Below are positions 1-64,000 of a stretch of 64,000 bases of DNA, one piece after another. The notes under the pieces are model-generated. The model saw nothing but the letters and a program-made list of their open reading frames with translations. It was not told the DNA's origin and ran no database searches. The stretch comes from an uncultured Bacteroidaceae bacterium (GTDB lineage: Bacteria > Bacteroidota > Bacteroidia > Bacteroidales > GCA-2748055), in NCBI GenBank assembly GCA_964539395.1, contig CAZIIU010000003.1, positions 24,353 to 88,352 on the forward strand, written 5' to 3'. Position numbers and translations under genes: made by a program. Positions within the stretch are counted from its first letter, which is position 1, and each line of letters begins with the position of its first letter.

Positions 1-73
1 TGAAATGACCTATCCCGGACAGGTAAAAATAACGGTTATCAGGGAGACCCGTGCAGTCAATTACGCAAAGTAG
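1..73 (+). CDS. rny: 3' end of ribonuclease Y (partial; the 5' part lies outside the window)
   Basis: Hand translation of frame 2 gives EMTYPGQVKITVIRETRAVNYAK followed by a stop. This matches the conserved C-terminal tail of RNase Y. A terminator hairpin follows. Confidence 0.55.
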   Translation, partial: EMTYPGQVKITVIRETRAVNYAK

Positions 74-97
74 ACTTATTAAAGCAGATATATATAA

Positions 98-131
98 AGA
101 TCTCACTGTCTAAAAGCGAGATCTTTTTTTT
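98..131 (+). terminator. Intrinsic terminator after rny
   Basis: The stem is AGATCTC / GAGATCT with a 13-nt loop, followed by a run of 8 T. Confidence 0.6.
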
Positions 132-179
132 AACTTCATGGCCTGAACAGATCCTGGCTGGATCGAAAATAGATGTTTT

Positions 180-1235
180 GTGAAAAAAGTATTAGTTACA
201 GGGACCGCCGGATTTATCGGTTATCACCTTACGAAAAAGCTTCTGGGCCTTGGATATGAAGTAGTGGGTCTTGATTCGATCAACGACTATTACGATATAA
301 ACCTGAAATACGATCGCATTGAAAACACGGGAATAATGCGGGCCGGATTACAGTACGGAAAGATGTCTAATAGCACTACAGAGAGTGGCTATCGTTTTAT
401 GCAACTTCAACTTGAAGACAAAGAGCGGCTTGTAAAACTGTTCATGGATGAACGGTTTAATGTAGTAATTAACCTTGCAGCTCAGGCAGGGGTAAGGTAT
501 AGCCTATCGCATCCGGAGGTATACATCGGTAGCAACATCAGCGGTTTCTTAAATATCCTGGAAGCATGCAGGTCCATGTCCGTTGAAAATCTGATCTATG
601 CTAGCAGCAGCAGTGTATATGGATTAAATGCCGATATGCCATTCAAAGTGGGATCAAATGTTGATCACCCTGTAAGTCTCTATGCTGCAAGTAAGAAGAG
701 TAATGAGCTGATGGCTCATACCTACAGCCATCTTTTTGGTATTCCAACGATTGGTTTAAGGTTTTTTACTGTCTACGGGCCTTGGGGAAGACCTGATATG
801 GCACTCTACCTGTTTACCGATGCCATTCTTAAGGGCAAACCTATTGAAGTTTTTAATCATGGTGATATGGAGCGCGATTTTACATATATTGATGACATCG
901 TGGGGGGTATTTCGAAAATGGTTGATCATCCCCCAGTGGCAGATAAAAACTGGAATCCGGAAAAACCAGATCCATCCTCCTCTTCAGCACCATACCGGCT
1001 CTATAATATCGGAAATAACAACCCTGTGAAATTACTCGATTTTATCCATGCGATCGAACGAGAAACAGGCAGGCAGGCTGAGAAAATCATGAAACCATTG
1101 CAACCAGGCGATGTTAAAAAAACATGGGCTGATGTTGATGCCCTGGTGAATGATTATAATTATCGACCAGGGACTCCTGTTGAGGTGGGTATTAAAAACT
1201 TCATTAATTGGTACAGATCGTATTACAGGATATGA
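180..1235 (+). CDS. NAD-dependent nucleotide-sugar epimerase (UDP-glucuronate 4-epimerase-like, extended SDR family)
   Basis: The N-terminus has the Rossmann motif VTGTAGFIGYHL. The YAASK catalytic motif is present, and the overall layout is typical of GalE/Cap1J-type epimerases. The start codon is GTG. Confidence 0.85.
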   Translation: MKKVLVTGTAGFIGYHLTKKLLGLGYEVVGLDSINDYYDINLKYDRIENTGIMRAGLQYGKMSNSTTESGYRFMQLQLEDKERLVKLFMDERFNVVINLAAQAGVRYSLSHPEVYIGSNISGFLNILEACRSMSVENLIYASSSSVYGLNADMPFKVGSNVDHPVSLYAASKKSNELMAHTYSHLFGIPTIGLRFFTVYGPWGRPDMALYLFTDAILKGKPIEVFNHGDMERDFTYIDDIVGGISKMVDHPPVADKNWNPEKPDPSSSSAPYRLYNIGNNNPVKLLDFIHAIERETGRQAEKIMKPLQPGDVKKTWADVDALVNDYNYRPGTPVEVGIKNFINWYRSYYRI

Positions 1236-2104
1236 TCTGTACTTCCCTTTCTGAGTATATCTATTAATTCCCTGATAAAAGAGGCCTTTTCTTCCATCCT
1301 TGAGGTTGAATATGCAAAGTGCAACCCCTCGGCTAACCGTGCAATGGTATCGATATTGGAGCATGGACGCATATAGTCAGGATTTAACTCCATTTTTTGC
1401 TGCTTCAGAAAATGTTTCACTTCATCTCTGCCCAGTATTGTGCCCCGACTATAGGGATTGATGTAGAACATGATGCCATCAGGGTCATTTATGTATCCCG
1501 GATCATGATAGCAGACCAGGAAATTATATGGAAGATCCACACAGTAGATTGGCAATTGAAGCCTGGCTGCAATCTCCGCATATATCACAGAAAGAGTTAC
1601 AGGCAATCCCTTACCTGTATCGAGTATATGATTGATAAAAAAAAGCTGGGGTGATTGCACCCCACGTACCGACCTGTTGAATTTATGGACATTGAAAAGA
1701 AAATGATTGATGATACGAACGTTCTCCATTGCCGTCAGCCGGTTACTCATCTCAAGCCAGATCTGAGTACGTAATTCATCCAGTTTGCTGTCAATCTCAT
1801 TGAATTGCAGCTCAGGGTAGTGCGACTTGGCAATAAGGTAGGCGCCGTACACCAGTTGGTCCCCCCGACAATCGCTCCAGTCTTTTAGCTCCTTCCGGAT
1901 TGCAGCCCGCTGAATAAGGAGAATTACATTTTCGATGCTCTCCTGCAATCCAATATTTCCAGCTGATTCCCATTTATATTCAAGTATTTTGATCGCCGCT
2001 TCACCATACTCCAACAGCTTTTCGATCACCGGCATTTGAACCGATGCGTCCGGATCATCAAGCAATGAAACAAGTGCCTCTATCTCCTGGTTAGTTTTTA
2101 TCAT
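1223..2104 (-). CDS. Transglutaminase-like / SirB1-family protein
   Basis: The central segment INHFLF..GKGLPVTLSVIYAEIAARLQLPIYCVDLPYNFLV resembles the SirB1/transglutaminase-like fold family. The call is by family only. Confidence 0.55.
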   Translation of the reverse strand: MIKTNQEIEALVSLLDDPDASVQMPVIEKLLEYGEAAIKILEYKWESAGNIGLQESIENVILLIQRAAIRKELKDWSDCRGDQLVYGAYLIAKSHYPELQFNEIDSKLDELRTQIWLEMSNRLTAMENVRIINHFLFNVHKFNRSVRGVQSPQLFFINHILDTGKGLPVTLSVIYAEIAARLQLPIYCVDLPYNFLVCYHDPGYINDPDGIMFYINPYSRGTILGRDEVKHFLKQQKMELNPDYMRPCSNIDTIARLAEGLHFAYSTSRMEEKASFIRELIDILRKGSTDHIL

Positions 2105-2984
2105 TCTCCAATATACGTTGAAGCACCTCTTCTAAAAGAGTCAGCATTTGTAATTTATATTCAGTTAAAAAAGCCCCTGTAATCCTGTTTGCCAGAGCAA
2201 TACAAATTGTCATGGCCTCATGACCAAGCAGTCGAGAAAGTCCATATAGCGCTGAACCCTCCATCTCGAAATTGTTGATCCGGAATTCACCTGATCTGAA
2301 ACATGCTATTTTTTCAATATAAGCTGTATCGCTTACCTCTGCTCTGATTGATCTCCCCTGTGGTGCGTAGAACCCGGGTGATGATAATGTGATACCTGAA
2401 AAATACTGTTCGCTCCAGGCTTTTTTTAATAGTTTTTCTGAAGCGTGTATAAAGTAGGGTCGACTGTTCTTGTCATTCCACTGCATGTAGTCACTGAACG
2501 CGTTCCCAAGGTCCGGATCTGTAACATCATTGATACCATTGTAGAAATAGATCAGGTTATCCAGTCCCCCCGAAATGGAGGAGAGTATTACACTGCCTGG
2601 TTCGATCTCAGCATGTAGTGCGCCACATGTTCCAATCCGCACCAGGTTAAGACTCGTTAATTGTTGCTTCACGGTCCTGCTGTTAAAGTCAATGTTTACC
2701 AATGCATCCAGTTCATTTACAACGATGTCTATGTTATCGGTGCCAATTCCGGTTGAAATCACAGAGACACGTCGTTTATTAAATGTGCCGGTATGGGTTA
2801 CAAATTCACGGTTCTTTACCTTTACATCGATATTTTCAAATAGTGACGACATGAGCTGAACCCTGCCGGGATCCCCAACAAGGAAAACCGTATCGGCAAT
2901 TTCGCCGGGTTTCAGGTGGAGGTGATAAATCCTGTTATCTGAGGTCAACACCAGTTCAGATTGCTCAATAGACCGCTTTTCCAT
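2091..2984 (-). CDS. Nucleoside phosphorylase family protein (PNP/UDP family 1)
   Basis: The motifs LVGDPGRV, ISTGIGTDNIDIVVNEL, RIGTCGA and EMEGSALY are typical of uridine/purine nucleoside phosphorylases. Confidence 0.7.
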   Translation of the reverse strand: MEKRSIEQSELVLTSDNRIYHLHLKPGEIADTVFLVGDPGRVQLMSSLFENIDVKVKNREFVTHTGTFNKRRVSVISTGIGTDNIDIVVNELDALVNIDFNSRTVKQQLTSLNLVRIGTCGALHAEIEPGSVILSSISGGLDNLIYFYNGINDVTDPDLGNAFSDYMQWNDKNSRPYFIHASEKLLKKAWSEQYFSGITLSSPGFYAPQGRSIRAEVSDTAYIEKIACFRSGEFRINNFEMEGSALYGLSRLLGHEAMTICIALANRITGAFLTEYKLQMLTLLEEVLQRILENDKN

Positions 2985-3104
2985 TCTTTTAATGGTTTGA
3001 TAACAAAATTAATGTAATTTTGCAGGCAATGGGAACAGTTTATAAACATTAAAAAACTGGTAGCTGTTTACAGATAATGGATTTAACAAACAAAAAAAAA
3101 GAGT

Positions 3105-3920
3105 ATGAACAAAAAAGCGCAATTCACTATTATAGCAGTAGCAGTGATCGGAGTATTGCTTCTGATCTTTGGCAGCCAAATGTTTTATGTGATAAAACCA
3201 GGTGAACGTGCCGTGATCTTTAAAAAATTCGCAGGTGGACTGGATAAGGATAATATCTTTACACCGGGCTTTCACATTATTGCTCCATGGAACGATATGA
3301 TCAAATACGATGTTCGTGAGCAGAAAAGTGAAGAAACTATGGATGTTCTTGATAAAGAGGGTCTTTCAGTTAACATCGACATTACTGTCATATTTAACCC
3401 TATGCACAATGCAATTGGTCATTTGCATGAAAATATCGGAGCCGACTACGTCACGGTTATGGTTATTCCGAATGTAAGGTCATCCGTTCGTGCAGTTACC
3501 GGAAGATTTTCGGCAGAGGAGATATATTCAACAAAACGGGCAGAAGTGGAGATGGCTATTATTGAGGCTACCAGGAAAGCACTTGCTGCAAAGAATATTG
3601 ACATGAAGGATCTTTTAATCAGGTCGATCATTCTTCCTGAAAAAATCAAGGATGCGATCGAATCAAAACTGCAACAGCAGCAGGAGGCGCTTGCCTACCA
3701 GTTTAGACTTGACAGGGAGAAGAGTGAAGCAGAACGCAAACGCATTGAGGCGCAAGGTATTTCTGATTATAACAGGTTGATCAGTGAATCGCTAACTGAC
3801 AGGATTTTGCAGCAAAAAGGAATTGATGCCACACTGGAACTGGCGAACTCGCCCAATTCAAAAATTGTTGTTATCGGAAGTGGTGATGATGGATTACCTT
3901 TGATATTGGGAAATAATTAA
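3105..3920 (+). CDS. SPFH/band-7 (prohibitin-like) membrane protein
   Basis: It has an N-terminal TM helix, an SPFH core, and a coiled-coil QQQEALAYQFRLDREKSEAERKRIEAQGISDY. A TAATTTTG box lies at 3015-3022. Confidence 0.85.
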   Translation: MNKKAQFTIIAVAVIGVLLLIFGSQMFYVIKPGERAVIFKKFAGGLDKDNIFTPGFHIIAPWNDMIKYDVREQKSEETMDVLDKEGLSVNIDITVIFNPMHNAIGHLHENIGADYVTVMVIPNVRSSVRAVTGRFSAEEIYSTKRAEVEMAIIEATRKALAAKNIDMKDLLIRSIILPEKIKDAIESKLQQQQEALAYQFRLDREKSEAERKRIEAQGISDYNRLISESLTDRILQQKGIDATLELANSPNSKIVVIGSGDDGLPLILGNN

Positions 3921-3933
3921 TCGCAATAGAGGC

Positions 3934-4392
3934 ATGCTACAGCGCAGTCAATCACTATACCTGTTTGTTGTTTTAATCCTTTCTATCCTTCTCTATACCG
4001 GACCACTGGCTTTTATAAACGCCGGAGAAGGGGGATATTATTTATACCATTCAGGTGTGACTGACCTTTCGGGAGAGAAAATGGATGTGTCAACCTGGCC
4101 GCTTACTGTGATGATCACTGTTTCGGTACTTCTTTCATTTCTGACTATCTTTTCGTACATGAAGAGGCCAAGGCAATTGAGATTAACGCTCTTCTTAATG
4201 TTTTTCAACCTGGGGTTTCTTGGTGTTGCGTACTATTTCGTAAAATACGTTATGCATAATCTGGGAGGTGAACAGTTTGTCTTCCAGTGGAGGGCTGTTA
4301 TTCCGCCTGTCATGCTGGTTCTGTTAATCATGGCTTTCAGGGGTATCAGAAAGGATGAACTGTTAGTGAAGGCATACGACAGGGTAAGATAG
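3934..4392 (+). CDS. DUF4293-type integral membrane protein
   Basis: The protein is 152 aa with 4 predicted TM helices. The N-terminus MLQRSQSLYLFVVLIL is typical of the Bacteroidota DUF4293 family. Confidence 0.6.
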   Translation: MLQRSQSLYLFVVLILSILLYTGPLAFINAGEGGYYLYHSGVTDLSGEKMDVSTWPLTVMITVSVLLSFLTIFSYMKRPRQLRLTLFLMFFNLGFLGVAYYFVKYVMHNLGGEQFVFQWRAVIPPVMLVLLIMAFRGIRKDELLVKAYDRVR

Positions 4393-4440
4393 GTGAAATA
4401 GCATACACGGATCGTGCTTCCGGGTAGGGTTGCTATAATG

Positions 4441-4479
4441 ATACTACGTCCGGCAAAACTGCCGAACGTAGTATTTTTA
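4441..4479. terminator. Hairpin between convergent genes (bidirectional terminator candidate)
   Basis: ATACTACGT..ACGTAGTAT forms a 9-bp stem with an inner CCGGCA/TGCCG pairing, followed by TTTTT. It lies between the DUF4293 gene and pyrI. Confidence 0.5.
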
Positions 4480-4932
4480 TAGCATGTAAAGATTCTCACT
4501 CGATGTGATCTTTTCACAGTAGTGACATTTCAGCTTGACATTCTCCTTTGCAATAATTGTGAATTTTGTCTTAACGGTTTCACTGTTTGTAATACATTTA
4601 GGGTTTACGCATTTGATGATCCCTTCCACAGCATCCGGTATCTCAACTTTCATTTTTTCCACAACTTCATAATTCCTGATAATGTTCAGCTTTGCGGAGG
4701 GAGCAACAAGTGCGATCTTGTTAATATCGCCCGTATCAAAAAACACCTCTGATAACTTGATGATCCCTTTCTTGCCGAGCTTTTTACTTTCCAGGTTATT
4801 TCCGAAAGTCATCAGCTTGTCAAGCTTATCGAGCCCAAGAATAGAAATAACCTTGAACAGACTGTTGGAGGTTATATGGTCAATCACTGTACCATCTTTT
4901 ATGGCTGTCACGATGAGCTGTTTGTCTTTCAT
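4477..4932 (-). CDS. pyrI: Aspartate carbamoyltransferase regulatory subunit
   Basis: The N-terminus contains AIKDGTVIDHI and the C-terminus has the zinc-binding motif CxxxxC...CxYC. It sits directly downstream of pyrB. Confidence 0.9.
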   Translation of the reverse strand: MKDKQLIVTAIKDGTVIDHITSNSLFKVISILGLDKLDKLMTFGNNLESKKLGKKGIIKLSEVFFDTGDINKIALVAPSAKLNIIRNYEVVEKMKVEIPDAVEGIIKCVNPKCITNSETVKTKFTIIAKENVKLKCHYCEKITSSENLYML

Positions 4933-4942
4933 AAAGGTTATC

Positions 4943-5851
4943 TTATTTAATTCCTAATATAGAGGTTATAATAGCCTGTCTTGTGTATACACCGTTCAGG
5001 GCCTGCTGAAAATAGTAAGCCTGAGGAGCATCGTCAACATCCAGGGCAATCTCATTAACCCTGGGGAGGGGATGAAGCACTTTCATGTTTTTCCTTGATC
5101 CCCCAAGCATAGAACGCTGCAGGATATATACACTTTTTACGCGCTCATATTCAATGGGATCAGTAAATCGTTCCTGTTGTACCCGGGTCATATAAATGAT
5201 GTCCGCCTCTCTCAGGTGGGTGTTGAAATCTTTGTTTTCAACATATTTTAACCCCTTCATATCAAGGTAAAGTTTATACTCTTCGGGCATCTTCAGTTCA
5301 TCGGGAGAGATGAAATAGAAAGTGGTGTTGAACTCCGACATTGCAATCAGCAGGGAATGCACCGTTCGTCCATATTTCAGGTCACCCACAAGGAACAGAT
5401 TCAAATTCTCGAGGGTACCCTGTGTTTTCCTGATGGAATAGAGATCAAGTAAAGTTTGCGTAGGATGTTGATTGGCACCGTCTCCGGCATTTATTATCGG
5501 TACGGATGCAAATTCACTGGCAAGTCTGGCTGCCCCTTCAAGAGGGTGCCGCATTATAATCAGGTCGCTATAACTGCTAACGATTCTGATTGAGTCTTTC
5601 AGGGTCTCTCCCTTAGATGTGCTTGTGGATGAGGAGTCGGAAAACCCCACAATCCTTCCTCCCAGCCGGTTGATGGCCGTTTCGAAACTTAACCTTGTTC
5701 TCGTTGAAGGTTCGAAAAAGAGAGTTGCTATAACATGGTCCTTCAACAGGTCCTGTGTTGGATTTTTCTCAAATTCAGCCGCCAGGTCAAGGATCCTGAT
5801 AAACTCCTCTTTTGAGAAGTCATTGATTGATACCAAACTTTTGTTCTTCAT
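4943..5851 (-). CDS. pyrB: Aspartate carbamoyltransferase catalytic subunit
   Basis: The STRTR, HPTQ and HPLPR motifs are present. The ORF extends to 5908, but the ATG at 5851 ([12 protein letters not shown]) fits the usual N-terminus. Confidence 0.9.
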
Positions 5852-5974
5852 ATATTTCCGTTCAGTTAATATACTGTTGCACTTTACCGGTTTTTTCAAT
5901 GTCTCCAACAGAATCTTCTACAAAGATAGTATGCATACTACTACAAATCCTCAATGTTAATAATATCTTAATAA

Positions 5975-6583
5975 TTATTCCGTTTCCAGTTTAATAAAAC
6001 TACAACCCTCTATCTGCCCAAGTCTGCCCGTCACAGACTCCTCCTTTTCAAGCTCGACTAAAAAAACAAAGGTGCATGACAAGCTGAAATCCTGGTCAAG
6101 CATTTCCAGTTGATGCTCCTTTATAATTGACATAATATCATTCATTTGTGCATAATCAAAGTATACACGATATTTGTTCCTGATATATCTCCGAACAATA
6201 CGACTTCCGGCTATAGCATTTCCGGCGGCAGTTCTGTATGCATTGATTAATCCGCCAACACCAAGCAATTTCCCTCCAAAATATCTGACTACCACGATTA
6301 TAATATTGGTCAGATCGTATTTTTCAAGCTGATTGAGTATGGGCTTTCCTGCGCTGTTGGACGGTTCGCCGTCATCATTTGCTCGCACAATAGCAGGATC
6401 TGTTCCAATTTTCCAGGCATAACAATGATGATTTGCATCGTGATATCTTTTTCTGATCCGGTCCAGAACCTCTTTCACTTCATATTCATTCTGAACCGGG
6501 AAAGCAAGAGCGATAAATTTGCTGCCCCGATCTTTGAAATTACCTTCTGAAGGTCCACCTATAGTGCGATAGGATGCTTTCAT
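5975..6583 (-). CDS. YigZ / IMPACT-family protein
   Basis: FKDRGSKFIA, HHCYAW and DDGEPSNSAG are signature motifs of UPF0029/IMPACT. The start is placed at the internal ATG (MKASYRT) so the gene abuts the upstream gene. Confidence 0.8.
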   Translation of the reverse strand: MKASYRTIGGPSEGNFKDRGSKFIALAFPVQNEYEVKEVLDRIRKRYHDANHHCYAWKIGTDPAIVRANDDGEPSNSAGKPILNQLEKYDLTNIIIVVVRYFGGKLLGVGGLINAYRTAAGNAIAGSRIVRRYIRNKYRVYFDYAQMNDIMSIIKEHQLEMLDQDFSLSCTFVFLVELEKEESVTGRLGQIEGCSFIKLETE

Positions 6584-6584
6584 T

Positions 6585-7466
6585 TTATGCCATTGAAAAA
6601 AGGATAATTGCCAGTACCGATATTCCTGTACCAATCCAATTTATTGCGTGCAGTTTCTCTTTGAAAACTAAGAGTCCTGAAAGAACACTCAAACTTACAA
6701 TACCAATATTGTTTGCTCCAAAAATGATTGAACTGTCAATCCGGGTACCGCCTGTACCGACATAATTAAGCGCTGAGACCATCATAAAGATCGATCCGAA
6801 GTTAACAATTCCTAATAGTATCCCCCAACTCCATACCTTACCTTTTCTGAATTCCCTGACCCCCTTTTTTCTGAAAGGCATTATTGCCAAACCTGTGAGA
6901 AATGCCATGAAGAACAGTACTGCGCTAAACAGGGCTGTATTTTCATTATGAACATATGTGTGTTGGGCAAATTTTACCAGGGAATCCACAATCCCCATTC
7001 CAATAAACAGAAGCAGTGGTATGAGCATTGTTTTTCTTTCTGAAGATGTTTTGCCCGGTTTATACACAGTTAGAAAAACACCTGTAAGTGCAGAAATTAC
7101 CGCTAAACCCTTGATAGCATTTAACTTGTCGGAAGGATCGATGCATATGGAGAATGCTATCGGGAATACCACGGACAACTTGCTGGCAACAGTAGTTATT
7201 GATATCCCTGCCTTTTCGGACGATCTGGCGACGATAAAGAACATAATGATAAAGAGAAAACCAATGATTATTGAAACGGGAATCCAGGGTGAAGTCAAAA
7301 TATCCGATACAGGAACCCTGTCGGTATTTATTAAAAGTCCGAGGACTGAAGCAACAAAATAGTTAATGACTATCACCGGAAAGGGAGTGATACCTCTCTG
7401 ACCAAGAAACTTGAATACGAGAAATATTCCGGTTGAGGAGAGTATTGACAGTCCAAGGTAAATCAT
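6585..7466 (-). CDS. EamA/DMT-superfamily membrane transporter
   Basis: The protein is 293 aa with about 10 hydrophobic helices in a two-halves layout. No catalytic motifs are visible. Confidence 0.6.
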   Translation of the reverse strand: MIYLGLSILSSTGIFLVFKFLGQRGITPFPVIVINYFVASVLGLLINTDRVPVSDILTSPWIPVSIIIGFLFIIMFFIVARSSEKAGISITTVASKLSVVFPIAFSICIDPSDKLNAIKGLAVISALTGVFLTVYKPGKTSSERKTMLIPLLLFIGMGIVDSLVKFAQHTYVHNENTALFSAVLFFMAFLTGLAIMPFRKKGVREFRKGKVWSWGILLGIVNFGSIFMMVSALNYVGTGGTRIDSSIIFGANNIGIVSLSVLSGLLVFKEKLHAINWIGTGISVLAIILFSMA

Positions 7467-7481
7467 GGCCTGCTTATCGGA

Positions 7482-8903
7482 TTACATCTTCAACTTCTTG
7501 TCCAACTCATCGATCTGGATTCTGAATCGTTTGTCAGTTTCGATTAGATTATTTATCGTTTTACACGCATGCAGTACTGTTGCATGATCCTTGCCTCCGA
7601 TCTGTGAACCGATTGTAGCAAGACTGGATTTCGTATAATTCTTTGAAAAGAACATTGCAACCTGCCTGGCCTGAACTATCTCACGCTTCCTGGTTCTGCT
7701 CTGCAGCTGTTCAAGTCCGATGTTATAGAAACTGCATACAACTTTCTGAATGTAATCGATCGAGACCTCCCTGTTCGTGTTCTTAATGAGTTTGTCGATC
7801 ATCTCCCTTGTAAGATCCAGGGTGATCTCCTTCTTGTTGAGTGTCGACTGGGCAAGCAGTGAGATCAGAGCACCCTCCAGTTCCCTGATATTATCTGTTA
7901 TGTGTGTTGCGATATATTCTAGCACCTCTTCGGGCATTTCTATACCATCGTTATAAGTCTTTTTTACAAGAATGGCCATCCGGGTTTCGTAATCGGGAGC
8001 CTGAAGATCTGCCGACAACCCCCACTTGAACCTGCTGATTAATCTCTGTTCAAGTCCCTGTAATTCAACCGGGGGTTTGTCTGATGTAAGTATTAGCTGT
8101 TTACCCGACTGGTGGAGATGATTAAAAATATGAAAGAAGGTGTCCTGGGTTTTCTCCTTTCCGGCAAACTCATGAACATCATCAATGATCAGAAGATCAA
8201 TCATCTGGTAAAAATGAAGAAAATCATTCTTGTTGTTGTTTCTGATCGCATCAACAAATTGTGTCTGAAACTTGTTGGCATTGACATACAATACCGTTTT
8301 GTCGGAGTACAGGTTTTTTACCTCTATTCCAATTGCCTGGGCAAGGTGGGTTTTTCCTAATCCGCTGTCGCCATATATGAGGAGAGGATTAAATGCGGTT
8401 CCCCCGGGGTTATTGGCTACGGCATATCCGGCGGAACGTGCCAGCCGGTTGCACTCACCCTCTACAAAATTTTCAAATGAGTTACCGGGATTAAGTCTCG
8501 GATCAATATCCAGTTTTTTGATCCCGGGTATAACAAAAGGGTTTTTTATCGAGTTGTCAGGAGAATCAAGTGGGACTTTTACAGGCAGGTTTTTTACCTC
8601 TTTTGAACTTTTTGCCGGAAATTTAACCGTATATGGTTTATTGTTGTTGTAGGAATTGTTCTGCATAACAACATTATATTCCAGCTTTGCTCCATCCCCA
8701 AGTTCCTTGATCAATACCTTTCGCAACAGGTCAAGATACTGTTCTTCAAGGTACTCGTAAAAAAACGGACTCGGGACCTGAATGGTTAATACATCCTGGT
8801 CGAGTTTTAAGGGTATGATCGGCTCAAACCATGTTCTGAAACTGATGGAAGGAACATTATCCTTGATTACATTGAGGCAGTTGTTCCAAACACGTTCATG
8901 CAT
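7482..8903 (-). CDS. dnaA: Chromosomal replication initiator protein DnaA
   Basis: It has the Walker A motif GDSGLGKTHL, the box VII/sensor motifs, and a C-terminal DNA-binding helix region with RQVAMFF and GGKDHATVLHA. Confidence 0.95.
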   Translation of the reverse strand: MHERVWNNCLNVIKDNVPSISFRTWFEPIIPLKLDQDVLTIQVPSPFFYEYLEEQYLDLLRKVLIKELGDGAKLEYNVVMQNNSYNNNKPYTVKFPAKSSKEVKNLPVKVPLDSPDNSIKNPFVIPGIKKLDIDPRLNPGNSFENFVEGECNRLARSAGYAVANNPGGTAFNPLLIYGDSGLGKTHLAQAIGIEVKNLYSDKTVLYVNANKFQTQFVDAIRNNNKNDFLHFYQMIDLLIIDDVHEFAGKEKTQDTFFHIFNHLHQSGKQLILTSDKPPVELQGLEQRLISRFKWGLSADLQAPDYETRMAILVKKTYNDGIEMPEEVLEYIATHITDNIRELEGALISLLAQSTLNKKEITLDLTREMIDKLIKNTNREVSIDYIQKVVCSFYNIGLEQLQSRTRKREIVQARQVAMFFSKNYTKSSLATIGSQIGGKDHATVLHACKTINNLIETDKRFRIQIDELDKKLKM

Positions 8904-9246
8904 TAAACGCTCATTTTAATAATTCGAAATAAGGGTTAGATGTAGCAAGAACAAATATTGTGAAAAAATAGCAATAAAAAAAGGGCTGAAGGACTTGACT
9001 ATTTGATTAAAAAGATATAAGCTTTAACCTCAATAGCTTATAATTCAAAAAAAAATGAAAAAAATATAAATAACTGATAATAAGTAATATACGACTTTCT
9101 TATCTTAAGAAATTGTTAATTAAATCTTTAGCCAACCTAATTCAATGTATGGTTTAATTCAATTGAAATCAGGCCAGAATTTTTCGTCAAAGGAATCATT
9201 CGAATGGTCAAAAACAGATAGCCTCTTTTTTCGTTTTCAGTCAAAA

Positions 9247-10167
9247 CTATCTGCTGAAGAGCGAAAAACTGACATATTTTTTCGGATTTTTATTCAGATC
9301 AGTTACAAGTGAATCCAGATCAGCAATGAGTTGACTGAGCTGTTGATACATGTTGTCCTCATTAATTAGTTTTCCAATGGATCCCTGTCCGTCATTAATC
9401 GATGCCATTATTTCCGCAAGATTATCAGTTACACTTCCCAGGTGAAGAATCAGTGAATCCAGTTCAGCAGCTTTCAACTGCTCAGTCAGACTGTCCATGT
9501 TGCTGATCGTGTTTTGGATTGATCCGCTCTTTGCACTGATACTGTTAGTGAGCACCTCCAGGTTTTCAAACGACCTGGAAAGGTTACCGGATTCCGACAA
9601 CTGATTATTCACAGATCCTGCAGCCTGATCAACGTGATTAAGAACGGACCTGAGGGAGGGATCTTTGAGTAAAACTGTCAGGGCTTCTCCAGCTGAGTCC
9701 AGTGTCTCCAGAAGATCGCCTGCCTGGTTAAGTACAGGAGAAAACCGGTCGAGGAGTGATGCGATCATGTCGTTTTCAATCTGACTATTCAGTGTGTCTC
9801 CCGCTTCCATAAAACCGGCTTCTTCCGACTGGATAATCCTAATGGCCCTGGATCCCAACAGGTCTGCACTGTATATTTCTGCCAAACTGTTGGTTCTTAT
9901 GGGATAGGCTTTATCAATTTCAAGATACACAGTAAACGGCACAGCTGCCTCAGTATTATAATCTATGTTATCAACTGTTCCTATCTTAAATCCATTCATC
10001 ATCACATTGCCTGATGGCTCGAGTCCGTTAACGTTATGAAATAATGCGATAAGGCTGTAATTACTACCTAAGACATTTTTGCCCTTCAAATAATTGATCC
10101 CCAATATAATAACTATCAGTGTAATGATTCCGGTAATGCCTATTTTTATTTCACCTGAAATTTTCAT
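9247..10167 (-). CDS. MlaD/MCE-domain protein
   Basis: An N-terminal TM helix is followed by an MCE core (NGLEPSGNVMMNGFKIGTVDNI) and a long helical C-terminal region. Confidence 0.8.
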   Translation of the reverse strand: MKISGEIKIGITGIITLIVIILGINYLKGKNVLGSNYSLIALFHNVNGLEPSGNVMMNGFKIGTVDNIDYNTEAAVPFTVYLEIDKAYPIRTNSLAEIYSADLLGSRAIRIIQSEEAGFMEAGDTLNSQIENDMIASLLDRFSPVLNQAGDLLETLDSAGEALTVLLKDPSLRSVLNHVDQAAGSVNNQLSESGNLSRSFENLEVLTNSISAKSGSIQNTISNMDSLTEQLKAAELDSLILHLGSVTDNLAEIMASINDGQGSIGKLINEDNMYQQLSQLIADLDSLVTDLNKNPKKYVSFSLFSR

Positions 10168-10235
10168 GTTTCCTCCGATTATAATTCGCTTACAACTACA
10201 CCAACCCCCTGAAAGAGCAGTGAGATATTTTTATT

Positions 10236-11447
10236 TTACCGGTTGATCTCCACGATGGCCTCATTCAATGGTACCAGTTCGTTGTTCCTGACCGCAATAA
10301 CAAAAGCCCCTGGAAAGTCCTCTTTAACACTGCTGCACTTATTCAGCGCTTCATGGTAGGAAAGATTTTTTCCGACAGCATATTTGTACCATTTACCATG
10401 CTGGATAACTGTGACATGCTTGTATCCCTTAAAGGCTGAAGGCTCCGGATCAATTCTGTTCCTCGATGAGGCAACCTGCACCATAAAAATGATTTCATCC
10501 TGTGCAATTTGTTTTTCGTCGGCTTCGGTCCTGGCGAAAAACTCCTGTTCCGCATTCAGTGTTTCATTTGCGTATACAGGATCAGATGTAAATTTACTGT
10601 TTTCCTCAATCCTTATTTTATACTGTCTGAATGCACGAAAGATCGCAGAGGCAATGAGGTCCTGCCCATAGTCAGACATCAGAAACTTCTCCTCTTCAGG
10701 ATTGGAGATAAAACCGGTTTCGATCAATACCCCCGGCATGGCAGTCTGGGCCAGGACCAAAAACCCATTCTGCTCAACTCCGCGATCCTGTCGCTTACTT
10801 CTCTCCCGAAACTGATCCTGAACATACGATGCAAATTCGATACTCTGTTTAAGATAAGTGTTTTGCATGACGGAAAAAATAATATACGATTCCAATGAAG
10901 AGGGATTGAAACCCTGGTACCTGGTCTCGTGGTCATCCTCAAGCAATATCACGGAGTTCTCACGAACTGCAACATCAAAATTCTCCCCAACCTTGCGCAA
11001 TCCAAGAACATGTGAAGAGGTGCCCAGTGGTCTCGGGTTTGTATTTGCATTTACATGGATGGAAATAAACAGGTCGGCCTCAGCCTGGTTGGCAATCCTG
11101 GCTCGCTCATGCAGTTCAACAAAAACATCTGTAGTCCTGGTGTAGAGCACCCTGACATCGTCAATATTCTCCTCGATCAGGGCTCCCAGCTTCAAGGTAA
11201 CATTCAATGCTATATCCTTCTCCTTTGCTTTTCTTCCAAGAGCTCCCGGATCCCTGCCACCATGACCGGCATCAATAACAACCGTTTTAAGGCTGTTTTT
11301 TGTATCACCTTCCAACTGAGCATCTACCGGGGTAAGAATGAAATAGCAAATTACAGATATAAGAAATATCCGCCCTGGTCGTTTATCATGTATTGGCAAT
11401 ATATTTGCAGCAACCATTATTAGAGGATTTTCATTAGATTTGCACAC
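10236..11447 (-). CDS. N-acetylmuramoyl-L-alanine amidase (Amidase_3) with C-terminal SPOR-like domain
   Basis: The motifs VVIDAGHGGRDPGA, ISIHVNA and VLIETGFISN are present. The C-terminal 90 aa resemble a SPOR domain. Confidence 0.85.
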   Translation of the reverse strand: MCKSNENPLIMVAANILPIHDKRPGRIFLISVICYFILTPVDAQLEGDTKNSLKTVVIDAGHGGRDPGALGRKAKEKDIALNVTLKLGALIEENIDDVRVLYTRTTDVFVELHERARIANQAEADLFISIHVNANTNPRPLGTSSHVLGLRKVGENFDVAVRENSVILLEDDHETRYQGFNPSSLESYIIFSVMQNTYLKQSIEFASYVQDQFRERSKRQDRGVEQNGFLVLAQTAMPGVLIETGFISNPEEEKFLMSDYGQDLIASAIFRAFRQYKIRIEENSKFTSDPVYANETLNAEQEFFARTEADEKQIAQDEIIFMVQVASSRNRIDPEPSAFKGYKHVTVIQHGKWYKYAVGKNLSYHEALNKCSSVKEDFPGAFVIAVRNNELVPLNEAIVEINR

Positions 11448-11482
11448 CTTGGTACAGGCACAAAATTAATAGATATTTTGCT

Positions 11483-14332
11483 TTGCGGAACAGAGCTTCA
11501 AAGATAGTTATCAATATAGTTTTAACTCTCCTTTCAGGTGCATTATTGTACGGTCAGGTACCTGATACTGTTTTGTTTCCGGCTGATCCCGGCCTGTTAG
11601 CTCCCGAGCAACCCGAACAGCAATCGGGAAACGAGTTGCCTCATTCACCGGGCCTGCCGGTATACCCCGACTCCCTCGATCCAGAAATTGATTCTTTGTT
11701 TTATCGTGATAGTCTGTTTTCAAACAACGATTCCCTGCTACTGCAAGCAGATTCATTGATGTTCCAGCCGGATACTACTGCAGTTGATACGATCCGGAGA
11801 ACTGTACTGGAGAGCGCAATAACTGATCAGGTCAACTATGATGCCTCAGACTCACTGATTATTTCAATGGATGGAGGAATCGTTGAAATGTATAACCAGG
11901 CGGTCGTTACATATGGGGATATTAAACTGGAGGCGGGATACATAAAATACGAAATGCAGAAATCTGAAGTCACAGCCTTCGGGATACCCGACTCAACGGG
12001 CGAAATTGCTCAACATCCTGTTTTTTCGGAAGGATCTGACAGCTATGAAGCGAAACGTATCAGATACAATTTTAAAACCCAGCGCGGTTTTATTGAGGAG
12101 GTGATTACCGAGCAGGAGGGTGGCTACCTGCACTCTTCCGAAACCAAAAAACATAAAGGCGGTCATATCCACATGAAGGATGGTAAGTATACCACCTGTG
12201 ATGCTGAACATCCACACTTCTACGTGGCGATCACCAAGGGAATCTCCATGCCGGGAAACAAAATTGTAGCAGGCCCTGCTTACCTGGTGGTGGAGGACGT
12301 GCCACTTCCGATCGGTTTGCCGTTTGGCTTCTTTCCTAACTCCAGGGAGGAGACCTCCGGGATACTGATACCCCAATATGGTGAGGAGGAGCGCAGGGGA
12401 TTCTACCTGAGAGATGGAGGCTATTACTTTGCCTTGAACGATTATATGGATCTGCGTTTAACGGGGGATATCTATTCGAACGGAACGTGGGGAGTCAGGG
12501 CCGGAAGCAACTATCGCTGGAGGTACAGGTTCAATGGGGGCGTCAACATCCAGTTCTTTAACAATATTAGCGGATATAAAAACGTAGAGGGACTTTACAG
12601 CAAATCCACCGACTATTCCATTAACTGGAGTCACTCACAAGCCCGGGAGGCAAATCCGAACAGTAATTTCCGTGCATCCGTAAACCTCTCCAGCTCCTCG
12701 TACGATAAAATGCACACCCGGAACATTAATAATGTGGTTACCAATACTAAGCAATCCAGTATCTCCTATACAAAAAACTGGCCCAACAGTCCGTTTAACC
12801 TGAGCGCTTCACTGAACCATTCCCAGAACAGCAATACCGGTGCGGTAAACATGACACTGCCTAAAATATCATTGAATATGGGGCGCATTACACCTTTTAA
12901 AAGAAAAAAGAGAGTTGGGCCGAAAAAATGGTATGAAGATGTACAGCTGAGTTATAGCAGCCTGATGGAAAACAGGGTGAGGACGGTTGATACGGTATTG
13001 TTTACAAATCAGGTATGGAATGATTTGGATGCCGGCTTCAGGCATGAGGTGCCTCTAAGTCTGAATATAAAGCCCTTCAACAGAATTGCTGCGCTGCAGA
13101 GCTTTACCATAACCCCTAATGTGAGTTATTCCGGAAGAATTTATACGGAGCAGAAGGAGAAGTTCATTACCGGATATAGCGAAACGGAGGTGAACGGAGA
13201 AACGGTTTTTACGCCTGAAATACTGGATACAACATACAACCGGCTCAGCTATGCCCATGCTTACCTTCTCCGGATCAGCGCAGGACTTTCACCGAAAATA
13301 TATGGCATGTTCCTCTTCTCCGGTGGGGGCAGGCTTGAGGCCATCAGGCATGTGATGACCCCTTCTGCAAATTTTTCCTACGTACCGGATTTGTCTGGGA
13401 TACAGCCCGACTATTACAGGGATCTGTATGATTCAGTTAACAATACACTGCTAAATACCTATTCGATCTACGAAGATCAGATTTACGGAACTCCTACCTT
13501 TAATGGTGCTTCCGGCTCGGCCAGTTTCTCGCTGCGAAACAACATCGAAGCCAAGATACGTTCCAGAAATGATTCTATTGATGAGATGCAGAAGGTAAAG
13601 CTGCTCGACAATCTTAATTTTTCAACGAGCTACAATTTCTTTAACCGGGACAGCCTTTCCCCATCCTGGTCCCCCATAAACATGAACGGTAATACGCGGT
13701 TGTTTAACAATAAACTATCAGTTTCCTTTCGGGGGGTTCTGGATCCATTCGGATACAATGATATCAGGTCGCGAACGAAGGAAACTGTTTTCTCACAATC
13801 AGGCCGGCTGGCCCGCCTTACCAATGCCAGCATCTCCATGGGAACCTCTTTCAGCTCGAAAGGTTCTGGTAAGTCAGATGATGCCCCGGAGGAGGATCCG
13901 CTACTCAATACCGCTTTTGACAATACAGGTGTTGTGGACCCATCGGTAACTTCCGGGTACCAGACAGGAATTAATGACTACTATGGTGATTATGTCGATT
14001 TTGAAGTGCCCTGGTCGATTAAAATTGACTACTCATTCAGCTATAGTAAACCCAGGGAGGAGGTGTCGATCGTGCAGACTGTCAGAATATCAGGGGATCT
14101 GAGCCTTACTCCTAAATGGAAGATCGGGTTTAATTCAGGGTATGACATATTCAACGGGCAGTTTACTACATCAAATCTAAGTCTCTACCGCGATCTGCAC
14201 TGCTGGGAAATGCGTATCTCTGTGGTGCCCTTCGGGAACTATAAATCTTACAACTTCCAGATCAACGCCAAATCGTCGATTCTTTCAGACCTTAAGTATA
14301 ACAAACGAAAAAGTTGGCAGGATAATTTTTAG
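11483..14332 (+). CDS. LptD-like outer-membrane LPS-assembly protein (Bacteroidota long form)
   Basis: The protein is 949 aa with a signal peptide and an OstA-like N-terminal region, followed by a long beta-strand-rich segment rich in aromatic/Gly/Asn alternation. It is divergent from the amidase gene, as in other Bacteroidota. The start codon is TTG. Confidence 0.7.
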   Translation: MRNRASKIVINIVLTLLSGALLYGQVPDTVLFPADPGLLAPEQPEQQSGNELPHSPGLPVYPDSLDPEIDSLFYRDSLFSNNDSLLLQADSLMFQPDTTAVDTIRRTVLESAITDQVNYDASDSLIISMDGGIVEMYNQAVVTYGDIKLEAGYIKYEMQKSEVTAFGIPDSTGEIAQHPVFSEGSDSYEAKRIRYNFKTQRGFIEEVITEQEGGYLHSSETKKHKGGHIHMKDGKYTTCDAEHPHFYVAITKGISMPGNKIVAGPAYLVVEDVPLPIGLPFGFFPNSREETSGILIPQYGEEERRGFYLRDGGYYFALNDYMDLRLTGDIYSNGTWGVRAGSNYRWRYRFNGGVNIQFFNNISGYKNVEGLYSKSTDYSINWSHSQAREANPNSNFRASVNLSSSSYDKMHTRNINNVVTNTKQSSISYTKNWPNSPFNLSASLNHSQNSNTGAVNMTLPKISLNMGRITPFKRKKRVGPKKWYEDVQLSYSSLMENRVRTVDTVLFTNQVWNDLDAGFRHEVPLSLNIKPFNRIAALQSFTITPNVSYSGRIYTEQKEKFITGYSETEVNGETVFTPEILDTTYNRLSYAHAYLLRISAGLSPKIYGMFLFSGGGRLEAIRHVMTPSANFSYVPDLSGIQPDYYRDLYDSVNNTLLNTYSIYEDQIYGTPTFNGASGSASFSLRNNIEAKIRSRNDSIDEMQKVKLLDNLNFSTSYNFFNRDSLSPSWSPINMNGNTRLFNNKLSVSFRGVLDPFGYNDIRSRTKETVFSQSGRLARLTNASISMGTSFSSKGSGKSDDAPEEDPLLNTAFDNTGVVDPSVTSGYQTGINDYYGDYVDFEVPWSIKIDYSFSYSKPREEVSIVQTVRISGDLSLTPKWKIGFNSGYDIFNGQFTTSNLSLYRDLHCWEMRISVVPFGNYKSYNFQINAKSSILSDLKYNKRKSWQDNF

Positions 14333-14367
14333 AGATGTAACTTTGGAGAGAATAAACAAATTGTACA

Positions 14368-14745
14368 ATGAAGAAAATCATCCAATCTAAACATGCACCG
14401 GAAGCAGTTGGGCCTTATTCACAAGCTGTTGAGGCCAATGGGATGTTATTCATTTCGGGCCAAATTCCCATCGATCCGGAAACGGGAAAAATTGTAAAAG
14501 GGGGTATCAGGGAGCAAACCCACCAGGTGATGAAAAGTATTTGTGCGCTTTTAAATGAATCGGGTTATACCTTGTCTCAAGTCGTAAAATCAACCTGCCT
14601 GCTGTCTGACATGGCAAATTTCAAAGCGATGAACGAAGTGTATGCTTCGTATTATACAGTCAACCCTCCTGCGCGGGCAGCTTTTGCAGTAAAGGAGCTT
14701 CCACTGGGTGTGCTTATAGAAATAGAAACGATTGCAGTAAAGTAA
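14368..14745 (+). CDS. ridA: RidA-family reactive-intermediate deaminase (YjgF/L-PSP)
   Basis: The motifs APEAVGPYSQAV, FISGQIPIDPETG and PARAAFAVKELP are present. Confidence 0.9.
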   Translation: MKKIIQSKHAPEAVGPYSQAVEANGMLFISGQIPIDPETGKIVKGGIREQTHQVMKSICALLNESGYTLSQVVKSTCLLSDMANFKAMNEVYASYYTVNPPARAAFAVKELPLGVLIEIETIAVK

Positions 14746-14811
14746 AAGTACAAGGCTGCGTCTAATTCAAAAAACAACTGAAACCTTTCCGTTTAGCTGG
14801 AGAGTGGGGTA

Positions 14812-14846
14812 TAAAAAAATGGTGGGAAATCATTTGATTCCCCACC
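14812..14846 (-). terminator. Intrinsic terminator of the rpsF-rpsR-rplI operon
   Basis: GGTGGGGAATCA..TGATTTCCCACC forms a hairpin on the minus strand, followed by a T run (the A run at 14813-14819 on the plus strand). Confidence 0.55.
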
Positions 14847-14861
14847 ACTTTGTCAGATTGT

Positions 14862-15308
14862 TTATTCTGATATGATCTCAAACGGTACCTCCACCTCAAC
14901 TTCCCGGTGAAGTTTAACATTGGCAGTGTATTTACCAACTTCCTTAATCAGTTCCTCCTTGATTGAAATATTTTTCCGGTCAATCTCAAATCCCTGCTTT
15001 GCAAGTTCCTCAGCAATCTGGATGGTGTTGACCGAGCCAAAAATCTTGCCTTTGGTGCTTGTTTTGGCACCTATAGTAATTGAAACCTCTTTCAGCTTTT
15101 CTGCAATCTTTGCAGCAGCCTCTTTCAATTGAGCCTCCTTGTGGGCCCGTTGACGCAGATTCTCTTCGTGAACTTTGCGGGCTGTTTTTGTGGCATTGAT
15201 CGCAAAACCTTTTGGGATCAAATAATTCCTTGCATATCCGTCCTTAACCGAAATGATATCATCCTTGTGACCCAAATTCGGCATATCTTGTTGTAAAATA
15301 ATTTCCAT
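14862..15308 (-). CDS. rplI: 50S ribosomal protein L9
   Basis: The N-terminus MEIILQQDMPNLGHKDDIISVKDGYARNYLIPKG is canonical for L9. Confidence 0.95.
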   Translation of the reverse strand: MEIILQQDMPNLGHKDDIISVKDGYARNYLIPKGFAINATKTARKVHEENLRQRAHKEAQLKEAAAKIAEKLKEVSITIGAKTSTKGKIFGSVNTIQIAEELAKQGFEIDRKNISIKEELIKEVGKYTANVKLHREVEVEVPFEIISE

Positions 15309-15323
15309 GATCTCTCCTCCGGA

Positions 15324-15593
15324 TTATTTCATCATATCGGTTACATATGGTAGCAAAGCAAGGTGACGGGCACGCTTAATTGCTACGGATACTTTTCTCT
15401 GGTACTTTAAAGAGGTGCCTGTGAGCCTGCGGGGAAGAATTTTTCCCTGCTCATTCAGGAATTTTTTTAAAAACTCAGGATCCTTATAATCAATGTATTT
15501 GATCCGGTTTTTACGAAAACGGCAATACTTTTTCTTTTTGATCTCTACGGTTGGGGGTGTCAGATACCTGATTTCTGAATTTGCTTGTGCCAT
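15324..15593 (-). CDS. rpsR: 30S ribosomal protein S18
   Basis: The motifs [27 protein letters not shown] and [11 protein letters not shown] are present. Confidence 0.95.
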
Positions 15594-15596
15594 GAT

Positions 15597-15956
15597 CTAT
15601 TCCTCCTTTGCTTTTTCGGTTTCTGCTGCTTTTCTTGCTCTCTTTTTCTCCGCATATGCTACTGCATGTTTATCCATCTTCATTGTAAGAAAACGAATGA
15701 TCCTCTCGTCACGTCGAAACTCTGTTTCGAGTTTTCCGACAAAATCACCTTCAACGCGAAATTCGATCATGTGGTAAAACCCGGTGGATTTCTTCTGGAT
15801 GGGATAGGCCAGTTTTTTCAGGCCCCAGCTTTCCTCATGGACCACATCGCCCTTCGCGGACTCGATCAGGTCCCTGAATTTTTCAACCGTTTCCTTCATC
15901 TGGGTCTCAGACAAAACGGGAGTTGCAATGAAAACGGTTTCATACTGATTTAACAT
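15597..15956 (-). CDS. rpsF: 30S ribosomal protein S6
   Basis: The motifs [10 protein letters not shown] and [12 protein letters not shown] are present. It is the first gene of the S6-S18-L9 operon. Confidence 0.95.
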
Positions 15957-15991
15957 AGTTTATTTGTTTTTTAATGGTTAAAAATCGACCG

Positions 15992-15999
15992 CAAATGTA
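15992..15999 (-). promoter_or_regulatory. Candidate Bacteroidota -7 promoter box for rpsF
   Basis: The minus strand reads TACATTTG, which matches TAnnTTTG. It lies 36 nt upstream of the rpsF ATG. Confidence 0.35.
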
Positions 16000-16126
16000 G
16001 GTACTTTTTTTTCAAAAAAAAAATGAAACCTTTGTCGATATTTAAGTAGTTCAGCACATTAATCATTGAACATCATACGAACTGATCAGATCGAATATGT
16101 TAAATGATTCACTAATCCAATTAATT

Positions 16127-16306
16127 ATGAACCAATCAAATCATTACAAAATGCATGAACTCAACACAGCTGAGTTGTGCAGCATTGAAGGCGGTATTTG
16201 GAGAACCCTGATGCAGGCCGGAATTACCCTGCTAATCAGCGAATGGGATTCGACCAGGCAGGCTGCGGTTGATGCATGGTGCGGGGTTTACGATCCCCCA
16301 AAGTAA
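16127..16306 (+). CDS. Double-glycine-leader peptide 1 (bacteriocin-like precursor, 59 aa)
   Basis: The leader MNQSNHYKMHELNTAELCSIEGG ends in GG and is followed by a 36-aa core. The ORF-track entry starts at 16097, but the internal ATG at 16127 aligns with the paralogous leader of the next ORF. Confidence 0.6.
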   Translation: MNQSNHYKMHELNTAELCSIEGGIWRTLMQAGITLLISEWDSTRQAAVDAWCGVYDPPK

Positions 16307-16347
16307 AATAATAAACTGTATATTGTAACACTTAATTCTTAAAAATT

Positions 16348-16527
16348 ATGAAAACCAACCAAAATCAATTACATCACCCTGAGATGAGTTATACTGAACT
16401 GATTTCAACTTCCGGCGGGGGGCAAGCAGACGATCTGGCTTATAATCTGACTTACGCTCTGCTAACAACAAATCCGGTGTTCTGGATGGCCAAATACAGT
16501 AAATGGGCAATTACAGCCGTATTCTGA
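16348..16527 (+). CDS. Double-glycine-leader peptide 2 (bacteriocin-like precursor, 59 aa)
   Basis: I found this ORF by hand translation; it is not in the ORF track. It reads MKTNQNQLHHPEMSYTELISTSGG followed by GQADDLAYNLTYALLTTNPVFWMAKYSKWAITAVF. The leader is alignable with peptide 1. Confidence 0.55.
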   Translation: MKTNQNQLHHPEMSYTELISTSGGGQADDLAYNLTYALLTTNPVFWMAKYSKWAITAVF

Positions 16528-16564
16528 CAACCAGTAGATGCACGTTTAACTAAACCAATACATA

Positions 16565-16714
16565 ATGAAAAAGCAGAAGGTTTTATTGATTGTCCTGTCC
16601 GTTCTTGCCGCAGGAGTACTCCTTGTTTTGATCCTTAACTGGGACGCTTCCAAAAAAGGAGCAAAAGATGCCTGGGAAGGAAAATACGAGCCTCCAGTGG
16701 AAAAAACCGAATAG
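16565..16714 (+). CDS. 49-aa single-pass membrane peptide (possible immunity or accessory peptide)
   Basis: Hand translation gives MKKQKVLLIVLSVLAAGVLLVLILNWDASKKGAKDAWEGKYEPPVEKTE. It lies directly downstream of the two GG peptides on the same strand. Confidence 0.4.
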   Translation: MKKQKVLLIVLSVLAAGVLLVLILNWDASKKGAKDAWEGKYEPPVEKTE

Positions 16715-16740
16715 GAAAAATACGTGGGTCTGATAAAATG

Positions 16741-16771
16741 GCAACCGGTTTTTTTTTAAAGAACCGGTTGC
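16741..16771. repeat. Perfect 10-bp inverted repeat with an 11-nt spacer
   Basis: The arms are GCAACCGGTT and AACCGGTTGC, with spacer TTTTTTTAAAG. There is no trailing T run, so it is not a clean terminator. It lies 58 bp upstream of the dnaX start. Confidence 0.6.
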
Positions 16772-16828
16772 ATTCCGCTTTATACTTTTTTCTTTATTAT
16801 TATCTTTACGATCTGATTCAGCAAAAGT

Positions 16829-17938
16829 ATGGAGAGTTTTATCGTATCTGCACGGAAGTACCGGCCCGATAGTTTTAGAAGTGTCGTAGGGCAGGCAGCA
16901 ATTATCTCCACACTTAAAAATGCCATTAAAAACGGGCAGCTGGGTCATGCCTACCTGTTCAGTGGTCCGCGCGGTGTCGGCAAGACTACATGCGCGAGAA
17001 TCTTTGCAAAAACCATCAACTGTCAAAATCTTGGTGAGAATATTGAAGCATGTGATACCTGTGATTCATGCACTTCGTTTAATCAAAGACGGGCATTTAA
17101 TATCCATGAACTTGATGCGGCGTCAAACAATTCCGTGGATGATATCAGGTCGCTGACCGAGCAGGTGAGGATTCCTCCTCAGACAGGTAAATACAGTGTA
17201 TACATCATTGATGAGGTACATATGCTCTCCTCCCAGGCATTTAACGCTTTCTTAAAAACATTGGAGGAACCTCCAGCACATGCAATATTTATTCTTGCCA
17301 CCACCGAAAAGCATAAGATCATCCCAACAATCCTTTCGAGGTGCCAGATCTATGATTTTAACAGGATACGTACCGACGATACAGTCGAATACCTGAAGTA
17401 TATCTCGGAAAAAGAGAATATTACATATGAGGAGGATGCATTACATGTAATAGCGCGGAAGGGTGAGGGGGCCATGCGCGATGCACTCTCTATCTTCGAC
17501 CAGGTAGTAAGCTTTTCTGAAAATAAAATTACCTATGCCTCTGTTATTGAGAATCTGAATATCCTGGATGTTGAGTATTATTTTTCCTTGACCAATGATT
17601 TTATTGCCAATAATGTATCAGGTGCACTTCTAACCTTCGATGAGATACTGCAAAAGGGTTTTGATCCACGTAATTTTATCGGTGGACTGGCATCACATTT
17701 TCGTGACCTGATGGTATCGAAAGATCAGTCAACCGTCGTGCTTCTGGATGCCGGGGCTTCTGTAAGGGAGCAATACCTTAAACAGTCCTCCCGGGTACCT
17801 GTAGAATTCCTCTATGGTGCACTCGAAATATGTAATGAAACAGACCAGCAATTGCGGTTGAGTAAAAACCAGCGACTTACGATAGAACTGGTACTCGTCA
17901 GACTTTCGAACCTTACTGAGGTTCAAAAAAAAAAATAG
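16829..17938 (+). CDS. dnaX: DNA polymerase III gamma-like product of dnaX (0-frame, 369 aa, clamp-loader domains I-III)
   Basis: It has the Walker A motif GPRGVGKTT, a CxxCxxC zinc module, DEVHML and the SRC motif (ILSRCQ). The frame ends at TAG immediately after an A11 run. Confidence 0.9.
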   Translation: MESFIVSARKYRPDSFRSVVGQAAIISTLKNAIKNGQLGHAYLFSGPRGVGKTTCARIFAKTINCQNLGENIEACDTCDSCTSFNQRRAFNIHELDAASNNSVDDIRSLTEQVRIPPQTGKYSVYIIDEVHMLSSQAFNAFLKTLEEPPAHAIFILATTEKHKIIPTILSRCQIYDFNRIRTDDTVEYLKYISEKENITYEEDALHVIARKGEGAMRDALSIFDQVVSFSENKITYASVIENLNILDVEYYFSLTNDFIANNVSGALLTFDEILQKGFDPRNFIGGLASHFRDLMVSKDQSTVVLLDAGASVREQYLKQSSRVPVEFLYGALEICNETDQQLRLSKNQRLTIELVLVRLSNLTEVQKKK

Positions 17939-18624
17939 CCGATCAGAAAGAGAAAGAAGTCCGCGAGCAATCTACGGGTAAAGAGGAATCTTCCTCCAAC
18001 AAAGATCCAAAGCAATCTACGGGTAAAGAGGAATCTTCCTCCAACAAAGATCCAAAGCAATCACAATCCGTTGACAAACAATCTGAAATATCTGCTTCTA
18101 TAGAGAACGGAAAGGAGAACCAGGTGGTCCATACCAGGTCAGTTTCAATAAAGGGTGTACTGAAAGGCAGGCCAAAGGAGATACCTGTCGATGATTCGGA
18201 GACGGCTGAAGACGATGTGGTGGCGTCAGCGGATGCCTCCTTAGGGGGGAGCATTCAGATCACTGAGGCGGATATTCAAAAGGCCTGGAAGGAATTTGCC
18301 CGCTCAGTGGAGAAAAGTCATCCAAGACTCTACAACACCCTTAGACAACAAGTTCCAAACATGACCGCAGACGGAAGAATTCAGATCAATCTAAATACCA
18401 ATGCGCAACGGGAATACTTTATCCAGAAGATTAAACCTGAGATCATCAGGTATCTCAGGAAGAATCTGGCTGATGTGGATTATGTGATAGAGGCCGGCCT
18501 GATCGAGAGTCAGAATGGCTCCAAAAAGATATATACCGATCAGGATAAACTGGATTACCTGATAAGCAAAAACCCGGAACTTGGAAAACTAAAAAGCAGA
18601 TTCAATCTTGATTTTGATCAGTAG
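17920..18624 (+). CDS. dnaX: Tau-specific C-terminal region of DnaX, read in the -1 frame relative to 16829..17938
   Basis: The -1 frame is open from 17920 to the stop at 18624 and has no ATG before 18124. It encodes a low-complexity linker (QSTGKEESSSNKDPK twice) and then a conserved-looking C-terminal domain. Confidence 0.75.
   Translation, partial: GSKKKIADQKEKEVREQSTGKEESSSNKDPKQSTGKEESSSNKDPKQSQSVDKQSEISASIENGKENQVVHTRSVSIKGVLKGRPKEIPVDDSETAEDDVVASADASLGGSIQITEADIQKAWKEFARSVEKSHPRLYNTLRQQVPNMTADGRIQINLNTNAQREYFIQKIKPEIIRYLRKNLADVDYVIEAGLIESQNGSKKIYTDQDKLDYLISKNPELGKLKSRFNLDFDQ
17925..17935 (+). promoter_or_regulatory. dnaX: A11 slippery tract (candidate -1 ribosomal frameshift or transcriptional slippage site)
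   Basis: The 0 frame reads CAA AAA AAA AAA TAG. It contains A_AAA_AAA heptamers. The -1 frame is closed by TGA at 17917-17919 and opens exactly at this tract. Confidence 0.5.
17968..18057. repeat. Perfect 45-bp tandem duplication inside the tau linker
   Basis: CAATCTACGGGTAAAGAGGAATCTTCCTCCAACAAAGATCCAAAG occurs twice back to back, followed by a partial third start (CAATCACAATCC). Confidence 0.9.
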
Positions 18625-18762
18625 GATACATTTTATTCAAAACCAGGGTTGGTCGTCAGACCGAAATGGTAAACATGACATGAGCAGGTGGGGAATTTAC
18701 ATGAACATATCAGAGCTTTAATTGTATTATTATGTTAAACATTTTATAAAAAACGGTTACTT

Positions 18763-20037
18763 ATGGCAGCAGAAAAGATCATTAATCATTATGGCAAACT
18801 AAAGGTTCCGGATGAACCAATAATCCCTTTTATTGAAGGAGACGGTACAGGCCCGGATATCTGGGCTTCATCAGTCAGAGTTTTCGATGCAGCAGTTGAA
18901 AAAGCCTATGCAGGAAAGCGTCGTATTGCCTGGAAGGAGGTGTATGCCGGTGAAAAAGCGTTCAATAAATCGGGCAAATGGCTGCCCGGGGAGACCCTTG
19001 ATACAATCAACGAATATCTTGTTGCCATAAAAGGCCCGCTGACCACTCCAGTGGGCGGTGGAATCAGGTCCCTGAACGTTGCCCTTCGTCAGATACTCGA
19101 TCTCTATGTCTGCCTGCGCCCGGTAAAATACTATTCAGGAGTTCCCTCACCGGTTAAGAATCCTTCGACCACTGATATGGTCATTTTCAGGGAAAACTCT
19201 GAGGATATTTATGCCGGAATTGAATGGATGCACGGTACGCCTGAAGCAAGTAAAATACTAAAATTCCTGATAGACGAGATGAAGGTATCTTCGATTCGTT
19301 TTCCAGATACTGCTTCTGTGGGAATCAAACCAATATCGAAAGAGGGTACCGAGAGGCTTGTGAGGGCTGCGATCCAGTATGCCATCAGGGAAAACAAGCC
19401 TTCAGTAACACTTGTACACAAAGGAAACATCATGAAATATACTGAAGGCCAGTTCAAGCAGTGGGGATATGAGCTTGCCGAGCGTGACTTTGGAGAGAGG
19501 GTCTTTACATGGAATCAGTACGACAAAATTGCTGAAAAGTATGGTAAGGGAAAAGCCGACGAGGCCCAGTCGGATGCAATGAAAGAAGGACAGATTATCA
19601 TCAAAGATGTTATTGCCGATGCGTTCCTGCAACAGATACTTACCCGGCCGGCTGAGTATTCCGTGATCGCCACCATGAACCTGAATGGCGACTATATATC
19701 CGACGCATTGGCTGCTATCGTAGGAGGAATCGGGATCGCACCGGGTGCAAATATAAATTATATTACAGGACATGCTGTTTTCGAAGCAACCCACGGCACG
19801 GCACCCAAGTATGCTGGTCTCGATAAGGTAAATCCGGGCTCCGTCATTCTATCCGGTGTTATGATGCTGCAATACATGGGATGGAACGAAGCTGCAGACC
19901 TGATTGTCGATGGACTTCAGAAAACAATCCTTCAGAAGAAGGTAACCTACGACTTTGCCAGGCTGATGGAAGGGGCCCGGGAAATGAAATGCTCTGAATT
20001 TGGCTCAGCCATCATCGATAATATGGAAAACGAGTAA
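18763..20037 (+). CDS. icd: NADP-dependent isocitrate dehydrogenase (homodimeric type)
   Basis: The motifs [36 protein letters not shown] and [13 protein letters not shown] are present. Confidence 0.95.
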
Positions 20038-20074
20038 TTGCATAACTATGTATGAACCTTAAAATCAATACACC

Positions 20075-20578
20075 ATGTTAAAAAGTAAAGTAGAAAAAAT
20101 CCTGAATGTTCAGGTACAGAAAGAGGATTACTCCTCCCAACTATATCTTTCAATGGCATCCTGGGCAGAAAACCAGGGCTACAGCGGCGTCTCCGACTGG
20201 CTCTACGCACAATCGGATGAAGAGAGGCTGCATATGCTGAAACTTGTCAGGTATATCAATGAACGTGATGGCACTGCAGAAATCCCCGGCATTGAACAAC
20301 CTCCCCGGGAATTTAAAAACCTGAAGGAAATGTTTGATGCCGTATTAGATCATGAGCGCTACATCACTGACTCTATTAACGAGATTGTTGCTGCGTGTAT
20401 GGAAGAAAAGGACTTTACAACGCTCAACTGGATACAGTGGTTTGTGGAGGAGCAAATCGAAGAAGAGGCATCAGTAAAGGATATCATCGACAAACTAAAC
20501 CTTGTAGGTGATAAAAACCTCTATATGTTCGATCGTGACATCATGTCAATGAGAGGCGGAGTGACAGAAACAGAGTAA
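20075..20578 (+). CDS. ftnA: Non-heme ferritin
   Basis: It shows ferritin-like diiron ligand spacing (E..YLSMA, EERLH, HE) and is 167 aa long. Confidence 0.88.
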   Translation: MLKSKVEKILNVQVQKEDYSSQLYLSMASWAENQGYSGVSDWLYAQSDEERLHMLKLVRYINERDGTAEIPGIEQPPREFKNLKEMFDAVLDHERYITDSINEIVAACMEEKDFTTLNWIQWFVEEQIEEEASVKDIIDKLNLVGDKNLYMFDRDIMSMRGGVTETE

Positions 20579-20600
20579 ACTGGGTTTATTTAAAGTGCAG

Positions 20601-20631
20601 GGCCACAGCGTTACAGCTGTGGCCTTTTTTT
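20601..20631 (+). terminator. Intrinsic terminator after the ferritin gene
   Basis: GGCCACAGC / GCTGTGGCC forms a 9-bp stem with a 6-nt loop, followed by 7 T. Confidence 0.8.
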
Positions 20632-20733
20632 ATTTCATTGTCTGCCAGTTATTCAGCATGGTTATTCTGGTATAATAATTGAACACACTCCCATATTAAT
20701 ATCCCGACGCCGGGGTTTAGAAAATAAAATAAG

Positions 20734-20741
20734 TAAATTTG
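20734..20741 (+). promoter_or_regulatory. Candidate -7 promoter box for secA
   Basis: TAAATTTG matches TAnnTTTG. It lies 35 nt upstream of the secA ATG. Confidence 0.35.
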
Positions 20742-20775
20742 TACTTTCAAACAGAGCATATATACGCATTTCAAT

Positions 20776-23700
20776 ATGGATATCAATAATTTTTTATCAA
20801 AATTCTTTGGAAACAAGGCCGACAGGGATATGAAAGAGATTCTTCCCATCGTTGACCAGGTTCAGGAGGTATATCAATCATTCAGCACCCTTACGAACGA
20901 TGAACTCAGACAAAAAACTACAATTCTAAAACAGAAAATCAGGGATTACGTTCAGGAGGAGGAAGATCAGCTTGCTGAACTTAAAATCATGGGGGAGGAC
21001 CCGAATGTTGATGTTAACAAGAAGGAGGATATTTACAACCAGATCGACAAACTGGTTGAAACCATTGATAGTAAATTTGAAGATGTGTTGCGTGAATCTA
21101 TACCCGAGGCCTTTTCCATCGTTAGGGAGACTGCCCGGAGATTCAAAGAAAACGAGGAGATTGAGGTAACAGCGCTCGATTATGATAAGGACCTTGCCTC
21201 TTCCTCAGATTTCATTACCATTAAAGGCGATAAGGCATACTGGAAAAACAGGTGGATGGCCGGAGGGAATGAGATTACTTGGGATATGGTGCATTATGAT
21301 GTTCAACTGATCGGCGGAGTTGCACTTCATGAGGGAAGGATAGCAGAGATGGCGACAGGGGAGGGCAAGACACTGGTAGCCACGCTTCCGGTCTTTTTAA
21401 ATGCCCTTACCGGAAAAGGGGTGCATCTTGTGACGGTGAACGACTACCTGGCAAAACGTGACTCGGAATGGATGGGTCCTATCTACCAGTTTCACGGTCT
21501 GTCAGTCGACTGTATCGACAAGCATCAACCCAACTCCGATGCAAGGAGAAAAGCTTACAGCGCTGATATTACTTTCGGTACCAACAATGAGTTCGGATTC
21601 GACTACCTGCGCGACAATATGACGCATTCACCCGGTGAACTGGTTCAGCGAAGGCATAATTATGCGATCGTTGACGAAGTCGACTCCGTACTTATCGACG
21701 ATGCCCGTACCCCGCTGATTATATCCGGACCTGTTCCTAAAGGGGATAACCAGGAATTCATGGAGTACAAACCAAAGGTCGAAAGACTGATGCAGGCACA
21801 GCGCAACCTGTTTAATACGATTATCACGGATGCCAGGAAATTCCTGAAAGAGGGAGATACAGAAAAGGCAGGTTTTAAACTGCTCCAGGCACAGAAAGGT
21901 CTTCCCAAAAATAAATCTCTGATCAAGCTTCTGAGTGAAGAGAATAATAAGTCCTTGATGCTCAAGACCGAGAATCACTACATGCAGGAGAACTCCAAAA
22001 ATATGCATCTCGTTACGGACGACCTCTATTTCATTATTGATGAAAAGATGAATTCCGTGGAACTTACAGACAATGGAATCGATCTGCTTACAGGAAGCTC
22101 GGATGACCCCGATTTCTTTATCATGCCGGATATTGGCAGTGAGATCGCAGAGATTGAGAAGTCGGACATGGAGGAGAAGAAAAAGCTTGAGACAAAAGAC
22201 CGTATGTTGCGTGATTATGCAGTGAAATCTGAGAGAATTCACACGGTAAACCAACTCCTGAAGGCCTATGCCATGTTCGAGAAGGACATCGAGTACGTTG
22301 TAATTGAGAACAAGGTGAAGATCGTGGATGAGCAGACTGGCCGGATTATGGAGGGAAGACGCTACTCAGACGGACTGCACCAGGCTATCGAGGCTAAGGA
22401 GAACGTAAAGGTAGAGGCCGCTACCCAAACCTGGGCAACGATCACCCTGCAGAACTACTTCAGAATGTACCACAAGCTCGCCGGAATGACAGGAACCGCA
22501 GAGACAGAGGCAGGTGAATTGTGGGATATCTATAAGCTCGATGTGATGGTGATCCCCACAAACAGGCCGATCGTACGCGACGACAGGGAAGACCTCATCT
22601 ATAAAACAAAACGCGAGAAATACAACGCTGTGATTGATGAAGTGGAAAACCTGATAAAAAACGGTCGACCCAGCCTGGTAGGAACTACTTCAGTTGAAGT
22701 ATCGGAACTGCTGTCCAGGATGTTAAAGATGAAAAAGATTCCTCATAATGTATTGAATGCCAAACTACACCAGCGTGAGGCCGAGATTGTTGCCCAGGCC
22801 GGAAAGGCGGGTACGGTTACTATCGCTACCAATATGGCAGGTCGAGGTACTGACATTAAGCTAACACCCGGGGTTCGAGAAGCCGGAGGACTTGCGATCA
22901 TAGGTACGGAACGACATGAATCACGACGTGTTGACCGGCAGCTGCGTGGACGTGCAGGCAGACAGGGCGATCCGGGAAGTTCCCAGTTCTACGTGAGCCT
23001 CGAGGATGACCTGATGCGACTGTTTAGTTCGGACAGGATCGCGGGTCTGATGGGCAGGCTCGGATTAAAGGAAGGCGAAGTGATACAGCACAGTATGATC
23101 ACGAAATCCATTGAGCGTGCACAGAAAAAGGTGGAAGAAAATAATTTTGGCATCAGGAAAAACCTGCTGGAGTATGATGATGTGATGAATTCACAGCGCG
23201 AAGTTATTTATACCCGAAGAAAACATGCCCTCTTCGGGGAGCGATTGGGACTCGATATAGCCAATATGATTTACGATGTGACAGAGAATATCGTGAATAT
23301 GTATCACGGTTCAGATGAATTTGAGGCATTCAAGCTTGAGCTGATAAGGATATTCTCTATTGAATCGCCTGTAAATCTGGAAGAATTTAAGAAGATCGAC
23401 GCCGGCGACCTTGTTGATAAGATCTATACACTGATGCTTGAAACCATGAAGCGGAAGCGGGAGACCATCTCTTTACAGGCCATGCCGGTGATCAGGGATG
23501 TCTACGAGAAGCAATCGAAGGTCTATGAAAATATAGTAGTGCCTGTTTCCGACGGAATGCGGGTCTTTCAGGTGTTGGTCAACCTCGAAAAAGCCTATAG
23601 CTCTGATGGTGCTGAACTCGTTAAGTCATACGAGAAATCGATTGTCCTTGCTACCATCGATCAGTCATGGCAGGAGCACCTGCGCGAGCTCGATCAGCTC

Positions 23701-24078
23701 CGCCAGTCTGTTAGAAATGCAGCATACGAACAAAAGGATCCTTTGCTGATATATAAGTTCGAGGCATTTGAACTTTTTACTCAAATGATCGACAAGGTGA
23801 ACAGGGATGTCGTTTCAACGCTGATGAAAGCGCATATTCCCGTACGGGATCCAAATGCGGTGAAGAAGGCTGAGTTGCCGAAAAAGATGGATCTTAGCAA
23901 ATTTGCAGCGAATAAGCGGGAAACGCCAGAATATAATGATCCATCGGCGGCTGGTGATCCGAACCGTCCAAAACGCGTTCAGCCGGTAAGGGTGGAGAAG
24001 AAGGTTGGACGAAATGATCCCTGTCCCTGCGGTAGTGGCAAGAAATATAAAGCCTGCCATGGTCGGCCCGGGCAGTAG
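20776..24078 (+). CDS. secA: Preprotein translocase ATPase SecA
   Basis: The protein is 1100 aa. It has [45 protein letters not shown], and a C-terminal zinc finger [14 protein letters not shown]. Confidence 0.97.
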
Positions 24079-24173
24079 TCTGATTACTACCCGATCTGCA
24101 TACAGGTACTTACAGACATTGAGCTCCTGAGGTTCTATAAAATAAACTCAGCCCTGGTATGGCGATGCGGCAG

Positions 24174-25061
24174 TCAAATATTAGCCAGGGCTTTTTTAAT
24201 ATCCCTGGTCAAAGCATCTGTCGCCCCGATTAACGGCAATCTTACATTGGCTTCCCCGAATCCAAGCTGCTCCATAAGCGCTTTCACGCCGGTCGGATTG
24301 CCTTCCCGGAAAATCAGTTCAAACAGCGGTAACAATTTATAATGTTGCTCCCTTGCCTGACTGAATTTGCCGGACAATGCTAAACGCACCATATCTGAAA
24401 AGATTGCCGGTAAAGCATTCCCGATCACTGATATTACCCCTGCAGCACCCGCAGCAATCAAAGGAAGTGAAATTGCATCATCTCCTGAAACAACCTGGAA
24501 ACCATCTGGTTTCTCCAGTATAATTTTCATGATCTGGCCAAAGTCTCCCGATGCCTCTTTTATGGCAGCTACCTTATCGCCCAGATCATAGGCAATGTCC
24601 AGCGTTGTCTGTGCAGTCATGTTCAATCCTGTACGTCCCGGTACATTGTATAGAATTAACGGAATGTCTGATGAAGCGGCAATGGCTGAGAAATGCTCTT
24701 TTAATCCCTGCTGGGAGGGTTTATTATAATATGGTGCCACACTCAGATATGCAGCAATTCCATTGCTTCCAATGGTGCGGATCCATTCAATCACCTCGGC
24801 AGTATTATTTCCGCCGGCACCCAAGACCAAGGGTACCCTGCCGCTGTTGACAGCTTTTACCACCTCAATGATTTTTAATTTCTCCTCCTTGTTCAGCGTT
24901 GGGGTTTCAGCAGTTGTTCCCAGTACCACCAGGTATTCAATACCATTATCTATCAGCCGTTGGGTCAGGTTTTCCAATTGCTGAACATCCAATGATCCGT
25001 CATTTGCAAAAGGCGTGATCATAGCCACACCAGTGCCTGTAAAAGTTGCACTGTCTGTCAT
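24174..25061 (-). CDS. dapA: 4-hydroxy-tetrahydrodipicolinate synthase
   Basis: The motifs GTGVAMITPF, GTTAETPTL, YNVPGRTG and IKEASG (catalytic Lys) are present. Confidence 0.95.
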   Translation of the reverse strand: MTDSATFTGTGVAMITPFANDGSLDVQQLENLTQRLIDNGIEYLVVLGTTAETPTLNKEEKLKIIEVVKAVNSGRVPLVLGAGGNNTAEVIEWIRTIGSNGIAAYLSVAPYYNKPSQQGLKEHFSAIAASSDIPLILYNVPGRTGLNMTAQTTLDIAYDLGDKVAAIKEASGDFGQIMKIILEKPDGFQVVSGDDAISLPLIAAGAAGVISVIGNALPAIFSDMVRLALSGKFSQAREQHYKLLPLFELIFREGNPTGVKALMEQLGFGEANVRLPLIGATDALTRDIKKALANI

Positions 25062-25067
25062 AAAAAC

Positions 25068-25610
25068 TTACTTTGATGGATTTAACATATTAATATAATG
25101 CTTTACCTGTTCCAGAAAATAGCCGACTTCACAATCCTTGTTCGAAGGTTTGATCATCAAGTCAAGGTCGTTTTCCTCCTCAGTATAGCATCCGATTTTA
25201 AATCTTGCTTCTGAAAGGCGGGTCAGGAATTCGATGGTAACACTCTCCCTGAACCTCAGTACAAACAGCATGTCGGGATTCTTCCCAAAATAGCGGTCTG
25301 CTATTTCACCTTTCGGTGCTCCATACCAGTTTACATCCTTTCGTGTAAGAAACTCAATGTCCGGCCAGAGCAGCATTTCATGCGGAATTTCCTTCTCGGA
25401 AACATATCCCAATACAAAGGTGTTTATATCTTTTTGCTTCAAATATTTCACAAACTCCTTAACAGGAGGGAAACAACCAGGAAGCAATGTGTCAAAGATA
25501 ATAACGGCATCAGTTGCAGTACTAAAATTCTGAACAGATTTGTCCCTGTTGATTTTACTGAAGCGCCTCTGAAGCACCCAGTATCCGATTCTCTTTCCCA
25601 GCCGGGTCAT
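25068..25610 (-). CDS. Hypothetical protein (conserved-looking, unknown function)
   Basis: This 180-aa ORF is tightly packed upstream of dapA and has normal composition. I recognise no motif. Confidence 0.5.
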   Translation of the reverse strand: MTRLGKRIGYWVLQRRFSKINRDKSVQNFSTATDAVIIFDTLLPGCFPPVKEFVKYLKQKDINTFVLGYVSEKEIPHEMLLWPDIEFLTRKDVNWYGAPKGEIADRYFGKNPDMLFVLRFRESVTIEFLTRLSEARFKIGCYTEEENDLDLMIKPSNKDCEVGYFLEQVKHYINMLNPSK

Positions 25611-25818
25611 CTATAATTATCTACTGTTTATACTAATCTGCCCTTGCATCTGTTTACCAACTGTTCTCATGTACAAGGGTTTTAGCTGAACCTGCAATCA
25701 GTGTACTATTCCCCCGCAATGATGAATTCCTCTCCTGCCTTCAGCATCTCAGAACCCCTGTTCCAGGAGTTGGGTTATTCATCCTGAAAAACAAAAGTAC
25801 AATTTTTGAAGCAGAAAT

Positions 25819-27843
<2,025 letters not shown>

Positions 27844-28146
27844 CTATATGCAGCCCGCACCCCGATTTACTGTAACAAAAGTCCTAACTGTCTGTCGGAA
27901 GCACTGTTTCATGTCAGCCGTTCTTTCATGTAAAATTAACAAAAAAACCCCGGCAGTACACTAAATAGAACCTTGCAATAATGATCTTTTTGCTAAATTT
28001 GACCTTTTTAGTAAAAGGGAATTGTTCCTGATTCTAAAAATCCCTTTAGCAAAACAAGCGGGTTATGCAACTGACGGTCTTCCGGAAAGGTCTGTATGAT
28101 TGTGACAGCACAGGGAAATTTAGAGAACTAAACTCAAACAAACCAG

Positions 28147-29826
28147 GTGAAAAATATTCTGTATGCAATAACTGTGGCGTTACTCCTCCTGCTGAAAGGA
28201 CCCGGCGTAAGTGCACAGGTTAGTTACGGGGGCAGGCCCCTTATGAATGCGTCTGATTTCAATGCAGAAAAGGTAATGTACCTTCTGCCACGTGAAGACC
28301 CGCTGCTGCTGGACGGACTCCGTAAATCGACCTATAACAATAATAAAAAGGTGTTGATTTTCGCCACCGAACGACCGGTGGATATTTCACCGGAATACAA
28401 TGGCGAGTGGGTCGTTAACGGGGGAACGCATATCTGGCGGGTGCATCTTATATCACCGGAAGCATACTCACTTGGGGTGCACTTCTCTGAGTTTGCACTT
28501 GAAAACGGGGCTAAATTGTTTGTATACGACCCCGGCGGACGACACATTAAAGGTGCATTCACTAAAGAAAACAACAAGGAATTTGGTCAATTCTATGTCG
28601 GACACCTGCCCGGCAACGAGATGATTATTGAACTGCAGACCAACGATCCCGGACGCTACTACGGTAACCTGCGGATCGGCATGCTTTCTCATGCTTTCCT
28701 GCCGGTTTACGCCGAGAAAAGCACTGATGATATCGGATTGGGCACATCACAGGACTGCGAGATCGATATTAATTGTTCGGAAGGGCAGGAGTGGCAGATA
28801 CTAAAACGGTCGGTGGTTCATATTGCTACAACAGCTCAGTTATGTACCGGGGTATTGGTTAATAATACTGCTTACGACGGTAAACCCTATATTCTTACAG
28901 CTGAACATTGTATCAATAATGATTTCTATGCCGAAAGAAGTGTCTTTTACTTCGGCTATGAGAACAGTGAATGCTTTTTAAATGACGGCAATAAAAACCA
29001 GTCGGTGAGCGGCTCATCGCTGATATCCACCGGCGATTCGATCGATTTTACCCTGGTACGGCTTACAAGGATCCCCCCGGGGGAATTTAATGTTTATTAT
29101 GCCGGTTGGGATGTACGCAAACAGGGACATCTGAGCTCAGTGACACTACACCATCCCAATGCCGACGCCATGAAGATATCGTTCGATCATGACCCAACCG
29201 TTGAAGCAGTAGCTGTACCGGGCGACCTGAGAGATTACATTGTGGAATCGAACTACAGGATCGCAAAATGGGACATAGGTTCAACGGAAGGGGGCTCATC
29301 GGGTTGTCCGCTGTTTAATTCATCCAAAAAGCTAATCGGGGTGTTGTCAGGCGGACTCGCATTCTGCGGCGATTCAATCGGTTATAATGCCGAGACCGGA
29401 AGGGTGTTGTTTTCACTTAACGGGAACGAGAATGACTTTTTTTCAAAGATGCATTTCGCATGGGACTACTATTCAACTGCCAGTAAGCAGTTGAAGTACT
29501 GGCTCGATCCGGTTAATGCCGGACAGCAGGTGATCGGCGGACTTACCTCGAAGGAGGTAGGAGTGAAAGAGGAGCTTTCAGCCAGAGGTGAATTGCAGAT
29601 TTTTCCAAATCCTGCTTCCGGGTTTTTCACAATCGAATTGCCTGTATATAACGGTAAACAGATCAGTATCACCATGTACGACTTAACCGGCAGGAGGGTC
29701 TACGCGCGGAAGCATACATCTGCTTTCCCGGTAACAGTTGCAGCAGGTGAACTACCAACGGGCATATATCTGTTAAAGGTTGAAGCTGACGAAAAAAGTC
29801 TGTCGGGAAGGGTGGTGCTGGAGTGA
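28147..29826 (+). CDS. Secreted S1-family (lysyl-endopeptidase-like) serine protease with T9SS C-terminal sorting domain
   Basis: A signal peptide is present. The catalytic His lies in TAEHC and the catalytic Ser in GGSSGCPLF. The C-terminal ~80 aa (IFPNPASGFFTIEL...GIYLLKV) are typical of a Por/T9SS CTD. The start codon is GTG. Confidence 0.75.
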   Translation: MKNILYAITVALLLLLKGPGVSAQVSYGGRPLMNASDFNAEKVMYLLPREDPLLLDGLRKSTYNNNKKVLIFATERPVDISPEYNGEWVVNGGTHIWRVHLISPEAYSLGVHFSEFALENGAKLFVYDPGGRHIKGAFTKENNKEFGQFYVGHLPGNEMIIELQTNDPGRYYGNLRIGMLSHAFLPVYAEKSTDDIGLGTSQDCEIDINCSEGQEWQILKRSVVHIATTAQLCTGVLVNNTAYDGKPYILTAEHCINNDFYAERSVFYFGYENSECFLNDGNKNQSVSGSSLISTGDSIDFTLVRLTRIPPGEFNVYYAGWDVRKQGHLSSVTLHHPNADAMKISFDHDPTVEAVAVPGDLRDYIVESNYRIAKWDIGSTEGGSSGCPLFNSSKKLIGVLSGGLAFCGDSIGYNAETGRVLFSLNGNENDFFSKMHFAWDYYSTASKQLKYWLDPVNAGQQVIGGLTSKEVGVKEELSARGELQIFPNPASGFFTIELPVYNGKQISITMYDLTGRRVYARKHTSAFPVTVAAGELPTGIYLLKVEADEKSLSGRVVLE

Positions 29827-29827
29827 T

Positions 29828-29962
29828 GAAGTTTCTCTTTCAGGACATAATGAGGTGCACTGTCGCGATGCTGAAGTTACTTCTTCAGGACATAATGAGG
29901 TGCACTGTCGCGATGCTGAAGTTACTTCTTCAGGACATAATGAGTCTCGCTGCTTCGATGCT
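29828..29962. repeat. 45-bp tandem repeat, 3 copies
   Basis: The unit is GAAGTTACTTCTTCAGGACATAATGAGGTGCACTGTCGCGATGCT. Copies 1 and 2 differ only in the first 13 nt. Copy 3 diverges in its second half. The array starts 2 nt after the protease stop codon. Confidence 0.9.
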
Positions 29963-31157
29963 GAATTTTCGTTGTGTAAATTTCAAACCTCACATCTTGA
30001 ATCTGAAAACTATACTGATCTTTCTGCTGATAAGTTCGATGCTGTCAGCCTGCAAAAATCCGGCAGACAGGGAGCTCCATCACCGGTCCGCTGCCGTTAA
30101 AAATATCAACCAACCCTCCTATGCGAAGAAATTCACTGTTGAACACTTTGGCAACTACAATCTTGTAACGGTACACGCACCCTGGCAGAACGCGGACGAT
30201 CACTCCATACGCTACCTTACAGGCAGGGATATCAATATCCAGGGTATTCCCGACTCATTGTCGCACCTTACCTTTATCCAAACCCCGATCGAAAGTACCG
30301 TGATCATGTCAGCTACCTATATTACTTTTCTCGATACGCTTGGTTTATTGCAATCGGTGAAAGGGGTTTCTGACGGTTCAAACATCTTTCATCCGTTACT
30401 GCATCAAAAGTGTAAAGCGGGTGATGTCCGCGAGGTGGGATTCGATAACAATCTGAACTATGAGGTACTGGTAGATCTCCAGCCCGATGTAGTGTTTATG
30501 TTTGGAGTGCAGGCAGGAATCGTTCAAACAATTAAAAAACTGGAGGAGATAGGTATCACTGTTGTGATCTGTGCCGATTACCTTGAGCCGCATCCGTTGG
30601 GCAGAAGTGAGTGGATAAAATTTTTCGCGGCATTTTATGAGCTGGAGGAGCATGCCGACCTGATTTTTAGTGAGATTGCTGAGCAATACAACACAATAGC
30701 GGAAAATGCTACCGGTATCCTTGACGAGCCTTCCGTTATGCTTGGACTGCCATGGAAGGACGTATGGTACATCGCGGGTGGGAAATCGTTTGCTGCAAAG
30801 CTGATCAGCGATGCGGGAGGGCACTACATTTTTGAAAATGAAAACCATGCCGAAGCGAAACCGGTAAGCATCGAGAGAGTATTTCAGCGCGGGCTGGAGG
30901 CGGATATATGGATCAATCCCGGTGTGGCTGCCAACCGGCGTACCATCCTCGATCATGACCAGCGGTTTGAAAATCTGAAAGCGTTTAAGCAAAACAGGGT
31001 TTTTAACCACACGAAACGGATGTCGCCCGGGGGAGGAAACGACTACTGGGAATCGGGAGTGCTCCGGTCCGACAGGGTGCTGCAGGACCTTGCTGCGATT
31101 TGCAGCGATCCGAAAGTCGAAAACAGCGAGCTTTATTATTACGAAAGGATTCAATAA
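29958..31157 (+). CDS. ABC transporter periplasmic substrate-binding lipoprotein (BtuF/FhuD-like, cluster A-II)
   Basis: The lipobox LISSMLSAC follows the ATG at 29958. The ORF-track start at 29823 would translate the tandem repeat. The body resembles cobalamin/siderophore/heme binding proteins, and the gene is followed by FecCD permease and ATPase genes. Confidence 0.8.
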   Translation: MLNFRCVNFKPHILNLKTILIFLLISSMLSACKNPADRELHHRSAAVKNINQPSYAKKFTVEHFGNYNLVTVHAPWQNADDHSIRYLTGRDINIQGIPDSLSHLTFIQTPIESTVIMSATYITFLDTLGLLQSVKGVSDGSNIFHPLLHQKCKAGDVREVGFDNNLNYEVLVDLQPDVVFMFGVQAGIVQTIKKLEEIGITVVICADYLEPHPLGRSEWIKFFAAFYELEEHADLIFSEIAEQYNTIAENATGILDEPSVMLGLPWKDVWYIAGGKSFAAKLISDAGGHYIFENENHAEAKPVSIERVFQRGLEADIWINPGVAANRRTILDHDQRFENLKAFKQNRVFNHTKRMSPGGGNDYWESGVLRSDRVLQDLAAICSDPKVENSELYYYERIQ

Positions 31158-31356
31158 ATACTTCTTACATTCAGCAGTTTACGCACATTTGCTACTGTCG
31201 GTTTTTAGTTCAGTGGCATAAACCCCTGTGATTATAAAGCTCAATGGCTCTGTGCTGAAAAAGTGTCGCAATTCCTAAAATTAATACAGATCACTATCAA
31301 ATCCATATTTTTCTGCGATACTGTTAAAAATTGTATAAATTTGATCTGTAACTAAA

Positions 31357-31656
31357 TTGGATCGTATGGCCAGTATCAGGAACTTGAAAAAAAACATTAA
31401 TATATTGACGTATGACATGCTCACAAGGTGTTACAGCCTTAAAGAGAGCGATCCGAATATAACAGGTGACAAGTTTGAAGAGATTATCAGGAAAATTGTT
31501 TACCTGCGGAACGACCTGGTGCTGCGGACCAATCACCCGGAAGTTAATGCGGAAAGCAAGAGCCTGAAGTCTCACTACCGAAAGATAAAGGAGGAACTCT
31601 ACGAGCTTTGTGGGGTGATTGATGAATTACAGACCAAAAAAGATATTGACCGGTAA
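31357..31656 (+). CDS. Small helical hypothetical protein
   Basis: This ORF is 99 aa. MASIRNLKKNINILTYDMLTRCY resembles a small alpha-helical family that I recall as widespread in Bacteroidota. It overlaps the permease start by 38 nt. Confidence 0.45.
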   Translation: MDRMASIRNLKKNINILTYDMLTRCYSLKESDPNITGDKFEEIIRKIVYLRNDLVLRTNHPEVNAESKSLKSHYRKIKEELYELCGVIDELQTKKDIDR

Positions 31657-32665
31657 GTCTGGATATATATCCCGCGTCGTTGCTCTGGCAATCCTTCTGC
31701 TTGTGCTGGTAATGCTCAATATTTCAGTAGGTACCGTCAGGATTCCCTTCGGTGATGTTATCTCGTTTCTCAGCGGGAAAGGAGAGCTCTCAACTCAACA
31801 CCGGCTCATTCTGTCAGATTTCAGGGTCCCCCGCCTGATCACAGCCCTGCTGGCTGGTGCCGCTCTGGCAGTAAGTGGACTTCAGATGCAGACGATCTTT
31901 CGCAATCCGTTGGCTGGTCCGTATGTGCTCGGCATAAGTTCCGGTGCCAGCCTGGGGGCTGCCCTTGTGCTTCTGGGTACCGGAGCTTTGACAACCGGGC
32001 TTTTGGCAAGGTGGGGGCTTGTAGCAGCGGCATGGCTGGGTGCCGCATCGGTAATGTTTATCCTCCTTCTGGTAACTATTCGTATCCGCAGCATCATGAC
32101 TATTCTGATCCTGGGGATCATGTTTAGCAGTGGACTCTCCGCGATTATCAGTATCATGCAGTATTTCGGCAATGCTGCTGCATTGAAATCATTTGTAATC
32201 TGGAGTCTCGGCAGCCTGGGCGATGTTTCAGGGAGCTCGCTGTCGGTGCTCGTTGTAACGATTATCCCGGCACTGATATTTTCCCTTTTCTCTGTTAAGG
32301 GACTTAATGCCCTGATGATGGGAGAAGAGGCTGCCGGGACTCTGGGAGTAAATATTTTGGCTACACGAATCATGGTATTTATCAGTACAAGTGTTTTGGC
32401 AGGAAGTATTACAGCCTTTTGCGGACCAATCGGTTTTGTAGGAATCGCAGTACCGCATATCACCCGGTTTTACACCGGCAGGTCAGATATGCGCTACCTT
32501 TTGCCGGCGACAATGATGATGGGTATGGTTATACTGGTATTGAGTGACATCATCTCTCAGTTGCCTGGGTCTGATAGTATTCTTCCTGTCAATGCAATAA
32601 CTTCGCTGATTGGAATCCCGGTGGTAATATGGGTGGTGATTAGCCGGAAGAAAGGGTTCAGCTAA
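31619..32665 (+). CDS. FecCD-family ABC transporter permease (BtuC-like)
   Basis: It is 348 aa with about 9-10 TM helices. The Gly/Ala/Leu-rich pattern is typical of iron-siderophore/cobalamin permeases. Confidence 0.9.
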   Translation: MMNYRPKKILTGKSGYISRVVALAILLLVLVMLNISVGTVRIPFGDVISFLSGKGELSTQHRLILSDFRVPRLITALLAGAALAVSGLQMQTIFRNPLAGPYVLGISSGASLGAALVLLGTGALTTGLLARWGLVAAAWLGAASVMFILLLVTIRIRSIMTILILGIMFSSGLSAIISIMQYFGNAAALKSFVIWSLGSLGDVSGSSLSVLVVTIIPALIFSLFSVKGLNALMMGEEAAGTLGVNILATRIMVFISTSVLAGSITAFCGPIGFVGIAVPHITRFYTGRSDMRYLLPATMMMGMVILVLSDIISQLPGSDSILPVNAITSLIGIPVVIWVVISRKKGFS

Positions 32666-32722
32666 TTGAAAGTAAGTAATAAGACAAACATGAGACAATC
32701 AGTTACTCAGTAAACCGGTGGT

Positions 32723-33811
32723 ATGCAGCAGGAGGATTTGGAATATAGTATGCGACTGAAGGATGTATGGTTAGGCTATAAACCTGGCGAGCATCTGGTT
32801 CGTTCTGTGAATGCCTCAATTAGTCCGGGCGAGATGATCGCTCTGGTGGGACGAAATGGTACAGGGAAGAGCACTTTGCTGAGAACTATCGCCGGTATAC
32901 AGCCGGCGGTGCAGGGTGATGTGCTTCTCAATGGTCGTTCCATTGGAAGAATACCTCCGCGCGAGCGATCCCTGTTGCTTTCCTTTGTCAGCACCGGCAG
33001 CACTTTCACGGAAAACCTGACCGTTTTTGAGATGGTATCGCTCGGACGTCACCCTTACACGAACTGGTGGGGAGCGCTTCGTGAATCCGACAGGAGAAAG
33101 ATCACTGAATCGATCCGGTTTGTTGGTATGGAAAAGTTCCTGGAGGCAAGTGTCAACCGTCTGAGCGACGGGGAACGTCAACGGGTTATGATCGCCATGG
33201 CACTTGCACAGGACACACAATTGATGGTCCTCGATGAGCCAACTGCCTTTCTTGATATCCCAAACCGGATCGGCATTGTAGAGGTGCTTTACCGGCTGAA
33301 GGAGGAGGGACATTCGGTAATTTTTTCCACACACGATTTCGACAATGTGTTCAGCTATGCGGACAAGATTTGGGCAATTTCTGACAGACAATTGCTTGAA
33401 GGTTCTCCTGAGGACCTGGGTTTGAATGGTGCCTTTGAAAAACTGTTCAACGAGTCGAAAGTTGCTTTTGATTATGAGAACCTGAGATTTGTACGCCGGA
33501 GGGTGCCGGAAAAGCAGATTGTGTTAGATGCACGGGATGAAACTGTTAATCATTGGACTGCCAGGTCTTTAGAGCGTATAGGATATCAAGTACTACCAGT
33601 GAATAAGGTAAAAGACATGAACTATGACAGCTTGCCCGGGAAGATGGAGCAGCCCGGAATCAGTCTGGAAGATTCCGGTTCGAAAGAGAATATGGCAGTG
33701 CGCGCAGGGAAGAATGAACAGGGATACTGCTGGTCACTCGTAGAGGAGCAGAATGAAATTGAGTTCAAATCGCTGTATGAATTGACCGGATATTTGCGCC
33801 GAATGAAATAA
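32723..33811 (+). CDS. ABC transporter ATP-binding protein with ~110-aa C-terminal extension
   Basis: It has the Walker A motif GRNGTGKST, the signature LSDGERQR and the Walker B motif LMVLDEPT. The extra C-terminal domain has unknown function. Confidence 0.9.
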   Translation: MQQEDLEYSMRLKDVWLGYKPGEHLVRSVNASISPGEMIALVGRNGTGKSTLLRTIAGIQPAVQGDVLLNGRSIGRIPPRERSLLLSFVSTGSTFTENLTVFEMVSLGRHPYTNWWGALRESDRRKITESIRFVGMEKFLEASVNRLSDGERQRVMIAMALAQDTQLMVLDEPTAFLDIPNRIGIVEVLYRLKEEGHSVIFSTHDFDNVFSYADKIWAISDRQLLEGSPEDLGLNGAFEKLFNESKVAFDYENLRFVRRRVPEKQIVLDARDETVNHWTARSLERIGYQVLPVNKVKDMNYDSLPGKMEQPGISLEDSGSKENMAVRAGKNEQGYCWSLVEEQNEIEFKSLYELTGYLRRMK

Positions 33812-33851
33812 TTGTGTAATTTTCGTTCCCGAACAATTAAGCAGAGAAATC

Positions 33852-34079
33852 ATGGCAGATACATCTTCATCCAAAGTCAGGAAATCCATTGCATATATTC
33901 TTTCCGGACTGATCCTGGTCTTTTCGTTCCTTTCCATACTTGCTATTTGGGACATTATCGATTACGACGACCTTGTGAAAAGGATGTTCCAGTCGCTCAT
34001 GGTGATCCTGGCTGCATCCGCAGTGATCGTATTGATTTTCGCGATACTCGACCGGCCCGATCGGGAAGACAGTGAATGA
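33852..34079 (+). CDS. Small two-TM membrane protein, hypothetical
   Basis: The ORF is 75 aa with two hydrophobic helices and an acidic tail. Confidence 0.45.
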   Translation: MADTSSSKVRKSIAYILSGLILVFSFLSILAIWDIIDYDDLVKRMFQSLMVILAASAVIVLIFAILDRPDREDSE

Positions 34080-34093
34080 GCTACAAACCGGTT

Positions 34094-35224
34094 TTATACA
34101 TCCTTCAGTAGTGACAGGATCTTCTTCGCATTAGAGGTAATGTTATATTGCTTCATCATTTCAGTTCTTTTATGAACCTCTTCCGCAGTAAATGGGGTTT
34201 TCATCAATTCTTCGATCATTGCAACGGCCTCGCCGGGGGTACGATATACATTACAGAGAGCGTCGAGCCCGCTGCCGCTCAGCATAAGCGGGTTTGCCAT
34301 GCAGTGCCTTCCCGCGTAAAGACTGTGAAGTAACTTAAGCTTTAAACCGGTGGGCTGGTAAGTATACAACAAGTTGATATGTGCCTCTCCAACCAACCTG
34401 TCCATTTCTGTTCCCTCCGGGTTTGGGATCAGTTCAATATGCGGATACCTGTCGCAGAACCGGCGAACATAGCCACCCGGGTTTTTACCGGCGATCACCA
34501 CATGGTAGGTAACCCTGGAGAGCACTTGTCTGACGAGGTAATGCAGGGCCCGCTCATTTTCAGGAACGGAGAGGTTACCGTGCAGCAGGATGTATTCGCC
34601 TTTTCCTGGCGAGGAGGTAACATCCTTGTGCATCTGGAATGCAGGGAGATGAATGCTGTTCCTGTATTTACCATTGAAATAGGCCGTGTCGGTGGCAGAG
34701 ATGGAGAGCACCTTATCGGTATTTTTCAGAATTTTCTCATAGTGTACCAGCTTGCGCGCCTCACTGGCCAGGAACAACTTTCTAAACAATTTCCGTTCGC
34801 TACCGGCAAGCATCCGATAATATTTATGCTCAATATTGTGGGCTCTGACGAGTACCTTTTTTCCAGCGTTTCTGCATTGATTGAGCAGCAGGGTTGTGTG
34901 CAGACCCTCGAAGAGCACTGGATGCGGATCGCTTAACAGTTTTTCTTTAAGTTCATCCGATTGCCGTGTGATGACAATATAGGGCAGCCTGTTAAAAAAA
35001 TATCCAAGTCCGCTTTTTCGCCTGTAGTAATGGACCTTATAACATATCTTCTCAAGTTCGATTGCCGGTCCCCTTTCATAAAGAAATGCATGCAGTATAA
35101 TCCTCACGCTTTCTTTGCTGATTGCTTTCAGCTTATAGTATACATCAATGATGCCGCCATAATCGGGAGGGTAGGGTACACTGAAGGCAACGACATGCAG
35201 GTATTTCGGGTCAGGATCTTCCAT
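34094..35224 (-). CDS. Glycosyltransferase (GT-B fold, GT4-like)
   Basis: The N-terminus contains PYPPDYGGIIDVYYK, and there is a C-terminal GT-B-like half. The call is by family only. Confidence 0.65.
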   Translation of the reverse strand: MEDPDPKYLHVVAFSVPYPPDYGGIIDVYYKLKAISKESVRIILHAFLYERGPAIELEKICYKVHYYRRKSGLGYFFNRLPYIVITRQSDELKEKLLSDPHPVLFEGLHTTLLLNQCRNAGKKVLVRAHNIEHKYYRMLAGSERKLFRKLFLASEARKLVHYEKILKNTDKVLSISATDTAYFNGKYRNSIHLPAFQMHKDVTSSPGKGEYILLHGNLSVPENERALHYLVRQVLSRVTYHVVIAGKNPGGYVRRFCDRYPHIELIPNPEGTEMDRLVGEAHINLLYTYQPTGLKLKLLHSLYAGRHCMANPLMLSGSGLDALCNVYRTPGEAVAMIEELMKTPFTAEEVHKRTEMMKQYNITSNAKKILSLLKDV

Positions 35225-35256
35225 AGAGTATTCTGACAGATTATTTTTTGGTTATA

Positions 35257-35264
35257 CAAAGTTA
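35257..35264 (-). promoter_or_regulatory. Candidate -7 promoter box for the glycosyltransferase gene
   Basis: The minus strand reads TAACTTTG, which matches TAnnTTTG. It lies 33 nt upstream of the ATG at 35224. Confidence 0.35.
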
Positions 35265-35612
35265 CAAAAAGTTCAGCTGCATTACATACTATTTTAGTTC
35301 CGCAGTACCTCAAAATAATTGATAAACGGGACAGCTCTCGAAACTCCCGAGCTGTAGTCCTACTAACCATTCTCCGGATAATTAGTATTGAAATTGACGA
35401 TGCTCCGGCCAGATCAGGAGGTGTTGATGGTGTGACTTTCGGAGTATCAGTCAGTTCGTTTAACATTATTTAAGAAAAAATCCAACAAATATTTGTAACA
35501 AAAGGGACAGGTTACCCGTTTAACAATTAAACGTTCTTTTAAGGTATAAGAATCAAGCTTATACCAAATTACTTTTCATAGATTTAGTTTAGGGTTAGTT
35601 TAGTTAAAAGGA

Positions 35613-35642
35613 CCGCTCCGGATCAACGGAGCGGTTTTTTTT
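35613..35642 (+). terminator. Strong orphan intrinsic terminator with no upstream plus-strand ORF
   Basis: CCGCTCCG / CGGAGCGG forms an 8-bp GC-rich stem with a 6-nt loop, followed by 8 T. Confidence 0.75.
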
Positions 35643-35672
35643 AATCAACACATCTGCCGGCCTCTTTTTAAT

Positions 35673-35680
35673 TATCTTTG
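35673..35680 (+). promoter_or_regulatory. Candidate -7 promoter box for argS
   Basis: TATCTTTG matches TAnnTTTG. It lies 19 nt upstream of the ATG at 35699 and downstream of the orphan terminator. Confidence 0.4.
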
Positions 35681-35698
35681 CAATCCAAATATCAGATT

Positions 35699-37480
35699 AT
35701 GCAAAGAGTAGAGAATCTTCTTACACAAACTGTCAAACGTGCGGTGAAGGAACTCTGGAAGACAGAGATTGACGAATCGGCTGTCCAGATCCAGAAAACC
35801 CGGGGGGAATTCGAGGGAGACCTTACCCTGGTAGTTTTTCCTTTGGTACGTATCGCAAAAAAATCGCCCGAAGAGACGGCTGGAATACTGGGGAAATACA
35901 TCGAGGAAAGTCTGGAGGAGATTAGTGGTTTTAATGTGATCAAGGGGTTTCTCAATCTTAACATTGCTGTTTCATACTGGCTGAAACAGATCTCTGCTAT
36001 CACCGGAAATGATTCATATGGATTCACAACTGCAGGGAAGGAGTCACCACTGTTCATGGTTGAATACTCCAGTCCAAATACCAATAAGCCCCTTCACCTG
36101 GGACATATCCGCAACAACCTGCTGGGTTTTTCAATCTCGAAGATCCTGGAGGCCTGCGGCAACAGGGTAATCAAAGTAAGCCTCGTAAACGACAGGGGGA
36201 TACATATCTGTAAATCAATGATCGCATGGCAGCTGTTCGGAAACGGCGAAACACCGCAATCGTCCGGCAAAAAGGGTGATAAGCTGGTGGGCGACTATTA
36301 TGTGCGGTTCGATCAGGAATACAAGAGGCAGGTAACAGAGATGATCGCACAAGGCATGGATAAGAAGAAAGCAGAGGCATCTGCCCCGATCATGGCAGCT
36401 GCCCGTGAAATGCTCCTGAAATGGGAAGCAGACGATCCCGCGATAAGAAGCCTCTGGGAGACAATGAACGGATGGGTGTACGATGGTTTCGAAACCACAT
36501 ATAAAAGGATGGGAGTCTCTTTCGATAAAATCTATTATGAATCGGAAACATATAAGCTCGGGCGGCAATTGGTGCTGCAGGGTGTGGAAGATGGAGTGCT
36601 GGAGCGGGAAGCTGACGGATCGATATGGGCCGATCTCACCGATAAAAAACTGGACCGCAAGCTGCTTCTGCGATCGGATGGCACGTCGGTATATATGACG
36701 CAGGATGTTGGTACCGCACAACAACGCTTTTCGGAATACCCGATCAGGCAACATATTTATGTAGTAGGGAACGAACAGAACTATCATTTCCAGGTACTGG
36801 CGGAGGTCATTGAGAAGTTAGGGTTTGACTGGCACGATAAGCTGTACCATCTGTCGTACGGTATGGTGGAACTGCCCGAAGGCAAGATGAAATCGCGTGA
36901 GGGGACTGTGGTTGATGCTGATGAGCTGATGGATGAGATGGTCGCTACCGCTAAACAGATGTCCGATGAACTGGGGAAACTGGAAGGATATTCGGAGGAG
37001 GAGAAGAAAAACATCTATCGCCGGATCGGACTGGGAGCGCTGAAATACTTTATCCTGAAAGTGGACCCGAAGAAAAATATGCTGTTCGATCCCAAAGAAT
37101 CGATCGATTTCAACGGAAACACCGGTCCGTTTATACAATATACTTACGCAAGAATACGGAGCATACTCCGTACAGCAGGAGATTACAGCAGTGAGGTTCC
37201 GCAAGCAGCACTGAACGATAAAGAGATCGATGTGATCAGGCTGATTCATGAGTTTCCGTTAATTGTTCAGGAGGCAGCCAATGAACACAACCCGGCAGTT
37301 GTAGCTAACTACATGTACGACCTGGCGAAAGAGTTTAACCAGTTTTACCACGATTACAGCATCCTTAATGCCGATGAAAATCAGGTAAGGTTATTAAGAA
37401 TCCACCTTTCTGCCATCGTCGGACGAACCATTGAAAATGGCATGGGATTGCTGGGTATTGAGGTGCCGGAGAGAATGTAA
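35699..37480 (+). CDS. argS: Arginyl-tRNA synthetase
   Basis: It has the class I HIGH-type motif SPNTNKPLHLGHIRN, an MSxR-like motif, and a C-terminal DALR anticodon-binding domain. The ORF track starts at a TTG at 35678, but the ATG at 35699 is preferred. Confidence 0.95.
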   Translation: MQRVENLLTQTVKRAVKELWKTEIDESAVQIQKTRGEFEGDLTLVVFPLVRIAKKSPEETAGILGKYIEESLEEISGFNVIKGFLNLNIAVSYWLKQISAITGNDSYGFTTAGKESPLFMVEYSSPNTNKPLHLGHIRNNLLGFSISKILEACGNRVIKVSLVNDRGIHICKSMIAWQLFGNGETPQSSGKKGDKLVGDYYVRFDQEYKRQVTEMIAQGMDKKKAEASAPIMAAAREMLLKWEADDPAIRSLWETMNGWVYDGFETTYKRMGVSFDKIYYESETYKLGRQLVLQGVEDGVLEREADGSIWADLTDKKLDRKLLLRSDGTSVYMTQDVGTAQQRFSEYPIRQHIYVVGNEQNYHFQVLAEVIEKLGFDWHDKLYHLSYGMVELPEGKMKSREGTVVDADELMDEMVATAKQMSDELGKLEGYSEEEKKNIYRRIGLGALKYFILKVDPKKNMLFDPKESIDFNGNTGPFIQYTYARIRSILRTAGDYSSEVPQAALNDKEIDVIRLIHEFPLIVQEAANEHNPAVVANYMYDLAKEFNQFYHDYSILNADENQVRLLRIHLSAIVGRTIENGMGLLGIEVPERM

Positions 37481-37484
37481 TTTT

Positions 37485-38351
37485 TTAGCTGTGTTTGGCA
37501 GCCGTCAGTGTATTCAGAAGCAGTGCTACCCGCGTCATCGGTCCCACGCCGCCCGGAACAGGCGTAATAAATGAGCACCTGGGGGCCACCTTCTCAAAGT
37601 CCACATCGCCTTTTAGCCTGAAACCGCTTTTTGTCCCGGCAGACTCCACACGTGTTGTTCCGACATCGATCACCACGGCTCCCTCCTTCACCATATCCTC
37701 ACTGATAAACCCAGGTGACCCCAGGGCAGCGATAAGGATGTCCGCGTTCCGGCAAACAGACTTAAGATCTTTCGTTCGGCTGTGTGCTACAGTCACAGTG
37801 GCATTGATCGCTTTTTGCGACATCAGCACGCTCAGTGGCCGGCCGACGATATTACTGCGTCCGACGATCACACAGTTCCTGCCTGAAGTTTCAATATTGT
37901 AGCGTTTGATAAGCTCAACGATCCCAAATGGCGTGGCGCTGACAAATGCTGGAAGTCCGATCACGGATTTACCTACGTTCACCGGGTGAAAACCGTCCAC
38001 ATCCTTCTCCGGGTCGATGGCCTCGATCACTTTTTGTTCAGAAATATGATCAGGCAATGGAAGCTGCACAATAAAACCGTCCACCTCCTTATCCATATTC
38101 AGCTCTGAAATACGCTGTAATAGCTCCTCTTCTGTAACATCATCCTCGTATCGTACCAGGCTGGACCTGAATCCAACCTCTTCACAATCCTTGATTTTAT
38201 AGGATACATAAGTCTCGCTGCCACCATCGTGCCCAACGAGCACTGCTGCCAGGTGGGGAGGTTTTACACCACGTTTAACCATTGCCTCTACCTCTTTGGC
38301 AATTTCTTCCCTGATCGTTTTTGCTGTGGCCTTACCGTCAATTATTTGCAT
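37485..38351 (-). CDS. folD: Bifunctional methylenetetrahydrofolate dehydrogenase/cyclohydrolase
   Basis: The motifs [28 protein letters not shown] and [10 protein letters not shown] are present. Confidence 0.95.
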
Positions 38352-38371
38352 ATTGAATTCTAATGGGGTTA

Positions 38372-39706
38372 CTATTTACGCGGCATAGACGAGAGGGCGC
38401 GGCCCATCGCCTTACCTTTGCCTGCACTCATAAGCCGCATCATTTTTCTTGTCTCGCCGAACTGCTTCACCAGCCGGTTAATCTCTGCAACACTGGTACC
38501 GCTCCCGTTGGCTATTCGTGCCCGCCGGGTCCCGTTCAGCAGCTTCGGGTCACTGCGCTCCTCGGGTGTCATGGAGTTAATAATTGCTTCAATACTCTTG
38601 AAGGCATCATCATCGAGGTCGAGATCCTTGATCGCCTTGCCCATGCCCGGGACCATCGACATCAGGTCCTTGACGTTTCCCATCTTTTTAATCTGCTGGA
38701 TCTGTGACATAAAATCGTTGAAGTCGAAGGTGTTCTTTGCGATCTTCTTCTGCAGTTTTCGCGCCTCATCCACATCATACTGCTCCTGAGCCTTCTCCAC
38801 CAACGAAACGATATCACCCATACCCAGGATCCTGTCGGCCATCCGCTTGGGATAAAACACATCGAGCGCATCCATCTTCTCCCCGGTACCAACGAATTTG
38901 ATCGGCTTGTTCACCACCGATCTGATCGAAAGCGCTGCACCCCCGCGGGTATCTCCATCAAGCTTGGTAAGCACTACCCCGTGAAAATCGAGCCGGTCGT
39001 TGAACTCTTTGGCTGTATTAACCGCATCCTGACCGGTCATAGAGTCGACCACAAAGAGTATTTCATGCGGATTCACGGCATCCTTGATCGCTTTGATCTC
39101 CTTCATCATCTCCTCATCAACCGCGAGCCGGCCTGCAGTATCGATGATTACCGTGTTGTTCCCGGCATCCCTTGCCGACTTGATTGCCGCTTTCGCTATC
39201 TTTACCGGATTTTTGTTGTCCTCTTCTGTAAATACTTTTATACCGGCTTGTCCTCCGAGGATTTTCAGTTGTTCGATCGCAGCTGGACGGTAAACGTCGC
39301 CTGCCACCAGCATCGGGTTCCTGCCCCTCTTCGACTTCAGGTAGCTGGCAAGCTTTGCGGAAAAAGTAGTTTTTCCCGAACCCTGCAATCCTGCGATAAG
39401 AATTACATTCGGGTTACCCCTTGTCTCGATCTCAACACTCTCCGAACCCATCAGTTCTGCCAGACGGTCGTGAACGATTTTCACCATCATCTGGCTCGGC
39501 TTTACCGAGCTAAGTATCTTTTGTCCCAGCGCCTCCTCTTTCACCTGGTCGGTGAACTGCTTTGCGATCTTAAAGTTCACATCAGCATCCAGCAGTGCCC
39601 TGCGCACATCCTTGAGTGTCTCTGCAACATTTACCTCGGTAATTCTTCCCTGTCCCTTTAACAGCTTAAACGACTGCTCTAAACGATCCGTTAAACTTTC
39701 AAACAT
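38372..39706 (-). CDS. ffh: Signal recognition particle protein Ffh
   Basis: It has the N domain, the G domain motifs [14 protein letters not shown] and TKLDGD, and a Met-rich M domain. Confidence 0.97.
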
Positions 39707-39934
39707 AGCTTAATATTTTTCAGTCACAAAAGTATAAAAAATATGGAATTTATCGGCTGAACGCGGGATGGAAATGGAAGTGGGATTAATTCTATACCCG
39801 CTGTTATCTGTTGGGGATCATATGCAACCAAAAAAGAGCATGGATTTATACGATAACTACAAACATGGGAGCATTAAGGGTTTAAAGCAATAAGATAAAT
39901 CTGCCTTTCGTGGATGGGTAAGCAGTGCAACGTG

Positions 39935-40033
39935 CACCGGACTACAGGAGCAACCGGCCCGGGACTATAGGCGCGACAGGTCCCGGACTACCGGAACAAA
40001 TCCCACCGGACTACAGGTGCAACCGGCCCGGAA
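39935..40033. repeat. Direct repeat of a 30-mer (28/30 identical) spaced 69 nt apart, with internal CCGGACTA sub-repeats
   Basis: CACCGGACTACAGGAGCAACCGGCCCGGGA lies at 39935-39964 and CACCGGACTACAGGTGCAACCGGCCCGGAA at 40004-40033. The related sequences CCCGGGACTATAGG and CCCGGACTACCGG lie between them. Confidence 0.85.
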
Positions 40034-40256
40034 CTTAAAATTTCCTGTCGCGATCATCGCAAAGGGGATGTGAGTCGCTTTTCAGGAACATGTAGATCAA
40101 CGGCACCGAAACATACGTATGGCAGCGAAATGATAATACCTGTCGCGCTGCCTTCAGCACGATAGCATTGCAGGTATGTTTTTATCTCCGGGGTAAGAAT
40201 TTGCAAAGATTTTAAAACCTTTCTTTTATCTTTGCAGTTCCAAATGCTGTTGTTTA

Positions 40257-41666
40257 ATGAGTGAGAAAAACGAGCCGATTTTCGAGAACGAGGAATTTCT
40301 TGAACTGCTTCAGAAATATGAATCAATGAAAAACAGCAGGCACTCTGCCTTTTTCGATGTGGAGGAGTATGAACAGATCATTGACTATTACCTTGATGAA
40401 TTTCAATATGATGATGCTGCAGAGGCTGCACGACTGGGCACATTGCAACATCCTGCCTCAGTGGAGATCAAATACAAGGTCGTACACATCTATCTTGAAC
40501 AGGGGATGGGTAAGCAAGCCCTCGAAATACTGGAGCAAATCCCCGGCTGGGAGCACTCAAATTCCGAATTTTATTACCTCCGGGGAACCGCCTATTGTCT
40601 GACAGGTCGCATTCAGGAAGCAGAGAAGAATTTTGATAAGGGACTTTCTGTCTCAACGGAGGATTCTTTTGAGGCATTGCTCAATATTGCTATCGCCTTT
40701 GAAAATGCCAGACAGTACAGACATGCCATTAAATATCTCGAGCAGGCCCGCACCATCAGTCCTGAATACCTTTCGGTAATATACGACCTCGGTTATTTTT
40801 ATGAGCGGCTCGACAATTATGAGAAAAGTATTGAATACTACCAGGAGTACCTCGATCTGGATCCCTTCTCGGAGAATGTCTGGTATAACCTGGGGGTGGC
40901 CTTTTTTAAACTCGATCAGACCTATAAGGCCATTGAAGCCTACGATTTCTCCCTGGCCCTGAATCCCGATTACGCATCCGCCTATTTCAATAAGGCCAAT
41001 ACATATGCCTCTCTGGCAAAATACGGAAAAGCCATCGACACCATCCTGGAATTCCTCGAGATAGAGCCGGAGAATATCCAGGGACTAAACTTCCTGGGAG
41101 ATAGCTATGATCAGGCAGGCAGGCATCAGGAGGCCCTTACTGCCTACAAAAAGGTAATTGAGATCGACAATACCGATAGTGAAGGATGGTTCGGCGCAGG
41201 AATGATGCTTTACCAGCTGGGCAAATATGATGAAGCAGCTATCTACTTACTGAAGGCTCTGGAGTTCGATAACCAGAATACCGATTACTGGATCAACCTG
41301 GCCTATGTATACGAAGAGTTAAAAAAGTGGGAAGAGGCAATAAAATGCCTTGGACAGGTTGTTAAGATCGACAAAACAGACCTTGAAGCATGGAACACCC
41401 TTGCTCGTATACACATCCAGCTCGACAAACCGGAAGAAGCTGCAAGGATCCTGAGAAAAGCTCTTTCAGTGTTTCCTGAAGATGAGTTGCTGAATGTAAG
41501 AATGGCCTCTTGTCAATACCGCCTCGGAAACACAGCAGAGGGTTACGTTTTTTTGGAAAAATCGCTGAGATTTAACAATAAACTGGCAATCGATTTTATG
41601 CAGATCACAGACGACTCCCTCCTCGATACGGCAGCAAGGCAGCTGATAAAGAAATATACCAAATAA
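40257..41666 (+). CDS. Tetratricopeptide-repeat protein
   Basis: The protein is 469 aa with about 10 recognisable TPR units (W/Y..LG..Y....Y..A...Y..AL..DP). Confidence 0.8.
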   Translation: MSEKNEPIFENEEFLELLQKYESMKNSRHSAFFDVEEYEQIIDYYLDEFQYDDAAEAARLGTLQHPASVEIKYKVVHIYLEQGMGKQALEILEQIPGWEHSNSEFYYLRGTAYCLTGRIQEAEKNFDKGLSVSTEDSFEALLNIAIAFENARQYRHAIKYLEQARTISPEYLSVIYDLGYFYERLDNYEKSIEYYQEYLDLDPFSENVWYNLGVAFFKLDQTYKAIEAYDFSLALNPDYASAYFNKANTYASLAKYGKAIDTILEFLEIEPENIQGLNFLGDSYDQAGRHQEALTAYKKVIEIDNTDSEGWFGAGMMLYQLGKYDEAAIYLLKALEFDNQNTDYWINLAYVYEELKKWEEAIKCLGQVVKIDKTDLEAWNTLARIHIQLDKPEEAARILRKALSVFPEDELLNVRMASCQYRLGNTAEGYVFLEKSLRFNNKLAIDFMQITDDSLLDTAARQLIKKYTK

Positions 41667-41671
41667 TCGAT

Positions 41672-42460
41672 ATGATGAATTTTGAACTACCGTATATTCC
41701 CGACAGAACCACCAAACCCCGGGAAACCGGACTAACAATGATGATGGATAAAGGCCTCAGTATGAAAGAGGCGGAGGCATTTTGCGAATCAAGTGCCCCA
41801 TTTACCGACCTTGTGAAATTCGGATTTGGAACTGCCCTGATTGCTAAAAATCTAAAAGAAAAAATAAAACTCTACCGCGATGCAGGTGTAGAGCCCTATT
41901 TCGGGGGAACGCTATTTGAGATGTTCGCAGTAAGGAGATTGCTGGACGACTATCAGCGGTTCGTGGACAAGTTCGGCATCACGACGATCGAGATTTCCGA
42001 CGGCTCCATGAAAATCGACGCGGATGAAAAGGTACAGTTGATACAGCGATTCGCCGCAGGCAAACGGGTGTTGTCTGAGGTCGGAACAAAGGTGAAAGGT
42101 GTCATTATTCCCAACAGCGACTGGGTAAAGAATATGAAAACAGAGCTGGAGGCTGGTGCATGGAAGGTGATCGCTGAAGCAAGAGAATCGGGGACAATTG
42201 GAATCTATAATGCCGATGGATCGGCTAACAGGGAGCTGATTGACACTATTATAAAAGAGATATCCGTTGATGATGTTTTGTGGGAAGCCCCGATAAAGGC
42301 ACAGCAGGTGATGTTCATCCAAATGGTGGGAGCCAATGTCAACCTTGGCAACATCGCCCCCGGCGAGGTGTTTTCTATGGAGGCATTGCGGCTGGGGATG
42401 CGTGGAGATACATTTTTTGACTTCCTTCCTGCTGAATACCAGGACAAACGGCAACAATGA
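41672..42460 (+). CDS. comA: Phosphosulfolactate synthase (ComA family)
   Basis: The motifs PRETGLTMMMDKG, DLVKFGFGT, YFGGTLFE and IEISDG are typical of (2R)-phospho-3-sulfolactate synthase. Confidence 0.78.
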   Translation: MMNFELPYIPDRTTKPRETGLTMMMDKGLSMKEAEAFCESSAPFTDLVKFGFGTALIAKNLKEKIKLYRDAGVEPYFGGTLFEMFAVRRLLDDYQRFVDKFGITTIEISDGSMKIDADEKVQLIQRFAAGKRVLSEVGTKVKGVIIPNSDWVKNMKTELEAGAWKVIAEARESGTIGIYNADGSANRELIDTIIKEISVDDVLWEAPIKAQQVMFIQMVGANVNLGNIAPGEVFSMEALRLGMRGDTFFDFLPAEYQDKRQQ

Positions 42461-42559
42461 TTGTTTTATCGAATGGTCCCGGGGTAGTCTGAAGGACAAT
42501 AAAACAGATAAATTGAACATCATACCATAACCATCACCTTATTTTCAATTTTTATATCC

Positions 42560-43483
42560 GTGAAAAGAACACTGAAGAACTATCTTCTCATAGTATTAAA
42601 AGGAACCGGCATGGGAGCAGCGGATGTTGTTCCCGGCGTTTCCGGGGGTACTATTGCTTTTATTACAGGGATTTATGAAGAGCTGATCCACTCGATCAAT
42701 TCGATCAACGCGAAGGCAATCCAACTGTTTTTCTTCGGCAGATGGCGATCATTCTGGAAACATATAAACGGAAATTTTCTTCTGGCCGTTTTCGCAGGAA
42801 TATTTACAGCTGTTGTATCACTGGCACGATTGCTGGAGCATCTGCTGGAAACACAACCGGTGCTGATCTGGTCGTTCTTTTTCGGATTGATCCTTATCTC
42901 TTCATGGGTGGTGGCACGAAGAATCAGGCATTGGAACTTTTCCAGGGTAGTAGCACTCATTGGCGGTATCGCTATCGCATTTTTTATTACAAGTGTCACC
43001 CCTGCCGAGACAACCGACGCTGCCTGGTTCATTATTCTTTCAGGTGTTCTGGCCAGCTGTGCGATGATCCTGCCGGGTATCTCCGGAAGTTTCATCCTCC
43101 TGCTGCTGGGCAAATATGCTTTTGCGCTAAACGCAGTGAATGAGGCCGACCTCGGTGTGATCTTCCTGCTTGGAATTGGTGCAGTTATTGGGTTGCTCAG
43201 CCTGTCGAAACTTCTTTCATGGCTGTTCAGAAAATATCATGACGGTACCGTGGCCATACTCGCCGGATTTATGATCGGATCCCTGAACAAGATATGGCCC
43301 TGGAAAGAGACTGTTGAAACCGTGGTCATCGAAGGCATTGAAAAACCGCTCTTACAGAAGAATGTTCTTCCCGTCCCTTCAGATCCGGGCGATCAGCTGG
43401 CGCTGGCAATAATAATGATGCTGCTTGGCACTGGGCTTATCCTGCTGTTTGAGCTGGCATTCAGGAGTAAAGAGGGATACTGA
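42560..43483 (+). CDS. DUF368-family membrane protein (polyprenyl-phosphate transporter-like)
   Basis: The paired motifs GAADVVPGVSGGTIAF and ILPGISGSFILLLLG are characteristic of DUF368. The start codon is GTG. Confidence 0.8.
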   Translation: MKRTLKNYLLIVLKGTGMGAADVVPGVSGGTIAFITGIYEELIHSINSINAKAIQLFFFGRWRSFWKHINGNFLLAVFAGIFTAVVSLARLLEHLLETQPVLIWSFFFGLILISSWVVARRIRHWNFSRVVALIGGIAIAFFITSVTPAETTDAAWFIILSGVLASCAMILPGISGSFILLLLGKYAFALNAVNEADLGVIFLLGIGAVIGLLSLSKLLSWLFRKYHDGTVAILAGFMIGSLNKIWPWKETVETVVIEGIEKPLLQKNVLPVPSDPGDQLALAIIMMLLGTGLILLFELAFRSKEGY

Positions 43484-43546
43484 TTTTTGGTTCTTTGTTA
43501 AAAGATCGCATATTTGTGCAGGATTTTAACCTTTTATATCATAGGT

Positions 43547-44293
43547 ATGAGAAAATTTGGACTGATCGGTTACCCGCTTGGACATTCGTTTTCCAAAAAA
43601 TATTTTACAGAGAAATTCAAAAGGGAAGGAATTGATAATGCGGTGTATGACATCTATCCGATTGAAGATATTACACTGTTCGATTCACTTTATAAAGGCG
43701 ATCCCGATCTCAAGGGGCTGAATGTGACCATCCCGTACAAGGAGAGCATCGTTCCTTACCTGGATGTGCTGAGCGAAGATGCCAGGAACATCGGTGCGGT
43801 GAATACGGTATGTCTCTGCACAAAAACCGGCAGGCTGGTGAAAGTAGGGCATAATACCGACGTTCCCGGGTTCAGGAAATCGCTCACGGAGCAAATGAAA
43901 GCTGCACCAAAGCAGGCATTGGTGCTGGGAACCGGCGGGTCGTCGAAGGCGGTGGTGTATGTACTGGAGAAGATGGGGACAAAGGTGATACGCGTGTCGA
44001 GCTCAGGCAAAGAGAAGGCTATCGGTTATGGTGAGCTCACAAACGGCTTGGTGAAAAGCTCGGAGCTGATCGTTAATACCACTCCGCTGGGGATGGAACC
44101 GGAAACCGATACTTTTCCACAGATTCCCTATGACGCCCTGACCTCCGACCATCTGCTGTTCGACCTGGTGTATAACCCGGCAGTTACCAGGTTTATGCAG
44201 ATGGGCAGAAACCACGGTGCCAGCGCAGTGAACGGTTATAATATGCTCGTTTACCAGGCCGAAGAGTCCTGGGAGATCTGGAACAGGAAATAG
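43547..44293 (+). CDS. aroE: Shikimate dehydrogenase
   Basis: The motifs GLIGYPLGHSFS, NVTIPYKE, GAVNT and LGTGGSSKAV are present. The start is placed at the ATG at 43547. Confidence 0.9.
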   Translation: MRKFGLIGYPLGHSFSKKYFTEKFKREGIDNAVYDIYPIEDITLFDSLYKGDPDLKGLNVTIPYKESIVPYLDVLSEDARNIGAVNTVCLCTKTGRLVKVGHNTDVPGFRKSLTEQMKAAPKQALVLGTGGSSKAVVYVLEKMGTKVIRVSSSGKEKAIGYGELTNGLVKSSELIVNTTPLGMEPETDTFPQIPYDALTSDHLLFDLVYNPAVTRFMQMGRNHGASAVNGYNMLVYQAEESWEIWNRK

Positions 44294-44299
44294 CTCCAT

Positions 44300-45040
44300 T
44301 TACCGCTCATACCCTACATCCACCAGAAACAGTCCTTTTGCCGGCACACTCATGCCTGCGCTACTGCGATCACCGGCTTCGATCACTTCCCTGATTTCTT
44401 CAGGCTCCATCTTTCCGCTGCCGATTTCAATCATCGTTCCCACGACAGAACGCACCATATTGCGTAAAAACCGGTCGGCCCTGATCGTGAATTCGTATCC
44501 GTCATCGTGTCCGGTCCATACCGCCTCCATAATCCTGCAATTGTTGGTTTTTACATCAGTATGTAACTTGCTAAAGCTGGTAAAATCCTTGTATTCCTTG
44601 AGGATTGCACATGCTGCGTTCATCCTGTCCACATCCAGATCAGCATAATAGTAGTAACAGAATGGCCGGTTGAAAAGAGGTTTTGTCCGCCTGATCACGT
44701 AGACATACTGCCGGTATGTAGCCGAAAATCTTGCATGCATCCGATCATCCACCTTTGAGATTGAACGTACCGCAATATCATCCGGCAAATATCCATTGAG
44801 CCTGAATACAAGGTCCTCCTGCAGCTCGACAGCTTCTGTATCGCTATCGAAATGAGCAACAAAATAGGAGGCATGAACTCCGGTATCGGTTCTGCCGCAA
44901 CCGGTAAGAGCTATATCCTCCTTTAAGAGAGTGGCGAAAGCCTTTTCGAGGGTCTGCTGCACACTGACGGCATTGGGTTGTGCCTGCCAGCCATGATAGG
45001 CAGTTCCGTCGTACGCTAATTCAATAAAGTAACGCGCCAT
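44300..45040 (-). CDS. truA: tRNA pseudouridine(38-40) synthase
   Basis: MARYFIELAYDGTAYHGWQ is present, and the catalytic Asp lies in GCGRTDTGVHA. The start is placed at the ATG at 45040. Confidence 0.92.
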   Translation of the reverse strand: MARYFIELAYDGTAYHGWQAQPNAVSVQQTLEKAFATLLKEDIALTGCGRTDTGVHASYFVAHFDSDTEAVELQEDLVFRLNGYLPDDIAVRSISKVDDRMHARFSATYRQYVYVIRRTKPLFNRPFCYYYYADLDVDRMNAACAILKEYKDFTSFSKLHTDVKTNNCRIMEAVWTGHDDGYEFTIRADRFLRNMVRSVVGTMIEIGSGKMEPEEIREVIEAGDRSSAGMSVPAKGLFLVDVGYER

Positions 45041-45196
45041 TAAACTGTTTTTTACCAAATCGCAAAATAAATAAAATTCGCGAGGGAATATATAATTCCG
45101 GTGGTTAACAATTTTTAACACCCCCCTGTACGGAAATGTGGAAGACCGGTTTATTTTTGTATTCCGTAAAAAACATGATAATCTAATTGGTACTTT

Positions 45197-46192
45197 ATGA
45201 GTGATTCAGTGAATATCAAGGAGCTAAATGAGCGGATCAGGCAGGAGAGTGAGTTTGTTGACCTGGTCACGATGGAGATGCACAAAGTGATCGTCGGGCA
45301 GAAAAACCTGATTGAACGGTTGTTGATCGGACTTTTATCAGACGGACATATCCTCCTGGAAGGAGTCCCCGGTCTGGCGAAAACATTGGCAATCAGCACT
45401 CTGTCGAGTATTATAGATGCAAGGTTCAGCCGGATCCAGTTTACGCCCGACCTGTTGCCGGCAGATTTGCTGGGAACGATGATCTATAGTCAGAAGAAGG
45501 AGGAGTTTGTTGTGAAGAAGGGACCGATTTTTGCCAACCTGATTCTCGCCGACGAGATCAACAGGTCGCCAGCCAAGGTGCAGTCGGCACTGCTGGAATC
45601 TATGCAGGAGAAGCAGGTAACCATCGGGGAGCAAACTTACCCGCTGGAGCGACCTTTCCTGGTGCTGGCAACACAGAACCCGCTTGAACAGGAGGGAACC
45701 TACCCGTTACCCGAGGCTCAGCTCGACAGGTTCATGTTGAAAGTGATCGTTGGATACCCGGGAAAGGAAGATGAGCGGATGATTGTTCGTGAGAACCTGG
45801 GAATGGTATTTCCGAAGCCCAATACCATTTTGAAACCCTCCGACATCATGCAGGCACGGGAGGTTGTAAAGGAGGTCTACATGGATGAGAAGATCGAAAA
45901 CTATATACTGGATATCGTTTTTGCAACCCGTTATCCCGACAAGGCAGGTTTGGCACAGTATGTGTCCATGATCCAGTATGGTGGGTCACCACGTGCAAGC
46001 ATTAATATGGCAAAAGCTGCAAAGGCTTATGCTTTTATAAAAAGACGTGGTTATGTCGTGCCGGAGGATGTGAGGGCAGTCTGTCATGATGTACTGCGGC
46101 ACAGAATCGGGCTGACCTATGAGGCAGAAGCGGAAAATATTACAACGGAGCAGGTTATCTCCGAAATACTGAATAATGTTGAAGTGCCATAA
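45197..46192 (+). CDS. MoxR-family AAA+ ATPase
   Basis: It has the Walker A motif GVPGLAKT and the Walker B motif LILADEINR. The C-terminal lid is typical of MoxR. It is the first gene of the Bat-type operon. Confidence 0.9.
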   Translation: MSDSVNIKELNERIRQESEFVDLVTMEMHKVIVGQKNLIERLLIGLLSDGHILLEGVPGLAKTLAISTLSSIIDARFSRIQFTPDLLPADLLGTMIYSQKKEEFVVKKGPIFANLILADEINRSPAKVQSALLESMQEKQVTIGEQTYPLERPFLVLATQNPLEQEGTYPLPEAQLDRFMLKVIVGYPGKEDERMIVRENLGMVFPKPNTILKPSDIMQAREVVKEVYMDEKIENYILDIVFATRYPDKAGLAQYVSMIQYGGSPRASINMAKAAKAYAFIKRRGYVVPEDVRAVCHDVLRHRIGLTYEAEAENITTEQVISEILNNVEVP

Positions 46193-46195
46193 TCA

Positions 46196-46621
46196 ATGTT
46201 GCTGAGAACGGTCATACTGCTTTTACTGATCTTCCTGTCTGCAAAAGGATGGGGACAGGATGTGCTGTTGATCGGGATGACAAAAGAGGAGGTGCAGGAC
46301 CTGGTGAAAAAGGAGTACAGAGATTTCGCTACTGATAACAGCATCGTAAAGCAGCAGTTTAATTACCTGAAATATGTGAACGGAAGACAAACCGTTACAT
46401 GGATCATCTATTTCTCAGATGATGATATATGCTCATCTGCAAAGAAGGTGTGCGACTATACCGAGTATGATTTCGTTCTGGATGAATTGAATAGCTCCTG
46501 CAACAGGATTGATAAGCATACTTGGAAATGCCGGTCCGGTAGACAGGATTATCTGGTCTCAATGGCTGAACACGACTGGTATTTTACTTTGCAGCAGCGG
46601 CTGGCGGAAAAACAGAAATGA
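46196..46621 (+). CDS. Small secreted Cys-containing hypothetical protein
   Basis: The ORF is 141 aa with the signal peptide MLLRTVILLLLIFLSAKGWGQ. It is inserted between the moxR and DUF58 genes. Confidence 0.5.
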   Translation: MLLRTVILLLLIFLSAKGWGQDVLLIGMTKEEVQDLVKKEYRDFATDNSIVKQQFNYLKYVNGRQTVTWIIYFSDDDICSSAKKVCDYTEYDFVLDELNSSCNRIDKHTWKCRSGRQDYLVSMAEHDWYFTLQQRLAEKQK

Positions 46622-46625
46622 ATTT

Positions 46626-47507
46626 GTGGAAGTGGTGAAAGAGCATACAGAACTTCTGAAAAAGGTTAGAAAAATTGAGATCAAATCGCGTGGTCTCACC
46701 CGGCAGGTTTTTGCCGGACAATATCACAGTGCCTTTAAAGGAAAAGGGATGACCTTTTCTGAGGTGCGGGAATACCAGTATGGCGACGATATCAGGGCGA
46801 TCGACTGGAATGTGACCGCCCGGTTTCACCATCCCTACATCAAGGTTCATGAGGAGGAGCGCGAACTTACAGTCATGCTCCTGATCGATGTCAGCGGATC
46901 GGGCGATTTTGGTACCCGTTCACAGCTGAAAAAGGACCTGATCACCGAAGTGGCGGCAGTGCTTTCCTTTTCAGCCATCGACAACAATGATAAGATCGGT
47001 GTGATCCTGTTTAGCAACCGTATCGAGAAGTTTATTCCACCGCACAAAGGAAGGAAACATATTCTGCGAATTATCAGGGAACTACTCGAGTTTACGCCGG
47101 AAAGCAGCGGTACTGATATATCGGAGTGCCTCAGGTACCTTACAAATGTGATCAAAAAGCGTTGTACTGCATTTTTAATATCCGATTTCAGGGATACCGG
47201 TTACGCTCGCTCATTGCAGGTTGCCAATAACAAACATGATATTGTAGCATTGCATGTCTTTGATCGCAGGGAGCGTGAGCTGCCCAGGGCGGGACTGATC
47301 CGTATAAGGGATAATGAAACGGGCAGGGAACGATGGGTTGATACCGGTATTGCAAGGGTGCGTGAACAATATGCATTAAAATGGAGAAGCCATCACGATA
47401 TGATGTACGATATATTCAGAAAATCGGGGGTGGATACGGTTGAACTGGAAACGGGAAGTGACTATGTGCCACCATTGATCAAACTGTTTAAAAGGAGGGG
47501 ACAATGA
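46626..47507 (+). CDS. DUF58-domain protein (MoxR-associated, VWA-like)
   Basis: The motifs GKGMTFSEVREYQYGDDIRAIDWNVTAR and LIDVSGS are present. The start is approximate: GTG at 46626, just after the upstream stop. Confidence 0.85.
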   Translation: MEVVKEHTELLKKVRKIEIKSRGLTRQVFAGQYHSAFKGKGMTFSEVREYQYGDDIRAIDWNVTARFHHPYIKVHEEERELTVMLLIDVSGSGDFGTRSQLKKDLITEVAAVLSFSAIDNNDKIGVILFSNRIEKFIPPHKGRKHILRIIRELLEFTPESSGTDISECLRYLTNVIKKRCTAFLISDFRDTGYARSLQVANNKHDIVALHVFDRRERELPRAGLIRIRDNETGRERWVDTGIARVREQYALKWRSHHDMMYDIFRKSGVDTVELETGSDYVPPLIKLFKRRGQ

Positions 47508-48526
47508 TCTTATTCAGAACAACCATATGCTTCTTATTCCTTCTTCCGGCTCATTTTGTCATGGCACAGCTGGTGACTGTCAGGGGCAGTTTTGGTGCCG
47601 ACTCTGCAATGATTGGTGAACAGATAATTTACAGAATTACTGTTGAATCGGCGGATGACGTTCAAATCAGTCTGCCCGTCTATTCCGATACCCTTTCAAG
47701 GGGGATTGAGATCCTGAAGGCCTCTGAAATTGATACTGCATTCAGCGAAGGGAAGCGGGTTATTTCAAGGGAATACCTTGTAACCAGCTTCGAACCCGGA
47801 TGGAACACGGTTCCACCGCAACCTGTTGCTTTTAAGGCATCCGGACTGGAAGATACAGTTTATACAACAACCCTGCTGCTCACCGTGCTTGCACCGGATG
47901 TAGACCCCGCTCAACCGATTAAACCGATCAAACCCCCGGTAAATACACCGCTTTCCCTGGTTGAGATTCTTCCCTGGCTGTTGTATGGATATGGTGCAGT
48001 TTTAGTCGTGGCAGCCCTGGTGCTTCTTGTCTGGTATTATACCAGAAAAAATAAGCATCCTGAAGAATTTTCCGCACATCCGCCGGAACCCGCCCATCTG
48101 GTTGCCTTTCGCGATCTGCAGCAGCTGGAAAGGGATGAACTGCCGAAGAAGGGGATGATTAAAGAGTACTATACCCGCCTTACAGAGATCATCAGGCTAT
48201 ATATTACCCGCCAATTTGAAATCCAGGCAATGGAGCTTACAACCCTGGAAATTCTGGAAGCATTTGCTGCCAGGACCTTCCTGGATCGTGAATTGCTGCT
48301 GCTGCTCGAAAAGCTCCTGGTACTGGCCGACCTGGTGAAATTTGCCAAAGAGGACCCGACACACGAGGAAAATGTGATGCACATGCGCAGTGCTGTCAGT
48401 TTTGTTGAGCGAACGCACAGGTTGTTTCTAGCTGAGGATAACCGGAACAAAGAACCGGGTGAAGAAGATAAAGTGGCCATGGAAGACGAAGTTGAACTTG
48501 TAAAGCAGGAAGAAAAAAATGGATAG
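47504..48526 (+). CDS. Bat-operon membrane protein (signal peptide, one central TM helix, helical C-terminal half)
   Basis: The protein is 340 aa. It occupies the position between the DUF58 and BatA genes, a slot I recall being filled by a shorter DUF4381-type protein in other Bacteroidota Bat operons (not checked). Confidence 0.6.
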   Translation: MILFRTTICFLFLLPAHFVMAQLVTVRGSFGADSAMIGEQIIYRITVESADDVQISLPVYSDTLSRGIEILKASEIDTAFSEGKRVISREYLVTSFEPGWNTVPPQPVAFKASGLEDTVYTTTLLLTVLAPDVDPAQPIKPIKPPVNTPLSLVEILPWLLYGYGAVLVVAALVLLVWYYTRKNKHPEEFSAHPPEPAHLVAFRDLQQLERDELPKKGMIKEYYTRLTEIIRLYITRQFEIQAMELTTLEILEAFAARTFLDRELLLLLEKLLVLADLVKFAKEDPTHEENVMHMRSAVSFVERTHRLFLAEDNRNKEPGEEDKVAMEDEVELVKQEEKNG

Positions 48527-49514
48527 TATCGTCTTTGCAAACCCCGGTTTTTTCTACCTCTTTATCAGTGTTTTACTGATGATCGCCTGGTACATTCTGC
48601 GGGGACGGAAGGCCACCGCAACCATGTCAGTTTCGGGGTTCGAGGGGTTTGATGAGAGATCTGCAGGATGGAGGGTACCTTTACGGCATGGCCTGTTTGT
48701 TCTGAGGATCATTGCAATTAGCCTCGTAATTATTGCTCTTGCCCGGCCACAGTCGACCAACAGGTGGGAGCAGGTTACTACAGAGGGGATCGATATCGTA
48801 ATGGCAATCGATATCTCAGGATCAATGCAGGCGATGGATTTTAAGCCCGACCGGCTTGCTGCAGCCAGGGAAGTTGGAATGGAGTTCATTGCCTCCAGGC
48901 CCAACGACCGGTTCGGATTAGTGGTTTTTGCCGGGGAAAGCTTTACCCAGTGTCCGCTTACAACCGATAAAGCAGTTGTTATCAACTTTCTGAATGAACT
49001 TGATTTCGGCATGGTTGAAGATGGCACGGCTATCGGTATGGGCCTTGCAACAGCTGTTAACAGGATCAGGGAAAGCAAAACGGAGAGCAAGGTGATTATC
49101 CTGCTCACTGATGGAGTGAACAACAGGGGTGAAATCGGACCGGTAACAGCTGCTGAACTTGCATCAACCTATGGCATACGCGTTTATACAATTGGAGTGG
49201 GGACACTTGGAACTGCACCTTTTCCTGTACAGGACATGTTCGGAAGGAGGGTGGTACAACAAATACAGGTGGAAATTGACGAGGAGGTGCTGAAAAAGAT
49301 TTCCGTGCTTACAGGAGGGAAGTATTTCCGGGCAACCGATAAAAATAAACTCCGGGATATCTACAGTGAGATCGATGTCATGGAGAAGACTCAGCTGGAT
49401 GTAAAACAGTTCAGCAAGAGAAAGGATGAGTATTTTCCGCTCCTGCTGGCTGCGATAATTCTTCTCGGCTTTGAAGTTGTTTTAAGGTATACATTGTTCA
49501 GAACAATACCGTGA
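48519..49514 (+). CDS. batA: VWA-domain membrane protein BatA
   Basis: An N-terminal TM helix is followed by the MIDAS motif DISGSM, a VWA fold and a C-terminal TM helix. Confidence 0.85.
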   Translation: MDSIVFANPGFFYLFISVLLMIAWYILRGRKATATMSVSGFEGFDERSAGWRVPLRHGLFVLRIIAISLVIIALARPQSTNRWEQVTTEGIDIVMAIDISGSMQAMDFKPDRLAAAREVGMEFIASRPNDRFGLVVFAGESFTQCPLTTDKAVVINFLNELDFGMVEDGTAIGMGLATAVNRIRESKTESKVIILLTDGVNNRGEIGPVTAAELASTYGIRVYTIGVGTLGTAPFPVQDMFGRRVVQQIQVEIDEEVLKKISVLTGGKYFRATDKNKLRDIYSEIDVMEKTQLDVKQFSKRKDEYFPLLLAAIILLGFEVVLRYTLFRTIP

Positions 49515-50563
49515 TGATGGAAGGATTGATGCAATTTGGTCATGAATACATGCTGTGGGGGTTACTGTTCCTGCCACTGGTCATATTTTTATACCTTCTC
49601 GCCCTTCAGCGCAGAAGAAAGGACCTGGATTTTTTTGGCGACAAGGAGTTAACAGGGTACCTGATGCCTGAGGCATCCATCTCTGCCTATCGCTGGAAAA
49701 TTTTTCTGGTGATTACAGGACTGGCATTGTTGATCACCGGAGCAGCCGGTCCGCGTGTTGGTTCAATGTTGAAGGAGGTTGAACAGAAGGGGAGGGAGGT
49801 AATCATCGCCCTTGATGTTTCCAACAGCATGCTTGCTGAGGATGTTAAGCCATCTCGCATCGAAAGGGCCAAACAATTAATAGGAAGAATGGTGGATGAT
49901 ATGAACAATGACAAAGTGGGACTGATCGTTTTTGCCGGTGATGCATATACGCAAATACCTATCACAGATGATTACCCCAGTGTAAAGATGTTTCTTTCAA
50001 CCACAGACCCCGGTATGGTGTCAAAACAAGGAACAGCAATCGGTACCGCCATAGAACTGGCAATCCGGTCGTTCCCCTCGGATGAGGCAGCTCTGGAAAA
50101 CGATGAAACAGTTAAAAACAAGGCAATCATCGTGATCACCGACGGTGAAAATCACGAGGATGATGCGGTTGCAGCTGCAAAGAAGGCTGAAGAAAATGGG
50201 ATAAAGGTGTTTACAATCGGGTTGGGGGATCCGGCCGGTGTGCCAATACCAGTGTCTCCGGGAAGCAGCGCTAAAAGGAGAAGCAAGGATGGTTCAGTAA
50301 TAGTGAGCAAGCTCAACGAAAAGCTGCTGATGGAGATTGCGGCTGCGGGAGATGGGGCCTATATCCCGGTTGGAAGGATCAGTAACCTGATGGATGAACT
50401 GGATAAATTACAGAAAACTGAGATGAAGAAAAAGGTCTATGCAGATTATGCAGAGCGTTACCAGTATTTTGCCGGATTCGGACTGCTGTTTCTAATCATC
50501 GAATCGATGGTTCAGTTAAGAAAGAACCCTTTGATCAGGAGACTTAACCTTTTTGGAAACTGA
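49511..50563 (+). CDS. batB: VWA-domain membrane protein BatB
   Basis: It has the MIDAS motif DVSNSM and a VWA fold flanked by TM helices. It is translationally coupled to batA. Confidence 0.85.
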   Translation: MMMEGLMQFGHEYMLWGLLFLPLVIFLYLLALQRRRKDLDFFGDKELTGYLMPEASISAYRWKIFLVITGLALLITGAAGPRVGSMLKEVEQKGREVIIALDVSNSMLAEDVKPSRIERAKQLIGRMVDDMNNDKVGLIVFAGDAYTQIPITDDYPSVKMFLSTTDPGMVSKQGTAIGTAIELAIRSFPSDEAALENDETVKNKAIIVITDGENHEDDAVAAAKKAEENGIKVFTIGLGDPAGVPIPVSPGSSAKRRSKDGSVIVSKLNEKLLMEIAAAGDGAYIPVGRISNLMDELDKLQKTEMKKKVYADYAERYQYFAGFGLLFLIIESMVQLRKNPLIRRLNLFGN

Positions 50564-50671
50564 TTTAGTGAATATGCCATGTTTAAAGATTACATGCATC
50601 CGAATGCAGACAGATCATATGAAACCATCCGTTGATGGCAGAGAATAATGAATGAAAACATAGATTGACTA

Positions 50672-51436
50672 GTGATGAGAATTGTATTAATAGTTATTTG
50701 CCTGATGATACCCCTTGTGCTGTCCGGACAAGAAGAACAGAAGTATATCAGGGAGGGCTATAAAGCATATATGGAGGAGGAATACAGCAATGCTGAGATT
50801 GAATTCAGAAAGGCAGAAGAGGCAAACAGGAACTCCTATATTGCTAAGTACAACACCTCCGCGGCACTTTACCAGCAAAAGCAGGTTGAAGAGGCCGGCA
50901 AGCGTTTTGCACAACTGATGGAAGAGACCACCGATCCTTCAGAGCAGGCCAAATTATTGCATAATATGGGAAATGTTTTTACCGAAGGGCAACAGTACAA
51001 GGAGGCAGTGGAAGCCTACAAGAGAAGCCTGAAACTGAATCCGGCTGATGCGGATACCCGTTATAACCTTGCCTATGCGCTGGATAAGCTGAAAGAGCAG
51101 GAACAGCAGCAGCAGAACCAGGATCAGGACAATCAGAAAGAGAACCAGGATCAGGACAATCAGCAGCAGCAAAACCAGGATCAGGACGATCAGCAGCAGG
51201 AAGATCAGAAAGAGAAGCAGGATGAGCAGCAAGAACAGGAGAAAGAGCAGGAGCAGAATCAGCAACAGCAGGAAGAGCAGGAGAAGGGACAGCCGGAACA
51301 GTCACAACAGGAGCTGAGCCAGGAAGAGGCCGAAAGGTTGCTGAACGCGATCCTTCAGAAAGAGAAGGAAATTAAAGAGGAGGTTGATAAAAAGAGGGCC
51401 CAGCAGGCAAAAATCAAAACCGATAAAGATTGGTAG
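50672..51436 (+). CDS. batC: TPR protein BatC with Q/D/E/N low-complexity tail
   Basis: Signal or TM sequence and TPR units are followed by about 70 aa of QNQDQDNQ-type repeats. Confidence 0.75.
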   Translation: MMRIVLIVICLMIPLVLSGQEEQKYIREGYKAYMEEEYSNAEIEFRKAEEANRNSYIAKYNTSAALYQQKQVEEAGKRFAQLMEETTDPSEQAKLLHNMGNVFTEGQQYKEAVEAYKRSLKLNPADADTRYNLAYALDKLKEQEQQQQNQDQDNQKENQDQDNQQQQNQDQDDQQQEDQKEKQDEQQEQEKEQEQNQQQQEEQEKGQPEQSQQELSQEEAERLLNAILQKEKEIKEEVDKKRAQQAKIKTDKDW

Positions 51437-53307
51437 ACCTTATGCCGGTAAAACAGAACATATTGATTTCACTTTTGATTGGTACAACAGTATTCCTTCA
51501 TGCACAGGATTCCGAATTTGTTGCTACCGCACCTGCAACCGTGCAGGCGGGTCAGCAATTTCAATATACCATTGAGGGAAAAGAAAAAGGGGATATCGAG
51601 TTACCGGTACTGGAGCATTTCGACTACCTGGCCGGACCATATATCAATATTTCTTCCTCAACACAATGGATCAATGGTAAGATGTCGGCAAAAACCACCG
51701 CTTCATACACTTACATCCTAAGGGGAAACAGTCCGGGCGATTATACCATCTCCCCTGCAAAGGTAAAGGTGAAACGAGAAACATATGAGACCAATTCTGT
51801 TCAGGTTACTGTAGTTGGGTCCGCTTCACCTTCCGGAGGTTTATCATCAGGGAACCCTTCCGGGGGACAGTCTCAGCAGACTTCCCAACCCGGAGAAGCA
51901 GGGACCGGACAGTTATCAGAACAGCCTGTATTCCTCAGGGTGCTGCCATCAAAAACCTCTGTCTATGTCGGCGAACAGTTTGTTTCTGAGTTAAAGGTAT
52001 ATACAAGGGTTAATACAAGACCCTCAGGGGGACTTAAGGAGGTACCCTATGAGGGATTTTTCAAGCATTCAATTGAAGCTGACCAGGTCACTTCGAGGGA
52101 AAATATCGGGGGAAAGGATCATGTAACCCAGGTGCTGCAAAGGCACGTACTGATACCCCAAAAATCAGGCAGGATGGTCATTGAGCCTTTTATGTCCGAG
52201 TGGACCGTTCCACAGCGGGTAACAACGCAGCGTCCCCGAAGCCCTTTTGACGACTTTTTCAATGATCCCTTCTTCGACAGGGTCCAGGAAGTACCGGTGA
52301 AAATTTCTACCCGACCCGTTACAATCAACGTTAAACCACTGCCTGATGGTGCACCATCAGGTTTTACCGGTGGTGTTGGTGATCTGAATATGACAGCAAA
52401 GTTGTCATCCGACAAAGTTAAAGTGAACGATGCCATCAGCCTGTCAGTTATAGTTTCAGGAACCGGTAACATATCCCTGATCGGGGCCCCGAATATCAGC
52501 TTCCCTCCGAATCATGATGTCTATGAGACGACCAAATCTTTGAAAATAAACACTTCAGGTAACAGGGTTTCCGGCTCGGTTACCTTTGAATACCCAATTG
52601 TCGTACGCCATGCCGGCAATTTCAGGATTGCACCTGTTAATTTTTCCTGGTTTGACCCGGTGCAGGAGAGGTACAGGACCATCACAACAGATGAATTTAA
52701 CTTTACGGTTGAGAAGGGCGAAGGTATGGACCAGGGGGGCCAGGTTTATTTGCCGGGTATAAGGGGTGATGCAGTGCAGGATATCGGAACCGATATTCTT
52801 GATATCAAACGTTCGGTTCCGGTATTCACACCGATTGGCAGATCGCCCATCGGGAGCATTACCTATTGGATATTGTATGTACTGTTCTTTATTCTCTTCC
52901 TTCTGATTATGTTCATCCTTCATCTTCATTACAAGCGAAGGGCCGATATGCGGCTAGTCAGAAACAGAAAAGCCAGTAAAATGGCACGGAGCAGACTTCG
53001 CCTTGCAGAGAAAGCCAGAAAAGCGAATGACGCGGAAAAGTTTTTCGAAGAGATTGAAAAAGCGATCTGGGGATACCTCGCAGATAAACTTGGAATTGAA
53101 TTGTCTGCATTATCGCGTGACACCGTTTCTGCACTTCTTGCAGGAACCGGCGTACCAGAAGAGTTGAAGGAGGAGGTAGTAAGAATTATTGATGAATGTG
53201 AGTTTTCAAGGTATGCACCCTCTCCCGGGAAAACCGATATGCCCGCACTCTACAGAGACGGGGTTAAATTATTGAACAACCTGGAACATAATATTCGTGT
53301 ACGATGA
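51430..53307 (+). CDS. batD: BatD-like oxygen-tolerance protein
   Basis: The protein is 625 aa with a signal peptide, repeated beta-rich extracytoplasmic modules, one TM helix near residue 490 and a cytoplasmic helical tail. Confidence 0.75.
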   Translation: MVDLMPVKQNILISLLIGTTVFLHAQDSEFVATAPATVQAGQQFQYTIEGKEKGDIELPVLEHFDYLAGPYINISSSTQWINGKMSAKTTASYTYILRGNSPGDYTISPAKVKVKRETYETNSVQVTVVGSASPSGGLSSGNPSGGQSQQTSQPGEAGTGQLSEQPVFLRVLPSKTSVYVGEQFVSELKVYTRVNTRPSGGLKEVPYEGFFKHSIEADQVTSRENIGGKDHVTQVLQRHVLIPQKSGRMVIEPFMSEWTVPQRVTTQRPRSPFDDFFNDPFFDRVQEVPVKISTRPVTINVKPLPDGAPSGFTGGVGDLNMTAKLSSDKVKVNDAISLSVIVSGTGNISLIGAPNISFPPNHDVYETTKSLKINTSGNRVSGSVTFEYPIVVRHAGNFRIAPVNFSWFDPVQERYRTITTDEFNFTVEKGEGMDQGGQVYLPGIRGDAVQDIGTDILDIKRSVPVFTPIGRSPIGSITYWILYVLFFILFLLIMFILHLHYKRRADMRLVRNRKASKMARSRLRLAEKARKANDAEKFFEEIEKAIWGYLADKLGIELSALSRDTVSALLAGTGVPEELKEEVVRIIDECEFSRYAPSPGKTDMPALYRDGVKLLNNLEHNIRVR

Positions 53308-54059
53308 GGCAATTCATTTCAATATCCCTGGTTTTAATTCCAATAGCGCTGTTTGGAGCCGAAAATACAGACTCGCTATACATCAGTGCAGGAAAAGCAT
53401 ATACGGAAGGCGGGTTTGAAGAGGCGATGGAAACTTACAACGGTTTGGTTGAACTTGGAGTTGAATCGCCCGATCTTTATTATAACATGGGGAATGCCGC
53501 ATTCAGGTCAAATGAACTTGGATTTGCAGTTCTCTATTATGAAAAAGCCCTGAAGCTGGATCCATCACATGAGGAGGCCCTCAGGAACCTGGCATATGTT
53601 TCAAGGTATAAAGTGGATCAGCTGGAAAGCGTTCCTGAATTATTTATCCGTGGATGGATCAGGCATTTGTATCAATTATTTTCCCTGCATGCGTGGAGTT
53701 ATATTGCACTGGTAATGTTTGGGCTGGTACTATCCGGTATTCTGGCATATGTTTTTTCTTCATTCATGGTGGTTAAAAAGACAGGCTTTTTTGTCGGACT
53801 GACGGCGTTTATCTTATTTGTTCTTTCACTCACTGCTGCTTCCAACAGGCACTCAGAGCTTTTGGCTCCCGACAGGGCTGTGATCATTCATCCCTCGGTG
53901 GTGGTGAAAAGCACACCCAGCCTTTCGGGTACAGATCTGTTTGTATTGCACGAAGGAACAAAAGTGAAAACCAATGATCGTGTCAACGGTTGGTTGGAAA
54001 TCTCGATCAGCGACGGAAGGGTAGGGTGGATTCCTGTTGAATCTCTGGCTGTTATCTGA
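53304..54059 (+). CDS. batE: BatE-like TPR/SH3 protein
   Basis: TPR units and TM helices are followed by a C-terminal SH3b-like segment (NGWLEISISDGRVGWIPVESL). Confidence 0.7.
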   Translation: MRQFISISLVLIPIALFGAENTDSLYISAGKAYTEGGFEEAMETYNGLVELGVESPDLYYNMGNAAFRSNELGFAVLYYEKALKLDPSHEEALRNLAYVSRYKVDQLESVPELFIRGWIRHLYQLFSLHAWSYIALVMFGLVLSGILAYVFSSFMVVKKTGFFVGLTAFILFVLSLTAASNRHSELLAPDRAVIIHPSVVVKSTPSLSGTDLFVLHEGTKVKTNDRVNGWLEISISDGRVGWIPVESLAVI

Positions 54060-54339
54060 TAGTGAAACCCTGATGGCCCTTTACTTCTCCCGGGTAAACC
54101 TGTAAGCCATCGACCCTCGCCATAGCCGGACCTGTATTGCACCAATTGATCATTGCATCCAGCTTTGCCGGGGGACCTTCAATTTCAAGATAGACAGAAC
54201 CGTTCGGCCTGTTTTTTACAACCCCTGTTATTCCGAGTCTGAGGGCTTCATTTTGTGCTGTATACCTGAAACCAACACCCTGTACCCGCCCGGTTACCTC
54301 CAGTTTATAATGAGCTGTTTCATGGTTTTTCTCCATCAT
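54052..54339 (-). CDS. acyP: Acylphosphatase
   Basis: VTGRVQGVGFRYTA and GVVKNRPNGSVYLEIEG are canonical acylphosphatase motifs. Confidence 0.9.
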   Translation of the reverse strand: MMEKNHETAHYKLEVTGRVQGVGFRYTAQNEALRLGITGVVKNRPNGSVYLEIEGPPAKLDAMINWCNTGPAMARVDGLQVYPGEVKGHQGFTIR

Positions 54340-54485
54340 TCCCGAACTATTTTATGCTAAAATTGTTTAATGATATATATTTTTAATTAAACATTTATGT
54401 AGATCAAATACAGTGTATGATCGGATAATTAATCCTCACGGATAATAAGGTCTGTAAATGATATACGGTTCAAAAATACAAAACG

Positions 54486-55025
54486 ATGAGAACATACATT
54501 TTATTAACCGTCCTGTTTTTTAAAACGATTACAATGATGAATGCTCAAACCACATTTCATGATTTCACAGTGCTGGACATCAATGGAAATGAATATCCGC
54601 TTGCACAATTGAAGGGAAAGAAAGTCCTTGTTGTGAACACAGCTTCTAAATGCGGGCTTACACCACAGTATGATGCACTACAATCACTCTACGAGAATTA
54701 CGGGGGTAGTGATTTTGTGATCATAGGCTTTCCTGCCAATAATTTCATGAATCAGGAGCCCGGTACCAATGAGGAGATTGCTGACTTTTGCGAGGTGAAT
54801 TATGGGGTTACATTTCCGATGATGGGTAAAATATCTGTTAAGGGCAGTGACCAGCATCCTTTGTACAAATGGCTCACCAGCAAGGAAGAGAATGGAAAAG
54901 AGAGCAGCAGTGTATCCTGGAACTTTCAAAAGTACATGATCGATGAAGAGGGACGGCTCGTCGGACATTTCAGTCCGAGAACGAAACCGGACCATGAAAA
55001 GATAGTTTCCTGGATCAACGAATAA
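54486..55025 (+). CDS. Glutathione peroxidase
   Basis: The catalytic Cys lies in VVNTASKCGLTPQY. The FPANNF and WNFQKY motifs are present, and there is an N-terminal signal-like segment. Confidence 0.9.
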   Translation: MRTYILLTVLFFKTITMMNAQTTFHDFTVLDINGNEYPLAQLKGKKVLVVNTASKCGLTPQYDALQSLYENYGGSDFVIIGFPANNFMNQEPGTNEEIADFCEVNYGVTFPMMGKISVKGSDQHPLYKWLTSKEENGKESSSVSWNFQKYMIDEEGRLVGHFSPRTKPDHEKIVSWINE

Positions 55026-55030
55026 GAAAA

Positions 55031-55124
55031 TCCAGTCCGGACATGATATTCTTTCAGTCCGGACCCGATTTAGTCCGGATCCGAATTTCTTTCAGTCCGG
55101 ACCCGATTTTCTTTCAGTCTGCCC
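55031..55124. repeat. Short tandem repeat array built on the palindrome GTCCGGAC
   Basis: TTCTTTCAGTCCGGACCCGATT is perfect at 55049-55070 and 55087-55108. Degenerate copies lie at 55031, 55071 and 55109. The array sits between convergent gene ends. Confidence 0.85.
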
Positions 55125-55245
55125 ACGAGGAAATTAATATACTCTTCCCTGGATTCTTTATTGCTGAACCACTCTTAACAGTACAGGGATTTTCGAAAGC
55201 CTCAGCCTGATCGTCATGCCTCTGTTTTTGTCCTGTTAAGCGCAA

Positions 55246-57504
55246 TCAAACATGTATCAGCAGGGTGTATATCCGTTCAGCTCCGGATTCGGTTTTAATA
55301 ATTGACACAACAGCCTCTTTGTCGGAAGTGCCTTTAACAGAGAGTAAGACCTTCTTTCTCCTTGCTTCGATAAAAGGTTTGCCCTGATCGACAAATGCCT
55401 GAATGACCGGATCATTTTGATCATTAGGAAGGAGGTTGATAATCTGACTGTTCAGGACCTTTTTTGCTGAAGCTTTAAAAAAGTCCTCAGATGCCTGGTT
55501 ACAGACTAAAATAAAGCCCTGGTTGTTGATGCTGATAACCGGCAATGGAAGAAGATTGATCATACTACCGAACGAAGCACGCTCTGATTCAATTGCGCTT
55601 ATTTCTTCGGTCCTGCGCTGTTCCAGTTCCTCTATCTTCCTTTTTAAGTCAAGATTATGGATCTGTACCTCTTCCTCCCTCTCCCGGAGCTTTTCGCTTT
55701 GCAAACGCATGGAATCCTCAAGTTCCCTCTCTTTTGTAACCTCAAAACCAAGAAAGAGGATTTTGCTTACTTCACCGTTCAGGTCGGTCATGGAAGATAC
55801 TATCGCCCTGAACCAGACCTCCTCCTCAAATTTGCCCATCAGGTCTATCTGCCCCTGAAAAGCTTTCCCGGAGATAACCTGTTCCCATATTTCATTAAAG
55901 CGTTCCTGCCCGGACCGGGCAACAAAATCAAAGATATTTTTCTCTGCTATCTCCTCGGAATGATATTTAAGTGTTGACTCAAACAGTTCGTTCCAGCTCA
56001 GAAGTTTGCCGTCGGGACTGAATTCTGCTTTATGGTTCAACTTATTAACGGCACTGATCTCCTCCTCATAGGCCAACCCTTTCTCTTTCTGAAGGGTAGA
56101 ATCGAAGGCCAGGAAAAGCACCTTATCAATCGCACCATCGTCCTTTCTCACACAGGTAAATGCAGCCATAATCCACAGATCCTGTCCCATTTTTGTAACA
56201 TGCCGCATCAAGCCTTCAAAATGCTCACCTCCCTCCGATAACCTGTTCCAGACTCCTGAGAACCATTCCCGATCCGATGCATGGATAAACAATGAAACAT
56301 GCTTGCCCTCTACTTCCCTGTTGCCCGAGTAGCCCAGTTTTTTCAGGAACCTGGTATTGGCGTAGATCAGCCCGCCTTCAGTATTATATTCCGCCCTGAT
56401 GAGCGTATGGTTCACCGTGTTGGTAAAGCTTACAAATTGTTCAGCCTGTTGTGCCGCCTCAGCCTGGGTTTGTTTTAATTCATTCATGTTTTGCCGCACT
56501 TTCTCCTCCTGAACGGATAGTTGCGCCGCCTGTTCCAGGGTCTCCTTTAGAAGCTGCTCTGTCCTGAGATTATTATATAGTGTATTTAGTGTTGTAGCTG
56601 TATTTTCAGCCACACGCTCGACCAGTTGGATCTGAAAATCTTCGAATTTCCTGAATGATGCCAGTTCAAACACTCCGAATACATCATCGTTCAGTACCAG
56701 TGGGACAATGAGCAGGTAACGGGGATTGGCCCTTCCAAGTCCCGATGTAATCGTAAGATAATCCTCAGGTAATCTGTCAGTGTAATAACTCTTCTTTTCA
56801 ATTGCAACTGCACCTATTAATCCCTCACCCCAGGCAATCCTTCTTTCAGGGTACTTCTTTCTGTCGTATGCATGACAACCAATCATCTCCAGTGTCTTCT
56901 CCCCGTTATCCTCAGTGATAACAAAAAAGCCCCCCTGGTTGATGTCGAGATACCTAACCAGGTGAGAAATAACAGCATAACCCAATGAGTCCCGGTCGGA
57001 TGAATGGGTTCGCAGCACATCTCCAAACTCGGCCAGCCCCTGGGATGTCCAGTTGCGCTGCTTGTCCTCCTCGCGCGACTTTAATTCGGATTGCCTGTTC
57101 TCCTTCAGCCTCGATTGCAGGTTGCTAAGGCTCTCAATAATCTCAGCATCTGTTTCGTTATGTGTGAGAGGTGCACTCAGGTTTCCTTTTGCGAGATTTT
57201 GTATGGCTGACTTAATAAAACTATTGACCGAAGATTCAACAGACTCCTTTATTCTGATCTTTTCAAGTAGTTTTTGAATGGTCTGTGAAAGCCTGTAACC
57301 AGCTAACAATCCTGCAAGAGGGATTGCATCAGCAAAATAAAGTATAGGATGATTCTGGTGCAACTGAACCAGGAGATTGAAAGTGAAACTTTCATCCCTC
57401 ACCCGGATGATTAATAAATAGAGGAACAGAACAATAAACAACCCGGTAACAAAACCGATGAGAATATAGACCGTTGACAAATCGTTATGTTTGGTTCTTT
57501 TCAT
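55246..57504 (-). CDS. Membrane-anchored GAF plus multi-PAS sensor protein with no recognisable output domain
   Basis: It has two N-terminal TM helices, a coiled coil, a GAF-like region (residues ~180-330) and 3-4 PAS-like modules reaching the C-terminus. I saw no H-box or HATPase motifs. Confidence 0.7.
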   Translation of the reverse strand: MKRTKHNDLSTVYILIGFVTGLFIVLFLYLLIIRVRDESFTFNLLVQLHQNHPILYFADAIPLAGLLAGYRLSQTIQKLLEKIRIKESVESSVNSFIKSAIQNLAKGNLSAPLTHNETDAEIIESLSNLQSRLKENRQSELKSREEDKQRNWTSQGLAEFGDVLRTHSSDRDSLGYAVISHLVRYLDINQGGFFVITEDNGEKTLEMIGCHAYDRKKYPERRIAWGEGLIGAVAIEKKSYYTDRLPEDYLTITSGLGRANPRYLLIVPLVLNDDVFGVFELASFRKFEDFQIQLVERVAENTATTLNTLYNNLRTEQLLKETLEQAAQLSVQEEKVRQNMNELKQTQAEAAQQAEQFVSFTNTVNHTLIRAEYNTEGGLIYANTRFLKKLGYSGNREVEGKHVSLFIHASDREWFSGVWNRLSEGGEHFEGLMRHVTKMGQDLWIMAAFTCVRKDDGAIDKVLFLAFDSTLQKEKGLAYEEEISAVNKLNHKAEFSPDGKLLSWNELFESTLKYHSEEIAEKNIFDFVARSGQERFNEIWEQVISGKAFQGQIDLMGKFEEEVWFRAIVSSMTDLNGEVSKILFLGFEVTKERELEDSMRLQSEKLREREEEVQIHNLDLKRKIEELEQRRTEEISAIESERASFGSMINLLPLPVISINNQGFILVCNQASEDFFKASAKKVLNSQIINLLPNDQNDPVIQAFVDQGKPFIEARRKKVLLSVKGTSDKEAVVSIIKTESGAERIYTLLIHV

Positions 57505-57628
57505 AACCCCCGCAAATGCATCTAAAATTAATCATTTTTCCTGTTTAGACCAGCGTGTTGATAAATAATGAGTGTTACAGGGAATCAATGCTGCATATTC
57601 AGTGTTATATTGCAGTATATTCAAAGCG

Positions 57629-58012
57629 ATGGAATCAATTCGCATACTCGTAGCAGATGATATTGCCGCAAACAGGTACCTCTTATCAGAGCTGATAAAG
57701 TCAACCGGCAATGAAGCGGTGTTGGCAGAAAATGGTGAAGAAGTCATTAAAGTGCTGAAAGAAAAATCCGTTCAGCTTATTTTAATGGATATAGAAATGC
57801 CGGTAATGAATGGGTTAGAAACGACCCGTTTTATCAGGAATGAGATGGGATATCCCCTGAATATCATTCCAATTATTGCATTGACGGCGCATAATCCTGA
57901 AACTTTTTTTGAAGATTATGCGGGTGCGGGTTTCGATGAGCTTATCACAAAACCCTATTCAGTTGAGAAGATCAGGGAGAAGATAAATTCTATTGTTCAT
58001 GGCGCCGGGTAA
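57629..58012 (+). CDS. Stand-alone response-regulator receiver domain (CheY-like)
   Basis: The motifs ILVADD, the phospho-acceptor in LILMDIEMP, ALTA and KP are present. The protein is 127 aa from the ATG at 57629. It is divergent from the sensor gene. Confidence 0.85.
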   Translation: MESIRILVADDIAANRYLLSELIKSTGNEAVLAENGEEVIKVLKEKSVQLILMDIEMPVMNGLETTRFIRNEMGYPLNIIPIIALTAHNPETFFEDYAGAGFDELITKPYSVEKIREKINSIVHGAG

Positions 58013-58158
58013 ACATTTTTATACAAGTCAACCTGTAATACTCCTGATGATTGGAACTGGGTGGTGATCCCGGTTTAATAAGTTTTCCTACAATTTAACA
58101 AGTGTCAAATATTACATTCATATAAATTATAATATGAATATAGTCTCGAATAGACTTG

Positions 58159-58695
58159 TTACTTATAAACCAAATCAGAAATAGACGACAAGTACTTTTC
58201 ATCGACAGCATCAAACTGATCTGTTACGACAGCGTCGACATCAAGGACAGATCGGATTGTGCCGTTTTTATCTTTAACAGGCAGGGCTATTTCGGACTTT
58301 GACCGGGAATCGCACGCGATGTGGCCGGGAAATTGCATGACATCGGGTACAATTACCGCTGAATCCCTTGTTATTGCGGACCAGCAAACACCTTTACCTT
58401 TCTCAAGCTCCTGGCAGGCTACAGGTCCCTGGTATGGTCCGACGATCAGTCTGCCATCCTCAAGCAGGTAAAAGCCTGTCCAGAAAAAATACTCCATCTT
58501 ATGATGCAGCACCGCTGCAATTGTGGCCATCCGGGAAAGGGGAGTGCCCGGTTTGCTGCACAGCTCCTCCAGCTGCACATAGATTCTGCGGTACCGCCCC
58601 TCTTTTTTAATCGTCCCCTGTTTATTTTTCAGCAAGATTATCGAGAATTTTAAGTTTCTCCTCAAGAAGTTTAACCTTTTTCTCGAGTTCAGCAT
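58159..58695 (-). CDS. GAF-domain protein, free methionine-(R)-sulfoxide reductase-like (MsrC/YebR family)
   Basis: WTGFYLLEDGRLIVGPYQGPVAC..GKGVCW..GHIACDSRSKSEIALP aligns with YebR. The ORF start at 58695 overlaps the upstream gene by 74 nt. A TTG at 58635 would give a more typical 158 aa. Confidence 0.8.
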   Translation of the reverse strand: MLNSRKRLNFLRRNLKFSIILLKNKQGTIKKEGRYRRIYVQLEELCSKPGTPLSRMATIAAVLHHKMEYFFWTGFYLLEDGRLIVGPYQGPVACQELEKGKGVCWSAITRDSAVIVPDVMQFPGHIACDSRSKSEIALPVKDKNGTIRSVLDVDAVVTDQFDAVDEKYLSSISDLVYK

Positions 58696-61600
58696 ATTTC
58701 TCCTTCTCAGCTTTCAGTTGCTCGATTTCGGTTTGCTGCTCTTTGAAAGCCTGTACGAGAACGGCTGTGATCTTAGCGTAGTCCACACTTTTGTACCCGT
58801 CTTCACCGGTAGTTACTAACTCCGGAATTACGCGTTCCACTTCCTGGGCAATAAATCCGATTTGCCGGTTATCGTTAAACCGGTTGTTAGCTCCAAACTG
58901 ATCCGGTTTCCAGTTGAAGTAAACACCATTTAATGCTTCAACCAGGGAAATGGCATTTTTAATCGAAAGTATATCCCGCTTATAACGTACGTCAGAAGTA
59001 TAGCCGTACGAATCAGCAGCTACAGCAGCATTGAATCTAAGTGTATTTGCAGAAAAATTACCGTAAATCAATGCGTTGTTGTAGTTATCCGTCCCGGTAT
59101 AATTGTTTGAAACAATCAATCTGTGGTCATTTACATCAGGTTCATTATATCCGGCATAACGTCCAATAAAAACATTGTAGTCTCCTGTACATGCCCTTCC
59201 TGCTGCAAGCCCCACATAAACATTATTTGAACCAGATCCACTGTAATAACCAGACTCAGCTCCGAGAAATGTATTGTTGCTGCCAGTGTTGTTAGCTCCT
59301 GCAGAGTATCCTAAATAGGCCTGATTAACTCCACTTGTATTACTGGATCCTGCAAGATAACCAACCATGGTATTGTATCCGCCAGTGGTATTCTGCCCTG
59401 ATCTGTAACCAACAAAGGTATTATAATAGGCAGATTGATTGGACGTTCCGGAACTTGGTCCGATGTAAACATTATACTGACCTGTTGTTGTGCTGTTTCC
59501 GGCCAAATTACCTATTCCAATATTGTTGCTTCCCGTTGTGTTATTTGACCCTGCCTCCACCCCGATGTATACGTTATCGCTTCCGGAAGCTGAAGTTCCG
59601 GAAAAACCTGCTCTGTAACCCAGGTAAGTGTTTCTCATACCGGTTGTACTGTTAAATCCTGAATAATACCCAAAAAAGGAATTATTGCTTCCGGTGGTGT
59701 TTCTGAAGCCGCAATTGGGACCAAAAAATGAGTTATTCTCACCGGTAGTATTATAATAGCCTGCCTGAAATCCATAGAAAGAGTTCCATTTTCCTTCAGT
59801 ATTGTATCGTCCGGTTCTATAACCAAAAAAGGAATTATAGGTTCCTGTTGTATTATTCTCACCACTTAAATACCCGACAAATGCATTGTACTGTCCGGTT
59901 GTATTTGCATTTCCACTGCTTGTCCCAATAAAAACATTCCTGTATCCAGTAGTATTGCTGCTTCCGGCACTATTACCTATAAACACATTAGCATATCCGG
60001 AGATATTTGCAACCCCGGTATTATCACCTATAAATACGTTGTTGCTGCCTGATGCATTATTTCCTGAATACCCGGCATTGTAACCAATGTATGTATTGTA
60101 CTGTCCGGTCCTGTTGTTGTGACCGGTCTGATATCCGATAAAGGTATTGTATGAAGGATCGCCGGTTACGCCATTGCCGGCATGATAGCCGCTCCTGTAT
60201 CCAAAATAAATGTTATAGCTGCCGTCGGCCGTATTATTACCACTTGCATTACCCAGAAAGATATTATTTACACCTGAAGTGTTACTGTAACCGGCACTTA
60301 ATCCTATAAAAACATTGTTACCACCGGATGTATTTCTGTAACCTGAAGTAGATCCCATGAAAATATTCTCACTGCCTGTCAGCCCGGTTTCACCGCCAAA
60401 TCCTGCTCTCCATCCCAAAGCAAGGTTGTTTTTTCCGGTGGTGGTATTGTATCCCGACTGGTATCCGAAGAATGAATTGTAAAAGGTGGCGTTCCTGTAC
60501 CCGGCCTGGTAACCCACAAAGGTGTTATAATAGCCTGAAGTACTTTGAAAACCCGCCTGGTTACCGATATATACATTACCATACCCGCTTGTGGTGCTGT
60601 ACCCGCTAGAGTTGCCGATAAATGTGTTCTCATTGGCGTCTAAATTAGAGTATCCCGCGAATCGCCCCAGAAAGATATTTTCGCTCCCGGTGGTGTTGCT
60701 GATCCCTGCCTGGTAGCCGATAAATGAATTGTACAATCCCCTGGTAATATTTGCACCTGCATCCTGACCGATCAGGTAGTTTTCGGGGGTGAGTGACATC
60801 AGTTGACTGATCTCCGATTTGGTTCCTGAACTAAAACCGCCAACAGCAAAGCCGCCCTTCACCCCTTTCTCAAGGCTGGTTGTGTCGAACAGGATACTGG
60901 TCTCCTTACTGCTTACCTCCAGGAAATTAAAAGTCGGTCCTTTCGAAGTTGAACTGTACCCACCAACAGCAAAGCCTCCTTTCACTCCCTTCGTTGCAGG
61001 GACGTCCGGAACGTAAATACGGACACTGTCAGGTGTAATCCGCAGATACTCCTGTGTTACTCCCTTACTAACACTGTTGTAACCACCAACTGCAAAGCCT
61101 CCCTTTACCCCCTTCTTATCCTCATCCACATATACCATTACGCCATCATTAAACACAGCAAATACCGGGTTCCCAAGGTCATTTCTCACCTCGAACAGTG
61201 GAGTCTCAGTCTGTTCGGATTTTGGAATTATTCCAACCGTACGTGCTGTAACAGCGTTTTCACCTTCAACTTCCCATCCGCTTATGTTCCTGATTCTGTT
61301 GTCAATGTTTATGGTCGTATGGCCAGGATCCTTTGAAAGCCCCAAAATACCGTCGTTAAATATAAGCTCCTGTATCTCATCGGCTGGATCGCTGTTTGCG
61401 GCCTGTAGTGCAAATGGAACCGATACCAGCTCACTGAAGCCCATAGCAGTAAAACCATCGCCTGCATCAACTTCCACCCCCATTTCATACACACCTGAAC
61501 TCCAGTCAATGCCTTCGAAGGAGCCTGCACTTCCAGTGCCATTGATGGCTCCGGGCTCACCCACCTGCAGAGCAAAATGGCCGAGAGAATTAGTGTTAAC

Positions 61601-61789
61601 AGGATGTTCCTCCTGCCACACAATATTTTCATTTTGATAAATGCTTATCCTGACGGTTAAGGCCTTATCAATCAATGCATTTCCGTCGGAGTTTCTGGCT
61701 ACAGCCTGGTAATTGAATTTCCGCGGAGCCTGCGCAAATACTCCGCTTACCAGAACTGAAAAGACTATAAGCAGTAGATTTTTTCTCAC
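58622..61789 (-). CDS. Secreted tail-fibre-like repeat protein with C-terminal intramolecular-chaperone (peptidase S74-like) domain
   Basis: A signal peptide and a conserved N-terminal domain are followed by 3 copies of the KGVKGGFAVGGY module (41-aa period). Then come about 600 aa of a degenerate ~14-aa repeat (N-x-F-x-G-Y-x-A-G-x-x-N-T-T-G). The C-terminus has SDVRYKRDI...IGFIAQEVE...VDY followed by a coiled coil. Confidence 0.75.
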   Translation of the reverse strand: MRKNLLLIVFSVLVSGVFAQAPRKFNYQAVARNSDGNALIDKALTVRISIYQNENIVWQEEHPVNTNSLGHFALQVGEPGAINGTGSAGSFEGIDWSSGVYEMGVEVDAGDGFTAMGFSELVSVPFALQAANSDPADEIQELIFNDGILGLSKDPGHTTINIDNRIRNISGWEVEGENAVTARTVGIIPKSEQTETPLFEVRNDLGNPVFAVFNDGVMVYVDEDKKGVKGGFAVGGYNSVSKGVTQEYLRITPDSVRIYVPDVPATKGVKGGFAVGGYSSTSKGPTFNFLEVSSKETSILFDTTSLEKGVKGGFAVGGFSSGTKSEISQLMSLTPENYLIGQDAGANITRGLYNSFIGYQAGISNTTGSENIFLGRFAGYSNLDANENTFIGNSSGYSTTSGYGNVYIGNQAGFQSTSGYYNTFVGYQAGYRNATFYNSFFGYQSGYNTTTGKNNLALGWRAGFGGETGLTGSENIFMGSTSGYRNTSGGNNVFIGLSAGYSNTSGVNNIFLGNASGNNTADGSYNIYFGYRSGYHAGNGVTGDPSYNTFIGYQTGHNNRTGQYNTYIGYNAGYSGNNASGSNNVFIGDNTGVANISGYANVFIGNSAGSSNTTGYRNVFIGTSSGNANTTGQYNAFVGYLSGENNTTGTYNSFFGYRTGRYNTEGKWNSFYGFQAGYYNTTGENNSFFGPNCGFRNTTGSNNSFFGYYSGFNSTTGMRNTYLGYRAGFSGTSASGSDNVYIGVEAGSNNTTGSNNIGIGNLAGNSTTTGQYNVYIGPSSGTSNQSAYYNTFVGYRSGQNTTGGYNTMVGYLAGSSNTSGVNQAYLGYSAGANNTGSNNTFLGAESGYYSGSGSNNVYVGLAAGRACTGDYNVFIGRYAGYNEPDVNDHRLIVSNNYTGTDNYNNALIYGNFSANTLRFNAAVAADSYGYTSDVRYKRDILSIKNAISLVEALNGVYFNWKPDQFGANNRFNDNRQIGFIAQEVERVIPELVTTGEDGYKSVDYAKITAVLVQAFKEQQTEIEQLKAEKEKYAELEKKVKLLEEKLKILDNLAEK

Positions 61790-61949
61790 AATTATTTAAT
61801 TTAGTGTTAGGTTTATTTTGATTCGTCAGGTTCTCAATGATAAAACAATGTAAATTACGATATTTTGGTAAATCTGAACAGTGTTTTGGTTTTTTTTGAT
61901 AATGTCTGCATAGAACCGGTTTATTTACTTTCTAAATTGTACTTGTAAT

Positions 61950-62151
61950 ATATCAGCAGCTCGTTTACATGTTTTTAATTGAGCAAAATATCAGCACCTT
62001 GTTTACAGTGACACATTTACATATATGCTGATTCTTTTGAAATCCCCTCTTAATATCCCATTGAGGGGTTTTAAAAGAATCTTTTCGCTCTTGCATGACA
62101 GTTTGACTGTCAACGATGTGCTGATATTTTATGTAAACGATGTACTGATAT
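61950..62151. repeat. Four copies of a 20-bp motif, two direct followed by two inverted
   Basis: On the plus strand, ATATCAGCAGCTCGTTTACA lies at 61950-61969 and ATATCAGCACCTTGTTTACA at 61988-62007. The inverted copies lie at 62108-62127 and 62132-62151. The copies match at 17-18 of 20 positions. Confidence 0.75.
62044..62072 (+). terminator. Hairpin plus T run inside the motif-bracketed segment
   Basis: CCCCTC / GAGGGG forms a 6-bp stem with a 13-nt loop, followed by TTTT. It is a weak terminator-like element. Confidence 0.3.
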
Positions 62152-62521
62152 TTAACATGTACTACCTAATAATCATACAATTGGTTGCATTAATGATTAA
62201 TCATTTTGACTGAAATACCTGTTGCCTCCTCTGTCTGGAATCTTAAATGCAAGTACGTGACGAACCCAGCTATTAATTCTTCTGTTTGCTTTTGCTGCAC
62301 TGTAAATGCCCTTTTGAATAAGTACTGTGTTCTGTCGCTGACTCTCATAATGCAGGATATACGATGGTATCATCCGTTTAAACGGTTGATCATAATTGAA
62401 GGTTTGCAATATTTAACTGTGTTTGACGAATCTATTGTTATATTTGACCAACAAAATGCCTGGAGAATTACATCCTGAAGATGTTAATTTCTGTGCAGTA
62501 TTTTTAACAATAAAATTCTGA

Positions 62522-64000
62522 ATGATGAAGTTTCGGATCACGTTTTTCCTGTTTATAATCCTGTTTATCAACTGTATTCATGCCCGGAAGCCCGACTGGG
62601 AGGGCGGCTACCCCGAAGGTTGCACCTCTGTTACCGCCGGAAAGCTGGCAACGGCCGACGGATCCGTGATCACCTCGCATACAGATGACAGTCACCGCAC
62701 CCGCTCCTGGATGGATATACAACCCGCAGCAGCACATTCTCGCAGGGCGACCGTTACCATGTATAAAAGGGTGCCGAACGATTCCTTGAAAATGCCAACC
62801 TACGAACACACCCCTATAGGTGTGATCCCGCAGGTGCGAAATACATACCAGTACCTGAATACCGCTTATCCGTCGCTCAACGAAAAACAGCTGGCAATCG
62901 GTGAATCAACCTTCGGCGGAAGAGAGGAGCTGCAGTCGGATGCCGGACTGATCGACTGCCAGCGCCTGTGCCGGCTCATGCTTGAGCGCGCCGCTACAGC
63001 CAGGGAGGCGATCACCCTGGCAGGTGAACTGCTGAAGGAGTTCGGCTGGAATGATGCCGGGGAGTGCCTAACCATCGCCGACAAGAAGGAGGTGTGGCAC
63101 CTTGAGATCGTCGGTCCGGGTAAAGATAAGGTGGGAGCCGTATGGGTGGCGCAACGCGTACCCGATGAGCACATCTCGGTGAATGCCAATGCCTCCACGA
63201 TCAAGGAGATCAACCCCGACGATCCCGATCATTTCATGGCGAGCGGCAATATATACGATGTGGCACGTGAAAATGGCTGGTGGCAGGAGGGGGAAATCTT
63301 CAGGTTCTGCTATGTCTATGCACCGGAGAGCAGAACCTCCCTGGCTTCGAGGCGCAGGGAATGGAGGGTGTTCGACCTGGCGGCACCTTCACTCAAACTG
63401 GATCCGAATGCCGAGAACTATCCCTTCTCGGTGAAGCCCGACAGGAAGCTGATGCTGGAGGACCTGGTGGCGATTTTTTCCGATTATTACGAGGGAACGC
63501 CTTTCGATATGACAAAAGACCTCCTGGTACCGGACGATAGCGGGAGGATGGTGATCTCACCGCTGGCAAATCCGCATATGCCATACGATATGAACAAGAT
63601 GCTGCGGATCAACGGTGGCTGGGGATGGCGCGGGGAACGTACCATCGCACGCTGGTATACCATGTACGCAACGATCATTCAGTGCCGCGACTGGCTCCCC
63701 GATGAGATCGGCGGAGTGGCCTGGCTCGCGCTTGACAATGTGGCAACATCGATCTACATTCCCATCTATTGCTCGGTGGCCGATCTGCCCGAATCGTACA
63801 AAACACCCGGAAGGCCCAATGGCTACACGATGGAGTCGGCCTGGTGGGCATTCAACAGGCTGGGGACAATCACTGCGCAACGGTGGGGCGACATGCGGTA
63901 CGATGTGAGGGCCGTGTGGGACCTGTGGCAGGAGGAGCTGTTCAAAGAACAGCCACTGTTTGAACAAGGGGCACTGAGACTGTACGAGGAGCAACAATAT
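62522..64000 (+). CDS. C69-family dipeptidase (partial; the 3' end lies outside the window)
   Basis: I hand-translated this frame; it is absent from the ORF track because it runs off the window. The signal peptide is MMKFRITFFLFIILFINC. An Ntn-type Cys lies in EGCTSVTAG, followed by SHTDDS, IGESTFGGR and WHLEIVGPG. All 493 codons are open. Confidence 0.8.
   Translation, partial: MMKFRITFFLFIILFINCIHARKPDWEGGYPEGCTSVTAGKLATADGSVITSHTDDSHRTRSWMDIQPAAAHSRRATVTMYKRVPNDSLKMPTYEHTPIGVIPQVRNTYQYLNTAYPSLNEKQLAIGESTFGGREELQSDAGLIDCQRLCRLMLERAATAREAITLAGELLKEFGWNDAGECLTIADKKEVWHLEIVGPGKDKVGAVWVAQRVPDEHISVNANASTIKEINPDDPDHFMASGNIYDVARENGWWQEGEIFRFCYVYAPESRTSLASRRREWRVFDLAAPSLKLDPNAENYPFSVKPDRKLMLEDLVAIFSDYYEGTPFDMTKDLLVPDDSGRMVISPLANPHMPYDMNKMLRINGGWGWRGERTIARWYTMYATIIQCRDWLPDEIGGVAWLALDNVATSIYIPIYCSVADLPESYKTPGRPNGYTMESAWWAFNRLGTITAQRWGDMRYDVRAVWDLWQEELFKEQPLFEQGALRLYEEQQY

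Follow-up and report, generated by a model that had tools for sequence, protein, structure and literature searches.

We found that a cassette of three small genes, which we call pepA, pepB and pepC, lies between rpsF and dnaX in a 64-kb stretch of DNA from an uncultured Bacteroidaceae bacterium (hereafter the window). The cassette probably encodes a class IIb-like two-peptide module together with a paralogous immunity-like protein, with the peptides exported in trans. An earlier note on this DNA had proposed that two peptides form a module, either bacteriocin-like or for signalling, to which a candidate immunity peptide belongs, and this proposal is supported by conservation of the double glycine (GG), by coding constraint and by exporter linkage in relatives.

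The three ORFs are consecutive and lie on the plus strand at the coordinates first reported, in a gap of 872 bp instead of the 870 bp given then. On the left is rpsF (15597-15956, minus strand), the first gene of the rpsF-rpsR-rplI operon (Pfam Ribosomal_S6 in the syntenic locus L082), and on the right is the dnaX N-terminal ORF (16829-17938, plus strand). The upstream intergenic region (15957-16126) is followed by pepA (ORF1, 16127-16306) and pepB (ORF2, 16348-16527), each encoding a 59-aa precursor, with a double-glycine leader in pepA and a GG(G) leader in pepB. Next come pepC (ORF3, 16565-16714), which encodes a leaderless 49-aa protein predicted to cross the membrane once, and a terminator-like hairpin (16741-16771), all on the plus strand. 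Both GG peptide genes have the start context AATTATGAA, in agreement with the close similarity noticed earlier. At 41% GC, compared to 45% for the window, the cassette is not anomalous in composition. It lies ~8 kb from dnaA, and its position beside core genes is fixed in at least five lineages.

Comparison of three lineages gave dN/dS values of 0.14-0.17 for pepA, 0.10-0.15 for pepB and 0.09-0.12 for pepC, with dS above 1 and near saturation, while dnaX and rpsF gave 0.02-0.05. The substitutions fall mostly at third codon positions. All three ORFs are genuine genes under purifying selection, and the check on coding constraint in orthologous spacers that the earlier note had suggested thus revealed strong constraint.

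The cassette is found beside rpsF and/or dnaX in L082-86, L087-89, L093 and L099, and versions of it occupy the rpsF/dnaX position in four lineages besides that of the window. In the nearest cassette-less relatives, L002-L005, the rpsF-dnaX spacer is only 156-211 bp long. These short spacers indicate that the cassette is an insert specific to its clade, ~650-700 bp long, and that the promoters on both sides of it have been retained; this answers the question raised at the outset of whether it had been inserted there. The comparison showed that the triad alone was inserted in the window's clade and has been inherited at rpsF/dnaX by at least five lineages. A search for flanking repeats of a mobile element returned only matches between A/T runs.

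The retained rpsF promoter box lies on the minus strand at ~15993-16000, and the rpsF-proximal block is also found in the cassette-less L002 and L003. The retained dnaX promoter box, TATCTTTA, lies at ~16800, downstream of the hairpin; the dnaX -7 box is common to the window and L002. In a three-lineage DNA alignment, positions 15977-16026 and 16046-16090 are near-identical. The second of these is a conserved non-coding block that holds the palindrome CTGATCAG at 16082, which is also present in L093, and TACATTTG on the minus strand of the upstream region is kept in four lineages. A TAnnTTT[GA] box was not found on the plus strand upstream of pepA. Presumably, a non-canonical promoter or operator of the cassette itself lies in this region.

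Downstream of pepC, the perfect 10-bp inverted repeat originally described at 16741-16771 is present, and its arms extend to 14 nt with 93% complementarity. The segment 16712-16800 folds with a minimum free energy of -25 kcal/mol (z = -4.1 compared to shuffles), and the hairpin is kept in L082 and L087, where an A-to-G change preserves a G-U pair. A simple promoter and terminator scan found nothing above shuffles and did not call this hairpin, because the T-run does not come directly after the stem. We infer that the hairpin closes the three-gene unit in a terminator-like manner. An Rfam search of 15500-17300 returned chance-level matches only.

GG leaders are N-terminal sequences of ~15-30 residues that end in Gly-Gly (or GA/GS) before the mature peptide. 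Their consensus has hydrophobic residues at -4, -7, -12 and -15 and an acidic residue at -8 relative to the cut site (PMC7018657). The predicted 23-aa leader of pepA (M-15, L-12, E-8, L-7, I-4, ending in G22-G23) satisfies this rule in full. A longer start at 16097 is not conserved and is interrupted by an in-frame TAA in the L082 orthologue; therefore, 16127 is the right pepA start. Of the 461 small-ORF variants starting with Met that the window contains, only ORF1 matches the strict pattern [LIVMF]x3[DE][LIVMF]x2[LIVMF]xGG, which occurred in 1 of 100 shuffled windows. In the predicted mature peptide of 36 aa, an amphipathic helix precedes the tail EWDSTRQAAVDAWCGVYDPPK. An AlphaFold2 model of ORF1 (pLDDT 63.9) is a single long helix and is uninformative.

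The earlier note had placed the end of both leaders at a GG at residue 23 or 24. This holds for pepA (G22-G23); for pepB, the pair invariant across the family alignment of nine sequences is G24-G25 and not G23-G24. Given these invariant glycines, pepB would more likely be cut between ...SGGG and QADD (after G25), leaving a predicted mature peptide of 34 aa, QADDLAYNLTYALLTTNPVFWMAKYSKWAITAVF, that is unrelated to pepA. The pepB leader matches the rule of PMC7018657 only partially. With the invariant GG as reference, S stands at -4 in the window clade and the E-L pair is shifted by one to -9/-8; with G23-G24 as reference, the leader has M-12, E-8 and L-7, but T at -4.

The third product, PepC, begins with MKKQK, followed by a hydrophobic helix of ~20 residues and the tail WDASKKGAKDAWEGKYEPP. 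Its best 17-residue Kyte-Doolittle window scores 3.2, consistent with the single-pass membrane peptide predicted before. BLASTP revealed homology between the ORF1 core and ORF3 (45% over 33 aa, E 2e-10), which share the helix and the tail EW-D-x-T-K-x-A-A-x-DAW-x-G-x-Y-x-PP, and the profile search returns both the pepA and the pepC subtypes. This similarity shows that pepC is paralogous to the mature part of pepA, but lacks a leader and is membrane-anchored. The initial description of the ORF1 and ORF2 cores as unrelated was correct, while the homology between the ORF1 core and ORF3 had been missed. In all eight loci with enough sequence, pepC follows pepB. Lone pepC-type genes also occur in the GG-peptide bacteriocin/immunity islands L100 and L102, beside CPBP/Rce1-like (Abi-type) and other membrane genes, and pepC is a candidate immunity or decoy protein.

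A word-indexed protein search with ORF1 matched only ORF1 itself; homologues were recovered only through ORF3, ORF2 and profile searches. An exhaustive protein search with a three-sequence profile showed that the family is rare, with 13 clusters among 1.84 billion proteins. Homologues come from more than 10 independent lineages, and one of the contigs has a GC content of 72%. The producers recovered are, for the most part, apparently Gram-negative Bacteroidota or other bacteria from the environment. The homologous small ORFs with the GG position kept, on which the proposal of the earlier note depended, were found, and the pair is invariant in 11 pepA and nine pepB sequences. Wherever flanks allow, pepA and pepB are adjacent, in reversed order only in L094.

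It had also been suggested that both peptides be compared with profile HMMs of GG leaders. The top matches are indeed GG-leader families, and no family member reaches any curated Pfam or NCBIfam threshold. The strongest and most recurrent sub-threshold matches were TIGR03949, BlpC, TIGR01847, lactococcin G-beta and PF10439. TIGR03949 (lactobin A/cerein 7B) gave the best score (15.7 bits, cut-off 21.5) and matches over the pepA leader; PF10439 scored 12.4 (cut-off 27.1). Profile searches of the PDB found no relatives, and a plasmid tblastn, a viral-contig scan and a literature search for the family motifs gave no matches.

For GG peptides, association with a C39-peptidase ABC exporter (PCAT) is expected, together with an HlyD-type partner in Gram-negatives. 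Such genes adjoin the triad in L090, L091 and L092, three loci of one clade that are distant relatives of the window cassette and have the order pepA-pepB-pepC-45aa ORF-HlyD-C39 ABC. The exporter genes match Pfam HlyD_3 (3.7e-12), Peptidase_C39 (8.6e-33) and ABC_membrane (7.4e-49), and L097 has at least the order pepA-pepB-pepC-HlyD. We regard this linkage in distant relatives as the decisive evidence. Within the 64-kb window itself, no PCAT or HlyD gene was found. Every window ORF of at least 500 aa was assigned to families other than peptide exporters, the sole ABC ATPase (32723-33811) pairs with a FecCD permease, and tblastn of a relative's HlyD and C39-ABC proteins against the window gave a best E of 0.9. 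The lack of an exporter or HlyD partner remarked on earlier is therefore borne out. GG peptides without a closely associated PCAT are known from Streptococcus pneumoniae, where a PCAT encoded at another site serves them in trans and PCATs share substrate pools (ComAB, BlpAB, RtgAB; PMC7018657). As in the window cassette, no exporter gene closely accompanies the peptide genes there; however, the host is Gram-positive with known exporters and regulators, whereas the trans exporter of the window cassette is hypothetical, and in several species-level lineages this cassette keeps a fixed place between two core genes.

In class IIb bacteriocins of Gram-positives, such as lactococcin G, plantaricin EF/JK and the lactobin A/cerein 7B family (TIGR03949), two adjacent peptide genes share an operon and one immunity gene comes after them. 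Both peptides are needed together, and they are cationic and membrane-permeabilising, with GxxxG-type helix-packing motifs in each. The window cassette resembles these systems in having two different GG-leader genes of similar size side by side, followed by a small membrane-protein gene, and the complete loci of relatives add an HlyD-type protein, a C39-peptidase ABC exporter and a nearby regulator. The weak matches to TIGR03949 and lactococcin G-beta are a further likeness at the level of the leader. In contrast to class IIb, the family has no significant similarity outside the leader, with all matches below curated cut-offs, and its mature peptides are anionic or neutral throughout (predicted net charge -0.2 to -3.2 for pepA and +1 to -2 for pepB). 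Inspection of the alignments showed an A-x3-A motif (ADDLA) in seven of the nine pepB sequences and no conserved small-x3-small motif among pepA homologues. The cassette also differs in the absence of the exporter module from the window, in the apparently mostly Gram-negative Bacteroidota or environmental producers of the family, and in a candidate immunity protein paralogous to one member of the peptide pair, for which we know of no class IIb precedent.

A second comparison is with the bacteroidetocins, single peptides with 15-16-aa leaders, ~42-aa mature parts and at least two cysteines, whose genes adjoin those for an exporter and a membrane protein, which is usually a thiol oxidoreductase; they lack an immunity protein (Coyne et al. 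2019; PMC6671954). Like the bacteroidetocins, the window peptides would be GG-leader peptides from Bacteroidota that carry no modification and need a peptidase-ABC exporter. However, the cassette encodes two unrelated peptides and a paralogous membrane protein, its leaders are 23-25 aa long, and the family has no conserved Cys and no oxidoreductase in any context. By leader length, Cys and thiol oxidoreductase, we rejected membership in the bacteroidetocins.

As a class IIb-like module, the operon would be transcribed from its own non-canonical promoter and end at the hairpin (16741-16771). Both leaders would be recognised by a PCAT/HlyD system whose genes lie at another place in the genome; it would cut after the GG, in pepA after G23 and in pepB most likely after G25, exporting peptides of 36 and 34 aa. 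Mature PepA and PepB would then act together on neighbouring cells in a class IIb manner. PepC, oriented N-in/C-out, would show the conserved tail of PepA at the inner membrane, on its outer face. In this way it would protect the producer cell, plausibly because it takes up the site on the partner or receptor to which PepA would go. Presenting the tail there, it might therefore compete with incoming PepA for PepB or a receptor. This more specific proposal, in which the tail EWDxTKxAAxDAWxGxYxPP confers mimicry and the triad is fixed near the origin with an unlinked exporter acting in trans, is possible though rather doubtful, and we know of no class II system with immunity by such mimicry. Several points count against the bacteriocin reading: the exporter-less window, the partial fit of the pepB leader, the sub-threshold scores with all bacteriocin models, and anionic or neutral mature peptides, whereas characterised class II bacteriocins are usually cationic. 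Bacteriocin genes also tend to be strain-variable, so that vertical inheritance at a fixed housekeeping position under purifying selection is atypical.

An alternative that we consider unlikely is that PepA and/or PepB are PCAT-exported signals of a quorum-sensing or competence type, sensed by a two-component system, with PepC as a membrane-bound modulator or sensor partner carrying the same tail as the ligand. Anionic or neutral peptides, a strongly conserved hydrophilic tail and stable vertical inheritance within the clade would all suit a signal, and pepA has no canonical housekeeping promoter box before it, as regulated expression would allow. A divergent response-regulator receiver gene adjoins the complete loci L091 and L092 and fits a signalling role equally well. 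The pheromone model BlpC gave sub-threshold matches to 4/9 pepB and 2/11 pepA sequences; these are, however, driven by the leader only, and neither a histidine kinase nor a regulator was found near the cassette in the window. Characterised GG pheromones are also shorter than these 34-38-aa mature peptides with long hydrophobic helices, and pepC-type genes occur among CPBP/Abi-type immunity-like genes in multi-bacteriocin islands.

The exporter may instead have been lost or never co-transferred, leaving small inner-membrane or cytoplasmic proteins with unprocessed leaders that act, for example, as envelope or stress modulators near the origin. This would fit an exporter-less window, a fixed place beside core genes ~8 kb from dnaA in at least five lineages, selection that is purifying and not diversifying, and the loss of the hydrophobic -4 residue from the window-clade pepB leader. 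It is nonetheless quite unlikely: the clade still conserves the GG and those pepA leader residues that are canonical, which would be unexpected were the leader no longer recognised, and in the three-lineage alignment the leader columns are no more degenerate than those of the core. Because lanthipeptides and other RiPPs also have precursors with GG leaders, and one pepB homologue weakly matches the lichenicidin A2 model, we considered RiPP precursors as well. This is very improbable and was rejected, since that match is limited to a single sequence, no modifying enzyme adjoins the triad in the window, L082, L090-92, L097 or L099, and there is no conserved Cys pattern (the window's C18 and C52 are not kept). 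Chance reading frames in a long spacer, which the small size and the lack of database names or Pfam matches might suggest, have practically no probability and are refuted by dN/dS of 0.09-0.17 at saturated dS, by homologues across more than 10 independent lineages, the 72% GC contig among them, and by conserved gene order.

The cassette represents a previously undescribed, sequence-novel and rare family of predicted exported GG peptides from Gram-negative, mostly uncultured bacteria, with no Pfam, NCBIfam, PDB or literature match; to our knowledge, few unmodified GG-leader peptides are known from such organisms. A leaderless, membrane-anchored paralogue as the immunity-like protein suggests immunity by mimicry. 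An orphan GG cassette that is stably inherited apart from its exporter is also a case for the problem of assigning exporters to orphan GG peptides, which was raised in PMC7018657. Should the peptides be signals or inactive, the cassette would be of no more interest than a small conserved operon whose role is unknown. The predicted unmodified monoisotopic masses are 4090.04 Da for mature PepA (IWRT...DPPK) and, for PepB, 3924.98 Da (QADD...) or 3982.00 Da (GQADD...).

We found that the cassette between rpsF and dnaX is a detached triad from a new and rare family of double-glycine (GG) peptides. The 872 bp spacer separating rpsF (15597-15956, - strand) from dnaX (16829-17938, + strand) holds three consecutive + strand ORFs, as the earlier note had described: pepA (ORF1, 16127-16306, 59 aa), pepB (ORF2, 16348-16527, 59 aa) and pepC (ORF3, 16565-16714, 49 aa). 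The start context AATTATGAA is common to pepA and pepB. Since an upstream ATG at 16097 is not conserved in a DNA alignment of the window with two cassette-bearing lineages (L082 and L087), we place the pepA start at 16127. Among these three lineages, whose dnaX genes are 87-90% identical, changes inside the ORFs fall mainly at third positions. dN/dS is 0.09-0.17 for the three ORFs (dS about 0.75 up to saturation) and 0.02-0.05 for dnaX and rpsF (dS 0.55 up to saturation), indicating genes under purifying selection. The inverted repeat behind pepC (16741-16771) is also real, with 14-nt arms of 93% complementarity; the segment around it, 16712-16800, has a folding energy of -25 kcal/mol (z = -4.1 versus shuffles).

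Word-indexed searches returned homologues of pepC (82% identical) and pepB (71% identical). Their contigs carry rpsF/rpsR/rplI, three small ORFs and dnaX at the position matching the window, within wider synteny that includes dnaA, LptD and SecA. L093 carries rpsF, pepA and part of pepB, and L099 carries pepA, pepB, pepC and dnaX. In the genome collection, the closest species representatives (dnaX 68-72% identical) keep the divergent rpsF-dnaX pair, have a spacer of just 156-211 bp and lack pepA, pepB and pepC homologues. An rpsF-proximal block with a TAnnTTTG box (- strand) is common to the window and two genomes (L002 and L003), and the dnaX -7 box to the window and L002; the ~650-700 bp cassette therefore sits between two retained promoters. 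By these comparisons of spacers, proposed in the earlier note, the cassette is a clade-specific insertion; its ORFs are real genes. No flanking repeats or base-composition anomaly marking its arrival were found. The ORF at 7482-8903 (- strand) is dnaA by synteny with L082, so the window, including the cassette, is no more than about 8 kb from the region that is probably the replication origin.

As for the leaders, of the window's 461 small-ORF variants that begin with Met only pepA matched a strict pattern, [LIVMF]x3[DE][LIVMF]x2[LIVMF]xGG near the N-terminus; the pattern occurred in 1 of 100 shuffled windows. The GG is invariant across the family (11/11 pepA and 9/9 pepB sequences). The window pepA leader has M-15, L-12, E-8, L-7 and I-4, the canonical recognition pattern as summarised in PMC7018657. 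For pepB, the cut had been placed at G23-G24, where the E-L and M-12 register is canonical and -4 is T; the invariant pair is G24-G25 and, because two relatives read A-G-G, only its equivalent can be the cut site in those two. With G24-G25 as the reference, residue -4 is S in the window clade, whose E-L pair is displaced from the usual register by one position, away from the cut. Predicted mature PepA is 36 aa (4090.04 Da), and PepB 34 aa (3924.98 Da) or 35 aa (3982.00 Da). PepA and PepB are very probably GG peptides of the type handled by C39-peptidase ABC exporters (PCATs).

A 45-nt non-coding block upstream of pepA (16046-16090), TTCAGCACATTAATCAkTGAACA ... AACTGATCAG, is conserved across the window, L082 and L087. 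It includes an 8-bp palindrome, CTGATCAG at 16082, that is kept also in L093. No Bacteroidetes-type TAnnTTTG box lies on the + strand ahead of pepA, nor does a canonical -7 box precede it. This arrangement suggests regulated pepA expression, and the block may be an operator or alternative-sigma promoter.

The pepA core is homologous to pepC (45% identity over 33 residues, E 2e-10), which the earlier note, in proposing pepC as the candidate immunity peptide, had overlooked. Both share a hydrophobic/amphipathic helix followed by W-D-x-T/S-K/R-x-A/G-A-x-D-A-W-x-G-x-Y-D/E-P-P, placed behind the GG leader in pepA and, in pepC, behind MKKQK and a strongly hydrophobic helix (best 17-residue Kyte-Doolittle window 3.2, versus 0.96 for pepA). 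The duplication is old, since GG-leader and leaderless forms are paired again in distant lineages. An immunity candidate paralogous to the toxin is the feature most worth following up.

As had been noted, the 64-kb window has no C39/ABC exporter or HlyD membrane-fusion partner. Each ORF of ≥500 aa falls into a different kind of family (LptD, SecA, LigA, ArgS, BatD, PAS/GAF protein, T9SS protease, S74-domain protein), the sole ABC ATPase is paired with a FecCD permease, and tblastn with a relative's HlyD and PCAT gave no match. Scanning metagenomes with a pepB alignment yielded three contigs (L090-L092) ordered pepA, pepB, pepC, HlyD-family protein and a C39-peptidase ABC exporter truncated by the end of the contig. 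Pfam matches at such loci were HlyD_3 (3.7e-12 and 1.9e-13), Peptidase_C39 (8.6e-33) and ABC_membrane (7.4e-49). On L097, pepA, pepB and an uncalled pepC precede an HlyD-like gene. Complete loci of the family include HlyD, and the exporter too if the contig extends that far. A divergent response-regulator receiver gene lies upstream of complete loci (L091, L092). Its highly conserved intergenic region with pepA (L091 380-560, L092 60-265) contains repeated TTTC(C/T)GG-like motifs (TTTCCTGA, TTTCCGGC, TTTCTGGC, TTCTGGAA), candidate regulator binding sites that are absent upstream of window pepA. Between pepC and HlyD, L090 (733-870) and L091 (1320-1457) have a fourth small ORF of 45 aa with a single hydrophobic helix (e.g. 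MQKHKPKHRNTTLLQLIVAGVVVLLLIILLNDPFGIVTGLMDALK) and no window counterpart (tblastn best E 2.6).

When 1.84 billion cluster representatives were searched exhaustively with a profile (E ≤0.001), only 13 family proteins were returned, five of the GG-leader pepA type and eight of the leaderless pepC type, all 13 with the tail motif. L096 has pepA-pepB, and L094, a 72% GC contig, a pepB-like then a pepA-like gene. Lone pepC-type genes occur in L102, within a GG-peptide gene array interleaved with membrane, CPBP and DUF3267 genes, and in L100, ~4 kb downstream of an HlyD and PCAT pair, where the neighbours are two CPBP/Rce1-like genes and unrelated GG peptides. In GG-peptide arrays, immunity is usually encoded by genes for CPBP/Abi-type and small membrane proteins, copies without a partner being 'orphan immunity' genes. 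From this resemblance we infer that PepC is immunity-like. The PCAT locus of the 146-kb L100 contig (4242-5841) also encodes an HTH_11 protein and a shorter ORF with a common ending, ...KELSY(R/K)EAQKVNGG then FQN(L/F)AYLVNF; this GG motif and 10-residue tail may represent a regulator-fused or pheromone-like GG peptide.

No family member reached curated cut-offs. The strongest and most recurrent weak matches were to GG-leader families and did not extend past the leader: TIGR03949 (class IIb cerein 7B/lactobin A), BlpC, TIGR01847, lactococcin G-beta and PF10439. PDB profile searches gave no relatives, plasmid and viral sequence searches no matches, and a literature search did not find the motifs. 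Class IIb systems resemble the family loci in combining a pair of different GG peptides with a small membrane protein, an accessory protein with a PCAT, and a regulator nearby. In contrast, bacteroidetocins are single peptides with 15-16-aa leaders and ≥2 Cys, accompanied by a thiol oxidoreductase and lacking an immunity protein (PMC6671954).

GG invariance, coding constraint and exporter-linked relatives support and sharpen the interpretation first proposed, a two-peptide bacteriocin-like or signalling module. In the full mechanism, which we consider somewhat favored, PepA and PepB would antagonise together, PepC would give immunity and the exporter would act in trans; both GG peptides that lack an associated PCAT and the sharing of substrates among PCATs are documented (PMC7018657). 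A signalling role for the peptides, or a role after loss of export, keeps appreciable probability because of charge, inheritance, pepB register, promoter and regulator. Several features speak against a classical bacteriocin: mature peptides predicted to be anionic or neutral in every lineage, vertical inheritance at one housekeeping position under purifying selection, an off-register pepB leader, a conserved palindrome-bearing block instead of a -7 box, and a response regulator adjoining complete loci.

Elsewhere in the window, 28147-29826 (+ strand) encodes a trypsin-like protease that carries a T9SS sorting domain at its C-terminus, and 58622-61789 (- strand) a protein of 1055 aa whose C-terminal domain is Peptidase_S74 (endosialidase chaperone), a domain typically found in phage tail-fibre-like or self-cleaving surface proteins. 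The dnaX 0-frame ORF (369 aa) ends where an A11 run (17925-17935) is immediately followed by TAG. From this run the -1 frame remains open, crossing a 45-nt x 2.2 tandem repeat (17966-18062) and reaching a 166-aa ORF (18124-18624), the tau C-terminal part (DUF8439). Full-length tau therefore seems to require a -1 frameshift or transcriptional slippage, a gamma-like product being the default; in E. coli the default is the other way round. L082 has a matching A11, TAG and -1 continuation, six genomes (L003, L012, L013, L015, L017 and L024) have an A10-A13 run near an early stop (367-374 aa), and dnaX of other Bacteroidota is one 525-655-aa ORF.
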